From Sarea resinae (taxonomy: Eukaryota), in assembly GCA_026026165.1 (NCBI GenBank), contig JAPEUD010000040.1, positions 62,001-126,000 of the forward strand: a stretch of DNA of 64,000 bases, written 5' to 3'. Shown one piece after another: positions 1 through 64,000 of the stretch. The number at the start of each line of letters is the position of its first letter. The first letter of the stretch is position 1. Both the position numbers and the translations under genes were made by a program. The notes beneath the pieces were generated by a model, which ran no database searches, was not told the DNA's origin, and was given only the letters and a program-made list of their open reading frames with translations.

Positions 1-129
1 CGAATGGGGGCTGGGCTGGGCCGCTGGATGGATGGATGGATGGTCGAAACGAGAGCGGATCGACTCCGAGCACAACGAATTCCGCTGCTCGCAAAGGGTT
101 CCGAAACATGTCCCAATCGATTCCGAGAT

Positions 130-212
130 TGAGACGTTCGACGATAAAAGTCCCAAAACTCGCTTGCGTCTCCCCATCGGGCGTTCCGGCCAACTTTCGT
201 CGAACGTCCTCG
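130..212. repeat. Solo copy of the inverted-arm cassette found in the 32-33 kb array
   Basis: TGAGACGTTCGACGATAAAAGTCCCAAAACTCGCTTG...CGTCGAACGTCCTCG; the first 37 nt closely match array unit 9 (TGAGACGTTCAACGAAAAAGGTCCAGAGACTCGCTTG); the right arm has a 1-nt insertion. Confidence 0.8.
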
Positions 213-708
213 AGCGGAAGGCGAGCGCGCCGCCCGAAGCAGCATTATTGCTGTACCTTGGTTGCTGTCTGGTCCGTCTACCCCGAACATTCGGCTCTAT
301 CGATTGACATGAGGACTCTATATATCATTCTATGAGAACACGCAATAGTTTACGAAATTATATTTGCATTTTCGGCTGTACCTGCATGGATTTATACAAG
401 ATTGTTGAAAGTCTCCGAGCATATTATGCCCTCTCCGCGCTACGAATGAAAGGAGGGGCATTTCGGCGGGATAGCGTAGAACGACAAGTCCCTAGCCGGA
501 ATTCGAGAGGCGCCATCTAAGAACGGGACCAGACGTGTATACAGAGAAGATGAAAGACATTGCACCAGAACGCCGGTTTTCTTTCCCCTTCGCTTTCCTG
601 TCCTGTTGGACCCGACCAGATGAAGCCCTCTCTCCACCTCCAAAAAAAAGCTAATTGTAAACGCGCGTGTATTCCATTGTGGTAGGCACAGTGAACCGCC
701 AACCATTT

Positions 709-2079
709 TTATGCTGCCTCAGGCTCTTCCTCCATCTTTCGCTTGGCGGGAACATGTCCATTAGATAGAGCCCCATGTGTAGGTTGAGAGTCTTGAGAGG
801 GCGCCTGCGCGCTTGCAGCTGCAGCTCTATGGCGCTCCTTCGTCGCCTGCATTTCCCTCTCTCGCTCAGCAGCCTGCCTGCTCTTCCAAGCATCGCGGAT
901 CTTCTTCGCAGCACGGATGAGATCGGCCTCCGTAACACGGTCTCTGATGCTCTCAATGACGCTCTCAACAACGCTGATGTGGTTGGCATCTTTCTTGTCG
1001 CCACGGAAGCGCAGGAAGCGCCATCGGTGCTGCGAATCTTGATAGCATTCGACGATCCGGTCGTCGAGTGGCTCGCCCATGCCTTTCATCCGCTCCCATT
1101 CGTCGTCGGCCATGTACATCTGTCCGTAGATCTGCGATTTGTTATTGCCCAGATTCACGGATAAGTTGAAAGTTGGCTTCGCGTCCCAATCCGGATACGG
1201 GCTTGTCATCCCTTCTGCCTCGTCCTCCGAGTCTGGTTCTCGAAGAGGAAACTGGAGGTTGAGTCGAAAGTCGATGGAATTTTCGTTCTCGGGTTTCCAT
1301 TTCAATATGTGCTCGTCCGTGCCAAATTTGTAGGGTGTGTTGCGACAGGTAAAGATAAGTCCATCATTGCCATGAGGCAGATTGGGCAGGATGTCCCGAA
1401 ACATCATCTCGATGCCGTAACTAAACTCCATCTTCTTGAATTCCACCACATATGGAAGATACTGTATCTCCTCCGGGTACTTCTTGTAGAGCGCCCTGTA
1501 GGGGTTGTATACCCTGTCCCTAAAATACGCCAACCGTTTATCCAACGTCCGATGCATGAGGCTATTTCCGTCCAAAACCAAACAGTCGAAGACCAAGTAT
1601 TTGAGCTGTTGGGACCCGTTTGGCATCGTGTCAAGCACCAGCTCGCCGTCAATGACAGTGCCAATGTGGAAGTTCTGGAAGGATTCGTCATCAGGTACCG
1701 GGAAGTGCAAGCCCATGACGAAGTAGTAGTCGTTCTTCCGATCGATCAGGTAGTGAATCTCTTCGCCGTTGTCGCCTTCAGCAAAGTACATCAAACAGCG
1801 GATGCCATCCGACTTCTCACAGACGTAGTAGCTGTTGCACACCACATTTCAACGTCAGCAGAAGCTCATTTCTACCGGAAAGAAGGGAATCTGGCGGATA
1901 TAATATACGCACTCTTGCCTCTGGAGCTCAACGATATGGCGCGCCGCAAAGCTGACTGGCTGAGCGCCCGGGAAATGTAATGAGTTGCGACCCAGCAGGT
2001 CCGCAACCTCTTGGCGAAACTGCTGAGCAAGATGGTGATCTGCCTTGACGCCCGGTATGTCTGGCACCGATCCTCCCAT
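709..2079 (-). CDS. CEG1: mRNA capping enzyme alpha subunit (guanylyltransferase), 2 exons
   Basis: FPGAQPVSF, nucleotidyltransferase motif I EKSDGIR, DGELV, DGLIF, LKWKP; the intron GTGCGT..GCTGAC..CAG joins QRQ-D-YYVCEK. Confidence 0.95.
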
Positions 2080-2846
2080 CTTGTCGGCCTGTCGATCTGT
2101 GCTCTGATCAAAATAGTGATGGGTGCTCCCGCTAATGCTCATGCGCGACTTCCGGCGCCGAAATGTTGATCGTTGAATTTCGTGATTCGATGCGCCAAAT
2201 ACTAGATCATCGCAAAGCCTCTCTCTCGAAGAGGCTTCTCGTCGCGAATGTCATTTCCTATCCTTTGAGAAACGGGGTAGTCACAAGCGCGATGAGACGC
2301 CGAACTATGGGTCAGGTAAACGTTATGCAGGTCGTTGATGGATTATGCGGCGTAGCTAGTGTGCACCGTGTGCTTCCTCATTGTCAAGTTTTAGGAATGC
2401 ATAATGACCGACAAGAGCATAGCCGACGTTCCATGGATCAGTACAGTAGTCGCCTCCAAATATGGGGTAAATGCAAGGTACCACTCATGAATTTCACGGT
2501 ATCAACCCTTTGGGCGACTTCACTCCAGAGTGCCCACAAGTCGAAAAAAACATATTGGCAAATTTAATATGATCACGAAAAGGACCGGATATGATATTCT
2601 GGACAATAGGTCTCCTCCAAAAGACTATAACCTGTAGTCCCACGATAACGCCAACCAGGCCACCACCCCCGCAGATATCAACATCAGCAAAAAAACCAGA
2701 AGATGCGTGTCCTGTACACGAGTCAAGCCCAATCCCCAAATCCCAAATTCCGCCAAACTCCGGACTCTTGCTGAAACTTTCAGATCCATGGGTATCATGA
2801 AGTCCAAAGCCAATGGAGCCAACAAGTCATAAATAAAAAAAAGTGC

Positions 2847-4404
2847 TCAAGCCTGCGCCGACGGTGTGGAAGCCTTTCGAGAATGTTGCGCTTGGCCTGG
2901 AAACATTGCCCTGTTCTGTCCGGCCAATGCCTGCTGCATTAGTGAAGGTCTTCTGCCATTCAATTCATTTGAATCAGCGCCCCCATTGCCAAGAACAGAC
3001 GAAAACCCGTTTCCCGCGCCCATATCTTCGCCTGGTAAGGGAGCCCTGCCACCAGCGTCGCCCGTAGAGAAAAGTCCCCCTCCTCTGCTCCCACCTAGAG
3101 CGCTTGAAAGCATCTCCTTCATCCGTACATATTGATATTTGCGTCGCGTGGAGATGAGAATGCGCTGTTCCAGAGGTTGAGGTCGAGACCGAGAAATAGC
3201 AGCCATCACAGCGTCTTTTTCTTCGTCGGAGTCAACGGGACCAGTAGCCTCGAATTCATCTTGAAGTGGAGCATTTGCATCGATTGCAGCTTCTGCGGGG
3301 TTGTCAGATAATCTAGAATTGCCGATGATGAGCAAACAATCCAATACTTACTCTGCTGCTTGGCTTGGTTCTTCTTCTGGTATTGTGCGAGAAGCATGTC
3401 ATATGGGAGTGATCGGCCGGGGACGGCCCTTTTCGCGCCCATTGAATGACTCTTGCATGTCAAAGATCGAGCGCATTGAGCTCCGTTAGGGAGGACGACA
3501 CCACATTGTCTCTCAACATCAACAGGGCCTGTCGAGTGTTTAGCATGCGGTTCCTACAGATTTTGGGGAGCTGAAGTATATCCTCACCTTTTGGCTTTGG
3601 AACTTTCGGCTTGGGTTCTTCCTTTTTCTTTTTCGCTTTGGGCGGCTTTTCCGCGTCGCCATCGGCCTTTCTTTTCTTGCCCTTCTTCTGCCCATCTTCC
3701 GTGGTGGCTTTCGCAGCGCTTTTCTTGGCTCCTTTCACCTTCTCCTTGACCGCGCTTTCTGCTTCCTCGGCTCCCTTGCCGTTTGGCGTTTCGTCGGCTT
3801 TTGAATCGCCATCCTTTCCCTTCTCCTTCGTATCCTTTTCTCGAGCCAAAGCCGCCTCTTTCTTCTTTTTGTTTCTCTCTTGCCTTTCTTGTCTTTGCTT
3901 TATACACCACTTGATATGATTCGCAATGAAGGCTGTGTGAAAGGGTTTCTTGCAGTGTTTGCACAGTACCGTCTCCGGTTGATCTTCCATCGGCCTGCCG
4001 TTTGGAAATGCAGCGACATCCTTTTCATCAAGCTGATTGACTAGAGGGCTTGGCGAGGTTGGGACGTTCTTGGATGGCGAATCGGTCTTTTTAGGTTCTG
4101 TGAGGTTGTCGACGTGCATCAGCTGTTGGAGCTCGCTTCAGGCTGGCTGGCTCTCTCATCTCACCCATAACTTCTGACTCCTTCCAGTTTCCGGGCTTGC
4201 TTTGTTTGAAACCAGGACGCTTCAGCTTAATGGAGCCAGCGGCCTTATCCTTCCTGTTGAATTTGAGCGCCGACGCATCGATCAAGCTGTTGTCCGAGTT
4301 GGAGGCCACGGACGAAGCTTCAATGAACGACCTGTCAGTTACTTGACCCGAGTGCGACCACGGAGCACGAATTCACCTCTTCTTTTGGGTCCCGCTGAAG
4401 CCAT
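2847..4404 (-). CDS. SGF73: SAGA deubiquitination module subunit Sgf73 (ataxin-7/SCA7 domain), multi-exon
   Basis: Zn finger CKHCKKP..H..C; SCA7 domain [32 protein letters not shown]; exon 1 MASAGPKRR is inferred from splice sites. Confidence 0.9.
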
Positions 4405-4698
4405 GATGATGGAATGATGGACGTGTGAATGCTATCGTGCTATCGCGTGGCTCGAAGTTCTGACGCCTGACTGCTACTTGCCCGGTGTAACATCACGAAC
4501 ACCCACCTCAACCAGTTCTGATGTTATCAGTCGGCGATCTCCCGGTCGCCGCACGCAGTCGCGCTAGACCTATTTCGGCTGCTTCGCCTCCAGTCTTCAG
4601 CCTTAACTGCCCCCTATCGTCTACGTAATACCCCGCATATTCTACTCGGAGTATCGTTCAGATTTAAAGTCATCGGTCATCAAATCTCAGTTTAAGAT

Positions 4699-6370
4699 TC
4701 ATTTATATTTGGAAAAGCACAGGCTTGAGTTGGTTCCACCGAAGCCAAAGCTATTGGAGACTGCCACATTTATCGTGCGCTCTTGCGGACTGCGCGGTAC
4801 GTAATTGCAGTCGAATTCCCCATCGTCGGGATCTCCCGGATTGCCAGGATTATTCAGATTCAACGTTGGGGGTAGAATACCCTGACAGAACTATCAGTCC
4901 ATAATATTCTAGATTTGGAAGGTTGGCTTGACTTGTACCTCTTGAACGGCCTTTATGGAAAATATCGCTTCCACTGCCCCAGCTGCGCCGAGCAGATGTC
5001 CAATTGCCCCTTTCGTGCTGCTCATATTCACCTCGGAAGCTTTGTTCTTTCCATGCTCTCCTAGTAGCAGCGCCTTGATTGCTAGATTTTCCGCTGCGTC
5101 TCCCAGCGCAGTCGAGGTTGCATGTGCGTTGACATAATCTATTGCGGATGGGCTCACGCCAGCATGTCTCAAGGCGCGCTTCATAGCCAACAGTGCGCCT
5201 TCACCAGCTTCACGTGGTGCCGTCATATGATAAGCATCAGATGAAAGACCGTACCCTTTAAGTTCTGCGTAGATGTGTGCTCCACGAGCTTTTGCATGCT
5301 CGAGCTCCTGATATGATACTGTCAATGATTGCGTGAGATGGAGGGATCAAGGGTACCCACTTCTAGAACCACCACGCCAGCTCCCTCGCCGATGACAAAA
5401 CCGCACCTGTCTCGGTCAAAAGGTCTCGATGCAAGGTGCGGCGTATCATTGTACTCAGTGGCCAAACTCCTTGCGCGAGCGAAACCCGCCACAGCAAGAG
5501 GATGGATGCATGATTCTGCACCTCCGGCAACCATAACATCCGCATCCCCGAAAGCTATGAAGCGCGAAGCGTCGCCTATTGCATGCGCTCCAGTCGTGCA
5601 CGCCGTAGTCACAGCATGATTGGGGCCCTACTAAGGTCAATAAACGCTAGTTGAGCAGCGTAGAAGAGATCTACTTTGAAGCCATATCTCATTGATATAT
5701 GCCCTGCAGCGAGATTTATCAAGAGCCTTGGCACGAAGAGAGGCGACACTTTTTTATAGCCCTGAGAAGAATCGGCATGAGCATTTGAGAATCATAATGG
5801 AGTGGTGCAGACTTACTCCTTTATCAAACAAGATCGAGGTATCATATACATCTTGAAAGTTGCCGATTCCAGAGCCCACGCATATGCCCTGCCGGAAGGG
5901 TCAGCAGAAGTATTCAGACATCGCATGGGCACTTGTCCGGGAAATCCACCGTAGCTTCGAGATCTTCCTCACCAGTAGGTTTCCATCCTGCATCTTCCAA
6001 GGCCTCCTCGGAAGCGGCCATAGCATACTGCGCAAAAGTCGCCATTCGCCGCTCGTCCTATATATTTCAGCGGATGAAAAGCATAGAAGTCAGAGCTCAC
6101 ATACTCCAGGCTTCAGCCATTCTTTCAAGTCCCATCCTCCCTGCTCTTTTGATCCTTCCGGAATTACGGCGGCGACCTGGCAAGGCAGGGTCGCAAATTG
6201 CGGCCCTCGCTTCTTCAGGGAAACAATGCCGCAATGGCCGTCAAGCAATCGAGTCCATGAACGTCGGACACCTGATATGGTGAGAACTGGCTAGGAGCTC
6301 TGGAAGGGTAGCACATACCCACTCCGAGTGGCGTTATTGCCCCTAAGCCGGTTACTACTACTCTTCGCAT
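4699..6370 (-). CDS. CEM1: Mitochondrial beta-ketoacyl-ACP synthase (FabF/OXSM type), multi-exon
   Basis: N-terminus [27 protein letters not shown] (catalytic Cys), [31 protein letters not shown] near the C-terminus. Confidence 0.93.
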
Positions 6371-7097
6371 TGCATCTTGCTCAACATCTGGTCGTTACAA
6401 TAGTATTGTGTACCCAGAAGCTTGAGCTGTATGGATAAGGTATACATTGACATTCCAAGCCAGCATCAAATTAAGCGACGACGCTATGCCCGGGACTTTC
6501 ACGGCTTCAATTGATTACACTAGCTTCAATCTGATAAGATAACACAACATCCTCTATCTCCTACCTTACTCGACTATGTGCGAACTGTGGAAGGACGGGA
6601 ATTACTTTACGATCAACGAGCTTGAGATCGATAAGATAGATGTGATAGATTTTGAGCAAAGCTTGCTCTGTGCTCAGTAGTGAAAATATTTGTTAAATTA
6701 TGATGAAATTCCAGTCTAGATTTGCCTCGAGCCCAAATCAAATATCTTATACATACGTTCTCGGATTTTTTTGAATGGCGGGTAGAGTCATAAAGGGCCA
6801 TACTTCCTCGAAAATGGTATCTATAAACGTCAATATACATTAATCGTAAGACATGGCCAATAATTCGACGATCGGTGCATTGGAATGCAAAGTAGCATCC
6901 CGGCGCTCTGACGGGGTTCTCGTCCGGCAGTCGCAGCATGCAATCATCCACTCATCCACTCATAGCGGCCACTAATTCTATCGTTTATTTGCATAGATTT
7001 GTCTGTGGCATATACATCCATTATCTATCTACGGAAATCCTGTTTTTATAGGAGCTTCTTTGATTAGTAGGTAGAATGAAGCCTGCCCGAGACCACC

Positions 7098-8071
7098 TCA
7101 TAAAAGCGTTTGATATGGCGGGTGGACAAACGGAAGGCTCTCCGGGGTCTGATCGGGCCATGATTCCCGGATAGTCTTTAGAACTTCTTGGAAGAGTAAC
7201 TCATATGCCTTGGGGCTGAAATGCAGGCCTTTTCCAGACCACATTAGTGAGAGGTATGGCGCGTGGCAAGACGTGAAGACTCACCATCACGTAGGTGTCC
7301 TTGAAGGAACAAATTCTGGCCAGCGGCCTTGGATCCAGGGAGTGGTTGCCCTTCTTGCCACCCAGCGGCCTTGACCATAGTCGTCCACAGATCGAGTACG
7401 GCCACATTCAGTTCTCGGCCAACTTCTCGAGCAGCATCCGCATACAATCTGGTGTGTTCAGCCGTGCGGCGAGGCTCTGTAATTCCGTATTGCGCATCAT
7501 CTCGCTCCAGAGCAAATTCGTCCACTGGTGGGGGGGTGATGAGAATCAGCCTAGGGTTTTGGCGTTCAACGGCTGGATGTGTGAGAGTGGCAAATAGATT
7601 CGCCCTATACTGAGCCAGAGGTACATGTTGCTTGCTCACGGAACCTGGCAGACAAGAGTCATTGGCACCCAGGAATACGGTCTACAGAATATTAGAGGTA
7701 GAGCTCGATAGATTGATTTAGGAGGAATGGTTGACCATGAAACGTAGTTTAGCTTGTTCGGGCGAAGGGACAATCTCTGGAAGGACGTCTAATGCTAAGG
7801 TTGAGGTGTAACCGCTTTGCAATGGTCAGTCAAGGGTGAGGCATGTGAATTCTAGACTGATACCTGAATCCGCGATTGATGATGTCCAGACGTCGGATGT
7901 AAGCTGCACATGCAGAGCGGACCGAATTAGTGACCCTTGTCATTCAATATGGCCCAAGCAAACAGACGTACCATTCTGCAGGGCAGGAGCAAAGGCAAAA
8001 CCGCGGTCCTGACTTGATGATTGTTGAGTTAACGAATCCCCAAATAACAGGAATTGATCGTATGGGGCCAT
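7098..8071 (-). CDS. SGNH/GDSL hydrolase, isoamyl-acetate-hydrolysing esterase-like, multi-exon
   Basis: FLLFGDSLTQ (block I), NRGFSGYTS, FLGANDS (block III), LITPPPVDE, DG-LH near the C-terminus; Iah1-like. Confidence 0.88.
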
Positions 8072-9689
8072 GGGGTGAGATTTCGAAAATACGACCAGCT
8101 TTTCCCGTGAGCCCCTGGAAATACTGCAGAATGGCGGGGTCCGGGGTACGGGGGGCTCGGTAAGATGCTGTTTCCTGTTGTACTCCGAGTACTCTGGAGT
8201 ATGCAAGAGGGCATCTCTAAGCCCGAGAGCCCCTGCAGACGGGTTGGTGACACAACAACGCCGAACGATCCGATCGAAACCAAAGCCAGAGCTTGTATGC
8301 TGAGCTATCAACAAGAGCTTCTGCGAATACCTTGGTGGGGCATATGACCTTTTACTGAAGGATCGCAAAGGGATCAATTCTAGTGATAATTCAACTCTGA
8401 TACAACTCGGAACTCCACCAAACGCCTTATAGTATTCAGAACAGCGATGAAGAAAGAGAGAAAGGGGAGACGAGAACGGCGCAACATTTATTGGATTCAC
8501 AAACATTCAACTCCTAAGAATTATTTTGATTGGTCACGGCTATAACATCTATACCCTCTCTGTCTGTTCCTACAGATTATCTGAGGGGCTAATAGCGCTT
8601 GAACAACAAATAGCTCAAGATCTCCGGGGCTATATTGCGAGCAAGCCATGACTAGGCAAGCAAGGGTCATAATCAATGGCTATCACAATAAAAAGGCAGT
8701 TCCAGTCGTGAAGGGTACCTAACTAGCGCAATCCGCGAAGCTCTACAGCATGGGTACGTGACTATCGCCCTTTCACCCACCCCTGGCAGCATGTAAGTTC
8801 TCACGACGGCCTTAAGCCTTCATCTTCAGCCGCAATGTTCGCATCAGAGATCTTTGTTTTCCCTTCTAGTGAGGCGGCGCCAATCAAGTTGAGCCAAGTT
8901 CCTTGCCAAACGAGATCGACGGCCCGTTCTACGATCGAATAATCGTCCCACGCTGACATTGTGTTACGATGGCAGGGGTTGCAACGTCTCCGGCTGGCTT
9001 ATTGCCGCAAAGGAATGTTGTATAACGTCCGTGCATTGTGGCACAAATCACGGATGCAAGCATTTCATGGAAGGAGCTTTTTGATAGAAGGAGCATCTTT
9101 GTTCAACAACTACTCCATTGATTCCAAAGGTTCACAGCTCGCAGTGTCATCGTAGTCACCAATAGGACATCCTTGGACGGGATGATTTACTCCGTTGCTG
9201 ACCCCTTAAGACTCCTCTAACCCATCCTACTGCCGAAGTGCTCTTCTGTGTTGCTTTTAGACCACCAGAGTAGTGCCCGACCTGGATAATGCGATTCCTT
9301 CGTCGAGCGATTGGAATTCAGTAGCCTTTGTGGTACGCGGCGAAGGGTTGTCCCGATAGGAGTGGTTGAAAGGGAGTAACTTATGCGCGAATTTCCATTT
9401 CAGGGCTCTACTGCCGGAAAGTGTGTCACCTATACGTGTTTCTTACGCCGACGGAGCGTAAGACTTCGATAAGCCCGAGAAGAGACATGAAAAAGCAATA
9501 AGGGGAGAGGGGGACCGTGGTCCAAAGACAAACCTATAAAAAGGAGATACAATCTCGCTGGAAACCGAGTATATTTCTAACAACAGCTCTTTCCTGAAGC
9601 TGATAGCATATTTCTGGACAAATCCGTCCTCGGACTCTCAACCTCCCGGCCCACCACAAGCCAGTTCCATCGATCAATCCACTGACAAC

Positions 9690-9992
9690 ATGCGTGTGGC
9701 AATACTCGTCTCCACACTCCTCGCCACCATGGCGGTCGCTATGCCGGCCCCGGTCGAAACTCTCGAAGACCATGCGGCGGCCATGAATTTAGCCCCTAGA
9801 GCTGAAGATATTGCGGATGGATGTCCTGGTGGTGGCCCTGGCAATGCCTGCCCGTGGGGATATTTTCAGGTCAGTACCCTCCTTTTCCAGCAGCAGATGG
9901 GACAAAGAGCAGCAGGCTGATAGCGAGAACGAGTCGTTATGAGATAGTGCTTTGGCCAATGCTACCAGTGCGGCAGGGCCTGTACTGGCTAG
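9690..9992 (+). CDS. Small secreted cysteine-rich peptide (74 aa; exons 9690-9869 and 9948-9992)
   Basis: Signal peptide MRVAILVSTLLATMAVA, pro-region ending LAPR, intron GTCAGT..GCTGAT..TAG, exon 2 CFGQCYQCGRACTG*; 6 Cys in total. Confidence 0.75.
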
Positions 9993-10649
9993 ACAACAGT
10001 TGGCAGACTCGAAAGGTAAAGATTCCCCAATCGACCTATGTCTATTCAGGTCAAAACCTTCATTCACTTATAGGGGTCGAATGTGTAGGCAACCCAGACC
10101 TTGGACGAGATACGACACTGAAGACAGCTCGGTATGGATGGATGTCTGAGTTTTCCTTTTGTCGCGAGGGTTTGACGTAGCGACTAGCGGCTGAATAGGG
10201 TGTTATTTACTATCGCTCAACTCGAAGTCAATACGCGGCATGAACTCGCTCAGCTCATTCTGCGTCTATGAACCCTTAGTACCGCTGCCTTAGAGAATGA
10301 AACCAATACGATAATAGTGCAGTTATCTCCCTATATACAGGTATATTGCCCTATATACAGGTGAACGGCCTCATTCCGTGGAGCATTTGCTGCAATTCCT
10401 ATGGAATTTACGGCTGAGACTTTGACTCGCAATCGGAAACTTGATAAACGTGAAGATCGCACCGGATTTGAGCCAAAATTATCATGACGTACAATGTCGC
10501 TACGCCCGATACTGGCCGCTGAAGACACGGCAGCTGCTCTAATCTCACTGAGGCGCGATGAGGCACCGTAGCCCATGGCAGGATCTCCACACCTTTCGAG
10601 AATGCTGACTTTATGCTACCCCTCCCAGTGGCAATGGCTCAATGTTCCT

Positions 10650-12370
10650 CTAATGGCTCTTTCGAACCGGCTTCCATTCCATACCAATCGCTCCCACGGC
10701 GGACAGGCAAGCCACGATGAGAGATACCTGAAAAGGCCGGGTGAGGGCAGTATTGTAAACAATGAGAGTCTTTCTCAGATCCTCAGGATCTGTGATCAGT
10801 CTCTTGATCTCCGTAGCTCCCGCTTAAATCACAGACTCTGCGTCCACGCCGGCGATCTTGGAAAGTCCACTCTTAAGATGATTTGTGAATATGCTCTGGC
10901 TGACGGACACGAGAAGTGCCCCTCCCAGAAGCTCGAAGAACAGTATAGTGGCAGTCCCGGTTGGAACGTCACTCAGTGGGAGCACGGTCTGAGCAGCCAT
11001 GAGGGGTTGCTGGAACCCAGATCCAGTCCCAAAGCCGAAGATAATTTGGTACCCAATCCATTGCCTCGAGGGTGTGTGAATAGAAAAGGTTGTCAGCATG
11101 CCAGCACCAATTGCCATCATGACCGTAGATGCGTAAGTGAATGGCATGTAATATCCGATTGTCACGGTCAGAACGCCCGCAAGAAGACTGGAGAGGGTTT
11201 GAGAAAGGATCAAAGGGATATTGTCGATGCCGGATTGCATGGCGCTGGTGCGTTGAATAGACTAGAGAGAAGAACGAGCCACCTAAACAGAAACTGAACC
11301 AAGAGCCGAAGATGATACTACGATAGGATACAATGCGTGGAGGAATTGCCAGTCAATTAGCGTTTGGTGCATCCCTTCCGCGCAGCACTAACCTGTGGCG
11401 TCGTCTTTTTGCAAGAATTGAACGCCAACAAAGGCGACTAGAAGAACACCAAATACTACGAACAAGGAAAAAACTCTGCCATCGCTCCATGGATAGGTGG
11501 TGCCACCCCATTGCAAGGCCAGCAGTAAACAGACGATGGCAGGGATAAAAAGGACCGTTCCGATTGGATCAAATTGCAATAGGCGTCCCTTAATTCCGAT
11601 GGATGTTCCTCGCTCGTGAGCGGGCGACGTGAAAAAGAAGAGAAGGATAGCAGCAGTGATAGCTCCCACTGGAATTGTCAGCCCAAATCCGGACCTGGAA
11701 TACAATCGGCAGGCTTTCGCAAAATATGCATGCTGACTCTCCTAGTAATAAGGTTTGAGTGAAGAGGAATCCACTCACATGGGAGATTGATGTAGAAGCA
11801 CCAACGCCAAGTAGCATGGTCGGTAAAGACTCCTCCCAATAGCGGCCCAACAACACTGGCGATGCCGTACGTCCCTCCAACGAGACCAGTGTATATGGGA
11901 CGTTTCTCAAGGGGTACTGTGTACACGATGATGATCTGGGCTCCAGAAAATATACCAGCAGAACCTAGTCCAGCGATGGCTCTCCCAACTATGAGAGCCG
12001 TGGAATTGGGAGCCGCTCCGCATACAAGGGAACCAACTTCAAAGATAGCGAGGGCAGACAGGAATGTCCATTTGACGTTAAATTGGCTGCAAAACTTGCC
12101 GAAGAGGAGCTGAAAGGCGCACGTAGTGAGTAAGTAAACTGAGCCGTACCAGCCGACGTCACCTAGAGCCTCGAATTGATCGGTGATGCGTGGGATTGCA
12201 GTAGCGATGATGGTGTTATCGAGTGAGACGCAGAAGACTGCGAGCGAAGCCGCTAGATTTATTGTCACCAGTTTTAAGCTGCTGGGATATCGTGGTATGT
12301 CTTCGCCCGGTACGTGCTCGCATCCCTCATCAGAGGGTCTGATAAGCTCCGCTGCTTTCGAAAACTCCAT
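10650..12370 (-). pseudogene. MFS drug/toxin efflux pump (14-TMS DHA2/AflT-like), inactivated
   Basis: LDNTIIATAIPRITDQF, WYGSVYLL, GRAIAGLG, WRWCFYINLP, C-terminal GMEWKPV; the second intron acceptor reads CAA (11346-11348), there is a frameshift near 11255 and an in-frame TAA at 10824-10826. Confidence 0.85.
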
Positions 12371-13248
12371 GTCTGGTGAAGTTTGGCCGATATCAGAAGT
12401 AGGACCGAAAGGCGATATCGTGTCTCTGCCTTTGGCAATGTTGAGGGATGACCCTATCGAGGACTTGTCGAATATAAACCTTGAGATCCTTTCAAACAGA
12501 GATCAGGAGCCACAGGAGTCGAAAGGAACGATAGGTCTCGTAAGGAGCGGCTGTTTGGATTCGAGACGGCCGAGGTAGCTATTATTTGGTCTCGACAATG
12601 ATACTGATACGAGCAATCATGGCAGTATTTATATAGCATCATCATTGCATAAGGGCAGCAAGCCTCCCAGCCGTATCTAGTCCGTTCTCTTTGCATATTG
12701 GCGATCATGAAAGTCAATCAGGAACACACGAGACTGAAGCAATTTGGTATGATGGTGACATCGCATATAACTTGTGTGGAATGTACTCAATGTACTCCGG
12801 AGTAGTTGATCCGCGCAGGGTTACCGAGGACCTACGCCAAACAAGGGTCGAGGGGCCTTGTCATTGGCTACTGCTTGCGGTAGCCGACTGCGCTAAGACT
12901 GTTGACAGCGGATGACTCATGCTGTCTCATTCCGTCTCATCCTCGATCGAGTTGGACGCATCGTGAGATATCGCACGAAAGGTGCAGGCCGTCTTGAATA
13001 GGCCATGGGGCTGCATCTCGATTGCTATGAAGGTGATAGCGAAGCGCCAAAGGGGCGTAATACTCTCTACCTGCACATTCCCCCACTGCGGGACTACAAG
13101 GAACCCTTTCTATGAGTCCTGGACCAGGTTTTGCTTAAGGGTATGCTATTGATATAGAAGCAGCAGGACCGCGAGGCAATCTCTTAGGCCTTGACATACG
13201 AGACAGAAGAGAGAGAGAGCAAATCAATCAGATGCCAGCCCGGAGAGA

Positions 13249-14127
13249 TCAACCCTTCTCTTCCATCATCTCTCTCAACGTCCTGGCTTCAACCTCCTTC
13301 CGAGCCAACTCTAAACGCAACTCATCTCTCTCGCGAGTCATATTCTGCAGCGCCTGCTCGAGTTCGGTGATACGATCGAGGCGCTTTTGGCGGCACTTGC
13401 GAGCAGCGAGGGTATTCTTTTGTCGTTTGCTGATGAGGCGATCCGAATTGCTTGTGTTGGATCGGGGAGGTGAGGTACGAAGTAGTGGCACTGATACTGG
13501 CTCTTCTGGGCTAGTAGATGGAGGAAGAGTGGCGGCCAACGTCGGTCCTCGTTCTGGATTAGATTGGTTCGCCAGGTCGTGATTGTAATGAGTATATGTA
13601 GGAGATGGTATTGGAATTGTGTGAGGTTCTGGGAGGTATGGGACCTCAAGACTCGACAGTGGCAGGCTGGATGGAACAGAGACGTTTTGATTTTCACCAC
13701 CAGGAGCTTGAGAAGAGCTCTCGTAGGACGTTGGAAAGCTTCCGTCCGCACCGACGACCTTGGACGTAAACTGTGCAAAGACGTCACCCCAGGGCAAGTG
13801 CGCCGAATCTTCTTGTCTGAGGGCATTCAAAACGTCATTCCAGTAGCCATATTCCGTAGCCAGTCCCTCCCCTTCCGTCAAAGAAATATTCGCTTGATCG
13901 ACCGACAACTGCAATGATCCCCCGTCGGCCAAAACAGGGTACGCTCTGTTTCCACCGCCCGGATCAGGCACATCATATTCGTAGCCTCCCAGGTCCGGTA
14001 TCGACGGCCATGGATGCGTATCACGGAGGATTGAATACGTGAGAGGCCTGCTGCGGGCGGCAGAACCCGTATGAGGCTCTGGACGAGATGGAGACGAGGT
14101 CGGGCGGGCTGAGGGCCATGACTGCAC
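13249..14127 (-). CDS. bZIP transcription factor, JlbA/IDI-4-like
   Basis: Basic region KRQKNTLAARKCRQKR plus zipper ITELEQALQNMTRERDELRLELARKEVE at the C-terminus; start codon uncertain. Confidence 0.85.
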   Translation of the reverse strand: MQSWPSARPTSSPSRPEPHTGSAARSRPLTYSILRDTHPWPSIPDLGGYEYDVPDPGGGNRAYPVLADGGSLQLSVDQANISLTEGEGLATEYGYWNDVLNALRQEDSAHLPWGDVFAQFTSKVVGADGSFPTSYESSSQAPGGENQNVSVPSSLPLSSLEVPYLPEPHTIPIPSPTYTHYNHDLANQSNPERGPTLAATLPPSTSPEEPVSVPLLRTSPPRSNTSNSDRLISKRQKNTLAARKCRQKRLDRITELEQALQNMTRERDELRLELARKEVEARTLREMMEEKG

Positions 14128-15103
14128 TCTGGGTGGCCTCTATGCGAGGCAAGCAAAGAGATCCGACGACGGTATGGGTATGCACCTTGGCGTGCAGCAA
14201 AGATTCACGGTGCGTGGAATGGATCCGCAGAGGGTTTGAATCCCGTGAGGCGCGAGAGGAGGAGGGAGCCCAGTAGGAGTACTACATGCTCCCGGGGTGA
14301 GAGAAGCCCGACCTGCGCGTCGTCTACGGCGCAACTCCCTCCGTCCTCTCGCTTCGTACTGGGGCACGTTGGGACATTAGGCGAGAAGAGATACGAAGCT
14401 GGAGTACTCATAGGACTCCGTGCTACGTAGTAGAGGGACTAAAAGGACCGAGGACCCTGTGGGCGGATCGAGGGCATGACAGAAGCAACTCACAATCTCA
14501 ATGTCAGGGTCCGATCGACCCAGCCGAGGTACCCGCCGGTCACGAGTCAGGTATTTGACCTCTCACTCTCCCGCCGCGTCTCCGGCCAGAGAACGAGGTC
14601 GGAATACTTCGGGCGTCGACGGGTGTTACTTCATCTTCCATCGTTGGTCCTCATCCTCGTCCTCGTGCCGGCTATCTTAGGTCGTTAGCCTGCTTAGCTT
14701 GCACCGGGCTATCACGACCACGGCGAATGTGATTTCTTGATGACCTTGTGTGATTCATCCATCTGCCCTCTCTGGCCTCACTACCCTCTCTGGCCCCTCC
14801 GTCTGACACCTCCGCTCCAACTCCTTCTCTCTGCATCTATATCGGACATCATTCTCCGCACATGTCTCAGATTCCCCCATAGTCATTCATTCTCTGAGCT
14901 GTCTTCGGCCCCGCGACTCGTGTTCAGACAGAACGCAAGACATGTGGCATTCTTGCTATCTTGGAATACCGGGCGATCCTACCCTGAAGTCAATCCTCTT
15001 TTTGATGTGCTCTTATCTCTCCATCTCTGAAAATCAATGCACCGAGACCAAATCTTGATATGTTGACAGTCTGAGTATCTGTGGTAAAGCGTCGAGGACC
15101 GTC

Positions 15104-18043
15104 ATGCCTCGATCAAATCTATCCCAGAGCTACTCCTCCTTGCCTCCAGACGATGAAGATCGTCCCAGCACAACTCCAGGTTCGCCCACGGCATCAAGGC
15201 GACTGAGAGCGAGACGGCTCTCCGATGTAGACCTGCGAAATCGTATGCTAAATCGGTCCTCTGCCGACGAAACCTCCAGCCTACTGGAGTATTCGACCAA
15301 TACTTCAAAATCCTACAAGAGCATATCCCAGACGCCGAACCATATGCTTTCCAGACAACAGAGCTTGAGCGGCAGTATTCGTCGTCCGCGCAACCATAGC
15401 CGTCGGCCTTCTTTCGGTGGACGGCTCACGGCAGCACTCGGACCGGACTCGAGAGAGCACGGTAATGAGGGCAATATGGAAGATTCGAAAATGTCCTTCT
15501 ACCACGATGACCGAGTCTGGTACGACCAGTTCACATCCACGGATTGGGTGCGTGACATTATCGCTGACGCATTTCGCGCAAAGGCCCTGAGGAGCCGCAA
15601 GGACTTTCGGGGAAGATTGTACGTTTTATTTGATGCCGCCCAAGGCTGGGTTGTGGTCGCTATGATAGGGTGCCTTACGGCCATCGTTGCTTACTTTGTG
15701 GACGTGAGCGAGACGACCATTTTTGATTTCAAGGAAGGCTTTTGTCGGACGAGCTGGCACCACAACAAAGCAAAGTGCTGTATGGACATGGAGGATTGCA
15801 CTTCGTGGCTGTCTTGGTCAGAAATTTTCGATTCCTCAACGGTTGACAGCAAGTGGATCGATTATGTGGCCTACGTCGTTTCGGTGGTCTTACTAGCCAC
15901 GCTCTCATGCCTCCTTACACTCACGTCAAAGACCGTAGTCCCGTCCGCTATCTCACTGTCGACTCTAGATGAGAATCTGGGCGCGGAACGCCGAGAGACC
16001 AACGGAGAGCGAGATGAAGAAGGCAGGTCGCGGAGTTTGAGCCCTACTCAAAAGTATACGGAATCGCAATTCTCCCCAACAATGATATACTACTCTGCCG
16101 CGGGCAGTGGAGTTGCAGAAGTCAAGGTTATCCTCAGTGGCTTCGTGCTACATGGCTACCTAGGTGTCAAGACATTGGTCGTCAAGACATTTGCATTGAT
16201 TCTCAGTGTTGCATCCGGATTGAGCATCGGCAAGGAGGGCCCGTATGTCCATATTGCGACCTGTATAGGCAACATTGCATGCCGAATCTTTCCTAAATAT
16301 AATCGCAACGATGGCAAGCGACGGGAGGTTCTCAGCGCAAGTGCTGCTAGCGGTGTAGCGGTAGCCTTTGGGGCGCCAATTGGCGGGGTTCTATTCAGCT
16401 TGGAAGAAGTCAGGTCAGTCAACAGCATTTGTACTGAACTTCGTCTTCTGATGTTGAGATAGCTACTACTTCCCGCCGAAGACACTATTCCGAACTTTCT
16501 TTTGCTGCATTGTAAGTCATCACACGTTTGAATCCTCCCTCGCAGTTTGCTCAACGGTATCACAGGTTGCTACGCTTTCACTGAAATTCTTGAATCCCTA
16601 TGGCACACACAAGATTGTTCTTTTTGAGGTCCGATACTTGGATGATTGGAAGGCTTTTGAGATGATCGTTTTCATCCTTCTTGGAATTCTTGGAGGAGTA
16701 ACAGGAGCTGGTTTCATCAAGGCGTCCAGGATTTGGGCCAAGACCTTCCGCCGCATTCCTGTCATCAAGAGATGGCCACTTCTAGAAGTTATCCTCGTCG
16801 CTCTTCTGACCGGACTCGTGAGTTTCTGGAACAGATACACAAAGTTGGCAGTCTCCGAGCTACTCTTCGAGCTTGCGAGTCCGTGCGACCAGAATGATGC
16901 CCCGGGAACGGGCCTTTGTCCGAGCAGAGATCAAATTCCAAGTGTCATAGGCTATCTTTTGATTGCATTGGTCGTAAAGAGCTGTCTCACTATCATAACC
17001 TTCGGCATCAAAGTACCCGCTGGAATTTACGTCCCATCCATGGTCGTCGGCGGCTTGCTTGGTCGCATAGTTGGACACACTGTGCAGTATCTCGTTCTGC
17101 GCTTTCCTGATCATTGGCTCCTTGGCGACTGCGTAGCGGGCGGTGGGCCCGAGTCTTGCGTTACCCCCGGAGTATACGCTCTTGTAGCTGCGGGTGCTAC
17201 CATGTGCGGAGTAACAAGGCTTTCCGTGACCTTAGCAGTCATCCTGTTTGAATTAACCGGCAGCTTGGACCACGTCTTGCCGTTCTCGCTCGCCGTCTTA
17301 GTGTCAAAGTGGACTGCGGATGCAATTGAGCCTCTGAGCATCTACGTAAGTCTTCTGCAAACTTCTACGATTGGAAATGCTAATTGCTCTACAGGACCTA
17401 CTGACAGATATGAATTCTTATCCTTTCCTCGACAATAAAGTCCGCCCCCTGTACACGAGCGAGCTGGCAGACATCACTCCTCGCATTCGCAAGCAACGTA
17501 TCATTGATATCTCAAGTTCACCGCTAGTCCCAGCTATAGAACTGCGGGATAAACTTGAGTACCTGCAAATGGCCGGTGAGCTTGACGGAGGGTTGCCCAT
17601 CTTGAGAGACGGCATACTAGTTGGCTTGCTGCCTGCACCCGACCTCGAGTTTGCACTTGATTCACTGGAAAGCGAAGAAAACGGCCTGTGCTTGATGGCG
17701 CCGGAAGCCAAGTGGAGCTCGATTGAGGACGAGATTGAGAATGATGTGGATCCTACTGACTTTACACCTTATATTGATCCGGTAAGCTGTCAAAATGACA
17801 TTCCTTTTGGATGATGGCTGACTCCGAAAGGCCCCCGTTGCTTTAGATATCCATTCTCCAATGGATCTGGTCTATGAATGCTTCGTCAAGCTTGGCCTGA
17901 GGTATATATGTGTTCTAAGGGACGGGAAATTTGCTGGCTTGGTAAGCTCATCCGGTGATAGGTATGATCAAGCGGCGACTGACTCTGACCAGGTCCATAA
18001 GAAAGCGTTTGTCAAATACACTAAGGAGCTGGAGGAGAAATGA
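15104..18043 (+). CDS. CLC family chloride channel / Cl-/H+ antiporter with CBS domains, multi-exon
   Basis: GSGVAE, GKEGP, FGAPIGGVLFSLEE, PAGIYVPS, VILFELTG signatures; C-terminal CBS region. Confidence 0.95.
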
Positions 18044-18419
18044 TGACAATGATGGCGGCCAACGGTAAAAAGCGCCGGGTATAATAACTTTATTCAGCAA
18101 GCGGAGGGCTCCTTACTCGGTCGTCATGGTGTAGATGCTGGGTCTCCAGGAGTGTTTCGTCACGAGAGCACAAATTGCGGCAACCAGACTTTCTCCCTTT
18201 TTTGCATTCTTAGCGTTGCATCATTGCCTTCTCATTAGCATGGCGTTCGGGCGTTTGGCATGGGAGGAATGTTCCTTACTGTTTCTCGATGTCTGCAGCT
18301 GTTACTACCGCCGGCACATAATCCCCCCAGCATTTCTCATACTACGCATCAGACATTTTATCTCGGCTCATCCCATCGCATCACCCATAGCAAGGACAAA
18401 CGCTCATGTCATATGCTAA

Positions 18420-19539
18420 TCATCTTTCATTCTCGGCTCTAAGCTCCGCCATCAAGCCCCCTAAATCCCTCGCCCTGGCATCCTCTTCCAGCTTTTTGGT
18501 GACTAGACTTGTAATCTCCCTGCACTTGACCAACGCCAGGTCCGCGCAGCGTAACAGCGTCAACGCATCTACGGCCGCGCCTCCCAGCTTCGCCATCTGA
18601 CACACCTCCCCTTGCGAATTCATCCCAACGACTACCTCCCCACTGCGTATTTTCTCCTCTGCTAACGTCGCATCGATCACCCATAAGTCTTCGTCCCCTC
18701 CTTCCCCGCCTCCACCATCACCAACACCTATCTCCTTTTTCTGCCTGTCTCGAATGTCGAAGAACGAGAATGTCACGCACACGGGAAAATGCAACAGACT
18801 CAACGGCACGGGCACGCGCTCCTCGACGCTCCATACCTTCACCTCCCCACCACTACCCCCGACCACACTGGTATCGGGCACCCTGAAATGCCTCAGGGCC
18901 GCAACGATGGCCACGCAGCTCGCGTCGACCAGGCCGCCATCATGACTCAGCACGTGGACGTCGGCGCGCAGACTCCAGACCTTGGAGCCGGCGCTCACGC
19001 ACAGCGATTCCGTGTCCAGCGCGCCCGAGCGGCGGATGGTCTTCTCGAGCAGTCGTGAGAGCAGCGTCTCCGTTGTGCTGGGCCGGTTGGATTCGAAGGC
19101 CGGCGACGCCAGCGGCGACAGCTCCGTCGTGATTGTGAATATCCCGTCGAATTTTCGGTCGGGGAAAGGCGGGACGAGGGAGGCGGAGATGCGGGTTAGA
19201 ATTCTGATTCGTGATTGCATAGAATTAGCTTGCGTATAGGGCTTCCTCATGTGTAAGACTAGAGGGTCTGGATTGAGCGCTGGGCTTTGCGCTGGGAAGG
19301 GCAGTGTGTAGAGATAAGTGTAGATATGATCGATTGGGGGGACTGTAGGGCACAGGCTTTTCGCTTTTCACACACCTCGTCTTTCCTAATCGCAGGTCAA
19401 CAACGCCATACTCATCGCCAAAGGAAATGTCGAGGTCGCGGAAAGCGTCCAACGCGCGGCCGTCAAGCCGGATGCTCTCGCGCAGGGCCTGGAGGGTGAA
19501 GGCGCGCTCGTTGAGCGAGGGGTCGGGCTCGCGAGGCAT
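18420..19539 (-). CDS. RRP45: Exosome complex RNase PH-like subunit Rrp45, 2 exons
   Basis: RLDGR..FR, LGKTR, SRLLEKTIRRSGALDTESLC, VWSLRADVHVLSHDG, C-terminus ELRAENER. Confidence 0.93.
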
Positions 19540-19881
19540 GTCTGCTTGTCTAGCTTGCTTTGGACTTGGAGGTTGTTTTCATTCAATCAAGGGAGTCTGG
19601 GTTCGTAAGGCTGGATCAATTCTAGTTCGGTGGGATCATCAATAATCAATGCTTCATTCATTCGTTGATCTACCGTTCACTTTACATATCGCGAGTGGAT
19701 TTACTGGAGTTTGCAGATTCGGGTTGGCCCGTGCGAGCTCATTGCAGGAAGTTCGGAAATCGGGGAAATGTTATTGCGGCTTATGTAAGCGGGTCTACGA
19801 AGTCCATCGCCATGTTGAGTTGAAGCTTCTGGGATTCGACGTTCAAGCAAGCCACCAGTAACTTTACGTGCAAAGGTCAAT

Positions 19882-20960
19882 ATGACTACCGCTCACAGAC
19901 CTACATTCGATCCCGTAAGTTGGGCTTGACATTGCTTTCTGACGACGCTCACGCTTTCTAGGCTCGCGGGAAAGAGGCCCAGCGCGGCCCAGCCTACCAT
20001 CAGCGACTTCTACCTGCCCATACTCAGCTCAAAGTTCGGTAAGGCGACTCACTTGACATCGAAGCGCGCGTACTGAATATTCCCAGTCAACCGGGGCAAG
20101 GTGGAACCGCTGATGCAGAAGTACGGGACCTTCGAGCCGAGCTCCTCAAGGCAGAGGCGGCACACTTTTCAAAGGCAAAGGGTATCTCTCACGAAGAGGA
20201 CGAAGATACTGCGCCAGTCGAGTCGGCACCAAAACGGGCACTAGAAGCTGGACCTGGCACAGATGGCGATGAGGACGAGGACCCTGAGGCCAAGAGACGA
20301 CGAATACTGGAAGAAACCCGAGACATCGATGCAGACTCTGATCATTCGGGAAGCGAGAGTAGTGATGAGGAAAGGTAGGCAATCTACCTCAGCACCGCTT
20401 GGTGCTGTATGGCTGATAGCAACAGTGATGACGACGAAGATGAGACGGCAGAATTGATGAGGGAGCTTGAGAAGATCAAAAAGGAGAGGGCGGAGCAAAG
20501 AGCACGAGAGGTACAACCTACGCCGATTGTGTACGTGTATGGTTTTTGGTGGCGACTAACGCTCTCTGTGTTTCAGGAGCAAGAAAAGGAGGCAGAGGAA
20601 CAAGAGAAACGAGAGTATGACATCGCCAAAGGTAACCCTCTGCTGAATTCCAAGGATTTCAGCGTCAAACGCCGGTATGTCCCGATGCATGATCCCTCAT
20701 TCATACTCCCCGCATTGCTGATGGTTGCACAGCTGGGACGATGATGTTGTTTTCCGAAACCAAGCACGAGGAACCGAAGACAAACGGAAGAAGGAATTCG
20801 TCAATGTACGTGATCGATGCTGCAGGATCTATTCGAGACTAACCTTGCGTCAACTCAGGATCTGTTGCGTTCGGACTTTCACAAGCGATTCATGGTGAGT
20901 GCATCTGGCTCCTTGCAGGAAGTGAGCTGATTCATGTTCTAGAGCAAGTATGTACGGTGA
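19882..20960 (+). CDS. CWC15: Pre-mRNA splicing factor Cwc15 (about 8 exons)
   Basis: MTTAHRPTFDP start, LPAHTQLK, DETAELMRELEKIKKER, GNPLLN, KRRWDDDVVFRNQARG, FVNDLLRSDFHKRFMSKYVR*. Confidence 0.93.
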
Positions 20961-22548
20961 TGGCGGCGATTCTGTGGGCATCATTCGGCGTTATTGAGGG
21001 GCAGGGAAATCCAGGAAATCGTCGGGTCCAATAGATGTGTCGACGGGGGAACTGCCGGCTGCGGAGTGGGTCTGGAGTAGAGGGCTGAGGGCTGAAGGTT
21101 TGCGGATCGCTGCCGCTTAATCCATTAGATACGTCGTAGCTGAGCCGAACAACCCATCGAGCTGAGCAACATGCAAACCATCTCGGAAAGTGAACTTTGA
21201 TACCCTCGTCCTCGGAAGACTACCTCTCCATTCGATATCCTACTGCTGTGTTCCAATTCGTTTGGAGTCCCATTCCATCAAGACCTGATCCGTACCAATA
21301 CGAGGTATCCGATGATGCAATGCCCAATAAGCGACGGGAGTCCAGGTTTGGTACCGTACGTACCGCCTCGCTCGCTGCCGTTCCAAGCTCTCAACCACCA
21401 GCGTTGGGCTTCGACTGCTCTGCTCAGATATTGGTGGCCCGGATGGCAGGTGATGCAATTGGCTGTCATATTATGTGATCAACCGGTGGTGACATGATCT
21501 TAGGGTTGTATGAGGAAAGGAGGACAGGAGAGGAGGGTCAGGCTGGACGACGACAAATCGACGACCCAGTCGTGCCCCCGTGGTTCGTTTGTTTTGTTTG
21601 TTACAGCGGGGTGTCAGCTACGATGACCCAACAGAGGATTGGACCATCGAACCTGGTCGGTAGAAGAACCTGGAAGGCCAGATCTTGTTTTCGCTTCGCG
21701 CCGTCCGTCCAGACACTAAGGTACTGCCAGGCCTGATGACGATCGGAGATGGATCGCTTTGATCGTCTGCGTCGGTGACGCGCTATCTCGAGACCTCCAA
21801 CTCCGTCTGCCGTGGTGGGGGTGGACTCAACCGCTGCGGGGTTCATTGCTTTTCTTGTCTTACCACAACAGTGATACCTTGGATGCTACCTATCACTGGA
21901 CTGATACTACTCCGGAGTACGCAATGGTAGATTACCTGTAGGTAGGTACCTCAGGTCCATCCATCCATGGATGGTGGGCATCTCTACATAGTAGGCTCAT
22001 TGCTCCTTTGGGTATACTGTGTTGAGAAACCGGGAACGTGGCGATGAGATGATCGAGACACTGACGACGACGGCCTCGACAGCCCCGATGGCATCGGTGG
22101 CCTCGACCCTGCTTTTGCCCCCCTGGCCCGCTGCCATTCGCCATCCCACCAAGACCCTAACCGGACACTGAACGCCGTGGCTGCCCTGCCCCTCCCCGCT
22201 AGTATCAAATTGGATTTGAACTGTCCAGTCAGATATTGATGGAGGCATCTGTCCCTTAGCCACTAGCTACTACTGCGTAGGCATTCAGGTAGGACGGGAG
22301 CAAGCTGTTTCCAGACCTGCCTGCTCGATTGGCCTAGTGCACACTGAATTCACTTAGGTTGTAAACAAGTCGGCCGGTGAGCACTTGGGATATAACCCCG
22401 CCATCTTCCCCTTGATTTCTATCCATCCATACCGACACTCATACTCGCCTTCACTTGAAAATCAATCATCCAAACGAATTGATAATCTTCATCCGAAATC
22501 AACACTCTCTACACTTCTAATCAACCAATTACCTCATATCTACACATC

Positions 22549-23640
22549 ATGTCTAACTACGACGACAGTAACACCGTACGTTGTTATCACTTCGCTACCA
22601 CCTTCCACCAGAGAGATGAAGCTGGCTAACTCTCACTATAGGGTCGCAGCACTGGCAGTGGCTTCGGTGGCGGCCAGTCTGGCCAGTCTGGCCAATCCGG
22701 CTATGGTGGAGGTCAATCCGGTGGATTCGATGTACGTGAATGCGGTCAACATCCTTTCACACGTGAACTGAGAGTTTTATTGTAGTCATCCAACCAGTCT
22801 GGTGGAGGATTCGGTGGCGATTCTACCAGCGGAGGCTATGGCGGCGACTCGACCAGCGGCGGTGGATATGGTGGCCAGGTATGCACATCCGCTCGACTTC
22901 TAGTTTCAATTGTTGCTAATAAAACTAGTCATCCGGTCTTGGGCAAGGACAGGGCTCATCGGGAAGCGGCTATGGCGGCCAGGTAAGCACCTCTACCATT
23001 TGAAGAGCTCCTTTGGAACATCCTGCTAATTGAATCAGTCGTCTGGTCTCGGAAGTGACTCTACTAGCGGCGGCTATGGCGGCGATTCTACCAGTGGTGG
23101 CGGGTTTGGCGGCGATCAGTCATCTGGCTATGGTCAACAATCGTCTGGTCAACAGTCGTCTGGTCTAGGGGGGGACAGCTATGGTGTATGTTATGGTATA
23201 CCATAATGAGTTTGACAGCTTATTAACTTCTATCAGTCCGGTGGACAGTCCGGCGGCCAGTCAGGCTACAGTGGAACTGCAGGCAGCACTGATGCCTACA
23301 GCGGATCCAGTGATTATGGTTCCGGCACCACTGGCGGAGCTGGTTACGGCAACAAATCCTCGGGTGGTGACTCTTCAAGTGGAGGAGGTGGGCATATCTA
23401 TTTCTTGTCCCATTACACCATCACTGACGAATCTCGCATTCAGACTCAAAGGTCGGAAAATTCATGGAGAAGGTTGGTAGCAAGTTCGGCCAAGGAGGAC
23501 TTGCCGAGAAGGGCAGCCAAAAGCGCCAGGATGCTGGCCAAGGCGACTCCAGCTATGGCGGAGGCCAAGGTGACTCCAGCTACGGTCAGGGTCAAGGTCA
23601 GGGTAGCTCCGGCTACGGTCAGGACAGCTCCAACTACTAG
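22549..23640 (+). CDS. Gly/Ser/Gln/Tyr-rich low-complexity hydrophilin-like protein (about 7 exons)
   Basis: Spliced reading MSNYDDSNT..GGQSGQSGYGG..GGDSTSGGYGG..DSKVGKFMEKVGSKFGQGGLAEKGSQKR..GQDSSNY*; six GT..AG introns; TATAA near 22391. Confidence 0.75.
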
Positions 23641-24253
23641 GTTGCGCAGTCGGATCCCGATACGAATCCGGTTTGTTTAAAACCGTGGACATCCTGCGGG
23701 GAAGTACGATGACCTTTTTATGATACCTGAGCAGCTGTCCACAGGTTAACGACCTATGATGGCACGATTTGCTTTAATCTGTATTAATAGGGATTTGATC
23801 CTGCTCGAACTAGAGCTCCAATTCCATGAAACAATCTCATGCAGACTTCTGTCCACGCTTTGTAGTGACATTGATGATTTGTAACCTCAACTGAAAAGGA
23901 CAAATACTGGAAGATTGATTTTTGAGCCGGGTCCGAGAGCTGGTGATATGCGATTTCCAGCAGTTGCCAGTTGTAAGCTGGGGGATATGAGTTGTGATGC
24001 GCAATTTAGCGAGGCGCCGCCTCGGGCCACCGTTGAGAGACAACCTCAAGCGCACAAATGTGGTCAAATGTGGGGTGGGTGACCGTATGATGCGCCTTCT
24101 CGATTGTAGCTGCTGATATTACCAACAACGTGCTCACAAGCAATCAGATTGGGTTGGATTGGGATCAAGCTCCTGATAAAATAGTCCCATGCCTTCCAAT
24201 CTATACGCCCGGTGATCACTGTCTGAATCAAGCACCACGACGTGAAATTCGCC

Positions 24254-26387
24254 ATGGCTGCCGCAATTGCGTCCGCTACGCAGTCTCTCACCTCTCTCCT
24301 ACGACAGACAACGGTCGTTGACCACGAGGAAATCCTCAAAGCATCAAATGCGGTCCTGAAGAAGTCAAAGTCTGACATCGACGCTCAGCATGCCAAGGTT
24401 GTGGCCTTGGTGAAACTGGACCGATATGAAGACGCACTCCGTCTTTTCCAGGAGGGCGGGGAGAAGCTGAAGTCACGAGCACCACTGGAACGGGCCTATA
24501 CGCTGTATAAATCAGGCAATTATGAGGAGGCTGAGAGAGTAGCACGAAGTGTGGCTGAGAGTCGCGGAATGAAGCATGTGGAAGCGCAAGCAGTGGGTAG
24601 CCTGTGGCTGAGATATATACTTGATCAGACACTGACAGCCAACCACAGGCATATCGACTTGAGAAATTCTCACAGACAGCCGATCTCTACAAGGAGTTGG
24701 CAGTGCAAGCGGCCGAGGTCCAAAACGAAGAGAATGATATCAGGATCAATGGTGGCGCCGCAGATGCACAGCTGGAGTGGGCAGGGCAAGGCCATCTTGC
24801 GCAGAAGAAGAAGCCAGGCCGGGAGGATCTGGAAGCTTTCGAGACAGCCTACAACGCAGCATGTGGAAGTATGGCGAGGGGAGAATTTGCGCAAGGGGAA
24901 ATACTGCTGAAGAGAGCAAAGGGTATGATCTCTGTAGTTGACCACAGAGCATTTACTAAGCTTGGACAGACTTGTGCAATGCCTCGGAAGAGCTGTCAGA
25001 CGAAGAGAAGGTGTCTGAACTCTTGCCGATTGCCGTTCAGCAAATATACGTCTTGTCGATGCTGGGAAAGGCGGACGAAGCTGCAAAATATTCTAAGGAA
25101 ATCACAATGGATGAGTATGACCTGTTATTCCCGCAGAGATCTGTCGTTGAGACTTGGCACTAACAGGATCATAGTATCCCTGATGCTTCAACAAGAAAGG
25201 TTGCTCAGAACAATCTTTTGACGACCTCTGCCGGCCCCGAGAATCCATTCTTAGCCCATCGACTGTTCCACACCATATCCAAATTACCAAAGACGGACCA
25301 ACCGTTTACTTTTCAATCCAAGATCTTGCATAGCAATAGCTACGCAATCGATCTGATCTCCCTAAAATTCACGGGTGTGGCAAATTCTACATCCAACTAT
25401 CTCGACGAACACCCCTCCCCTAGCATATCACCAGATGTGAACGCGGTTTCTGTCATAAATGCTTCTGCGCACGCCCAATGTCAGGCGGGCAAGGCCGGAT
25501 TGAAAGAGATACTTCCCTTGTTGGAGAGGAGGCCAAACGACGTTGGACTCATCCTAACAATTGTCCAGCTGTACTTATTGACAAACAACCCTGGCTCCGC
25601 CATTTCCCTGCTCGAGTCCTTCTTCAAGCGACTTGAGCAGTCTACAACAGATTCGGATCACGACGTACGCTTCGCCCCAGGCTTAGTCGCTGTTCTCGTG
25701 TCTCTGTACACGCGACAGGGACGTAAATCGCACGTCCGCACCGAGCTTGCAAAAGCAGCTACCTACTGGCGCCGTAAGTCCAAAGCCGCTCCACGGACTT
25801 CCCTACTCAAAGCAGCCGGCTCGTCGCTCCTTCAGACATCCACCAAGGATGAAGAGCTCGCTATCGCCAGCGGTATCTTTGACATTCTCCGCCAGCGGGA
25901 CCCCAGCGATCGCTTCGCCATCGCCGGGTTTGTTGCCTCGAACGCCACGACCGATCCCGAGAAGATCTCATCCGACGTCGACAAGCTCACACCTGTACCC
26001 CGCCTCATCTCCGGCATCGACGTCGACGCCCTCGAATCGGCCGGCGTCCCTCGACCCGCCGTATCCGCCACCGTCGAAGAGGCCAACAGGAAACGATTGG
26101 CCGACGACAACGGCAGCAAACCTGCGAAGAAACGCGTCCGCAAGTCGCGACTTCCAAAGTCCTATGATCCGACCAAGACGCCCGATCCGGAGCGTTGGCT
26201 GCCGTTGAGGGATCGTGCGAGCTACCGACCCAAAGGGAAGAAGGGGAAACAGAGAGCGGCTGCCTTGACGCAGGGCGGGATCAGTGAGGAGGCTCCCGTT
26301 GTGGCTGCTAAGGTCGAGAAGCCTGCCGGCGGCGGGAGCGGGGGAGGAAAGGCGAAGAAGAAGAAAGGAAAGGGCGGAAAGTGGTAG
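24254..26387 (+). CDS. SRP72: Signal recognition particle subunit SRP72, multi-exon
   Basis: TPR-like N-terminus KVVALVKLDRYEDAL, FETAYNAAC; RNA-binding motif RKSRLPKSYDPTKTPDPERWLPLRDR; K-rich tail. Confidence 0.93.
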
Positions 26388-26705
26388 ATGGGAAAGGTGT
26401 ACTCGGATTGGTATTTGTGGAATATTGGAAGATATCATCCGATATGAGAATGGCTAGTGTGACTACGTGCCTTGCGCTGTACGTACGTAGTTCACTCAAA
26501 CGTATGGATGTCTGGCTAGGGCCTCTATTAGACGTAACCGTGTTAGGAGGGACGATGTACGAGACGTGTATACGGATTGATTTCAGATATCTATACTAGT
26601 GTGAGAGGCAGCCACGTAGTCGTCATCCTTCCTCTAAAGACCGCCAAGACGCCAGAAACTCCAAACAATGAACGGTGCCAGACGGTAGGCCCTCACAAAG
26701 CACTT

Positions 26706-27421
26706 TTAAGTCTGGAAAAGCGTATCCTCCTATGTTGAGAGTCCCGAGTCAGCAATCGCGAGCGAACAAAGAGCAGAACCAGGAAACACGCATACCTCTC
26801 TCAAATACTCGCCGATATCCGCTTGTCGGAAGGTTGTAATCCCGGTTGGCTCCAGCCTGCGCGCTTCTGCCGTCGAGCGCGCCGTGACCCCGAAACCCTG
26901 TTTGATATGTTAGTAATAAGTTGCCAGGCATATCTATATCTCGTCGAAGAGGTTTTGAAGCGAGAAGAAAAAAGGCTACCGACCAAAGGCGTATCGTCCA
27001 TGCCCAGCACCACAACTCCCTGATGTTCGGGGCAATCCTCGCTCCACCGTCCCACATGCGCCTTCACCACATTGCCACCGTAGAGGAATGGCATCTCTCC
27101 GTTGGGCTTGATCCACACCTTATATCTAGCGTGAGGCGCCATCACATCCAGCGCCGTGATATGCAGTCGGAACTTGCCCGTCTTCGTGAACTTCCCAAGA
27201 CAAGTGCCGAGCGAGAGGAGGTTGGCGCGCGGGATCGTCGTCGCGATGTTGGCGATTGAGAGGCGCACGTAGTAGACGCGCGAATTGTGTAGCCGGAAGA
27301 CGTGGCGGTCTGTCGAGTCGGCCGAGGTCGAATCCGTGATCAGATGCGTGAGGGAACGGCCGGTGTAGTTTGCCAATTTCGAGAAGAGCGTTTGCGTCTC
27401 GGTTTCTGTGAGGGGCCGCAT
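26706..27421 (-). CDS. NIP7: 60S ribosome biogenesis protein Nip7 (PUA domain), 3 exons
   Basis: MRPLTETETQTLFSKLANY, GTCLGKFTKTGKFRLHITAL, KPNGEMPFLYG, QADIGEYLRE-EDTLFQT*. Confidence 0.95.
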
Positions 27422-27630
27422 CTTGGGTTCTACTGCTCTTTCTCAGAGACTATTCAAGGTGTTCTTGCAGGTCTCCTATTTGTGCCGATCGGATTGATTC
27501 CTGGCGGTGACGGTGCAGATGTTGAAGTTAAGGGCCGGGAGCAGAAGATAATCGATATGGAAGTTTTGGAGGTTTTGGAGTTTGGAATTTTTGATACGGC
27601 CGGCAATTGCCGCCGTCGCACCCATGCCAT

Positions 27631-27647
27631 CGCCAAATTTTTTGGCG
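27631..27647. promoter_or_regulatory. RRPE-like element in the divergent NIP7/NOC3 promoter
   Basis: CGCCAAATTTTTTGGCG (AAATTTTTT core) in the ~300 bp between two ribosome-biogenesis genes. Confidence 0.45.
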
Positions 27648-27723
27648 TGGGGTACGCCGAGTTTATTTTCGAAAATCCCAGCACCGTAGGTAAGGTAGAC
27701 AACACAAACGACCGCAAACGACC

Positions 27724-29856
27724 ATGGCAAAAATCCCAGCAGCCAAAAGACGGCGGCTCAGTCCGGTCGAGTCTCGGGACGACGAGGGTTCTTCCTCGTC
27801 GACGCTGCAGGGTGATTCCACGGCCAACTCGAAGGGATCCAGTGATTTCTATAGTCGAGCCGCCAAGTGGGATCTAGAGCAAGACTACGAGCAGAGGCCG
27901 CGAAAATTGAGCAAGAAGGAAAAAGAAAGCACGCGGTTGCCGATTAAGACTGCAGAAGGTCGCATCGAGCAAATGGAAGCCGCTGAGCCTGCCGTAGGCG
28001 ACGATGATAGCTTTCTGGACTCTGAGGAAGATGGAGAAGAGGAGCAAGAGGAGGAAGTTGTCCCCGATGTACCCAAGGTGTCGTCAAGGCAACAGATAAT
28101 AGAGGCGAAGGAAGAACTGGCAAGGATTGCAGGTTTGATCAATGAAGATCCTGAAGAGCATGTAAGTCAGGCCTTTACGTGGTCTATATACCGGCTTGAG
28201 GATTAATCCTCAATACAGGCCGGCCTCTTTCGCAAATTGGCCCAAGTTTCTTCTTCGGGAAATATCACCATTAAAAAGCTGGCTCTTGCAACACAACTTG
28301 CCGTTTACAAGGATGTCATCCCCGGCTACCGCATACGACCGGCTTCGGAAGACGAGATGAAGACAAAGCTGTCGAAGGAGGTTCGCCAACTTCGGAACTT
28401 TGAGCAGTCCCTTGTATCCGGATATCAGGCATATATCAAAGACTTGGCACGCTTGGCAAAGGGTAGCAAGGCAGATTCTTCCGAAGACAAGAGGGGTCTT
28501 GCTACTGTTGCGATATCGTGTGCTTGTGCATTGTTGCTTGCGGTACCGCATTTCAATTTTCGTGGCGATCTGCTCAAGATCTTGGTCGATAAAATGAGCG
28601 CGAGGACGGTGGATGCAGACTTCCTCAATTGCACCGATACTCTCGAACAATTGTTTCGAGAAGACGAAGATGGAACGCCTTCACTGGATGCTGTCACTCT
28701 CTTGGCCAGGATGATGAAGGCGCGCCATTACCGAGTGGACGAGAGCGTGCTGAATACTTTCCTTCATCTTCGGCTCCTTTCCGAATTTTCGTCCAAGGGT
28801 TCCCAGAACCACGTTGACAAAACTGAAGAGCAAGATTCCTTTAAAGGCAAGAAGCTGAAGCAAAAGAGGGAATTTCGAACCAAGAAACAGCGAAAGCTCG
28901 AAAAGGAGCGCAAGGTGGTCGAGACGGAGATGAAAGAAGCCGATGCTACGGTCAGCCACGAGGAACGTGATCGCATGCAAGCCGAAACGCTCAAGCTTGT
29001 CTTCGTTACATACTTTCGGATCCTTAAAGCACGCTCCGCGCCTCTTATGGGCGCTGTATTGGAGGGCTTAGCCAAGTACGCTCATTTGATCAATCAGGAT
29101 TTCTTTGGGGATCTTCTTGAGGCGCTCAAAGACCTCATCGCTCATGCCGAGGCCGAAGAAGATGCAGATGCAGACGCAGATGGAGAGGACGAGGAAGCTG
29201 ACGACGCTGAACCTACGACTTCTCGTAACCCGTCGCGCTCTTCTCTCCTTTGCATCATCACGGCGTTTGCGCTTCTAGAAGGCCAAGACGCCAGTGCTGC
29301 TGCTTCGTCGCTCAGTCTCGACCTCAATTTCTTTATCACTCACCTCTACCGGACCTTATACCCGCTCGCCTTGAACCCTGATCTCGAACTCAGCGCCAAG
29401 TCACTTCATCTACCCGATCCAGATTCTCTTGAGCATGCTCAAATGTCGTCATCCACGAATAAAATCAACGTTCAGACGACTGTTGTCCTCTTCCTGCGTT
29501 GTCTCTCCTCCGTTCTTCTGCCCCCGATAGCTGTGCGAGCGGTCCCGCCTCTCCGTGTCGCCGCGTTCTCGAAACAAATTCTCACAAGCTCGCTACAGAT
29601 GCCCGAGAAGTCATGTCTAGCAAGCTTGGGTCTGATGAACAAAGTCACCAAGACGCATGGCCGAAAGGTCAGCGCACTGTGGCATACGGAAGAGCGCAGG
29701 GGAGATGGGACTTTCGACCCGTTGAGGGGAGAAGTCGAGGGCAGTAATCCATTTGCTAGTACGGTGTGGGAGGGGGAATTATTGAGGAAGCATTATTGTC
29801 CTAAGGTCAGGGAAGCGGTTGCAGGAGTGGAGGGGAATATTCTGAGTGTGAGGTGA
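27724..29856 (+). CDS. NOC3: Nucleolar complex-associated protein Noc3, 2 exons
   Basis: RLPIKT, KEELARIA..EDPEEH, VYKDVIPGYRIR, PHFNFR, VLEGLAKYAHLINQDFFGDLL, WEGELLRKHYCP. Confidence 0.95.
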
Positions 29857-30200
29857 TCTACGATTTATCTATCTTATACTATGATAAAATCACATATGAG
29901 TTTCTCCTTGCGTTCACTTCCAATGTAAACACTCGACATATTCTCTATATACCTGCGGTTGTGTTGTCGATCAGCGCCTGTCCGATTTAGGAAGGTCTAA
30001 GAAATCAGGGTCGTTATCGATAAGGTTACGTCGCATACTAATGACGTTATGACTGTTTCCGTGCGACCTCTTGAGTTTCTATCATAAATTCAAGGCAATT
30101 CCTCTTTCTCTTTCCAAAATCAACTCAGTATATCGTACCCCTAGAAGAATTTCTGGTTTCGAAACTGAAAACTCGTCACCTCGGATCAAGGTCTCTCAAC

Positions 30201-31559
30201 ATGACAGGCCTCATCACCTACAAGGGCTGGTCTCTCTCCGAGATGCCACCCTTGACCGACAAGGTAGCCGTCATCACCGGCGGCTCTTCAGGTATTGGCC
30301 GCGAAATCACGGCTCAGCTCCTCCTTCATGATGTCAAGAAAGTCTACATCCTCGGCCGCTCGCAGGACAAATATCACAAATCTCTACTAGAGTGGTCAGA
30401 GAAGAAGGGTATCAAGACCGAGAACAGCACGACGCGCACGACGTTCGTAAAATGTGATTTGACCGACGTCAATGATGTGAAGCGCGTCGCGGAAACCCTG
30501 TCAAGCCAGCTCGAACGACTGGACATGCTGTTCTGCAACGCGGCCATCTCAACCTTCGAGCCATACGGGCTCTCGCCTCAGGGCATCGAGACTATGTTCG
30601 CCGCCAACTACGTCGGCCACTTCACACTCACTATGCTTCTCCTGCCGCTCCTCGAGCGCACCGCCGGCCTCATGGCCACGAGCTCCTCCCCCACCGCCCC
30701 GCGCATCGTCGTCGCTACTTCCTCCCTCCACATGGCTTGTCGCGAGCTCGATTTTGCCGCCCTCACGTCCCCAACCCCCACGAAATGGCCCCCGCAGCTC
30801 GAATCCCCCTGGCGCTATGCGAGGAGTAAATTGGCCGACATCCTCTTCACGAGGCAACTGGCTCGGCGTCTCGAGAAGAGAGGCCACGGCCAGGCCAGCA
30901 GTAAAATATATGTGAACACTTATTTCCCGGGCAATGTCCCGACGGAGGCCATGGATAGCTGGAAGGACGGATTGGGGCTGCTCCTGGGCACGGCGATGAA
31001 GAGCGTTTTTTATGTGCTGGGCCAGGGCGTGCAGGATGGGGCTGCGGGGGCCTTGTTCTTGGGTACGGCGAGGGAGGTCGAAGAGAATGATCTCAGGGGC
31101 AGGTATTTCATTCCTATCGCCACCGAGGATAGGACTAGTGCGCTTGGCGAGGATATGGATCTCGCGAGGAATTTGTGGAGTTGGACTGAACAGAAGGTTA
31201 GGGAGACGTTGGGGGACGCGTGGTTGGATGAGCCGAAGGAGAAGGTGGAGGTGAAGGATGACGGTGAGAAGGTTGAGAAGAAGGTTGAGAAGAAGGCTGA
31301 GAAGAAGGCTGAGAAGAAGGCTGAGAACAAGTTTGACAGTGCGAGAGTTGATGGGCAGCAGGTTGATGAAGGTCCAAAGGTCTCTAGGATGAGGAAATTT
31401 GATGGGGCGCCGAAGTTTGATGGGGAGAAAGGCTATGGTGAAGCTGAAAACAGAAAGGAGGAAGTGCCGCAGCGAAAGCTGGACGTCCAGGGAGGGGGCG
31501 ATGCCGGTGAAAAGGAGGCAATCCACATGGATTCGAATTACTCACCGATTGCATACTGA
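30201..31559 (+). CDS. Short-chain dehydrogenase/reductase (retinol-DH/WWOX-like) with a charged C-terminal tail
   Basis: TGGSSGIG, CDL, NAA, NYVGHF, catalytic YARSK. Confidence 0.9.
   Translation: MTGLITYKGWSLSEMPPLTDKVAVITGGSSGIGREITAQLLLHDVKKVYILGRSQDKYHKSLLEWSEKKGIKTENSTTRTTFVKCDLTDVNDVKRVAETLSSQLERLDMLFCNAAISTFEPYGLSPQGIETMFAANYVGHFTLTMLLLPLLERTAGLMATSSSPTAPRIVVATSSLHMACRELDFAALTSPTPTKWPPQLESPWRYARSKLADILFTRQLARRLEKRGHGQASSKIYVNTYFPGNVPTEAMDSWKDGLGLLLGTAMKSVFYVLGQGVQDGAAGALFLGTAREVEENDLRGRYFIPIATEDRTSALGEDMDLARNLWSWTEQKVRETLGDAWLDEPKEKVEVKDDGEKVEKKVEKKAEKKAEKKAENKFDSARVDGQQVDEGPKVSRMRKFDGAPKFDGEKGYGEAENRKEEVPQRKLDVQGGGDAGEKEAIHMDSNYSPIAY
31266..31331 (+). repeat. Coding 12-bp tandem repeat (EKKV/EKKA)
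   Basis: GAGAAGAAGG(T/C)T, about 5 copies, inside the SDR tail. Confidence 0.85.
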
Positions 31560-32072
31560 AATGATTTATGAAAAGGAACAAAACCCAGTGATCTGGGGTT
31601 GGTGCTTAGGGGCTGGTTTGATGGCGAATCTCGGAGACGGAATGGGATTCGGAGCATGGAAAAAGCGCTTGTTTACTATTTGCTCTTTGCTAGGTTGTGA
31701 GGTAGGAAGGCGCCGATGCGGTACTGAGCTGACTGAGGTATCTTCAACGAATAATGAATCCATATTATTGCGGGACTAGAATCTGTTTGTTTGAACCGGC
31801 TGGTATGTATCTGCATAGTTTCTAGCCGTAGTAGATGCAATGATATCCTGACGACCTCACGGTCGGACTAGGAAATTGGTAACCAAACCCGGCAGGTGGA
31901 TGGAGGACTGTAGCCGTTGGGTCATGATCCGAATCAAATGTTCAAATACAATTGAACGACTCACGAAAACAGGACTGCTCTCAAGTATACCTTAGGGTTC
32001 CCGCTATGGTTACCTACCTAAGGTAGGTACCTTAAAGAGTGAGGTGAGTAGTGTGAGGAATGGCTGAATCAC

Positions 32073-33390
32073 TGAGACGTTCAACGATGTTACGCCTAAA
32101 TCGGGACAAGTCCACCTCAGCGAGTATTTGCACTTTTTTCGTCAAACGTCTCAGTCGGGGCGCAGGCACAAGGGCTGCTGGCGATCCATTGGCGATGCAC
32201 CGGCGATGGGCAGGCTCCAGATTTTGAGACGTTCGACGGACTTTGCAAATTTCAAGGCACTGGGAGGCTTTAGACATATTTCGTTCGAACGTCTCAAAAT
32301 CTAGCTGGCCGGTCGCCCGCACAGCGACAGTGTATCGCCAGTGGATCGCCAGCCTCTCGCCGGCGCACTAGCACCTGTGCCCCCGCCTGAGACGTTCGAC
32401 GAAAAAGGTGTCGAAATAAGCTTACTAGTAGTTTCAGAGAAATATCGTCGAACGTCTCAGTATTTCAACCATTCCTCACGTTCACCTCACTTTATAGGCG
32501 AGAATGGCCTGAATTCTAAGCTGAACCTCAAAGTCGTGCATTTTTGCTTGAGACGTTCGACGATATTTCTCTGAAACTACTAGTAAGCTTATTTCGACAC
32601 CTTTTTCGTCGAACGTCTCAGAATCTACAGCCTGCTCATTGCTGGTGCATAGCAGGCGCATCGCCGGTGCATCGCCAGCGCTCTCGCCTGAGACGTTCAA
32701 CGAAAAAAGTCCAAAAACTCCTCAGTGAATATTTCGCAGAAATCATCGGACGTCTCAGTCTTGATACGGTTCCGTTTTGACGAGGTCGACAGTGTCGATA
32801 CGGTCTAACAGTGTCAATACGGTTTCCCCGCTGACACGGTATCGTGCTGCCCAAGCTGAGACGTTCAACGAAAAAAGTGCACCCCCTCCTCTTTGAGTTT
32901 TTCGCCCAAAAGCATCGAACGTCTCAGTCTAAAACGGTTCCGTTTTGACAGGGTCGACGGTGTCGATACGGTCTAACGGTGTCAATACGATCTGACAGTG
33001 TCGATACGGTTTTCCCGTTGACACGGTTTCGTACTGCTCAGCTGAGACGTTCGACGGAAAAAGTGCACCACCTCTTCTATGAGTTTTATGCCCAAAATCA
33101 TCGAACGTCTCACTTTTTTAATTTGGTTCCTTGACGGTATCGGTACGGTCTAACGGTGTCGATACGGTCTTTCCGTTGATACGGTATCGTACCGCTCAGC
33201 TGAGACGTTCAACGGAAAAAGTGCACCACCTGTGAGTTTTTCGCCAAAATCATCGAACGTCTCAATTGTAATCACGCGAACATGGTGTCAACATGGTGTC
33301 AACATGATGTGAGCATTCATGGTATCAACATGTTATCAACACGTTACCCGCGGTGAGACGTTCAACGAAAAAGGTCCAGAGACTCGCTTG
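32073..33390. repeat. Array of 8.5 inverted-arm cassettes (TGAGACGTTCRACG ... CRTCGAACGTCTCA), mean period 160 bp
   Basis: Cassettes at 32073-32153, 32225-32296, 32388-32459, 32549-32620, 32689-32757, 32857-32926, 33043-33112 and 33201-33264, plus a left-arm-only unit from 33354. Confidence 0.95.
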
Positions 33391-33839
33391 GGCATATCTA
33401 CCTACCTACGGATACCAACGAAACATACCTTAAGGTAGTGGAGATATCTAGCTTAAGAGCATTCATAGAGATAGTGAGATGCTCTCTGGAATTTGGCATC
33501 ACCACACGTAGAGGATTAGGATTTCTTATATTCACCGCGATATCATTTGCTCTTCCCGTTCAATAGTCTGCGAGAACTGCTAAGAGGACTATCAAGAAGC
33601 GATCGAGAAAATGATAGACCAAGCGCATAGGATTACAAGCCTGCCATAAGCGTTTCCGCATATCCATATTCGCGTTCGCTGTAGAGTCAGGGCATTCATA
33701 TCCAGTAAGAAAGAACCTCCAGACTTTGAAGCGATCAAAACAAGCCCCCCTTAGCCAAGACCCCATTTTTGTGTCTCAAAGCATAACCCTTGCCATCCGT
33801 TCGTTGCGCCAGTAAACCATCCTGAACCCGAAACCCACC

Positions 33840-35444
33840 TCAACGACCTTCCCAGGGACTGCTACTGCTAGCAGTAACATCCTCAAAGGCCAGCTCCCAT
33901 TGATCGACCTCTTGAAACTTCTGCCTCGCGGCCTCTATCTCCGGAGCCGGTTCTGGTCTCTTGCGTGTAGGCGTTGCATCGGTACTATCGTCAAGCGGTC
34001 CAAGACTGTCGTTTCCTGGGTTCGAAGCGGCCGGCAACACTCGTATAGTACCTTCATTTTCTTTGTCAGATGATGCGCGGCGGGTGTACGTCCTGAGACC
34101 CTTGGTTTGGGTAGCCGTCAACTTCGTAGATTTCGTCTTTGCTGGCCTGCCTCGCTTCTTGACGGTCGGCTTGGTGGTTTTTGCAGCACGCGATTGTCTT
34201 TGCGCTGTCTTTCTATTCGGTACAAAGGTAAGCTCGTCTTCGTCCTCGTCTACAACAATCGGCGTCGCTTCTGCTTCGCTGCTACTGAGCACGTCAAAGT
34301 CACCACGGGGGCCTCGACGACGTCGACGTGGAAGTAGATTCTGGAGCGCGGCTGTTGAGACTGGGTCTCGTCGTCTGGCTTTTTTGTTTCTTGCTGGCGG
34401 AGATCCAAAATCTGCCGGCGCCGTTTGCTTGGCCGCCTGGGCTAGTCGCGATGACTGAGTTTGCTTGGAACCCGCTCTCGTAGACCTGGTTCGACTGATT
34501 GGTTCAGGACTGCCCGGGCTGCTGCTTCGTGGCGGTGCCATTGTCTCGCTATCCAATTCGGGCGCGACTTCATGCTTGTCTCGGGATTCTTGCCGTGTTT
34601 CTTCACCAATTGCCTCAATATCGGGGAGGCTGATACTCTGAGAGCTCTGATCATTAAGCGCTGATTCACCGCTTGGACTCACTGCTGGTGGGGGCGAGGA
34701 CCGTGGCACTTCAACCGTTGGAGGCGTTAACTTGCGCTTCCTCGAGCTCGATGTTGGTGGCGAGCGAGGGGTTGAGAGAGATGTTGGTTCATCGTCTATG
34801 TGAGGCTTTGAAATATCCAATTTGAGAGGAGTTGATTCGTCATCGGGGTTAAAATCGTCTTCATCTTCGTCTGTATCATCCTGGCGTACCATGCGCAAAA
34901 TACTCGGCTGACGTGGTCGACGTTTGAAATTTGCAATCGCAAGGACCGAGTTGTCAACACCGGGTGTTCCTGGAACTTTACGTCTGAGCCCAGGTCTCTG
35001 ATCCGTTGCGCGTGTCGTCCCCACCACATTCTCCCCCTGGCTTTCCGTTTCCTTTCTGACCGTGCCTGGGATCTCGACTCCGCCCTCTCGTGCCTTCTTC
35101 CTAGCTTTCAAAGCTTCGATAGCCTTTGCATTCTTCTCATCAGTGGCCGATGCGACATTGACGGCCCTCTGCCGAAGTACCCTCGATCTTCGAGTTGGAT
35201 CCGGCACGTCTCCTGGTCCAAGCCCTCCCTTCATTTCAATCTTCTCGTTCGCCGCAAGCCTGCTGAGTCGCGGCACCTTCCTCTTAGTAGTAAGCGGGGT
35301 ACTACTATCACTGCTTCCATCATCTGCCAGTATGTCCTCTGCGCGTAATCGGTGTTGAGAGCTGGTGGCTTTCCCAACCGTTGGTTTCTTGACGCGTGAA
35401 GCGGGCGCTGAGGGCGCTACCTTTGATCGCGGTGGACGCGGCAT
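33840..35444 (-). CDS. Basic disordered protein, probable Sororin/Sor1 cohesin regulator
   Basis: 534-aa single ORF; AT-hook-like KKRGRPAK, YSR-like RTYTRR, KEN box DKENE, C-terminal KFQEVDQWELAFEDV resembling the Sororin domain. Confidence 0.6.
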   Translation of the reverse strand: MPRPPRSKVAPSAPASRVKKPTVGKATSSQHRLRAEDILADDGSSDSSTPLTTKRKVPRLSRLAANEKIEMKGGLGPGDVPDPTRRSRVLRQRAVNVASATDEKNAKAIEALKARKKAREGGVEIPGTVRKETESQGENVVGTTRATDQRPGLRRKVPGTPGVDNSVLAIANFKRRPRQPSILRMVRQDDTDEDEDDFNPDDESTPLKLDISKPHIDDEPTSLSTPRSPPTSSSRKRKLTPPTVEVPRSSPPPAVSPSGESALNDQSSQSISLPDIEAIGEETRQESRDKHEVAPELDSETMAPPRSSSPGSPEPISRTRSTRAGSKQTQSSRLAQAAKQTAPADFGSPPARNKKARRRDPVSTAALQNLLPRRRRRGPRGDFDVLSSSEAEATPIVVDEDEDELTFVPNRKTAQRQSRAAKTTKPTVKKRGRPAKTKSTKLTATQTKGLRTYTRRASSDKENEGTIRVLPAASNPGNDSLGPLDDSTDATPTRKRPEPAPEIEAARQKFQEVDQWELAFEDVTASSSSPWEGR

Positions 35445-35938
35445 TGCGATCGCCGTTAGTTATTCAGAGGCGAGATCCTCAGTCTTGAATGTGCATATGT
35501 AAAAATAAGCGCCGCGATGAAAGTTCGATTTGCAATATCGTCATTGGAGATGAAGGTGGTGGGGAGAGTGATTTGACGTCCACGAAAGTGAGACGAGTCC
35601 GGGGTCCGAGTCCTTAGTCGACGCGGTTTCTGACGCGAGGACAATGTTTACAAGCGACAAGGGCCAGCCAGGCCAGGGCCATGGGCAGTGAACCCAGCAC
35701 TTACGTAAGCTGTGTCTCGCACATCTGAACTTCACTCTTTTCTAGCCTTCACTAACGTTCTCGAATCACAGTGACTAGAGATTGAATGGTCCAACTCCTT
35801 TCCCTTGATCTCTTTTCATATCACTGTAAATTCAATTGTACAGCTGGATAGCTACGGCTGTGAATAGAGTTGACATTCTCAAATTGTTGCTTTTACAATG
35901 ATAGCTCATTAGACCTCATTACCGCTTTCCTTCTACTC

Positions 35939-38450
35939 CTATTCGAACAGATCCTTCTCTACCAAGTTTCTGCAGATCGGGTGATAGAAGTCTTTGTTCT
36001 TTTCGAAGGTTTTGATCGCAAGATCTCGGTCCACAATTTTGAGCTGCCGGAAGCTGTAGATTTCATGTCAGTCCAATCGTCCATGACACAACAGTGCAGG
36101 AAATCTTACAGTGGTCGCACAAACTTCATTCTTCCAACGCGGCCAAGCAGATCGGCGGTTGGCTTATAGACGGCCGAGTCCTTGGCCTTTAGCCCTACAC
36201 CGAAGAAACGACTGACGACTTCGACGTTTTGGCTCTCAGCAAAGCCATATTGCTTTCCCATGACTTCGACGTCTTCCTTTCTCAAGGGCTTCTCGAAAGT
36301 CTGAATCTTCTCAAGGAAGACGACGACTTGATTGGCAGACCAGCCATCAATATCGCTCCGAGTAGGTTTGAAACCTTTGCTGTCGCCACCTTTTGAGAGA
36401 TTTTCCCATTTGTCCGCAAGTTCGTAGCAAACGTCAACCATGGATGTGTCAAAATTCGGCTTCGGAGGAAACCCTGGCTTGTAGAACCAAGTATCCCAAT
36501 CCAATTCGTTCAGCGACTTCGAAGCCGAAGGATCGGAAGCGAAGAAGTCTAACAGGCAAGCTTTGAAGTCATATGAGTCAAGAGACTTTTGCTTGAACGT
36601 CGTGAAGTACTACAGCACTGTCAGTACCTGAATATCTGAATGGCCGGGTAGCTAAATTTCCGCGTACATGGGGAATAAACCTGTCCCACTTTTCTATCCC
36701 CAAAAGCTTCTCGAGGTAGTAAAGGAATGTAAAGCCTTTTTCGTACGGGATGCTGGAGAAAGCGTCATCGGGATCTTTGCCCTTGAGATCAACGATCAAC
36801 TTAGTGAAGTCGTGATCCTCTCCGAAGTTGGCAATGGAGTCTGACAGCGCCTTCCAGCCTATAATAGCGGAAAAGTCCCGATGGGGCTCCCCATGTCTAA
36901 AGGTTGGAAGGTTAGGATATCTTCTTGCAAAGTATACGCTCCTACTTACATGGCGCCTTGGATCTACAAAGCGGTCAGCTTTCGCGAAAGAGCATGTCAA
37001 GTGGTCAGCTTACACGTCGCTCCAGATAGGTGGTCCAGCCCTCATTCAGCCAAAAGTGTTCCCATGATGCGTTGCTAACGAGATTACCGCTCCAGCTGTG
37101 AGACAATTCGTGCGCTATGACATCGATGTTTTCTCGATCCTATGGAATATTCAGCGGTTGTTCCCTTCAGAGAAAGAAATAAAACATCACGAAGAAGCTC
37201 GAATATGAGCCGTTGTGAAGCAAAGGAATGCCAAATACTCACCCCAGAGATAATGGTCGGTGTAGCAAATGTGAAGATAGGGTTTTCCATGCCACCATAT
37301 GGAAAGCTTGGGGGCAGGACAAGAACGTTGTACGTTGTCCAAGCATAGGGATAAACAATTTTCTGTCACGAAGTCAATGCCCGTCAGTGGGTCTCAGATC
37401 CCGATAACGTACTTCTGCAGCTTCAAGGAAATGCTCCATGTCGTCTTCGAGTTCCCACTTCGAGCCCTGAATCTCCTCAGGCCCAGTCCAAACTGTACTT
37501 CGAGGGCCTATGGAAGCGCTGGCAAGATCACTATGGCAGGTCAGCGATGCCGAATGCCTCAAGCCTGAAACAAGAGAACAAACCCGCTTGCAAGTGCGAA
37601 CAGATAGCTTGGCATTGGAATTTCTTGCTTGAATGTGTACAAGAGGGTACCAGGGTTGCCATCTTGACCGGGCTCGAAGCATTTCGAGCCGGTAGGTAAG
37701 CCACTAGCTAGTACTGGCAAAGGAGATCGGATGTGGAAATCGTAGGTTGATTTGACATCAGGGGTGTCTTGGCACGGGAAGAGGCTCCTCGCATGAATAG
37801 CCTGGCATTGGGAGACTGGGTAAAAACGTCAGAACAGCGTACGGTCATATCACCGACAACCCTTCGCAATCAATCATCGCTCTGCGTTGTATCCCGAGCA
37901 TTCCCGTTCTCCTCGAGCAGGGTCTGGAAGAATGATTGTACAATAGGGTCATGTTAGCTTACACATGTACGGATGCTTTTTGTTTGACGTCTGCGCCGGC
38001 GTGAGCCATTGTAAAGCGGTACATTCCTTCGTGGTAGATAGAGATATCTAGAATACAGCAATTCTCCATCAGCCTCGACTCTTTGATCCATGACCGAGTT
38101 TGTAATCTGGCGCGCTTGTTACCCACATCGACCTCCACCGCATCTCCTTCACCAAAGCCCTTGTCGAACTTGATGGAGAGCGCGCTTCCGTAAGGTTCGA
38201 ACCTCGAGAGTAATTCCCATTTTGGGTTTCCACCGTTCACCGTGACGCTTTTAACGTCCAAGAAGCTCGTATCAAGCAAAATCTCGCGGGGTTTGGCATC
38301 CGAGATGGTCTTCAATTGGAGGATTACATTTCCGTGTAGGAGTTTCTTGTTGAAATCGATATTGAAATTGGCCGTCGTATGGGTGGTCCTGAAGTTATTA
38401 TAATTGGAGAGAGTGTTGGGGTCGCGCGGGGTATTGATCGTGCCTGCCAT
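35939..38450 (-). CDS. LAP2: Leukotriene A4 hydrolase / M1 leucyl aminopeptidase, multi-exon
   Basis: [38 protein letters not shown] (HEXXH), [29 protein letters not shown]. Confidence 0.93.
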
Positions 38451-38854
38451 TCTGCGGAAGATGGTCGATTGTGAAGGTAATAGAGTCGTCGAGGTCGAGG
38501 TCGAGGTCGGGGCCCAACTCTTAATGAAGTCTTTGGCAATACTCACGGCCCAGAGTCCTTTCATGTCCTTTCAGGAAGGCTGTTGCTACTAAGAGGTAGG
38601 AAAGTAGGTACTAGGTATCAATCAGAATGAACGCTGTATCGACCAGCCATTGCTACGAATAGAAGGTGCAAATCCATCGCGCGGCTACTCGCGGCGTTGC
38701 GGCGTTTCCCGCGGGCGGCATCCCGCATTTCCACCTTCCATCTGATTAGGATGTATGTTGATCACATTCGAGTGTCACCACCACGCTCCCAAATCCCCCC
38801 ACCTTGTTCAATTCCATCAACGCTTGACCTGCAGCCAGACCACAGCAGCCGAAG

Positions 38855-40550
38855 ATGTCTAGACATCCAGAGAAAGTCCGTATCAAGAGAAAGAAGGATG
38901 AGGAGCCCGTGGACTCTCTCTGTACGTCCATAGTCCGCAAGACTCACGTTGCGCATACTGACTACCTGGCAGACGTCCAGACTGAACACCAGCAAAAGAA
39001 GCGGCGCTTCACAGACTTTGTCTTTCGTCGCATTCAAGAAGACGAAGATGATGTCAGCTTCGCATCCTCTATCCATTCGCAGTCGCCCAAGAGCCCACGC
39101 AACATCAAGCGTGCAGTCAGTAACCAAGTGAGGACAGGCATTCCAGCCATCCGTACCACATTGCCAGGAGAAGAACTTGAAGAAAACAATGGCAGAGCGC
39201 ATGCTACTGACAGGAAAGGTACCGCAAGCCCGTCGCTCACTGTCGAGTCGATTCCAGGACCAGACAGGAGCATGAACGCCTCGCCTGCCCTCAGCACAGC
39301 TTCTTCTGGGTTTAGGTCCACGACATCTACAGGCCAGCCTCGTCGCTTTCATTTGCACAAGTCTGCATCTGCAATCTTCCTTCGTGGGCAGGCCGGCAGT
39401 GCACAGAAGCGTAAGAGGGGTCAGAAGAGCGAAGTGGCTGTCTTAGTGGAGAAGGATAGACAGCTGCGGACACCAACCAGTACACTCAGTCTTCTGGGGT
39501 TACCTAGCAGAAATCCACCATCTGAGGACAAGGTTGACATGTCGCGCAAGAGCCCAGTAGTTGACTCCTCACAAAAAGGCACGGAGGCCGACACCGTTGT
39601 TCAAGTGTCCGATGACAAGCCAATTACAACTCCGGCTCGGAAGAGGCCCCTAGCCAGTGCGGCCGAGAAGCGTTGGAGGGAGGAGAACTGGAAAGCGACG
39701 ACGCCAAGCAAGACGGATCAAAGAAAATTCCCGGAGACCGGGCAGACAATCGACTCGGACCCGAAGCATTGGGACACAAACTCCCTCCTCCTTGCAGAGC
39801 AGCTAAATCAGATCGTCCTGGACGAGTTTGGCGGAGCCAGTAAAGAGAGAAGCTGCGAGGCCAACGAACCTGTCCCGTTGCCGCCAACCCGAAAGGCGCA
39901 ATCCAAACTCCGAGTTCAACCCAAAGTACCCATCCAGCGCTATCGGGACCGTCACCCCGCGCCAATTCCCAAGAATGCCACCCCTGATCCAGACAAGATG
40001 GAGACGACTGACGATGAAAGCGAAACGGAATACGTCTATGACACCTATGTACGGCACGCTGAGAATTCAAGCATGGATATCGACGCGCCGGAATTGGCTG
40101 ATGATAAGGTTGGCTTGCTCGTCATCACGGAGGAAGAGCACCCGGTCTGGGAGGCCTTCGCTTCAGACGATGAAGAAGAGGAGGAGGACTACAACAGCGA
40201 CGAAGACGATGAAAATGGTATGTATTTTTGTTTTCTATCTGCTTTACCTCTTTGTCGCCATCATTCTCCTCCACTTATTTCCATCGCATCTCTCTAATCA
40301 TCTTACAGCCGAGAATTACTATGGCGCCGACTATCCCGAAGACGAAGTCGCGTCCGACGACGAACAAGGCGAAGGCGCCTACCATTATCGCAAGGCAGCA
40401 TCAGACGACGAAGAATTTGACCAAGACACCGGTGCGTGGAGCGACGAAGCCGACGAGGAATCTGATCCCCGCTACCCCTGGAAACGCAATCCGTGGGACA
40501 CCCACTCGGGACCCAACCAAGAAGCTGACGATATGGATGAGGAAGCATGA
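38855..40550 (+). CDS. IWR1: Iwr1-domain protein (RNA polymerase II nuclear import), 3 exons
   Basis: N-terminal PEKVRIKRKKDEEPVDSLY, EYVYDTY, acidic DEDDEN|AENYYGADYPEDE motif across an intron. Confidence 0.8.
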
Positions 40551-41931
40551 AGCCTGCCTTCAGCGAGCTGTGTGTCTGTTTGGAGGCCGCTTAGGCTGGT
40601 GTCGGGCAGAGGCATTCTTTATGCCAATTCTGTGCCACTTTTCTGGGGTCGGCGCGCTTTCATTACCTCCACTTTCTTTCTTGAGTCTACACCTTTTCAT
40701 CTTGTTTACGGTGCATTACAAGTTGTCTCTATGGTACGATTCTAGGCCGGTGTTTCGTAAGCTTGGAAGATTTTGAAGTCGTTATTATTGGTATTTGCAA
40801 CGGGTATGGACAACGGATACAGATGCGTTTACGGCTACGGGTATTCATATGGGCCCTGGTTATAAGGTATGGATAGGATCATCAAACCATTGCATTTTCA
40901 TCATCATAGAAAGGCGTGCGCGTGTGCGTTACGGATGGTGGCGAATCAACTATAGTGATATGGATACGTGTATCTCTCCCTACTCGTCATACCTTCTAGA
41001 TAGCACAAATTTAAAGAAACGGTTATTGTCTCGCAACTGATGCGACAACAATCCATCGTCACCAGGAGGAATTGCTCTATTCCCGAGTAGCGCGATTTCA
41101 GGTAAGATACCTGTTGAGCTACTGTACTTATCAATCTCGGTTTGACGTCTGAGCGTCTTAGCAAATCGCAGGATAAGGCCCGTTACCGTTATAGAGTATT
41201 TCCTGCTGGGCATAGCCCACTTTATCAACAAGGGCGACGACGACGACGCACAAAAGAGCGAGAGCATAAGTGAATGTATGGGTGAGCGAATGCGTGCGCC
41301 AGCTAAAATGACTGAACAGAAGAACATATGCGTGAGCAAAAACGAGAGGAGAATTCAAAAACAGCTAAAGCAGATAGCCTCCACTCCCCATTTCTTTTCT
41401 TTTTTTCCTAGTCGTATCATCAAGAATTGCAGCGCTAGCCACCATATGCAGTTTACCTTGTCCCAAACCGAGAAGCAGATCGACCTCCCAAAGATATCGT
41501 AAGCCGTAAGAGCTTCCGTACATTCGCTATGCTAAGACGCAGAAATAGCCACCGAACAAGATCAGAGACAAAAGAAAGAAAGTTGATGACCAAGCCGCCA
41601 TGGCAGCGTTGCGGGAAGGTGGTTGAAGATGGATCGGCAAACAACAGTGCATGTTAGGATTCCGACTTTTGAGGGGTTCGAATTCGAGCGGTGTCTGGAC
41701 GAGGATCATGAGGGAGACTGCTTGAGCATCTTCTGCAGCGATTATTGATTGAGAACGATCGAATCAGTCGAGACAAAGCCCGCTGATCGGTGGGAGGGAT
41801 CCATAATGACAGTGGCCACAGGATCGCTCGTGGCAGTGTCGTATCAAAGCCCGATCTCTATCGTGGAAACTAGTAGTTATAAGCACTTTTCAAACAGAAG
41901 GGAAAGCACGGGTAAATCGACTGCAGAGGCC

Positions 41932-42516
41932 TTACAGTTGAGGTTGAGACATCCAAGCGTTTCGAATCCAGGGGTAATATATTCCCTTCTTCGACTCGAG
42001 CAGGCCAAATCTGGCGTAGCGGGACTCGTTCGCTATTCTTTGCCGCTTTCTGATTGGTTTGATCCCGTTTTGCTTGAGATGACGGTAGTAGCGGCATTGG
42101 AGGCCCTGACGAGGCCGATGTTCGTTGAAGTATGTGTTGAAGCGTTCGACGACCCCGTCGCCGAAATTGCCAGTTGCTGGGCGACCTTCCCAAGGCTTCT
42201 TCATGTCGACTCTCCAATACCAGATGAAGTCGTTCTGCTCTTCGTCATATGTCTGTCTGGGAACACGCCCGGTGGTGGAAGGCGTCATGGATTGGTTGCT
42301 CGGGGACGGAGACGCTCGAGGGGTGACGCTCGCATCACTCATATCAGAATGGGATGTCGATGAGGCTGGTGAACTTGGACATCGCAAAAAGATTGTCAGG
42401 GCAGAGTTGGTCGAGTCCGCCGTGGGGTCCACGAGGCTGTCTATAGCCATTTTTCTTCGAATATCTTCCGGGGTGGTGATATCGCTCGAGTGGGGTGGTT
42501 GCTTATTGCATTCCAT
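41932..42516 (-). CDS. Small Myb/SANT-like putative DNA-binding protein
   Basis: PRQTYDEEQNDFIWYWRVD..W..VVERFNTYF..RPRQGLQCRYYR helix-turn-helix pattern after a Ser/Pro-rich linker; start uncertain. Confidence 0.6.
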   Translation of the reverse strand: MECNKQPPHSSDITTPEDIRRKMAIDSLVDPTADSTNSALTIFLRCPSSPASSTSHSDMSDASVTPRASPSPSNQSMTPSTTGRVPRQTYDEEQNDFIWYWRVDMKKPWEGRPATGNFGDGVVERFNTYFNEHRPRQGLQCRYYRHLKQNGIKPIRKRQRIANESRYARFGLLESKKGIYYPWIRNAWMSQPQL

Positions 42517-43067
42517 GTTGTGCTGATAGAAAGAGGTAATGAATTAACACTTCGCTGATCGACCCATTAGCGTTGAGTAAGACAGGCATGGAGCGCTGGA
42601 AGGCTGTTTAAGGATCCCTCACCTCTACGTGATATCCGAAAGTTAATCTCAGAACGCTTGCAAATATCTAATAGACTATCATCATGGCGAAGAACAGAGC
42701 TAGAGCGTCTGAATATCGGCGTTTATAAGGTTTAATTTATGCCGCTGCCCAGGCAGGACCCTGAGCCCACCACAGGCATCAAAATAGTCTCACCTATCAT
42801 CGATCCATTCTAGCGCTTCAAGGATAGTCGTTCTGCAGTCGATCACTTATGATACCCGCCTATGCGTTTTGGCCTATATTCAGCGAATTCCTAGAAAGCC
42901 TGCCAGGGGACTGTGTTGTCATGTCATTGGGGTGATTCGTCGCAGCACCGACCGGCACCAAGCTGGGGCCGACCACCGAGCCTGTTTGTTGTGAACACGA
43001 CTCCTCGCGAAGCATACAACTCTTTGTGTCTGCGGCACATGTCGGGACAGGAGGTCAGGGTTTCTGC

Positions 43068-43556
43068 TCTTTGGTCACAACTACTCTCAATGAGCAGCCG
43101 CTCAGGGTACACCGTATGCAAGACTGAGTGGTCAGCCCTTTCAAGTATGAGAAGCCGACGGATCTCACCAATCAAGGACCGGCCGAAGTCGAGTTGCCAG
43201 AGGACCGAGGTCCCGTGCTCTTCAACACATGCATGGAATGATGCTACTGTAGATCGTCCAGGGCTTGTAGTTGGGAGGAATCCTTCTAGCGTGAATGAAT
43301 CTTATTGCCGAACTCATGAAAGGGGAATAATTCATTATACCGACAAGGATATCAGACGGATCGTAGAATCTTGCAGATAGATGACGGGAAGCGTTGGAAG
43401 CAAGCGCTTCGCGGATCGAGGGCTGTCCACTCCGCCCTAAACTCAAAGGATGTAACAAAGGCAATGTATCGTAAACATAAGCCTATAAAACCCTGCAGCC
43501 TTAGGATATTTGCGGATCCTGACGTGGACTTGGACTTCACTTGTCTAATACCGTGA
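43068..43556 (+). pseudogene. Degenerate BTB/POZ-domain gene relic
   Basis: The frame from 43068 reads SLVTTTLNEQPLRVHRMQD*VVSPFK..VELPEDRGPVLFNTCME*CY, matching the fungal BTB pattern VT..VH..SPF..LPED..F..WxY with two stops. Confidence 0.45.
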
Positions 43557-46500
43557 CAATACGGGTGCATCTCTAGTGAGATATTTAAGATCTCCGGCGA
43601 ATCGACCTGTACAAATTTAGGTAAGAAACTTTTGACGAGTTAAATCGTGGGGAACGTTAGCCGGTTGGGGCGAGACGCTGGACAGAAAGGAGATGCAGCC
43701 TTTCTCGAGGACCTTTAATGATAATGAAATGGTGCCTGTAAGTAGAATTTCCTTGATACGCCAACCTATCTCTTTGAAATGCTGCATATCTGCATTCAGG
43801 AGGCACGGTTTTGCTTGACAAACCTGCCCTTCGATAGTCAAAGGCAGTTCCAGAGCAAGGTCCATAGTATGCTCGGCAGTCTTGCCCTTCACAGGCGGCT
43901 GGACTAGAGTAGATTGACTAATCCGCAACCCTTGATAAGGCAGATTCGGTATCCAAAGTAGAGACGAGATTTACTGACGCTCCGATAGCCCACATTTGCC
44001 AACCCAGACATCTGGACAATTTCCTCGAAGGTTGCGGACGGAGATAGGTCGTAAGTAGCCGCGAGCTCCGAGAAGGGGCAATATTTTGGCTGGATATTGA
44101 CTGGCTTACCTAAATCATCGACGAACGGCTCCGGTACCTAGACCGAGATAAGGGGCTGGTCACTAATTCAGCTAGGGCAAGGCTGTTATATTCCGTGATA
44201 GCTTTTCCCGGGGTGAACAATAGCATGCTAGGGTGTCAGGCCAAATCGAGCCGAGCATTGCCTCATGGCTATAGCCAGTCACTTGTAGCCATCCAAGCGC
44301 CTGATTACCGGTCTCCCAGTGGGGTATGAGCCATGCCAAGAGGATGTGCCCCAGATCTGCAGATAGATGCTATCGCGGCCACAAGTCACAACGGTCTAGG
44401 GCGTTACGCTTGTGGTAAATTACCGCCATGATGGCTGAAACGTTGCTCCAAGTTCCCGTCTCTGCGGCGCGGCAGAAACAGTGCGCGATGGTCCGAGATG
44501 TTCACGATTCTTCTTCTCGGCAACGGAAGATCCCATTGAGGTCAATAAGGAGTCATAGTCGGCGTTTATACATGTTATTTCACAGAAGCTTTCCGTTTAG
44601 CAGTCATTCGGCAGAAGATGCTGACGATATTTTGACGGGCAAACCGGCCGTGCCCGTGCCCCTTCCCGTTCCCGTTCCCGTGCCCGCGCCGTACACCGCT
44701 TGTTGCTGTAATCGGCAAGGCGCAGATCAAGAGGTCGTCCTCCTGCCGGAACAATGACGAAAAATGCACGTTGATTGCTCTAGAAACCCATATTGTATGT
44801 GGTACCCGACTGCGAGACCGTTGGTCAAGCGGCAATTCTGATTCGGGGGACTCCGCAAGGAAGTCCTCTCCGATCCTCGTCTGGCGACAATCTCAATCCT
44901 ACTTTGCGAACCAGGTAGAAATTGGATTAGGTCTGCGAATGCGTCTCGCACTTATGTGGCGTGGTAGGCATCAGAATAGGACAAGCGAATCACAGCCGCG
45001 CCAGCGTCGATCAACTGTGGGGATATTTCAAACAGAGAAACCGACGGACTGGTAGTCTTCGTATTCCAGTCCACTCTATGTGCTGATTTGAGAGAGCACA
45101 TTAGGCAGTACTCCGGAGTATGAGAACAAGCAAGTGGGGATAACTGAGCCGGGTTGATGGCTATCACCATGAAAGGAAAGATGTTCGTGCTGGGCGCAGG
45201 CATGCATGCGGGTGTTCCAGAAAGCCGGGTCCAGAGACTGCCCCAGCCCGTGTTCAGGTTGTCCAATGGCTGTCTGTCTGCTGATGACCCCACGAGATCT
45301 AAGCGGCGTAAGCGATACCCCATAGCAGATGGTCTGTTATTCTGCGGCCTTGAGCCAATCGAGAGCGAGTATTAGGCTGGTTGGCTCCTCCCACTGCGCC
45401 AATCTGCAACGTCAAAAGCACATTCATTCAGAGTACACCCGCCGTGCCAGCTTGACAGCAATATTTCCACGATCGCAGGAACGGGAATAGAGACTCTCAT
45501 CATATTGCATTAGCCCCTAAGACCATGGGCCATACATGAAGCCACGTAGCTGCTCGAAGCGCGGCTTCCTCTCAAGCGTATCTGTGAATTGGACGGCGGA
45601 TCATCTCCCTCTTAAGGGAAGGCCTCGGACGACGTGTCTACTTCTTCTTACAAGGTAGCCTGATTATTGTCCCATCAATATGGTCGAGTGTGCTTGGATG
45701 TTTTCGAACCTGGTAAAATAGGAACAAGAGAATCCAGGCATGGTTAAGAGCTTATCAGCAGCTAGCATTCCTTTCGATCATAGGTATCGACTTTCAAACC
45801 TCACGCAATTACCTCAGTCCAAGTCAGTCATGGGGGCCCCTGTAGCTACTTACGTATGATCAAGATTTCTGCCTTCCCTAGCCTTTGTCTACTCCGGAGT
45901 AGCTGCAAAAGACTCGTCGCATCCACCCCTCTAACGCCGCCGCAAGCGCGGAGTCAGCGGCCCACTCACGTGCAAGCGACCAACCGAATCGAAGAGTCCG
46001 CCGTAAGGCTCGATAGCCATTATTCAACTCCACATTGGTCTACCTTCAGATTCGTCAGTATCATCTTCTGCACTCATATATGAACGCGTTAGGGCGTTCG
46101 ATTGTTGCATGATTCTTGCCAAAGATTCCCTTACATCTGATGTCCTGTGTGAAGATCGCCGGCGAATCCCATCTTTCTGACTCCCCAACGACACCCCCTA
46201 ATTTCCCAATGCCCTCGGTGGGTGCACCATCAATTGATAGAGGACCTTTCAAAGCAGTGCCCGCAATCATCTATTCGGGAATCAAAGTCAAGTATAGCAA
46301 GTAGCAAATCTCATTCTGCTGGTTCCGAGACGTGAATGTCCTGGTCACAGCGTATCCCCATTCCGTGAGGAGATGGAGTGGCGCTAGGCGGTCCGCGGAT
46401 GGCCCGAACAATCTACATTTCCAAGGCCTAATCTCAATTGCTAGGGCATTCATAATCACTCCTCATTCATGATCCAGCCTTCAACAAGTGGTTGTAGGGA

Positions 46501-47338
46501 AGGCGAACGAGGCTTTCGGCCCTGAGGCGGAGCGTTGAAGAAATCTCTTAGCGGTCCAAAGCCTTTCATGCTTACGCCTCTGTCTTTGGTATCATTAGAT
46601 GCTGAGCAATAATCTGCCACAGGCTCTGCTTACCTTGGAAGATGTTGCATCGTTTACGTTCGAGGCGACGTTCCTGCAGTCGTTCTAGCAGCTGCGACGT
46701 TCATCTCATCTTCAAGAGGAGCTTGCACATGAGACGGCCTGAGTCTCTCGATTGAGAGCAAAGAGCATCCATCTCTAGTATAGTGTTGAACGAATATAAG
46801 CAGAAGATGGAAGGACTTCAGCATCCAGTGTCGCTGCCAGATCTGAAATTGTTCGATGATGTGAGGTTCCGAACCGCAAGGCTGAAATCCTCATTACCTT
46901 GTCCATGGTAGGGCATGCAAGTAAGGGTATTGTATTGACGCACGAAGATTGTTATAGACTGCGAGAGTTGCCTGATGATGCATTTAAAGGGTTGCGTACC
47001 TCATTTTTGATGACATCGTGTGCGTCGCGATTACTCGTTTCGAAGGAGAGAACGTTTTCATTCATCGCCCTTCTGTTCAAGTCTTCACGCATGGACTCAA
47101 GTCTTCCAATTGATTCTCTTCCGCTCCACTGCTCACTTTCATTTCTTTGAACCTCCTCACCCTCGAGCATCTTCCATCTTCAACCCACCGGGCTCCCTTC
47201 TCGCTTTTGGCGATCAATTTTCAGATCATCATTAACACAAAGCATCCTTTCGATGTCCGTCAACACCATAATTATCTGAGTCCATATAACTTCATACGAG
47301 GTCAAAAGAGCCGGTGCACACAACAGCTTCTGTCCACG

Positions 47339-49656
47339 ATGGCGACTGATCGGCCTAAGCTAGTTGAGGAGTTGAATTCAGCCTCATTGGATCAGATGAT
47401 CCTGGAGAATCTCAATGCTTTCACTATCTCAAAACCCTCACCGCGACCATGGAAGACCCTACCGAAGCCGATCATTCGTACTAAAGTCAATGAGGTCTCC
47501 AAGGCTGCTCAATCTGGTAATGTGGAGCCTTCTGCATCTATGGCGACAATTTCGGATCTTTCCTCCAAAGAGGCTGGCAGCAAGTATGCAAGCTCCGTGG
47601 CCCTGGCTTCCACGAATCTGCACGCTCATCTCCCGCCTCATCAACGTCCGAGCCGAGGGGAAACAACTCAACCACGACTTGCGGGGCTGAGCCAGACTGC
47701 GCCGGCCAAAGACGGTTCTAAGAATACTAGGACTGCGTCCAGCATCGCGGACTCGGTTGAAGCTCGTCCCATGACAGTTCGTGCCGAGCATGAGCCTCTC
47801 CAGAAGTTGGCCGAGCCTAGCATGAAGGTCCATCTTGCTACACTAAAGACGCCGGAGTCCTCTGAGGCGAAGTCTGCTGCTCCTGCCAGCTTTTCGAGGC
47901 CTGCCACCGCCAATAGTGATTCGAAGTCAGAGACAGCCGAAGAACGCGCTCGCCGACTCAACCCCGCCGCCCCAGCCTTCACGTTAAAGGAAAACATCAA
48001 GCCAGGTTCTCATCTGGTCAGCAATTCTTTCACGGGCGAGAACTCATCTGCATCCTCTCCGAAGCACGACCTCTTTGCCCATAGCGCGGGCTTGAACTCC
48101 AGCATCCATGCGCTCAACAAAGGTCATTCTTCGAGCAAGACTCAACTTCCACCAAGTACAAATGCCTGGCATGATTTTATCACATCCCGGAAAGTTCCTA
48201 GCAAAGATGCCTCGTTCCCTTCCAGCAGAACCCAGAGTGTTGCAAGCAAAGATCCTGCACTTGAGACCACCTTTACTATGGAAGGCTTGAAGGACATTGG
48301 TAAAGATGTTGGCAAAGGAAAGACTCCAGATCTTTCGGAACAACTTATCATCAATCGTCTCACAGAGGATGTCTCTGACAAACCTGCTTTTGCTATGGAC
48401 ATCAAGGAAACATCTTCGGCACTTACGATTGCCGCAGGCAACAATGCCACCAGCCGGCCGACTCTTGAAATTGATGTCTCCAATGCTTTCCCAACGGCAG
48501 CGAAACTCTCGCCAAGCAATAATCCCACCGACACTCTGACTCCTATGATTGAGGCCAACAAGGCATCTCCAACGGCATCCGCTCTTGCTACGAACATCGT
48601 TCGCGAGAATCCGTCTACGTCAAAGCTCTCATCTCCGATGGCTCCCACTTCCACTGGCCAGGAGAACTTGGCACGGGTCCGCAAGGAACTTCCGGAGAGC
48701 AAAGTTGGGTACAGCACCACGTTCGGCGCATGGCCAAAGCCTCAGTCACGACTATTAAAGAGTGATCCGTCTCGTCAGACTAGTCTAGGTGCCATCATAA
48801 CTGCAACTCCTGAATCAATAGCTGCTGCCAAGGCTTCAAAGGACCGATTCAATGTTGAGACCGAGAATGAGCTACGCTTTAAAGCGTGGCCAAAGCCGGA
48901 GGACAGAGAGACGTCGCGTAAGCTGTCTCCATCAATATTTACTCTGTCATCAGGCTGATGATCGCATTTACAGCGGCTCGTATTCGTCGAGTCACTCTGA
49001 CTAATCTCCCACCGAACTCGAATTCCACCTTGATTCAGTCTCTTGTATTTCACGGCTCCATCGAAGCGATCCTATACACTGCTGGTAAATCCTCCGCCCA
49101 AGTATTTTTCCTCAACCCAGAAGACTGCAAGAAATACTATGATGATACTGCCAACGGTATCGTCATCAAAATTCCGGGAATGGACAAAGAGCACGTCGTC
49201 TTCGTCCAATTGGCAGAGGAGGTTGACGTCGTTGGTAGCCTTGTGAGTCAGCTCGTCCAGACGGGGGCTACTCGCTGCGTTCGCGCTATTGGTGTTGGTC
49301 AGGAATGGGGCATCTCAGAGCTGGAGAATCTCGCGTCCCAGAAGGGTAGGAAACTGGAACATGTCGAGATTGGCAAGTCTTCTTCTGGGGTATGTTAGTC
49401 TTTTAGGGTGAAAACTACGATGGAATCTAATTCGCCCTATCTTCAGGCCCGCAAAGTCACGTTCCGTTTCTGCAGTATCCAAGACGCCGTGAGGTTCAAG
49501 GGCATATTGGCCCGCGACGAGGACTGGGAGCCATGCAATATCCATTTCAGCTCTGATCCGTAAGTCAATTGGTCATGAATAAGTTTTCAGAGTGAGCAAC
49601 TGATCAGATGTGATGATTATAGATGTGCCAAGGCTACGGCCGTCCATATGAATTAG
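47339..49656 (+). CDS. Protein with a long disordered N-terminus and C-terminal RRM-like domains, 4 exons
   Basis: RRVTLTNLP..GSIE..AQVFFLNPEDCKKYY, GATRCVR, FRFCSIQDAVRFK..WEPCNIHFSSDPC. Confidence 0.75.
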
Positions 49657-50426
49657 TCGGTTCTGCTGAGGCGATGTGGCTACGATTGATGAGTGAACAG
49701 ATTTACCTAGTACCTATGTTTGCATTGGTGCATGGGAGGAAGGGCACATGCTCCTGCAAATCGTGGCTTACTCTATCATTTTCCTTTTTCCAATTAGCTC
49801 TAGTCTTACTGCGGGCATTTCCCTGCTTGTCTCTGATCGTGTCTTCGAAACATAAGCCAAATCACAAAAAAAAGCACCAGCTAATTAGTCGGTCAATAGC
49901 GAGCAATAGATTTTTATTCCGTGTTTCTTGCATCAAAAGCATATATTCAACCAAAAGCTAATTATAAGTAGCCAGCAATAAATCTCTATCTTTTTCCCTT
50001 GGTCTTGTATTATGTTTTCATAGAACAATTCTATACGTAATATACAAAGGCACGATCCGACTATAGTAAATTCGCAATTCATACAGACCCTAGAATACCT
50101 TACTCAACGATCCAAACAGAAAGAAAAGAAAAACGAGCCCAGAAACCAATCTTCTCGTTCGCCGCGCGCCGTCATCCATCCATCTACTGCGACAGTAAAT
50201 AACTGCGACAGTACATATCGTTGCAATGCTGGGCAGGAAGCCATCGCGCGCGGCGCGGACTTGGGTTAGCAACTTCAATTCAATGGTGGGACGGGCCAGG
50301 TCAGGCCTGTACGGAGTACCGCGGGGCGGAGGTACGAAGTACGAGATACGAGATATCCATTGTTTGCCAAGACACCCCGCCCCGCTCCGCCCCGCCCTGC
50401 CCTGCCCTGCTCCGCTACCACCCCAC

Positions 50427-50909
50427 CACACACACACACACACACACAGAGTCACACGCGGAGATATCTGATGGCGGAGCTTGGGATCTCTACTTGGTTG
50501 CACACAGCATAGAGGAACAGCGGGAAGGAAAAGAGATGGGAGAACGTTTATTCTATTAGGTGTGCTAGGGCCTATCTCCACTGCTAGCTGCACTGCTACT
50601 TCCACTGCTATCTCCACTGTTACTTCCACTGTTACTTCCACTGCTACCTGTCTGGCGTGTAATATATGATATGATATGATATCAATGAATGAGTTTGGAG
50701 GTGGTTAGGTGGGGTGGGGTCGGATGGATGGACGAAGCCTCTCCTTCTCCTTCCAAGACTCACACACCTCCCCCGGTGCAGTTGTGTTGAGACTGGAAAG
50801 AAAAGACCTGCACGGGACGTGAAATATACACGGCCGTTTTTCGTTTTCTCGCCGTCTGGGCCGGAGCGACAAGGAGGAGGAGGAGGAGGAGGAGGAGGAG
50901 GAGGAGGAG
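50427..50909. repeat. Cluster of simple repeats
   Basis: (CA)n at 50427-50448; a 12-bp TCCACTG(C/T)TAYY-like tandem at about 50573-50648; (GGA)n at 50872-50909. Confidence 0.85.
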
Positions 50910-51408
50910 CAGAGGATGGGGTGATGCGGTTGAGGGGGTTACGGGCCGGGCGGCTGGGGCTGTGGCTTGGGATGAGATGGGATGGGATGGGATGGCTTTG
51001 TGAGGGTGCATCTGGGGGTTTGGGGCGCAGTTGGTGATGGTGATGGTGGTGGTTGAGGGTGAGGGTGTCCGATGGTGTTGGCGGGGGGACGGATGGCGGA
51101 TGGAATGGGATGGCTAAGGAAAGGGGGAAAAGGGAAAGGAGTGCGCCGGGTGGACGGGGTGGACGGGGAGCAAAGCTCGGATGTTCATGTCGAGAGACGG
51201 GAGAGGCCATTTTGAATCGTTCACGTACTTGGACTATTGCCTTTTTATCTTCCATATCGGCTCTCTTCCATCGGCACTCTGGGCTCTTTTGAATTTCTAG
51301 TCCTGGCTCTGGTAATCTATCCAGACTACCGATTCCTATGGTCACGTTCGGATATCATACGTCTCCTTGCTTCGTCCCGCCGATCATCTATCCCCCAAAA
51401 CACTCCAC

Positions 51409-52939
51409 TCACAACTCATCCCTGTCCCTACCACCATCTGCGTCTTGCTTCTCCATCTCCACGCCGCTCTCGTTCTCCTCTCTATCTTGCAGCCCCCTCC
51501 TGACGAGACTACTCAGAATCTCATAGCCGACCTGAGCAGCAGCCAAGGCGGTAGTCTCGCCCCTTGCGTCAAACGCAGGACTGACCTCGACGATATCGGC
51601 ACCGACGACGTTCAAACCCTCAACGCCACGGAGCACGCGGATCAGCTCGCGCGTCGACCAGCCGCCGGGCTCGGGCGTGCCAGTGCCGGGCGCGAACCCG
51701 GGGTCCAGCACGTCGATATCGACGCTGAGGTAGACGGGCCGGACGGTGCCAATGTGAGCGAGGATGGAGCGGGCGACGGCGTCGGGCCCGCCCAGGTCGT
51801 CGAGATCGTCGGCCGAGATGCGCGTCCAGCCCTGCGCGTCGTCGTCGTCCCAGTCGTGCGTGTCGGATCCGGAGAGCCGCGTGCGCAGGCCGGCGTGCAC
51901 GGAGCTGCCGTTGGCCAGCAGCGACTCCCGCCACGCCAGCTGGAACATGCTGCCGTGCGTGAAGTCGCTCTGCGAGCCCGGCGTCGTCCAGTACGACGGG
52001 TAGGCGTCGGGCGACCAGGTGTCGAGGTGGGCGTCGAAGTGGAGCACGGTTAGCGGCTGGGCGTGGACGGCGTACAGGGCGCGCAGGGCGGGGAGGGCGA
52101 GCGAGTGGTCGCCGCCGAGGGTCAGGAGTTTCGGGGGCAATTGGGTCGTAGAAGGGGAAGAGTGGGCGGGCCGCGAGAGCAGCGTCGTGAATGCTTCCGT
52201 CATCTGGCGCAGCGCCAGGGCGTTGTCAAAGGGCGTTACTGGGATGTCGCCGCAGTCGAGGATGCGCGCCCACGATGTGTATGGATTTAGACGTGCCCGA
52301 GGGTTGTAGCCTCTGAAGGTGGTCTGGCGGGCCGAGGCGGCGCGGATGGCGCGTGGGCCGAAGCGTGCGCCTGGAATGGGATGGGTGTCAGTCCTGTTGG
52401 AGGAATGGGGAAGCGAAGGAGCTCATCATGACAAGTGGGCTAGGGACGGATAGGAATGTGGTCGAGATAATATAGAATCCATGCGATTGCAAGACTTGCA
52501 GAGAAGAAAGCCTACCAGGTCGATAGCTCACGGCGGTATCAAAGGGGGCGCCAATGATGCCGATATCAAAGTGCTCGTCCGGGTGCGTGAGACATTTCTA
52601 TTTTCGGTCAATCCATTGCCGTCGTCTTCTTTCCAGATATAGGAGCTCGTGATAGGCATACTACGTAGGGCAGATGGGCGAACGTGGAGATGCCACTGAA
52701 GCCCCACTGTCGACGGACGGACCGAGTTAGCTACGGGGGCGGCGTCGCTGCGGTGAGTAATAGGTCACCTCGAAAACCCATTTCCGCTCGAGTTCCGCTA
52801 CGTCTTCTTCCATGGGCCCCGGGGCGGGGTCGGCGAGAGGGTCGGCGCCATGGGAATGGGAAGCATGCGAATGGGCGGAGACGTGGTGGCAGCCGAGGAG
52901 CAGGAAGAGCAGAAAGAAGAGAGGGGTTACGGGGAGCAT
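51409..52939 (-). CDS. Agmatinase/ureohydrolase (arginase family) with signal peptide, 4 exons
   Basis: GISTFAHLP, GAPFDTAVSYRPGARFGP, GGDHS, HFDAHLD, SVDIDVLDPGFAPGTGTPEPGG, DIVEVSP. Confidence 0.92.
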
Positions 52940-54389
52940 CGTAGCATTGGAATCTCCGAGCGAGATATGACTGGAGAAAGAGATGAAGACGAGGATTCGA
53001 TGTATTTACGCTACGATCAATAGGCAATTGGCACTTTCTCTACCTTCACGTCGTGGTGAGGGGTTCTGCCGTCTGCCGTGGACCGAACGCAGTCGTGGAC
53101 GGTCAGGTCAGGGTCGTTGTTGTTATGTCATTGGATTAGTCGGAGCTGGACATGTTCCTTATCGATAAGGAGACCGGTGTCTTAGTAATACTGCCGCCGA
53201 GGACTCGGTATCTCTACAGAGCAGAAGAAGATTAAAAGAGGACTTGATGGGAGAATAGCCCCGACAACAATGCACGAGGAACTGTTACTATTTGGATGTC
53301 ATGCAACAGAATGAAAGTTCAAAGCTAGCTGGCTCCAAGAGAATGACGGCTTATCCATAGGTTCTGGAGACTTGGATTCCCTATCAAATCAACTCTAGCC
53401 CTCACCTGGAAACTCACCTCACCTGAAGCCTCACCTCACCTCGCCGGAATACGCGCACCTGACAGAAACAGCGGCAATGACATCGCCACCACTAGGTCTC
53501 ATAGCTCAGGTAGACACGGGAACGGTTTACGTTGCACTCGATGCTTTCGGTGGAATAGACTTCATATCCACGGTGATCCGCATTGAAGAGTTCTATTGGT
53601 CTGAGATGCTCTACTGCCGGGGCTGAGTGTGAAAAACACGCGCGCGTACGCAAAGAGCATGCATGCATGCCTGAGCTGGGACAAAGCGTGGCGGGCGCGG
53701 GGGACGCGGTCTTGATGGGAATGCAAAGAAGAGTCAAGGGCTGGGGCTGGGGCTGGGGCTGGGGCACTTCTTGGGCTCAAAGGCGTGATTGAGAAAGGGG
53801 GAAGGGGAATATGGGCATGGAAGGAGAAGGTGTATGGGCAGTTGCATGGGAAGGGGCAAGAAGGGGAAAAGGGGAAAGGAAAGCGAAGGGGCATGAAGGA
53901 TCTGGTAGATTGTCCGGAAAACTGGGTAACATGAAGAGAAAAATGGGCTTGTCGCTATCCTCGCCGACGCAAAAAAAGAAGAAAAAGAGGAACACGAGAT
54001 AATAGCGCCTGATGAATCGAGAAATATGAAAAGAAAAAGAAAAGACATTGGAGTCCGCCTGATCGGATCATAGAGTCAAAAGCCTTGCTGCTGTTCTATT
54101 CCTTGCCGCTGTGTTTTTGAAGTGCCGATGTTGATGATGAACGGTGGGCGATGATAGTAGGCTTGTCTGGCTTCATCGCGTTGTCGATAATAGTTGATCA
54201 CCAGTTTTGGAGCTGCGCTTGATCGTACAGGAATGATGAACTAGCATCAGGGGCGACGGGCTGAGTAGCGTAGCCATGCCGTTCTGGATGGTTACGATAT
54301 TAGTCCAGATGGCCAGCTGAGGATGGTTGATTGCTCATTGATCTTGGCTTACCTTGAATACAAGATGCCGCACCCAACCCGCTAGAAAA

Positions 54390-55312
<923 letters not shown>

Positions 55313-56717
55313 CTTTGCTGATCGGAAGCTTGCGAAGCTCTATGTTCTATCGCGCAAGCCGCAAGTTGGGGGAACGAGAGCGAACAGAGACGAGACTGGA
55401 GCTGTGGAGCTGTGGAGCTGTGCGGGGCGGTGAAGGAATTGGGGAGTCTGGCGCAAAGCAAGTGAATTGGGAATCGGCACCTCACGGGCAGCTAGCTGGC
55501 TCGCGTCTCGACGATGATCTTTCTCTCGACCAGAGTGGCGGATAAAGAGATGATGGATGATGGTCCACGATCGAGGCCGGTCGCAATCTAGGTGCGCATG
55601 GGATGATACAGGTCGGCGAAACGGGGGAGAGCTCAACGCAAGTGAAACGGGATGGTGAGACGCGGTGAGGTGAGGTGAGGTGAGGGAGTACGGGTGCGAG
55701 AGGGCGAGAGATTCAGAGGAGGTCGGTAACGAAAGGCCAGGCAGGTGGTGGTTGAGTCGAGCGCGAGCGAAAGTGAAGGTATAGAAGTCGAAGTGAATTG
55801 GAGTGAGCGAGTGGGCGACGGGAGTGAGTGAGTGAGTGAGTTGAGGGGCTCTGGTCGACGAGAGCAGTGAATGGCCCAAGTTCCCTTTCAGCAGGTCGGA
55901 ACAGTGAACAGTGACTCTACGAAGATACTCGTTGAGCTTGACGACTACTGCGACTGTTACTGCTACGGCTGAATAGTATTGTACCGCGACCACCACTGCT
56001 ACGCTTGACGAAGGTAATTACTTCTCGACCCGATAATGGATCCACCAGCGCGAGGCGAACGAACAGCCGCGGATTGGTTTCAGGAATGCGCCTGATCGTG
56101 GGCGTGAGTGGACATGGACGTGGGGAAAGGGAAGAGGAGAGCAGAGACGAAGGGGGTCGAGGTGCCCGAATGGGCAGAATGGGAACGAGCCGAAACAGCA
56201 GTGCATGGCTCCAAAACACCATCAGGATAATGCCTTTCTCTGTCGCATTAATATTACCATGGCAATTCCATCCTTTCGAGGTACTCCAGTACGGCAGGGT
56301 CATCCATCATGTCCAGTTCACGCTCTATTGCTTTTTCATCTACCTCCGCAGTACTCCGAGGGACGCCATCGCTACGACATCACACACCGTTCTGCTGGCC
56401 CGTCTTCACGTCTCTCCAGGTACAGCACGAGTACCGACGAATCACCTCTCGCCAAACTCATTTCCCTTCTGACTTCGGCCGCCCACGGTCCATGGCTCCA
56501 TATCGAGTCATGACTTGAGTCGGTCAGGCCGACTGACTACCTTACGTAGTAGACGATATCGAGGGCATCGCCCATGGATTGGATGAATACGACATCTTCA
56601 GTGAGGAGAGTACTCGGTCAAACTATCGCCAGACCTCAATCATTGCTTTGCCGGCTTCGCTTCGTAGATATTATCAATGACCCATGCATGCTCCGAACCA
56701 CACTCATGACCTCTCCT

Positions 56718-58919
56718 CTAGAATTCCTGGTTGGACGGTCTCTTCGTCTTGAACGATCGCACCGACCACACTTTCTTCCACCATGGCTGCTCGTGCCCTT
56801 CTTCTTCCTTGGCTTCTCTCTCGCCCACCGTATCGTCCGAGTCCGACCCGCTGTCATGGCTGTGCCCGATGACTTTTCCTTTCACGTGTTGGTTCATCTG
56901 CATATCTCCGATCAGCCGACAAGTTCCATGCAAGAGGGGCAGGCCATCACCACTCACTTCACCTAGCTTGTAGTTCTTCATGATCAGACTCAGCGGGATC
57001 AAGGGCGCGCACAAGCAGACCGAGATGATCAGCAACGTATGCATCGTCTCTTGATACGACCGATCAATGGCGGCCCTTTCAGCCGAGCCCTTGGCATAGC
57101 TCTTCGCTATCACCAGACTGCTATAGATACTTGCCGCATCACCCTTGGCATTGGCAGGGAGGTATTCTTTGAGCTTCTTCTGGATGTTGGCCGACCAGAC
57201 TGCGCCAGAGATTGCTGAACCGACCGCCCCACCGATTTCCAGAGTGGCGAGGAAGATGGCCGTCGCTGCGGCAACTTCTTGGTGACTAGCGGAAGCTTGA
57301 ACACCCAATTGAGCTGGAACATTGAGCATACCTCCACCGATGCCGACAGCAATCTGGGTCCCTACTATCTGGGCAGTTGAGCTAGCTTCGTTGCGGTACT
57401 TGATCATAAGTCCAATGCCCATCAGATATATGCAAGCGCCAAAGGTGACGAAGTATTTATAGTGCTTGACATATTTGATGCACAAGCCAGTAAGCACCGA
57501 CGTGACTGTGGAAGTGAACGAAAAGGTCTGTGTGATATGGCCGGCGGCGGTGATGGAGTCACCCTGGACGACCTGGAGATAGGAATAGAAATAAGGCTGG
57601 ATGGAAGTATAGAAAACCGCTACCGATTGTTAATGATGACGCCATGGCGGCAGATTATGAATACTGACCATAGTAGAAAAAGGCGATGGCGCAACCCGCC
57701 AAGATCGTGCGTTCTTTCAAAAGCCTCAAAGATAATAGCGGTCTCGGGGCCAATACTTTGCTCATTTCCCAAAAGGGAAAGATAACTAGACAGACGCAAC
57801 CAACAACGAGCATGGCAATGATGGATCCATTGTGCCATTTGCTATGGGCTGACGCTGCTAGGGTAAGCGGGACCAGGATCAGTGCGATCGCGGCCGAGAG
57901 CAGCAGCAGTCCCATGATATCTAGCTCAAACCAAAGGCTCTTGACGATTGAAACAAAGCTTCGGCCTTTCCATGGCTGAGGGGGTAGGAGGTTCAGTCTC
58001 GCAGCCTTTCTCGCATTTAGGAAAAGCGCAAGGGCAAGAGGCATGAAGGCCACAGGCAGGACAATTGTCCATATGCCATAGCCCCATCTCCAGGTTGTCT
58101 CGCCCAGAAGGCTCTGGGCAATTGGAGGACCGATCCAGACGGTGGCCAGAAAAGGAACATCCGGCAGACTGGAAAATAGAGCACGGTTGACGAGGTCGCT
58201 CGTATCAGCGATGAAAATCTGTTGGAGGATCTGCAGACCGGTAGAGCCAGCAGAATAAAACACCTGTGCCGATGCATATGTCTGGACATTCTTCGATGCT
58301 GCCATCTGAATGTATCCAATGACATATAGAAAAACGCTAAAGGTGAAGGCCTCCAGTCGACCGAAGACGTCCGAAAGCTTGGCCATTGGAGGTTTGATCA
58401 CAGCTTCACTCGTCATTAGCCAATCTCAACAAGGCATCAGCACAACCAGACGGCTTAGAACTTACCATTGACTACGCTTTGAACCACCACTACGGTGGAA
58501 ATGAGCGAGTGGTCATTGAATGAACTGGTTGCATATACCGACAACGAGGATGTCGTCTGTCCATCCAAGGAAGTCGAGCATGCCATCAAGAAGATTCTAG
58601 AGTCTATGATTAGCATCTCAAGGCTTCGACACCGCAGCAATAGCCTTCAGGGTTTGGAAAGGTGGCCTTGATGCTACCAAATCAACATATCAAGCGGGGT
58701 CTTTCCTCACCCAAGATAAGCAAAAGCAAGAGACCATGTCGTCCATGTTCGACTGACAGCCTCAATTCTTCGGATACCGGCCTGCGTGTTGCTATCTTCG
58801 CCGATCGAATTCGCATCGTCCCCCTCGGGTTCCTGTACCATGGGCTGGCTTTTTTCGGACCTCACCTCGATGGTACCAGGCTCTTCTATAACGGGAGCAG
58901 CATGCTTTTTTAGAGACAT
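56718..58919 (-). CDS. Siderophore-iron transporter (SIT/ARN family MFS; Sit1-like), multi-exon
   Basis: AGIRRIEAV..W, YATSSFNDHSLIST, KPPMAKLSDVFGRLE, QIFIADTS, WRWGYGIW, GGAVGSAISGAVW. Confidence 0.9.
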
Positions 58920-59005
58920 GTTGAAGGTATTACCGCCGTGCCCAGATAGACGAAATCGATGTGCCCAAAGCTTATCAAAAGAGGCACACGATGCAGGATA
59001 TAGAG

Positions 59006-59948
59006 ATCTGATAAAGGCGAGCGAGGAAGATCAGATTACTTGTAGGGCGGATGCAGCATCGGTAGTGAGAGAGAATTCGTACCGGTTTGGGACCTGCTAG
59101 GCCCGAAACCGACAAGGGCGAACATGTCGACGGAATGGCTGGCGTCAATGGGATGGGAAGAGCCAGTGAAAGCGTGGAGATGCGGGTGGAGACGGCCGGG
59201 ATGTGGTTTTTTGAGGGTGCGGCTGCCCCACCGGGAGTGCCAGTAATGCGCGCAATTTGACGAGGGAAGAATGCGTGGAAGGTGAGAAGAGGGAGGTGAG
59301 CTGATCTCGGCCGTTGGGGCTAGAAAACTTCGCGGGCGGTTTTATTACTACCTACGTAGCAGGGCTTGTACTCGGCATGGCCGTCTTGGAGTTCTTAGAG
59401 TAGGTAGGTACGGGTAGAGGACGGCGTACTCATAGTCGAGTCGAGTCGAATCAAGTAATAGGCCTGCAAGCGGACTGGGCAGGCCCTCGGTCTTCAGGGC
59501 TGTGTGACTTCGATTGCTCGCACTATGCCGTCTGGCGCGTTAGTTAGAGTTATCTGATCCGCGTCCGTTCTTAAGCGAGCAAATGATGCATCCGTGCTAA
59601 CGGCTCCATCGATCCTTCGTGCCTTCGTGGCTCATGGTGCACTCATGGTGCACTCATAGTGCACTCATCGTTGCAGCATTGCAGGGTATTGCAGCATCGG
59701 GAGTTGGGGGTGGTCCATGTCTCCACGTCGTATCCATGGAGTAAGAGATTGGTGACTTCCACTCCTGGCCGCTCATGACCTCCTTGGCGGCTACTCGACC
59801 GTCGATGACATCCAACGACGACACGATGCAGCTGTTTCGCTATTATCAATCATCAATGTTCTCGGAGAAAGTGGAGATGGTAGCAGCAGGGGTACACCAA
59901 GTCTGAATGGTTAGGCGGAGTAGATAGAATCTGGCCACCATCTGATAA
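59006..59948. promoter_or_regulatory. Three SreA-type iron-repressor sites ATCWGATAA
   Basis: ATCTGATAA at 59006-59014, TTATCTGAT at 59550-59558 and ATCTGATAA at 59940-59948, all upstream of the siderophore transporter. Confidence 0.7.
59631..59668. repeat. 11-bp tandem repeat
   Basis: CTCATGGTGCA x2, CTCATAGTGCA, CTCAT. Confidence 0.8.
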
Positions 59949-60840
59949 CTAACTGCCTACCTGCTCCATACGAGTACGCAATGCAATTCGCATCTTCTCG
60001 AGCAGTCTGCCCCGAAGAGCCCCGTTGCACTCCCAGCCACGTACCCCACATCTTACCCATTACGGACAAGTCACTCGTCAATCAATGATTACTGCCATGC
60101 CGTGGAGGTGGGATATAATCAGATGCCCAGATTCACCATCCTGGTGATCGGGAGTAAGGCATCAACACGCTAAGGTACTCTAGAGCAACCTTTGGACCGA
60201 GGCCATCTGCTCGAGGATCGGGATCCTCTGGACACGTAAGGATTCTCTAGGTGCTTGGCGTCTATCACGAAGGCCGTTCTGGAAGATAGCCTGGTGCTCT
60301 ACCATGTCGCTTTCACCGAAGCATGCATGTTCCACGTCTGGCGCTGGAGATGTTTAGTCCGATACCGGAAACGTCTCAAGGCTGCTAACGTAGGGAGAGA
60401 GCAATGCTTCTGGAAGTTTTGCCAGAGCTGCTCATGTTGACCTGCCGATGGCTTACAGTACTAGCTGCAGCAGCCATGCTTGGCCCCTGATCAATAGGGG
60501 GAGCCGATGGGGAGTCTGTTGTCAAGCTCTATCGCTTCTCTGGGACTTGTCTGTTCGGTCCGGGAAGGTTACCTCAATGATCAACTGAGGACTCTTCACG
60601 ATGGAAGGATGGTAGCTTGCAACGAGCTAGCTACAATTTGTGCCATCTGGACTTCTGAGCATAACAAATGTAGACGAGTCTCGACAAGTGACCATTCATT
60701 CAGGTAATTCTGACATCCTGCAAAGAGACGCGAAGATGGGGATATGGCTACAGCCTCTTTTCGAAGCCAACTTGAATCAACGAATCTTGATACAAACTAC
60801 TTTACAAGCAGGAGCCAAGCAAACCCTATCTCGAGACCTA

Positions 60841-61458
60841 TCATTCGATAATCAAATGGCTAAAAGTGACCTCCAGATCCTTCTTCTCGTCTTCTGCTAC
60901 CTCGTTAGGTCTTGCAGCATAGACGCCGACCCAGATCTCCTGTTCTTCGTTCTCGTCCGCAAATGCCCACGTCACTTCTCGGATAACGGTCTTCTCGATG
61001 CCTTCAACGAAGTGAACGAACAGACTCGGGCCTTTCCTATTCATCTCGACCGTCACAGTCTGGCCGTGGTCGTGTGGTAGGGGCATCAGAGACCAGTCGG
61101 CCCATTTTTCGGTGGCGACGGTGGCCACTGTAGCCTGGCTATTTACATATGTGATGCCGCTCGTGATCCATTTGACGGGATCGCCATCCTGTAGGAAGAC
61201 AATGATAAGTCCACCGTGATCATGGAGCGTTTTCCAATCCGCGGTGACGACCACGCGGGCCTTATCGAAAGTTGACACGGTCCGCTTCTGATAGAGTATT
61301 GGGGCGGTGAAGACGTCTGTTTTTGGAGGCTTGCGCCAGACGTCTGTCTTTGGAGGGACGACGATGGTGAACTCGGTTGGCAGCTCCTTGGGAGATTCCC
61401 GGTTCACGTTGGCGAATTGCCAGGGAGGCATGTTGGGACAGTCAGCGTTTTGATTCAT
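60841..61458 (-). CDS. DUF1349 (Ree1-like, concanavalin-fold) protein
   Basis: PKTDVWRKPP..APILY, WKTLHDHGGL, WADWSL, REVTWAF, VGVYAARP. Confidence 0.8.
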   Translation of the reverse strand: MNQNADCPNMPPWQFANVNRESPKELPTEFTIVVPPKTDVWRKPPKTDVFTAPILYQKRTVSTFDKARVVVTADWKTLHDHGGLIIVFLQDGDPVKWITSGITYVNSQATVATVATEKWADWSLMPLPHDHGQTVTVEMNRKGPSLFVHFVEGIEKTVIREVTWAFADENEEQEIWVGVYAARPNEVAEDEKKDLEVTFSHLIIE

Positions 61459-63743
61459 ATGAACGGCATTGAGGGTACAGTACTACAGGGCTTTCTAGAT
61501 GCAGATCTGGGATTCTTAAATCACATCGCGATGGCGGGGGAAGGTCGCTGGAGTCTGAATTGCGGGGTTCATGGCCACGAGGGCTAGCTGAGAGGGGTCG
61601 AGAGGCGGCTGATACGCCACCCGCAACCTTATTCGACTGGCCATTCTTTCAGTGTTGCGATCCGATGAGAGATCTGGCATTCTGCAATTGCGCTCGGGTT
61701 CATCGATGCCCGATGGCCATGCTCCTCAGACTCCTCATACTCCTCATGCTCCCGATGTATGAACATGAGAATGTCGGTCACGTGATTGCTGTCCGAGATC
61801 GCTGTCCGTGTCCACCTGCATCCATTCCATGCTGATCCCATCCTTTGTATTTCTCCGATATCTCGAGCAAGTGCCAAGTGGGCAACAAGTGAGGAGCTTC
61901 ACGATGGGATACCTCATGGGCTGCGAAGGGGACATGATGGATGATATCATTGCCCCTTGAGAGATGGCGGCCCCGACAAGGGACAGACGAGGGACACGCA
62001 CTCTGCCCTTGAGCATCCGATTTACGTACATTGTACATGAATCGCAGGCTCATCAGTCTGCATGTCTCATGTCTCTCGTCGAGATGCATGATCCAACACG
62101 ATCTAACTGATCCCACGGCCATCTGTCAGTCCTGTCAACTCGTCAATTGCATCTCGCAGGACATCCGTTCCATGTTGGATCAATGAGAGAGAAGCGATCT
62201 GGAGAGCAAGGAGGCAGCCCTGCAATCAGGAATCCCTCCATCTGGCTTATTTGATATTAGCGTTCGACTGACTGATGCTATGCGCGCCCGACGTATCGTC
62301 GAACATTCTTTTCTCTCCCCCTCTCCCTCTGCCTCTCCTCTCCCACACTCTCGGCCAACTAATACTCACCTTACGCAGCGACTTCAGTTGCTTCGTACAG
62401 GTACAGATGGACCTGGTGCCACACGGGATGTCGTTTGACAACTCACATCACATTAACAGCAGTTCACAGCAAGAGCTACGGCTACGGCTACGGCTACAGC
62501 TGCTCGTTGCTGCTGCTGCTCGGGCGCACAACATGAAGAATCTTACTGCCCCTGCCGACCGCATCTCTTGAATGGATTTCTTTCTACAGAGTACATCCCG
62601 CCCGTCTTTTGATCTCGCCCTTACCTTGGAAGCAAGCCACGGGCGATCCTTCTTCCCGACGGGATTTGTATGCCACGTCAGTTCTGACGGCTGAGTGCGC
62701 TCATTGATACATCGCCTTGCAAGCATATGTTCGCGCATCGCATCTAATTAGCGACGAACGGGCCTCGGATTGCTCCGCTGTCAGCGAAGGAGAATGCGAC
62801 AACAGCAAAGGCGCGAAAAGCCTTGGCCGCTTGCCATGATGAACGAGTGTGTGGGTGTGCGTCAGTGACGATGATGGCGACGGCGACAGCGACAGCGACA
62901 GCAACAACGTTGCCTTTCTTTTTCTCCGGCCGTCTCCCTGTCCTGTCTCTCTTCAGCTTGAGGCGAAGTCGATGTCATGCTTTTTACTGGTTCCTGCTTT
63001 CAACCTGCGCGAGCGACGCCTCGTTAAAGTTTGGCCACGCTACTCCGTACATACGCGTACCCACGCCGCGGCTACAGCAGGAGCTGAATGAAAGAGGAAG
63101 CATGAGGAATAAAGACGGGCTCTTCTGCTGATGTCCTTTGATATCTATGATAAAGAACCGGCACATTTGCTATCCGGCTAAAACATTAGGAAACTCTTCA
63201 TCACTTTCCGTCGCGCGCGAAACGCACCCCTGCGGCTTGGACCGTTTACGCTGTAAGCTTATATTAGCGATCTCTCTTCTCCGACGATCACCAACTTTCG
63301 TCAGCACTAGAGCGTTGTTGCCCCGTGCATTGTGCCACGGAAAGTCTTCATTCCGATCGAATCGTCTGTTTGGGCAATTGTCGCGAAGTTGCGCACGTAG
63401 TGCGGGACACTTGCGCGCATCTCACTGCAGCAGAAAAAGTCACCGTACAGTACGTGTTTACGATTTGCGGCACAAGCTTGCGATTGCGGCACGGAGTTTG
63501 CGATCTACGGTTGTCAGCTTATGGTGCATGCTCTTTTCTCCAAAGCGGCCCACTATCGAGATAACGGTCCGGGATATTCTGGGGTAAGGCGTCAAGCGCA
63601 TCAACCAATTTTCAGAACTTGGCAGCAAAGGTTCCATCTGAAACAAATACTACTCCTTGGCGGTACCCAGATTCCAGGGAGTGTACGATCCGAATCTCAC
63701 TCGCCGTTGACGCGGAAAAAAACCAAAAGGACGACTTCAAGGC

Positions 63744-64000
63744 ATGCCTCCGGACAGTTCTTCGTTTACGGCGTTGAATCTCCCCCAATCCCAGATCCCA
63801 GAATGGATGGGCTCCTTCTCGCTGCATGCGCCGCCCAATACGGATCTCTGGCGCAAGCCGCCGTCGCGCGACACGTCCACGGCGCCGATCCTGTACACGG
63901 CTTTGCGGCATCCGTTCATTGCGGCCGAGGTGACTATCTGCGCTGATTGGGAACTGGAATGGGATCAAGCAGGTCTTGTCATCTTCGCCGGCGCACCTCC
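63744..64000 (+). CDS. Second DUF1349 protein, truncated by the window end
   Basis: MPPDSSSFTALNLP..APPNTDLWRKPPSRDTSTAPILY..ADWELEWDQAGLVIF; absent from the ORF track because it has no stop in the window. Confidence 0.8.
   Translation, partial: MPPDSSSFTALNLPQSQIPEWMGSFSLHAPPNTDLWRKPPSRDTSTAPILYTALRHPFIAAEVTICADWELEWDQAGLVIFAGAP

What the first reader, a model, noticed from the sequence alone, without database searches (positions are those of the whole stretch)
32073..33390. Unexplained array of invertible-looking cassettes: 17 conserved 14-bp arms around variable cores
Seen: 8 full units and one half unit, each TGAGACGTTCRACG + a 36-53 bp variable core (usually starting AAAAA(A/G)GT) + an inverted arm. 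They sit in a ~2.3-kb non-coding gap between two convergent genes. The arms stay nearly invariant while cores and linkers diverge strongly, the opposite of a neutrally decaying satellite, so the arms look selected as protein-binding or recombination sites, or as RNA/ssDNA hairpin stems. No transposase or recombinase is encoded in the window. Hypotheses (inference): a recombinase-site array similar to a shufflon or attC array; a non-autonomous foldback/MITE-type element; a chromatin-organising locus (boundary, origin or centromere-like); or a multi-hairpin ncRNA/small-RNA precursor. I do not recognise it as a described fungal element.
Basis: partly seen in the sequence, partly recalled or inferred. 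Interest (0 to 1): 0.85.

Follow-up and report, generated by a model that had tools for sequence, protein, structure and literature searches.

The report
Cluster of tiny fungal hairpin repeats
A roughly 70-base hairpin repeat, scattered singly through this fungus's genome and most likely the leftover ends of a small jumping gene, has piled up nine times between two ordinary genes and been flipped and recopied at its own arms, probably by replication errors rather than by a dedicated switching enzyme.

Summary
The array is real: 17 arms, 8.5 units, in a 2,280-bp gap between convergent genes of an ascomycete. (1) The cores are homologous, so orientation is readable (- - + - + + + + +). (2) A solo unit lies at window 130-212, and other contigs of the probable source run carry arm plus core with unrelated flanks, so the unit is a dispersed, lineage-restricted repeat. 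(3) The array is a tandem run (U5-U9), an inverted duplication folded back at U2, and U4, an exact inverted copy of U3 whose edges fall on the arms. Arms are more conserved than cores (164/174 versus 176/250). No target-site duplication (0 of 9), no transposase or recombinase in the window, no Rfam family, no homologue outside. Best reading (about 0.6): ends of a non-autonomous DNA transposon (MITE-like, or Helitron2-like: arm-core-arm matches a joined-end geometry), amplified locally and reshuffled by template switching at inverted arms. A shufflon is unlikely (about 0.06). Superfamily and autonomous partner remain unidentified because no genome is held.

The parts
130..212 (+). Solo unit (arm, 54-bp core, damaged right arm), 3' of the mRNA-capping-enzyme gene; flanks unrelated to the array linkers
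   Evidence: 64 bits
30075..31559 (+). Short-chain dehydrogenase reading frame (stop to stop); left neighbour
   Evidence: 52% to the SDR part of a Geoglossum gene model
32012..32028 (.). Short palindrome at the left edge of the array, where the inverted duplication's homology ends
32036..32072 (-). Linker B' (inverted copy of the start of L3)
32073..32153 (-). U1, core reversed
32154..32224 (-). Linker A' (11-bp repeats), inverted copy of L2/L4
32225..32296 (-). U2, centre of an imperfect ~430-bp palindrome (fold-back centre)
32297..32387 (+). Linker A (L2)
32388..32459 (+). U3
32460..32548 (+). Linker B (L3), 89-nt loop between the U3/U4 perfect inverted repeat
32549..32620 (-). U4, exact reverse complement of U3 with unrelated flanks
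32621..32688 (+). Linker A (L4)
32689..32757 (+). U5
32758..33353 (+). Tandem run: linker C (11- and 19-bp repeats) alternating with U6 (32857-32926), U7 (33043-33112) and U8 (33201-33264)
33354..33390 (+). U9, half unit: left arm plus ~23 bp of core, no right arm
33840..35444 (-). 534-aa gene of unknown function, conserved in Pezizomycotina; right neighbour
   Evidence: no Pfam family

Best explanation
The unit is a small non-autonomous DNA-transposon derivative: two ~33-36-bp ends, each starting with the 14-15-bp arm, joined by a short variable middle. SHOWN: the unit is dispersed in this genome with edges at the arms; cores share descent; arms are the most conserved part; the array consists of a ~160-bp tandem run, an inverted duplication centred on U2, and an exact inverted copy of U3 at U4. 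INFERRED: the arms stayed constant because a transposase encoded elsewhere needed them while the family spread. One copy in this intergenic gap was duplicated in tandem with its flank, and the closely spaced inverted arms then served as template-switch points during replication. Fold-back at U2 made B'-U1'-A'-U2-A-U3-B; a switch between the facing arms of U3 and U4 copied U3 backwards into site 4. This flips cores and re-perfects arms with no recombinase. The mobilising enzyme is unresolved: about even odds between a cut-and-paste transposase (MADE1-like paired ends) and a Helitron2-type rolling-circle transposase (arm-core-arm equals the 3'-end/5'-end junction). No host function is needed.
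For: Dispersal: solo unit at 130-212 with core homologous to U1 and U5 (z 5.4, 5.0). In run X1, 11 of 22 laid records fit only partly; record 3 is another 8,546-nt contig holding a whole unit with 14 differences and 4 gaps; 4 of the 6 displayed X1 loose-end rows break within 2 nt of an arm's outer edge. Ends: left and right ends align inward for ~33-36 bp and the length variation is central. Arm conservation: 164/174 versus 176/250 letters match the column majority in 6 lineage representatives (U4, U6, U8 left out as near-duplicates), Fisher p 2e-10. Rearrangements: U3/U4 identity spans 73 nt and stops at the arms; the same linker start abuts both arms of U2. Yeast inversion junctions form at 2-14-bp interrupted inverted repeats of 40-80 bp (PMC10766183, passages); the units are 64-81 bp. 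Template switching homogenises arms and inverts spacers (PMC8604942, passages). Decay: 10 of 11 substitutions in the 17 ungapped arms scored are CpG transitions. Helitron2 geometry: FoHeli 3' repeat 38-51 bp from the end, HINE 38-60 bp, against cores of 36-54 bp.
Against: No target-site duplication at 0 of 9 full units, which a cut-and-paste MITE should leave. No autonomous partner seen, and no genome was available to look for one. The two fully visible dispersed copies are arm-core-arm, which a Helitron2 should show only at tandem junctions. The arm's likeness to FoHeli 5' ends is not significant (1.6-9.9% of window 16-mers score as well). Copy number looks low for a MITE. X1 may be the source, so it is not independent. 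The U3/U4 facing arms are 89 nt apart, beyond the 40-80-bp optimum, and the spacer inversions in PMC8604942 were only 2-5 bp. The Fisher test treats related copies as independent and the units were found by their arms. TGAGACGT is perfect in 17 of 17 arms although it contains a CpG, which could reflect ongoing selection.
Confidence: 0.6

Rival explanations
1. Host protein-binding element: pairs of facing sites about 42 bp apart, repeated at roughly nucleosome spacing, acting as a boundary, origin or chromatin-organising array (native or domesticated from a transposon).
For: Octamer perfect in 17 of 17 arms. Spacing 140-186 bp, mean 160, although linkers A, B and C are not detectably homologous. 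Both the solo unit and the array lie about 450-580 bp 3' of genes.
Against: Cores share descent, so copies spread by copying. The inner arm positions decay at CpG. The TYGAAC match to the Pichia GC-ACS is 6 bp only, and those ARS sequences read as tRNA genes by my recognition, whereas the window has no tRNA. No homologue in any collection searched.
Confidence: 0.15
2. No transposon involved: a chance interrupted inverted repeat that is self-perfecting and self-copying through template switching and ectopic repair, giving a complex inverted minisatellite plus a few dispersed copies.
For: No TSD; both large rearrangements end at arms; linkers contain inverted and tandem micro-repeats; unit size matches the ODIRA optimum.
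Against: Hairpin correction keeps two arms complementary but should let unlinked copies drift. The solo left arm equals the array consensus while its core is only 44-56% identical to the others. There are 0 compensatory changes.
Confidence: 0.12
3. Site-specific recombination array (shufflon- or attC-like) whose cores are inverted or exchanged by a recombinase encoded elsewhere.
For: Cores occur in both orientations, and the U3/U4 copy has edges at the arms.
Against: No integrase, resolvase or transposase Pfam hit in 367 frames. Cores encode nothing and join no gene. Contigs run unbranched over 31318-32416 and 32592-34600 and no strand-changing joint was listed (contigs drop rare variants, so this limits only frequent switching).
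Confidence: 0.06
4. Multi-hairpin non-coding RNA or small-RNA precursor, for example from read-through of the minus-strand gene.
For: Each unit folds through its arms (z -1.6 to -5.2 as DNA) and 32040-32700 folds strongly (z -24). All 10 CpG changes are G>A on +, which remain G-U pairs on the minus strand (only about four independent events).
Against: 0 of 14 pairs show a change on both sides. Only Rfam hit is mir-722 at 22 bits against a cut-off of 81. Mixed unit orientations and solo copies fit a DNA element better.
Confidence: 0.05

Closest known systems
Fungal Helitron2 (FoHeli1-5, PMC5148889, passages) and HINE/DINE-1 non-autonomous Helentrons (PMC4067079, passages and section 5; PMC11417382, passages)
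   Same: 12-16-bp inverted repeats, one 38-60 bp from the 3' end (cores here 36-54 bp); no target-site duplication; central micro-repeats; tandem insertions and stacked termini; the arm read outward begins TC
   Different: Here the dispersed copies seen whole are arm-core-arm (junction-like); no conserved 3' hairpin; arm sequence not significantly like FoHeli ends; no RepHel partner shown
Paired-end micro-MITEs such as MADE1 (80 bp, PMC9062482, one passage) and tandem-forming CMITEs (PMC2872659, part 1 of 4 and passages)
   Same: Under 100 bp, two fused ends, non-coding, dispersed; CMITEs have 13-14-bp TIRs and form tandem arrays with gaps
   Different: No TSD in 9 of 9; low apparent copy number; asymmetric inner ends; mixed orientations; in CMITEs the interior is more conserved than the TIRs, the reverse of this case
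Template-switch rearrangement at interrupted inverted repeats (ODIRA, PMC10766183; arm homogenisation and spacer inversion, PMC8604942; passages of both)
   Same: Arm length and unit size fall in the preferred range; inverted duplication centred on an interrupted repeat; flipped core
   Different: Those studies concern chance repeats in yeast; here the substrate is a repeated family, and one switch spans 89 nt
Shufflons and integron attC arrays (recalled, not from a call)
   Same: Several inverted sites flanking short segments found in both orientations
   Different: No adjacent recombinase, no coding cassettes, no sign of frequent switching
Pichia pastoris GC-ACS (PMC3945215, passages and supplement 12, part 1 of 2)
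   Same: TYGAAC hexamer in the arm
   Different: The Pichia sites sit in what read as tRNA B boxes; no tRNA here

Membership tests
MITE (cut-and-paste) | Short, non-coding, terminal inverted repeats | tested here: met
   64-83 bp, 14-15-bp arms; no Pfam hit for frames over the array
MITE (cut-and-paste) | Dispersed copies with sharp edges | tested here: met
   solo at 130-212; record 3 and loose ends (one run, possibly the source)
MITE (cut-and-paste) | Target-site duplication | tested here: not met
   0 of 9 full units, 2-11 bp, four end offsets; array flanks may have been exchanged and the solo's right end is damaged
MITE (cut-and-paste) | High copy number, uniform size | tested here: inconclusive
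   11 partly laid records at 80% likeness; no genome to count in; sizes vary
MITE (cut-and-paste) | Autonomous transposase element with the same ends | not testable with these tools
   no genome held; none in the window
Helitron2/HINE | 11-18-bp inverted repeats, the 3' copy 38-60 bp from the end | tested here: met
   14-15-bp arms; cores 36-54 bp when a unit is read as a head-to-tail junction
Helitron2/HINE | No target-site duplication | tested here: met
Helitron2/HINE | Central micro- or minisatellite repeats | tested here: met
   11- and 19-bp repeats in linkers A and C; such repeats are also common elsewhere in the window
Helitron2/HINE | 3' stem-loop and T|T insertion site | tested here: inconclusive
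   cores end in a T run on one strand but inner stems are not conserved; no empty site available
Helitron2/HINE | Dispersed copies built 5' repeat - body - 3' repeat - tail | tested here: not met
   solo at 130-212 is arm-core-arm with no further unit before 32073; only 129 bp are visible upstream
Helitron2/HINE | RepHel partner with the same termini | not testable with these tools
Shufflon/attC array | Cognate recombinase beside the sites | tested here: not met
   0 of 367 frames; introns could hide short exons
Shufflon/attC array | Exchangeable coding segments | tested here: not met
   cores are 36-53 bp, intergenic
Shufflon/attC array | Mixed orientations in the population | tested here: inconclusive
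   unbranched contigs, no strand-changing joint; contigs drop rare variants
Known structured RNA (Rfam, tRNA) | Score at family cut-off; covariation | tested here: not met
Pichia GC-ACS / tRNA B box | TYGAAC within a tRNA-type B box | tested here: not met
   hexamer present, tRNA absent; the B-box reading and the missing conserved C after the motif are from recall

The most novel reading that the evidence does not exclude
A ~70-bp element that spreads as a bare arm-core-arm unit without target-site duplication: either the joined ends of a Helitron2-type circle integrating on their own, or a 'replication parasite' whose size sits at the optimum for fork template switching, so that it copies, inverts and re-perfects itself with little or no dedicated transposase. 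Its cluster might also have seeded a gene-order inversion: the two flanking genes are convergent here but co-directional in a fused Geoglossum gene model.
Probability: 0.12. Interest if true: 0.75.

Novelty: new variant of a known kind. Interest (0 to 1): 0.38.

Why it matters
On the likely reading it is a modest find: an unclassified micro-repeat from a poorly sampled fungal lineage, with a compact natural record of fold-back and template-switch events at inverted arms that are otherwise known mostly from yeast experiments. It also shows that 'conserved arms, variable flipped cores' can arise without a recombinase. It would matter more if the bare arm-core-arm unit proved mobile without target-site duplication, because that would be a new minimal form of rolling-circle or replication-driven element, or if a host protein bound the arms.

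Tried and rejected
No genome is held, so no genome-wide count and no transposase hunt. Outside searches: strict arm pair in metagenomes, 0 hits; relaxed pair gave 2 viral, 12 bacterial/archaeal and 11 metagenome loci; all 25 score 32 bits or less with model R2, like wrong-orientation arm-only matches and far below true units (64-90, which built the model); arm plus A run in viral contigs, 0; blastn against plasmids and phages, no match. These collections hold few fungal genomes, and Dfam/Repbase were not available, so absence is weak. Runs: no RNA holder listed; X2 and X3 did not cover the array; neither is used as evidence. Rfam, ARAGORN and the bacterial promoter/terminator scan gave nothing. 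TRIM/solo-LTR idea (TG...CA ends): rejected by eye, no primer-binding site or polypurine tract beside units. Homology between the ends of linkers A, B and C: not significant. Arm versus FoHeli 5' ends: not significant. Lone octamer at 60371: no unit. Model R1 had its pairing one column out of register (seen); its searches and one search are superseded. Literature: four arm 13-mers occur in 3 papers on unrelated topics (listing only, not read); Crypton search, 0 papers; searches listed no description of this element; Tangerine Starship passages (PMC13486527) describe different ends; PMC9659126 (passages) served as background only. Supplements of the Helitron papers were not read and may list termini that bear on the assignment. 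Earlier findings of the scan: nothing by sequence or place; the word hits were bacterial and giant-virus repeats, not used.

Full report
Observation. The arm pattern matches 17 times in 32073-33367, 11 exactly, 4 with one and 2 with two mismatches. Its first eight bases are perfect in all 17, against 1.9 expected in the whole window. There are eight full units of 64-81 bp with cores of 36-53 bp and one half unit, spaced 140-186 bp. The 2,280-bp gap lies between a short-chain dehydrogenase gene on + and a 534-aa gene of no known family on -. That protein's best relatives are 34-41% identical, and the named ones come from Pleopsidium, Pycnora, Candelina and Geoglossales. The host is therefore a Pezizomycotina fungus without close sequenced kin, probably in or near Lichinomycetes in the wide sense (inference). 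Six contigs of run X1, which may be the source, tile the stretch with no differences.

The unit is a dispersed repeat. A tenth unit lies at window 130-212, with unrelated flanks and a core homologous to U1 and U5 (z 5.4 and 5.0). Of 22 X1 records laid, 11 fit only partly. One is a different 8,546-nt contig with a whole unit (14 differences, 4 gaps). Six loose-end rows are displayed for X1 (seven contigs, one possibly the solo's own; 15 further rows over all runs were not shown): four break within 2 nt of an arm's outer edge, one at an inner edge and one inside a core. One record holds two left arms in direct orientation, which hints at a second cluster. This is one run and a lower bound. No genome is held. 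Nothing homologous was found elsewhere: 25 loci from relaxed arm-pair scans all scored at arm-only level, and searches were empty. These collections are poor in fungi.

Anatomy. The cores are homologous, so the orientation reads - - + - + + + + +. Read inward, the left end is the arm, an A run and a further ~15 conserved bases; the right end is the arm, a T run and a related stretch; the length variation is central. In six lineage representatives (U4, U6 and U8 left out), 164 of 174 arm letters match the column majority against 176 of 250 core letters (p 2e-10; copies are related and were found by their arms, so the p value is generous). Ten of the 11 substitutions in the 17 ungapped arms scored are G>A at CpG, in about four independent events, which suggests methylation-driven decay (inference). 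No pair shows a compensatory change. No target-site duplication was found at any of 9 full units.

How the array was built. Three linker types occur. The layout is B'-U1'-A'-[U2]-A-U3-B-[U4]-A-U5-C-U6-C-U7-C-U8-C*-U9. U5-U9 is a tandem run: C linkers are 72-89% identical over aligned columns. The same A start abuts both arms of U2, so the left part is an inverted duplication folded back at U2; its far edge lies at a short palindrome at 32012-32028. U4 is the exact reverse complement of U3 over 73 nt, with unrelated flanks. In yeast, inversion junctions form at pre-existing interrupted inverted repeats of 2-14 bp, preferentially 40-80 bp in size (PMC10766183, passages), and polymerase template switching homogenises arms and inverts spacers (PMC8604942, passages). 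The units are close to ideal substrates, so both events can be explained without an enzyme (inference). Against this, the U3/U4 switch spans 89 nt, and the published spacer inversions were only 2-5 bp. A local inverted transposition of U3 would also fit.

What keeps the arms constant between unlinked copies. Hairpin correction alone should let separate loci drift, yet the solo's left arm equals the consensus while its core is 44-56% identical to the others. The simplest known cause is selection on transposon ends while a family spreads. Two kinds fit in part. Paired-end micro-MITEs such as MADE1 are about 80 bp (PMC9062482, one passage) and CMITEs form gapped tandem arrays (PMC2872659), but the TSD test fails. 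Fungal Helitron2 elements have 12-16-bp repeats with the 3' copy 38-51 bp from the end, occur with joined ends and stack termini (PMC5148889, passages). HINEs have 12-15-bp repeats, a 38-60-bp tail, micro-repeats and no TSD (PMC4067079). A head-to-tail junction of such an element is arm-core-arm with a core of this length. But the two dispersed copies seen whole are themselves arm-core-arm, and the arm is not significantly like FoHeli ends. I therefore file it under neither family. It works like a non-autonomous transposon end-pair, confidence about 0.6.

Rivals. A host binding-site array (0.15) is favoured by the perfect octamer and the steady ~160-bp spacing over unrelated linkers. The TYGAAC match to the Pichia origin motif is weak, since those sites read as tRNA B boxes (my recognition) and the window has no tRNA. 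A purely template-switch-made satellite (0.12) does not explain constant arms in solos. A shufflon (0.06) lacks a recombinase (0 of 367 frames) and coding cassettes, and contigs run unbranched across U1-U2 and U5-U9, though rare variants would be lost. A hairpin RNA (0.05) has no covariation or Rfam support; the one hint is that the CpG changes stay G-U-compatible on the minus strand.

Context. A Geoglossum gene model fuses homologues of both flanking genes in one direction (52% over 343 aa to the SDR; 37% over 188 aa to the other). The adjacency is old and one lineage has inverted one gene, with a breakpoint in this interval if the change happened on this side. It rests on one automated gene model, local inversions are common in these fungi (recalled), and no arm lies in the gap upstream of the SDR, so no causal link is claimed.

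Verdict. Real, non-random and, in the searches named, undescribed, but most likely a transposon-derived micro-repeat cluster reshaped by known replication errors: a new variant of a known kind, interest 0.38. The boldest reading not excluded (0.12) is a bare arm-core-arm element that moves without target-site duplication.

Noticed in passing
window 30075-35444 versus protein P0069: A Geoglossum umbratile gene model fuses homologues of both flanking genes co-directionally, whereas they are convergent here: old adjacency with a local inversion in one lineage.
   Followed up: partly
L002 990-1092 (IMG/VR phage contig): Doubled inverted arms with a similar 9-12-bp word around a T/A-rich centre, between a primase/helicase-like frame and terminase-like frames (gene identities by eye); looks like a phage replication origin; core unrelated; the doubled inverted form was seen in 1 of 3 hits.
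   Followed up: partly
window 32012 and 33400: The octamer ACCTACCT occurs only twice on the + strand of the window, once at each edge of the array, each within a TACCT/AGGTA-rich patch; possibly the original insertion patch.
   Followed up: partly
PMC3945215 supplement 12: The Pichia GC-ARS test fragments read as reverse-complemented tRNA genes, with TYGAAC as the B box; the passages seen discuss Hsf1 instead. My recognition, not run through a tRNA finder.
   Followed up: no
window 31240-31338: 12-bp repeat encoding KKVE/KKAE units in a C-terminal extension of the SDR; the match to the Geoglossum SDR ends before it.
   Followed up: no
window 32431-32577: The contig carrying the loop between U3 and U4 has lower depth (227) than the flanks (333-378), as a strong hairpin might cause; the loop's orientation between the perfect repeats is not fixed by contigs.
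   Followed up: no
window 53400-53441 and 59631-59668: Intergenic 17-bp and 11-bp minisatellites whose words resemble linkers B and C*, without arms.
   Followed up: partly
L004, L008, L015, L017, L020: Bacterial intergenic repeats built on a palindromic 20-mer containing the arm's first 11 bases, in several copies per locus; unrelated cores.
   Followed up: no
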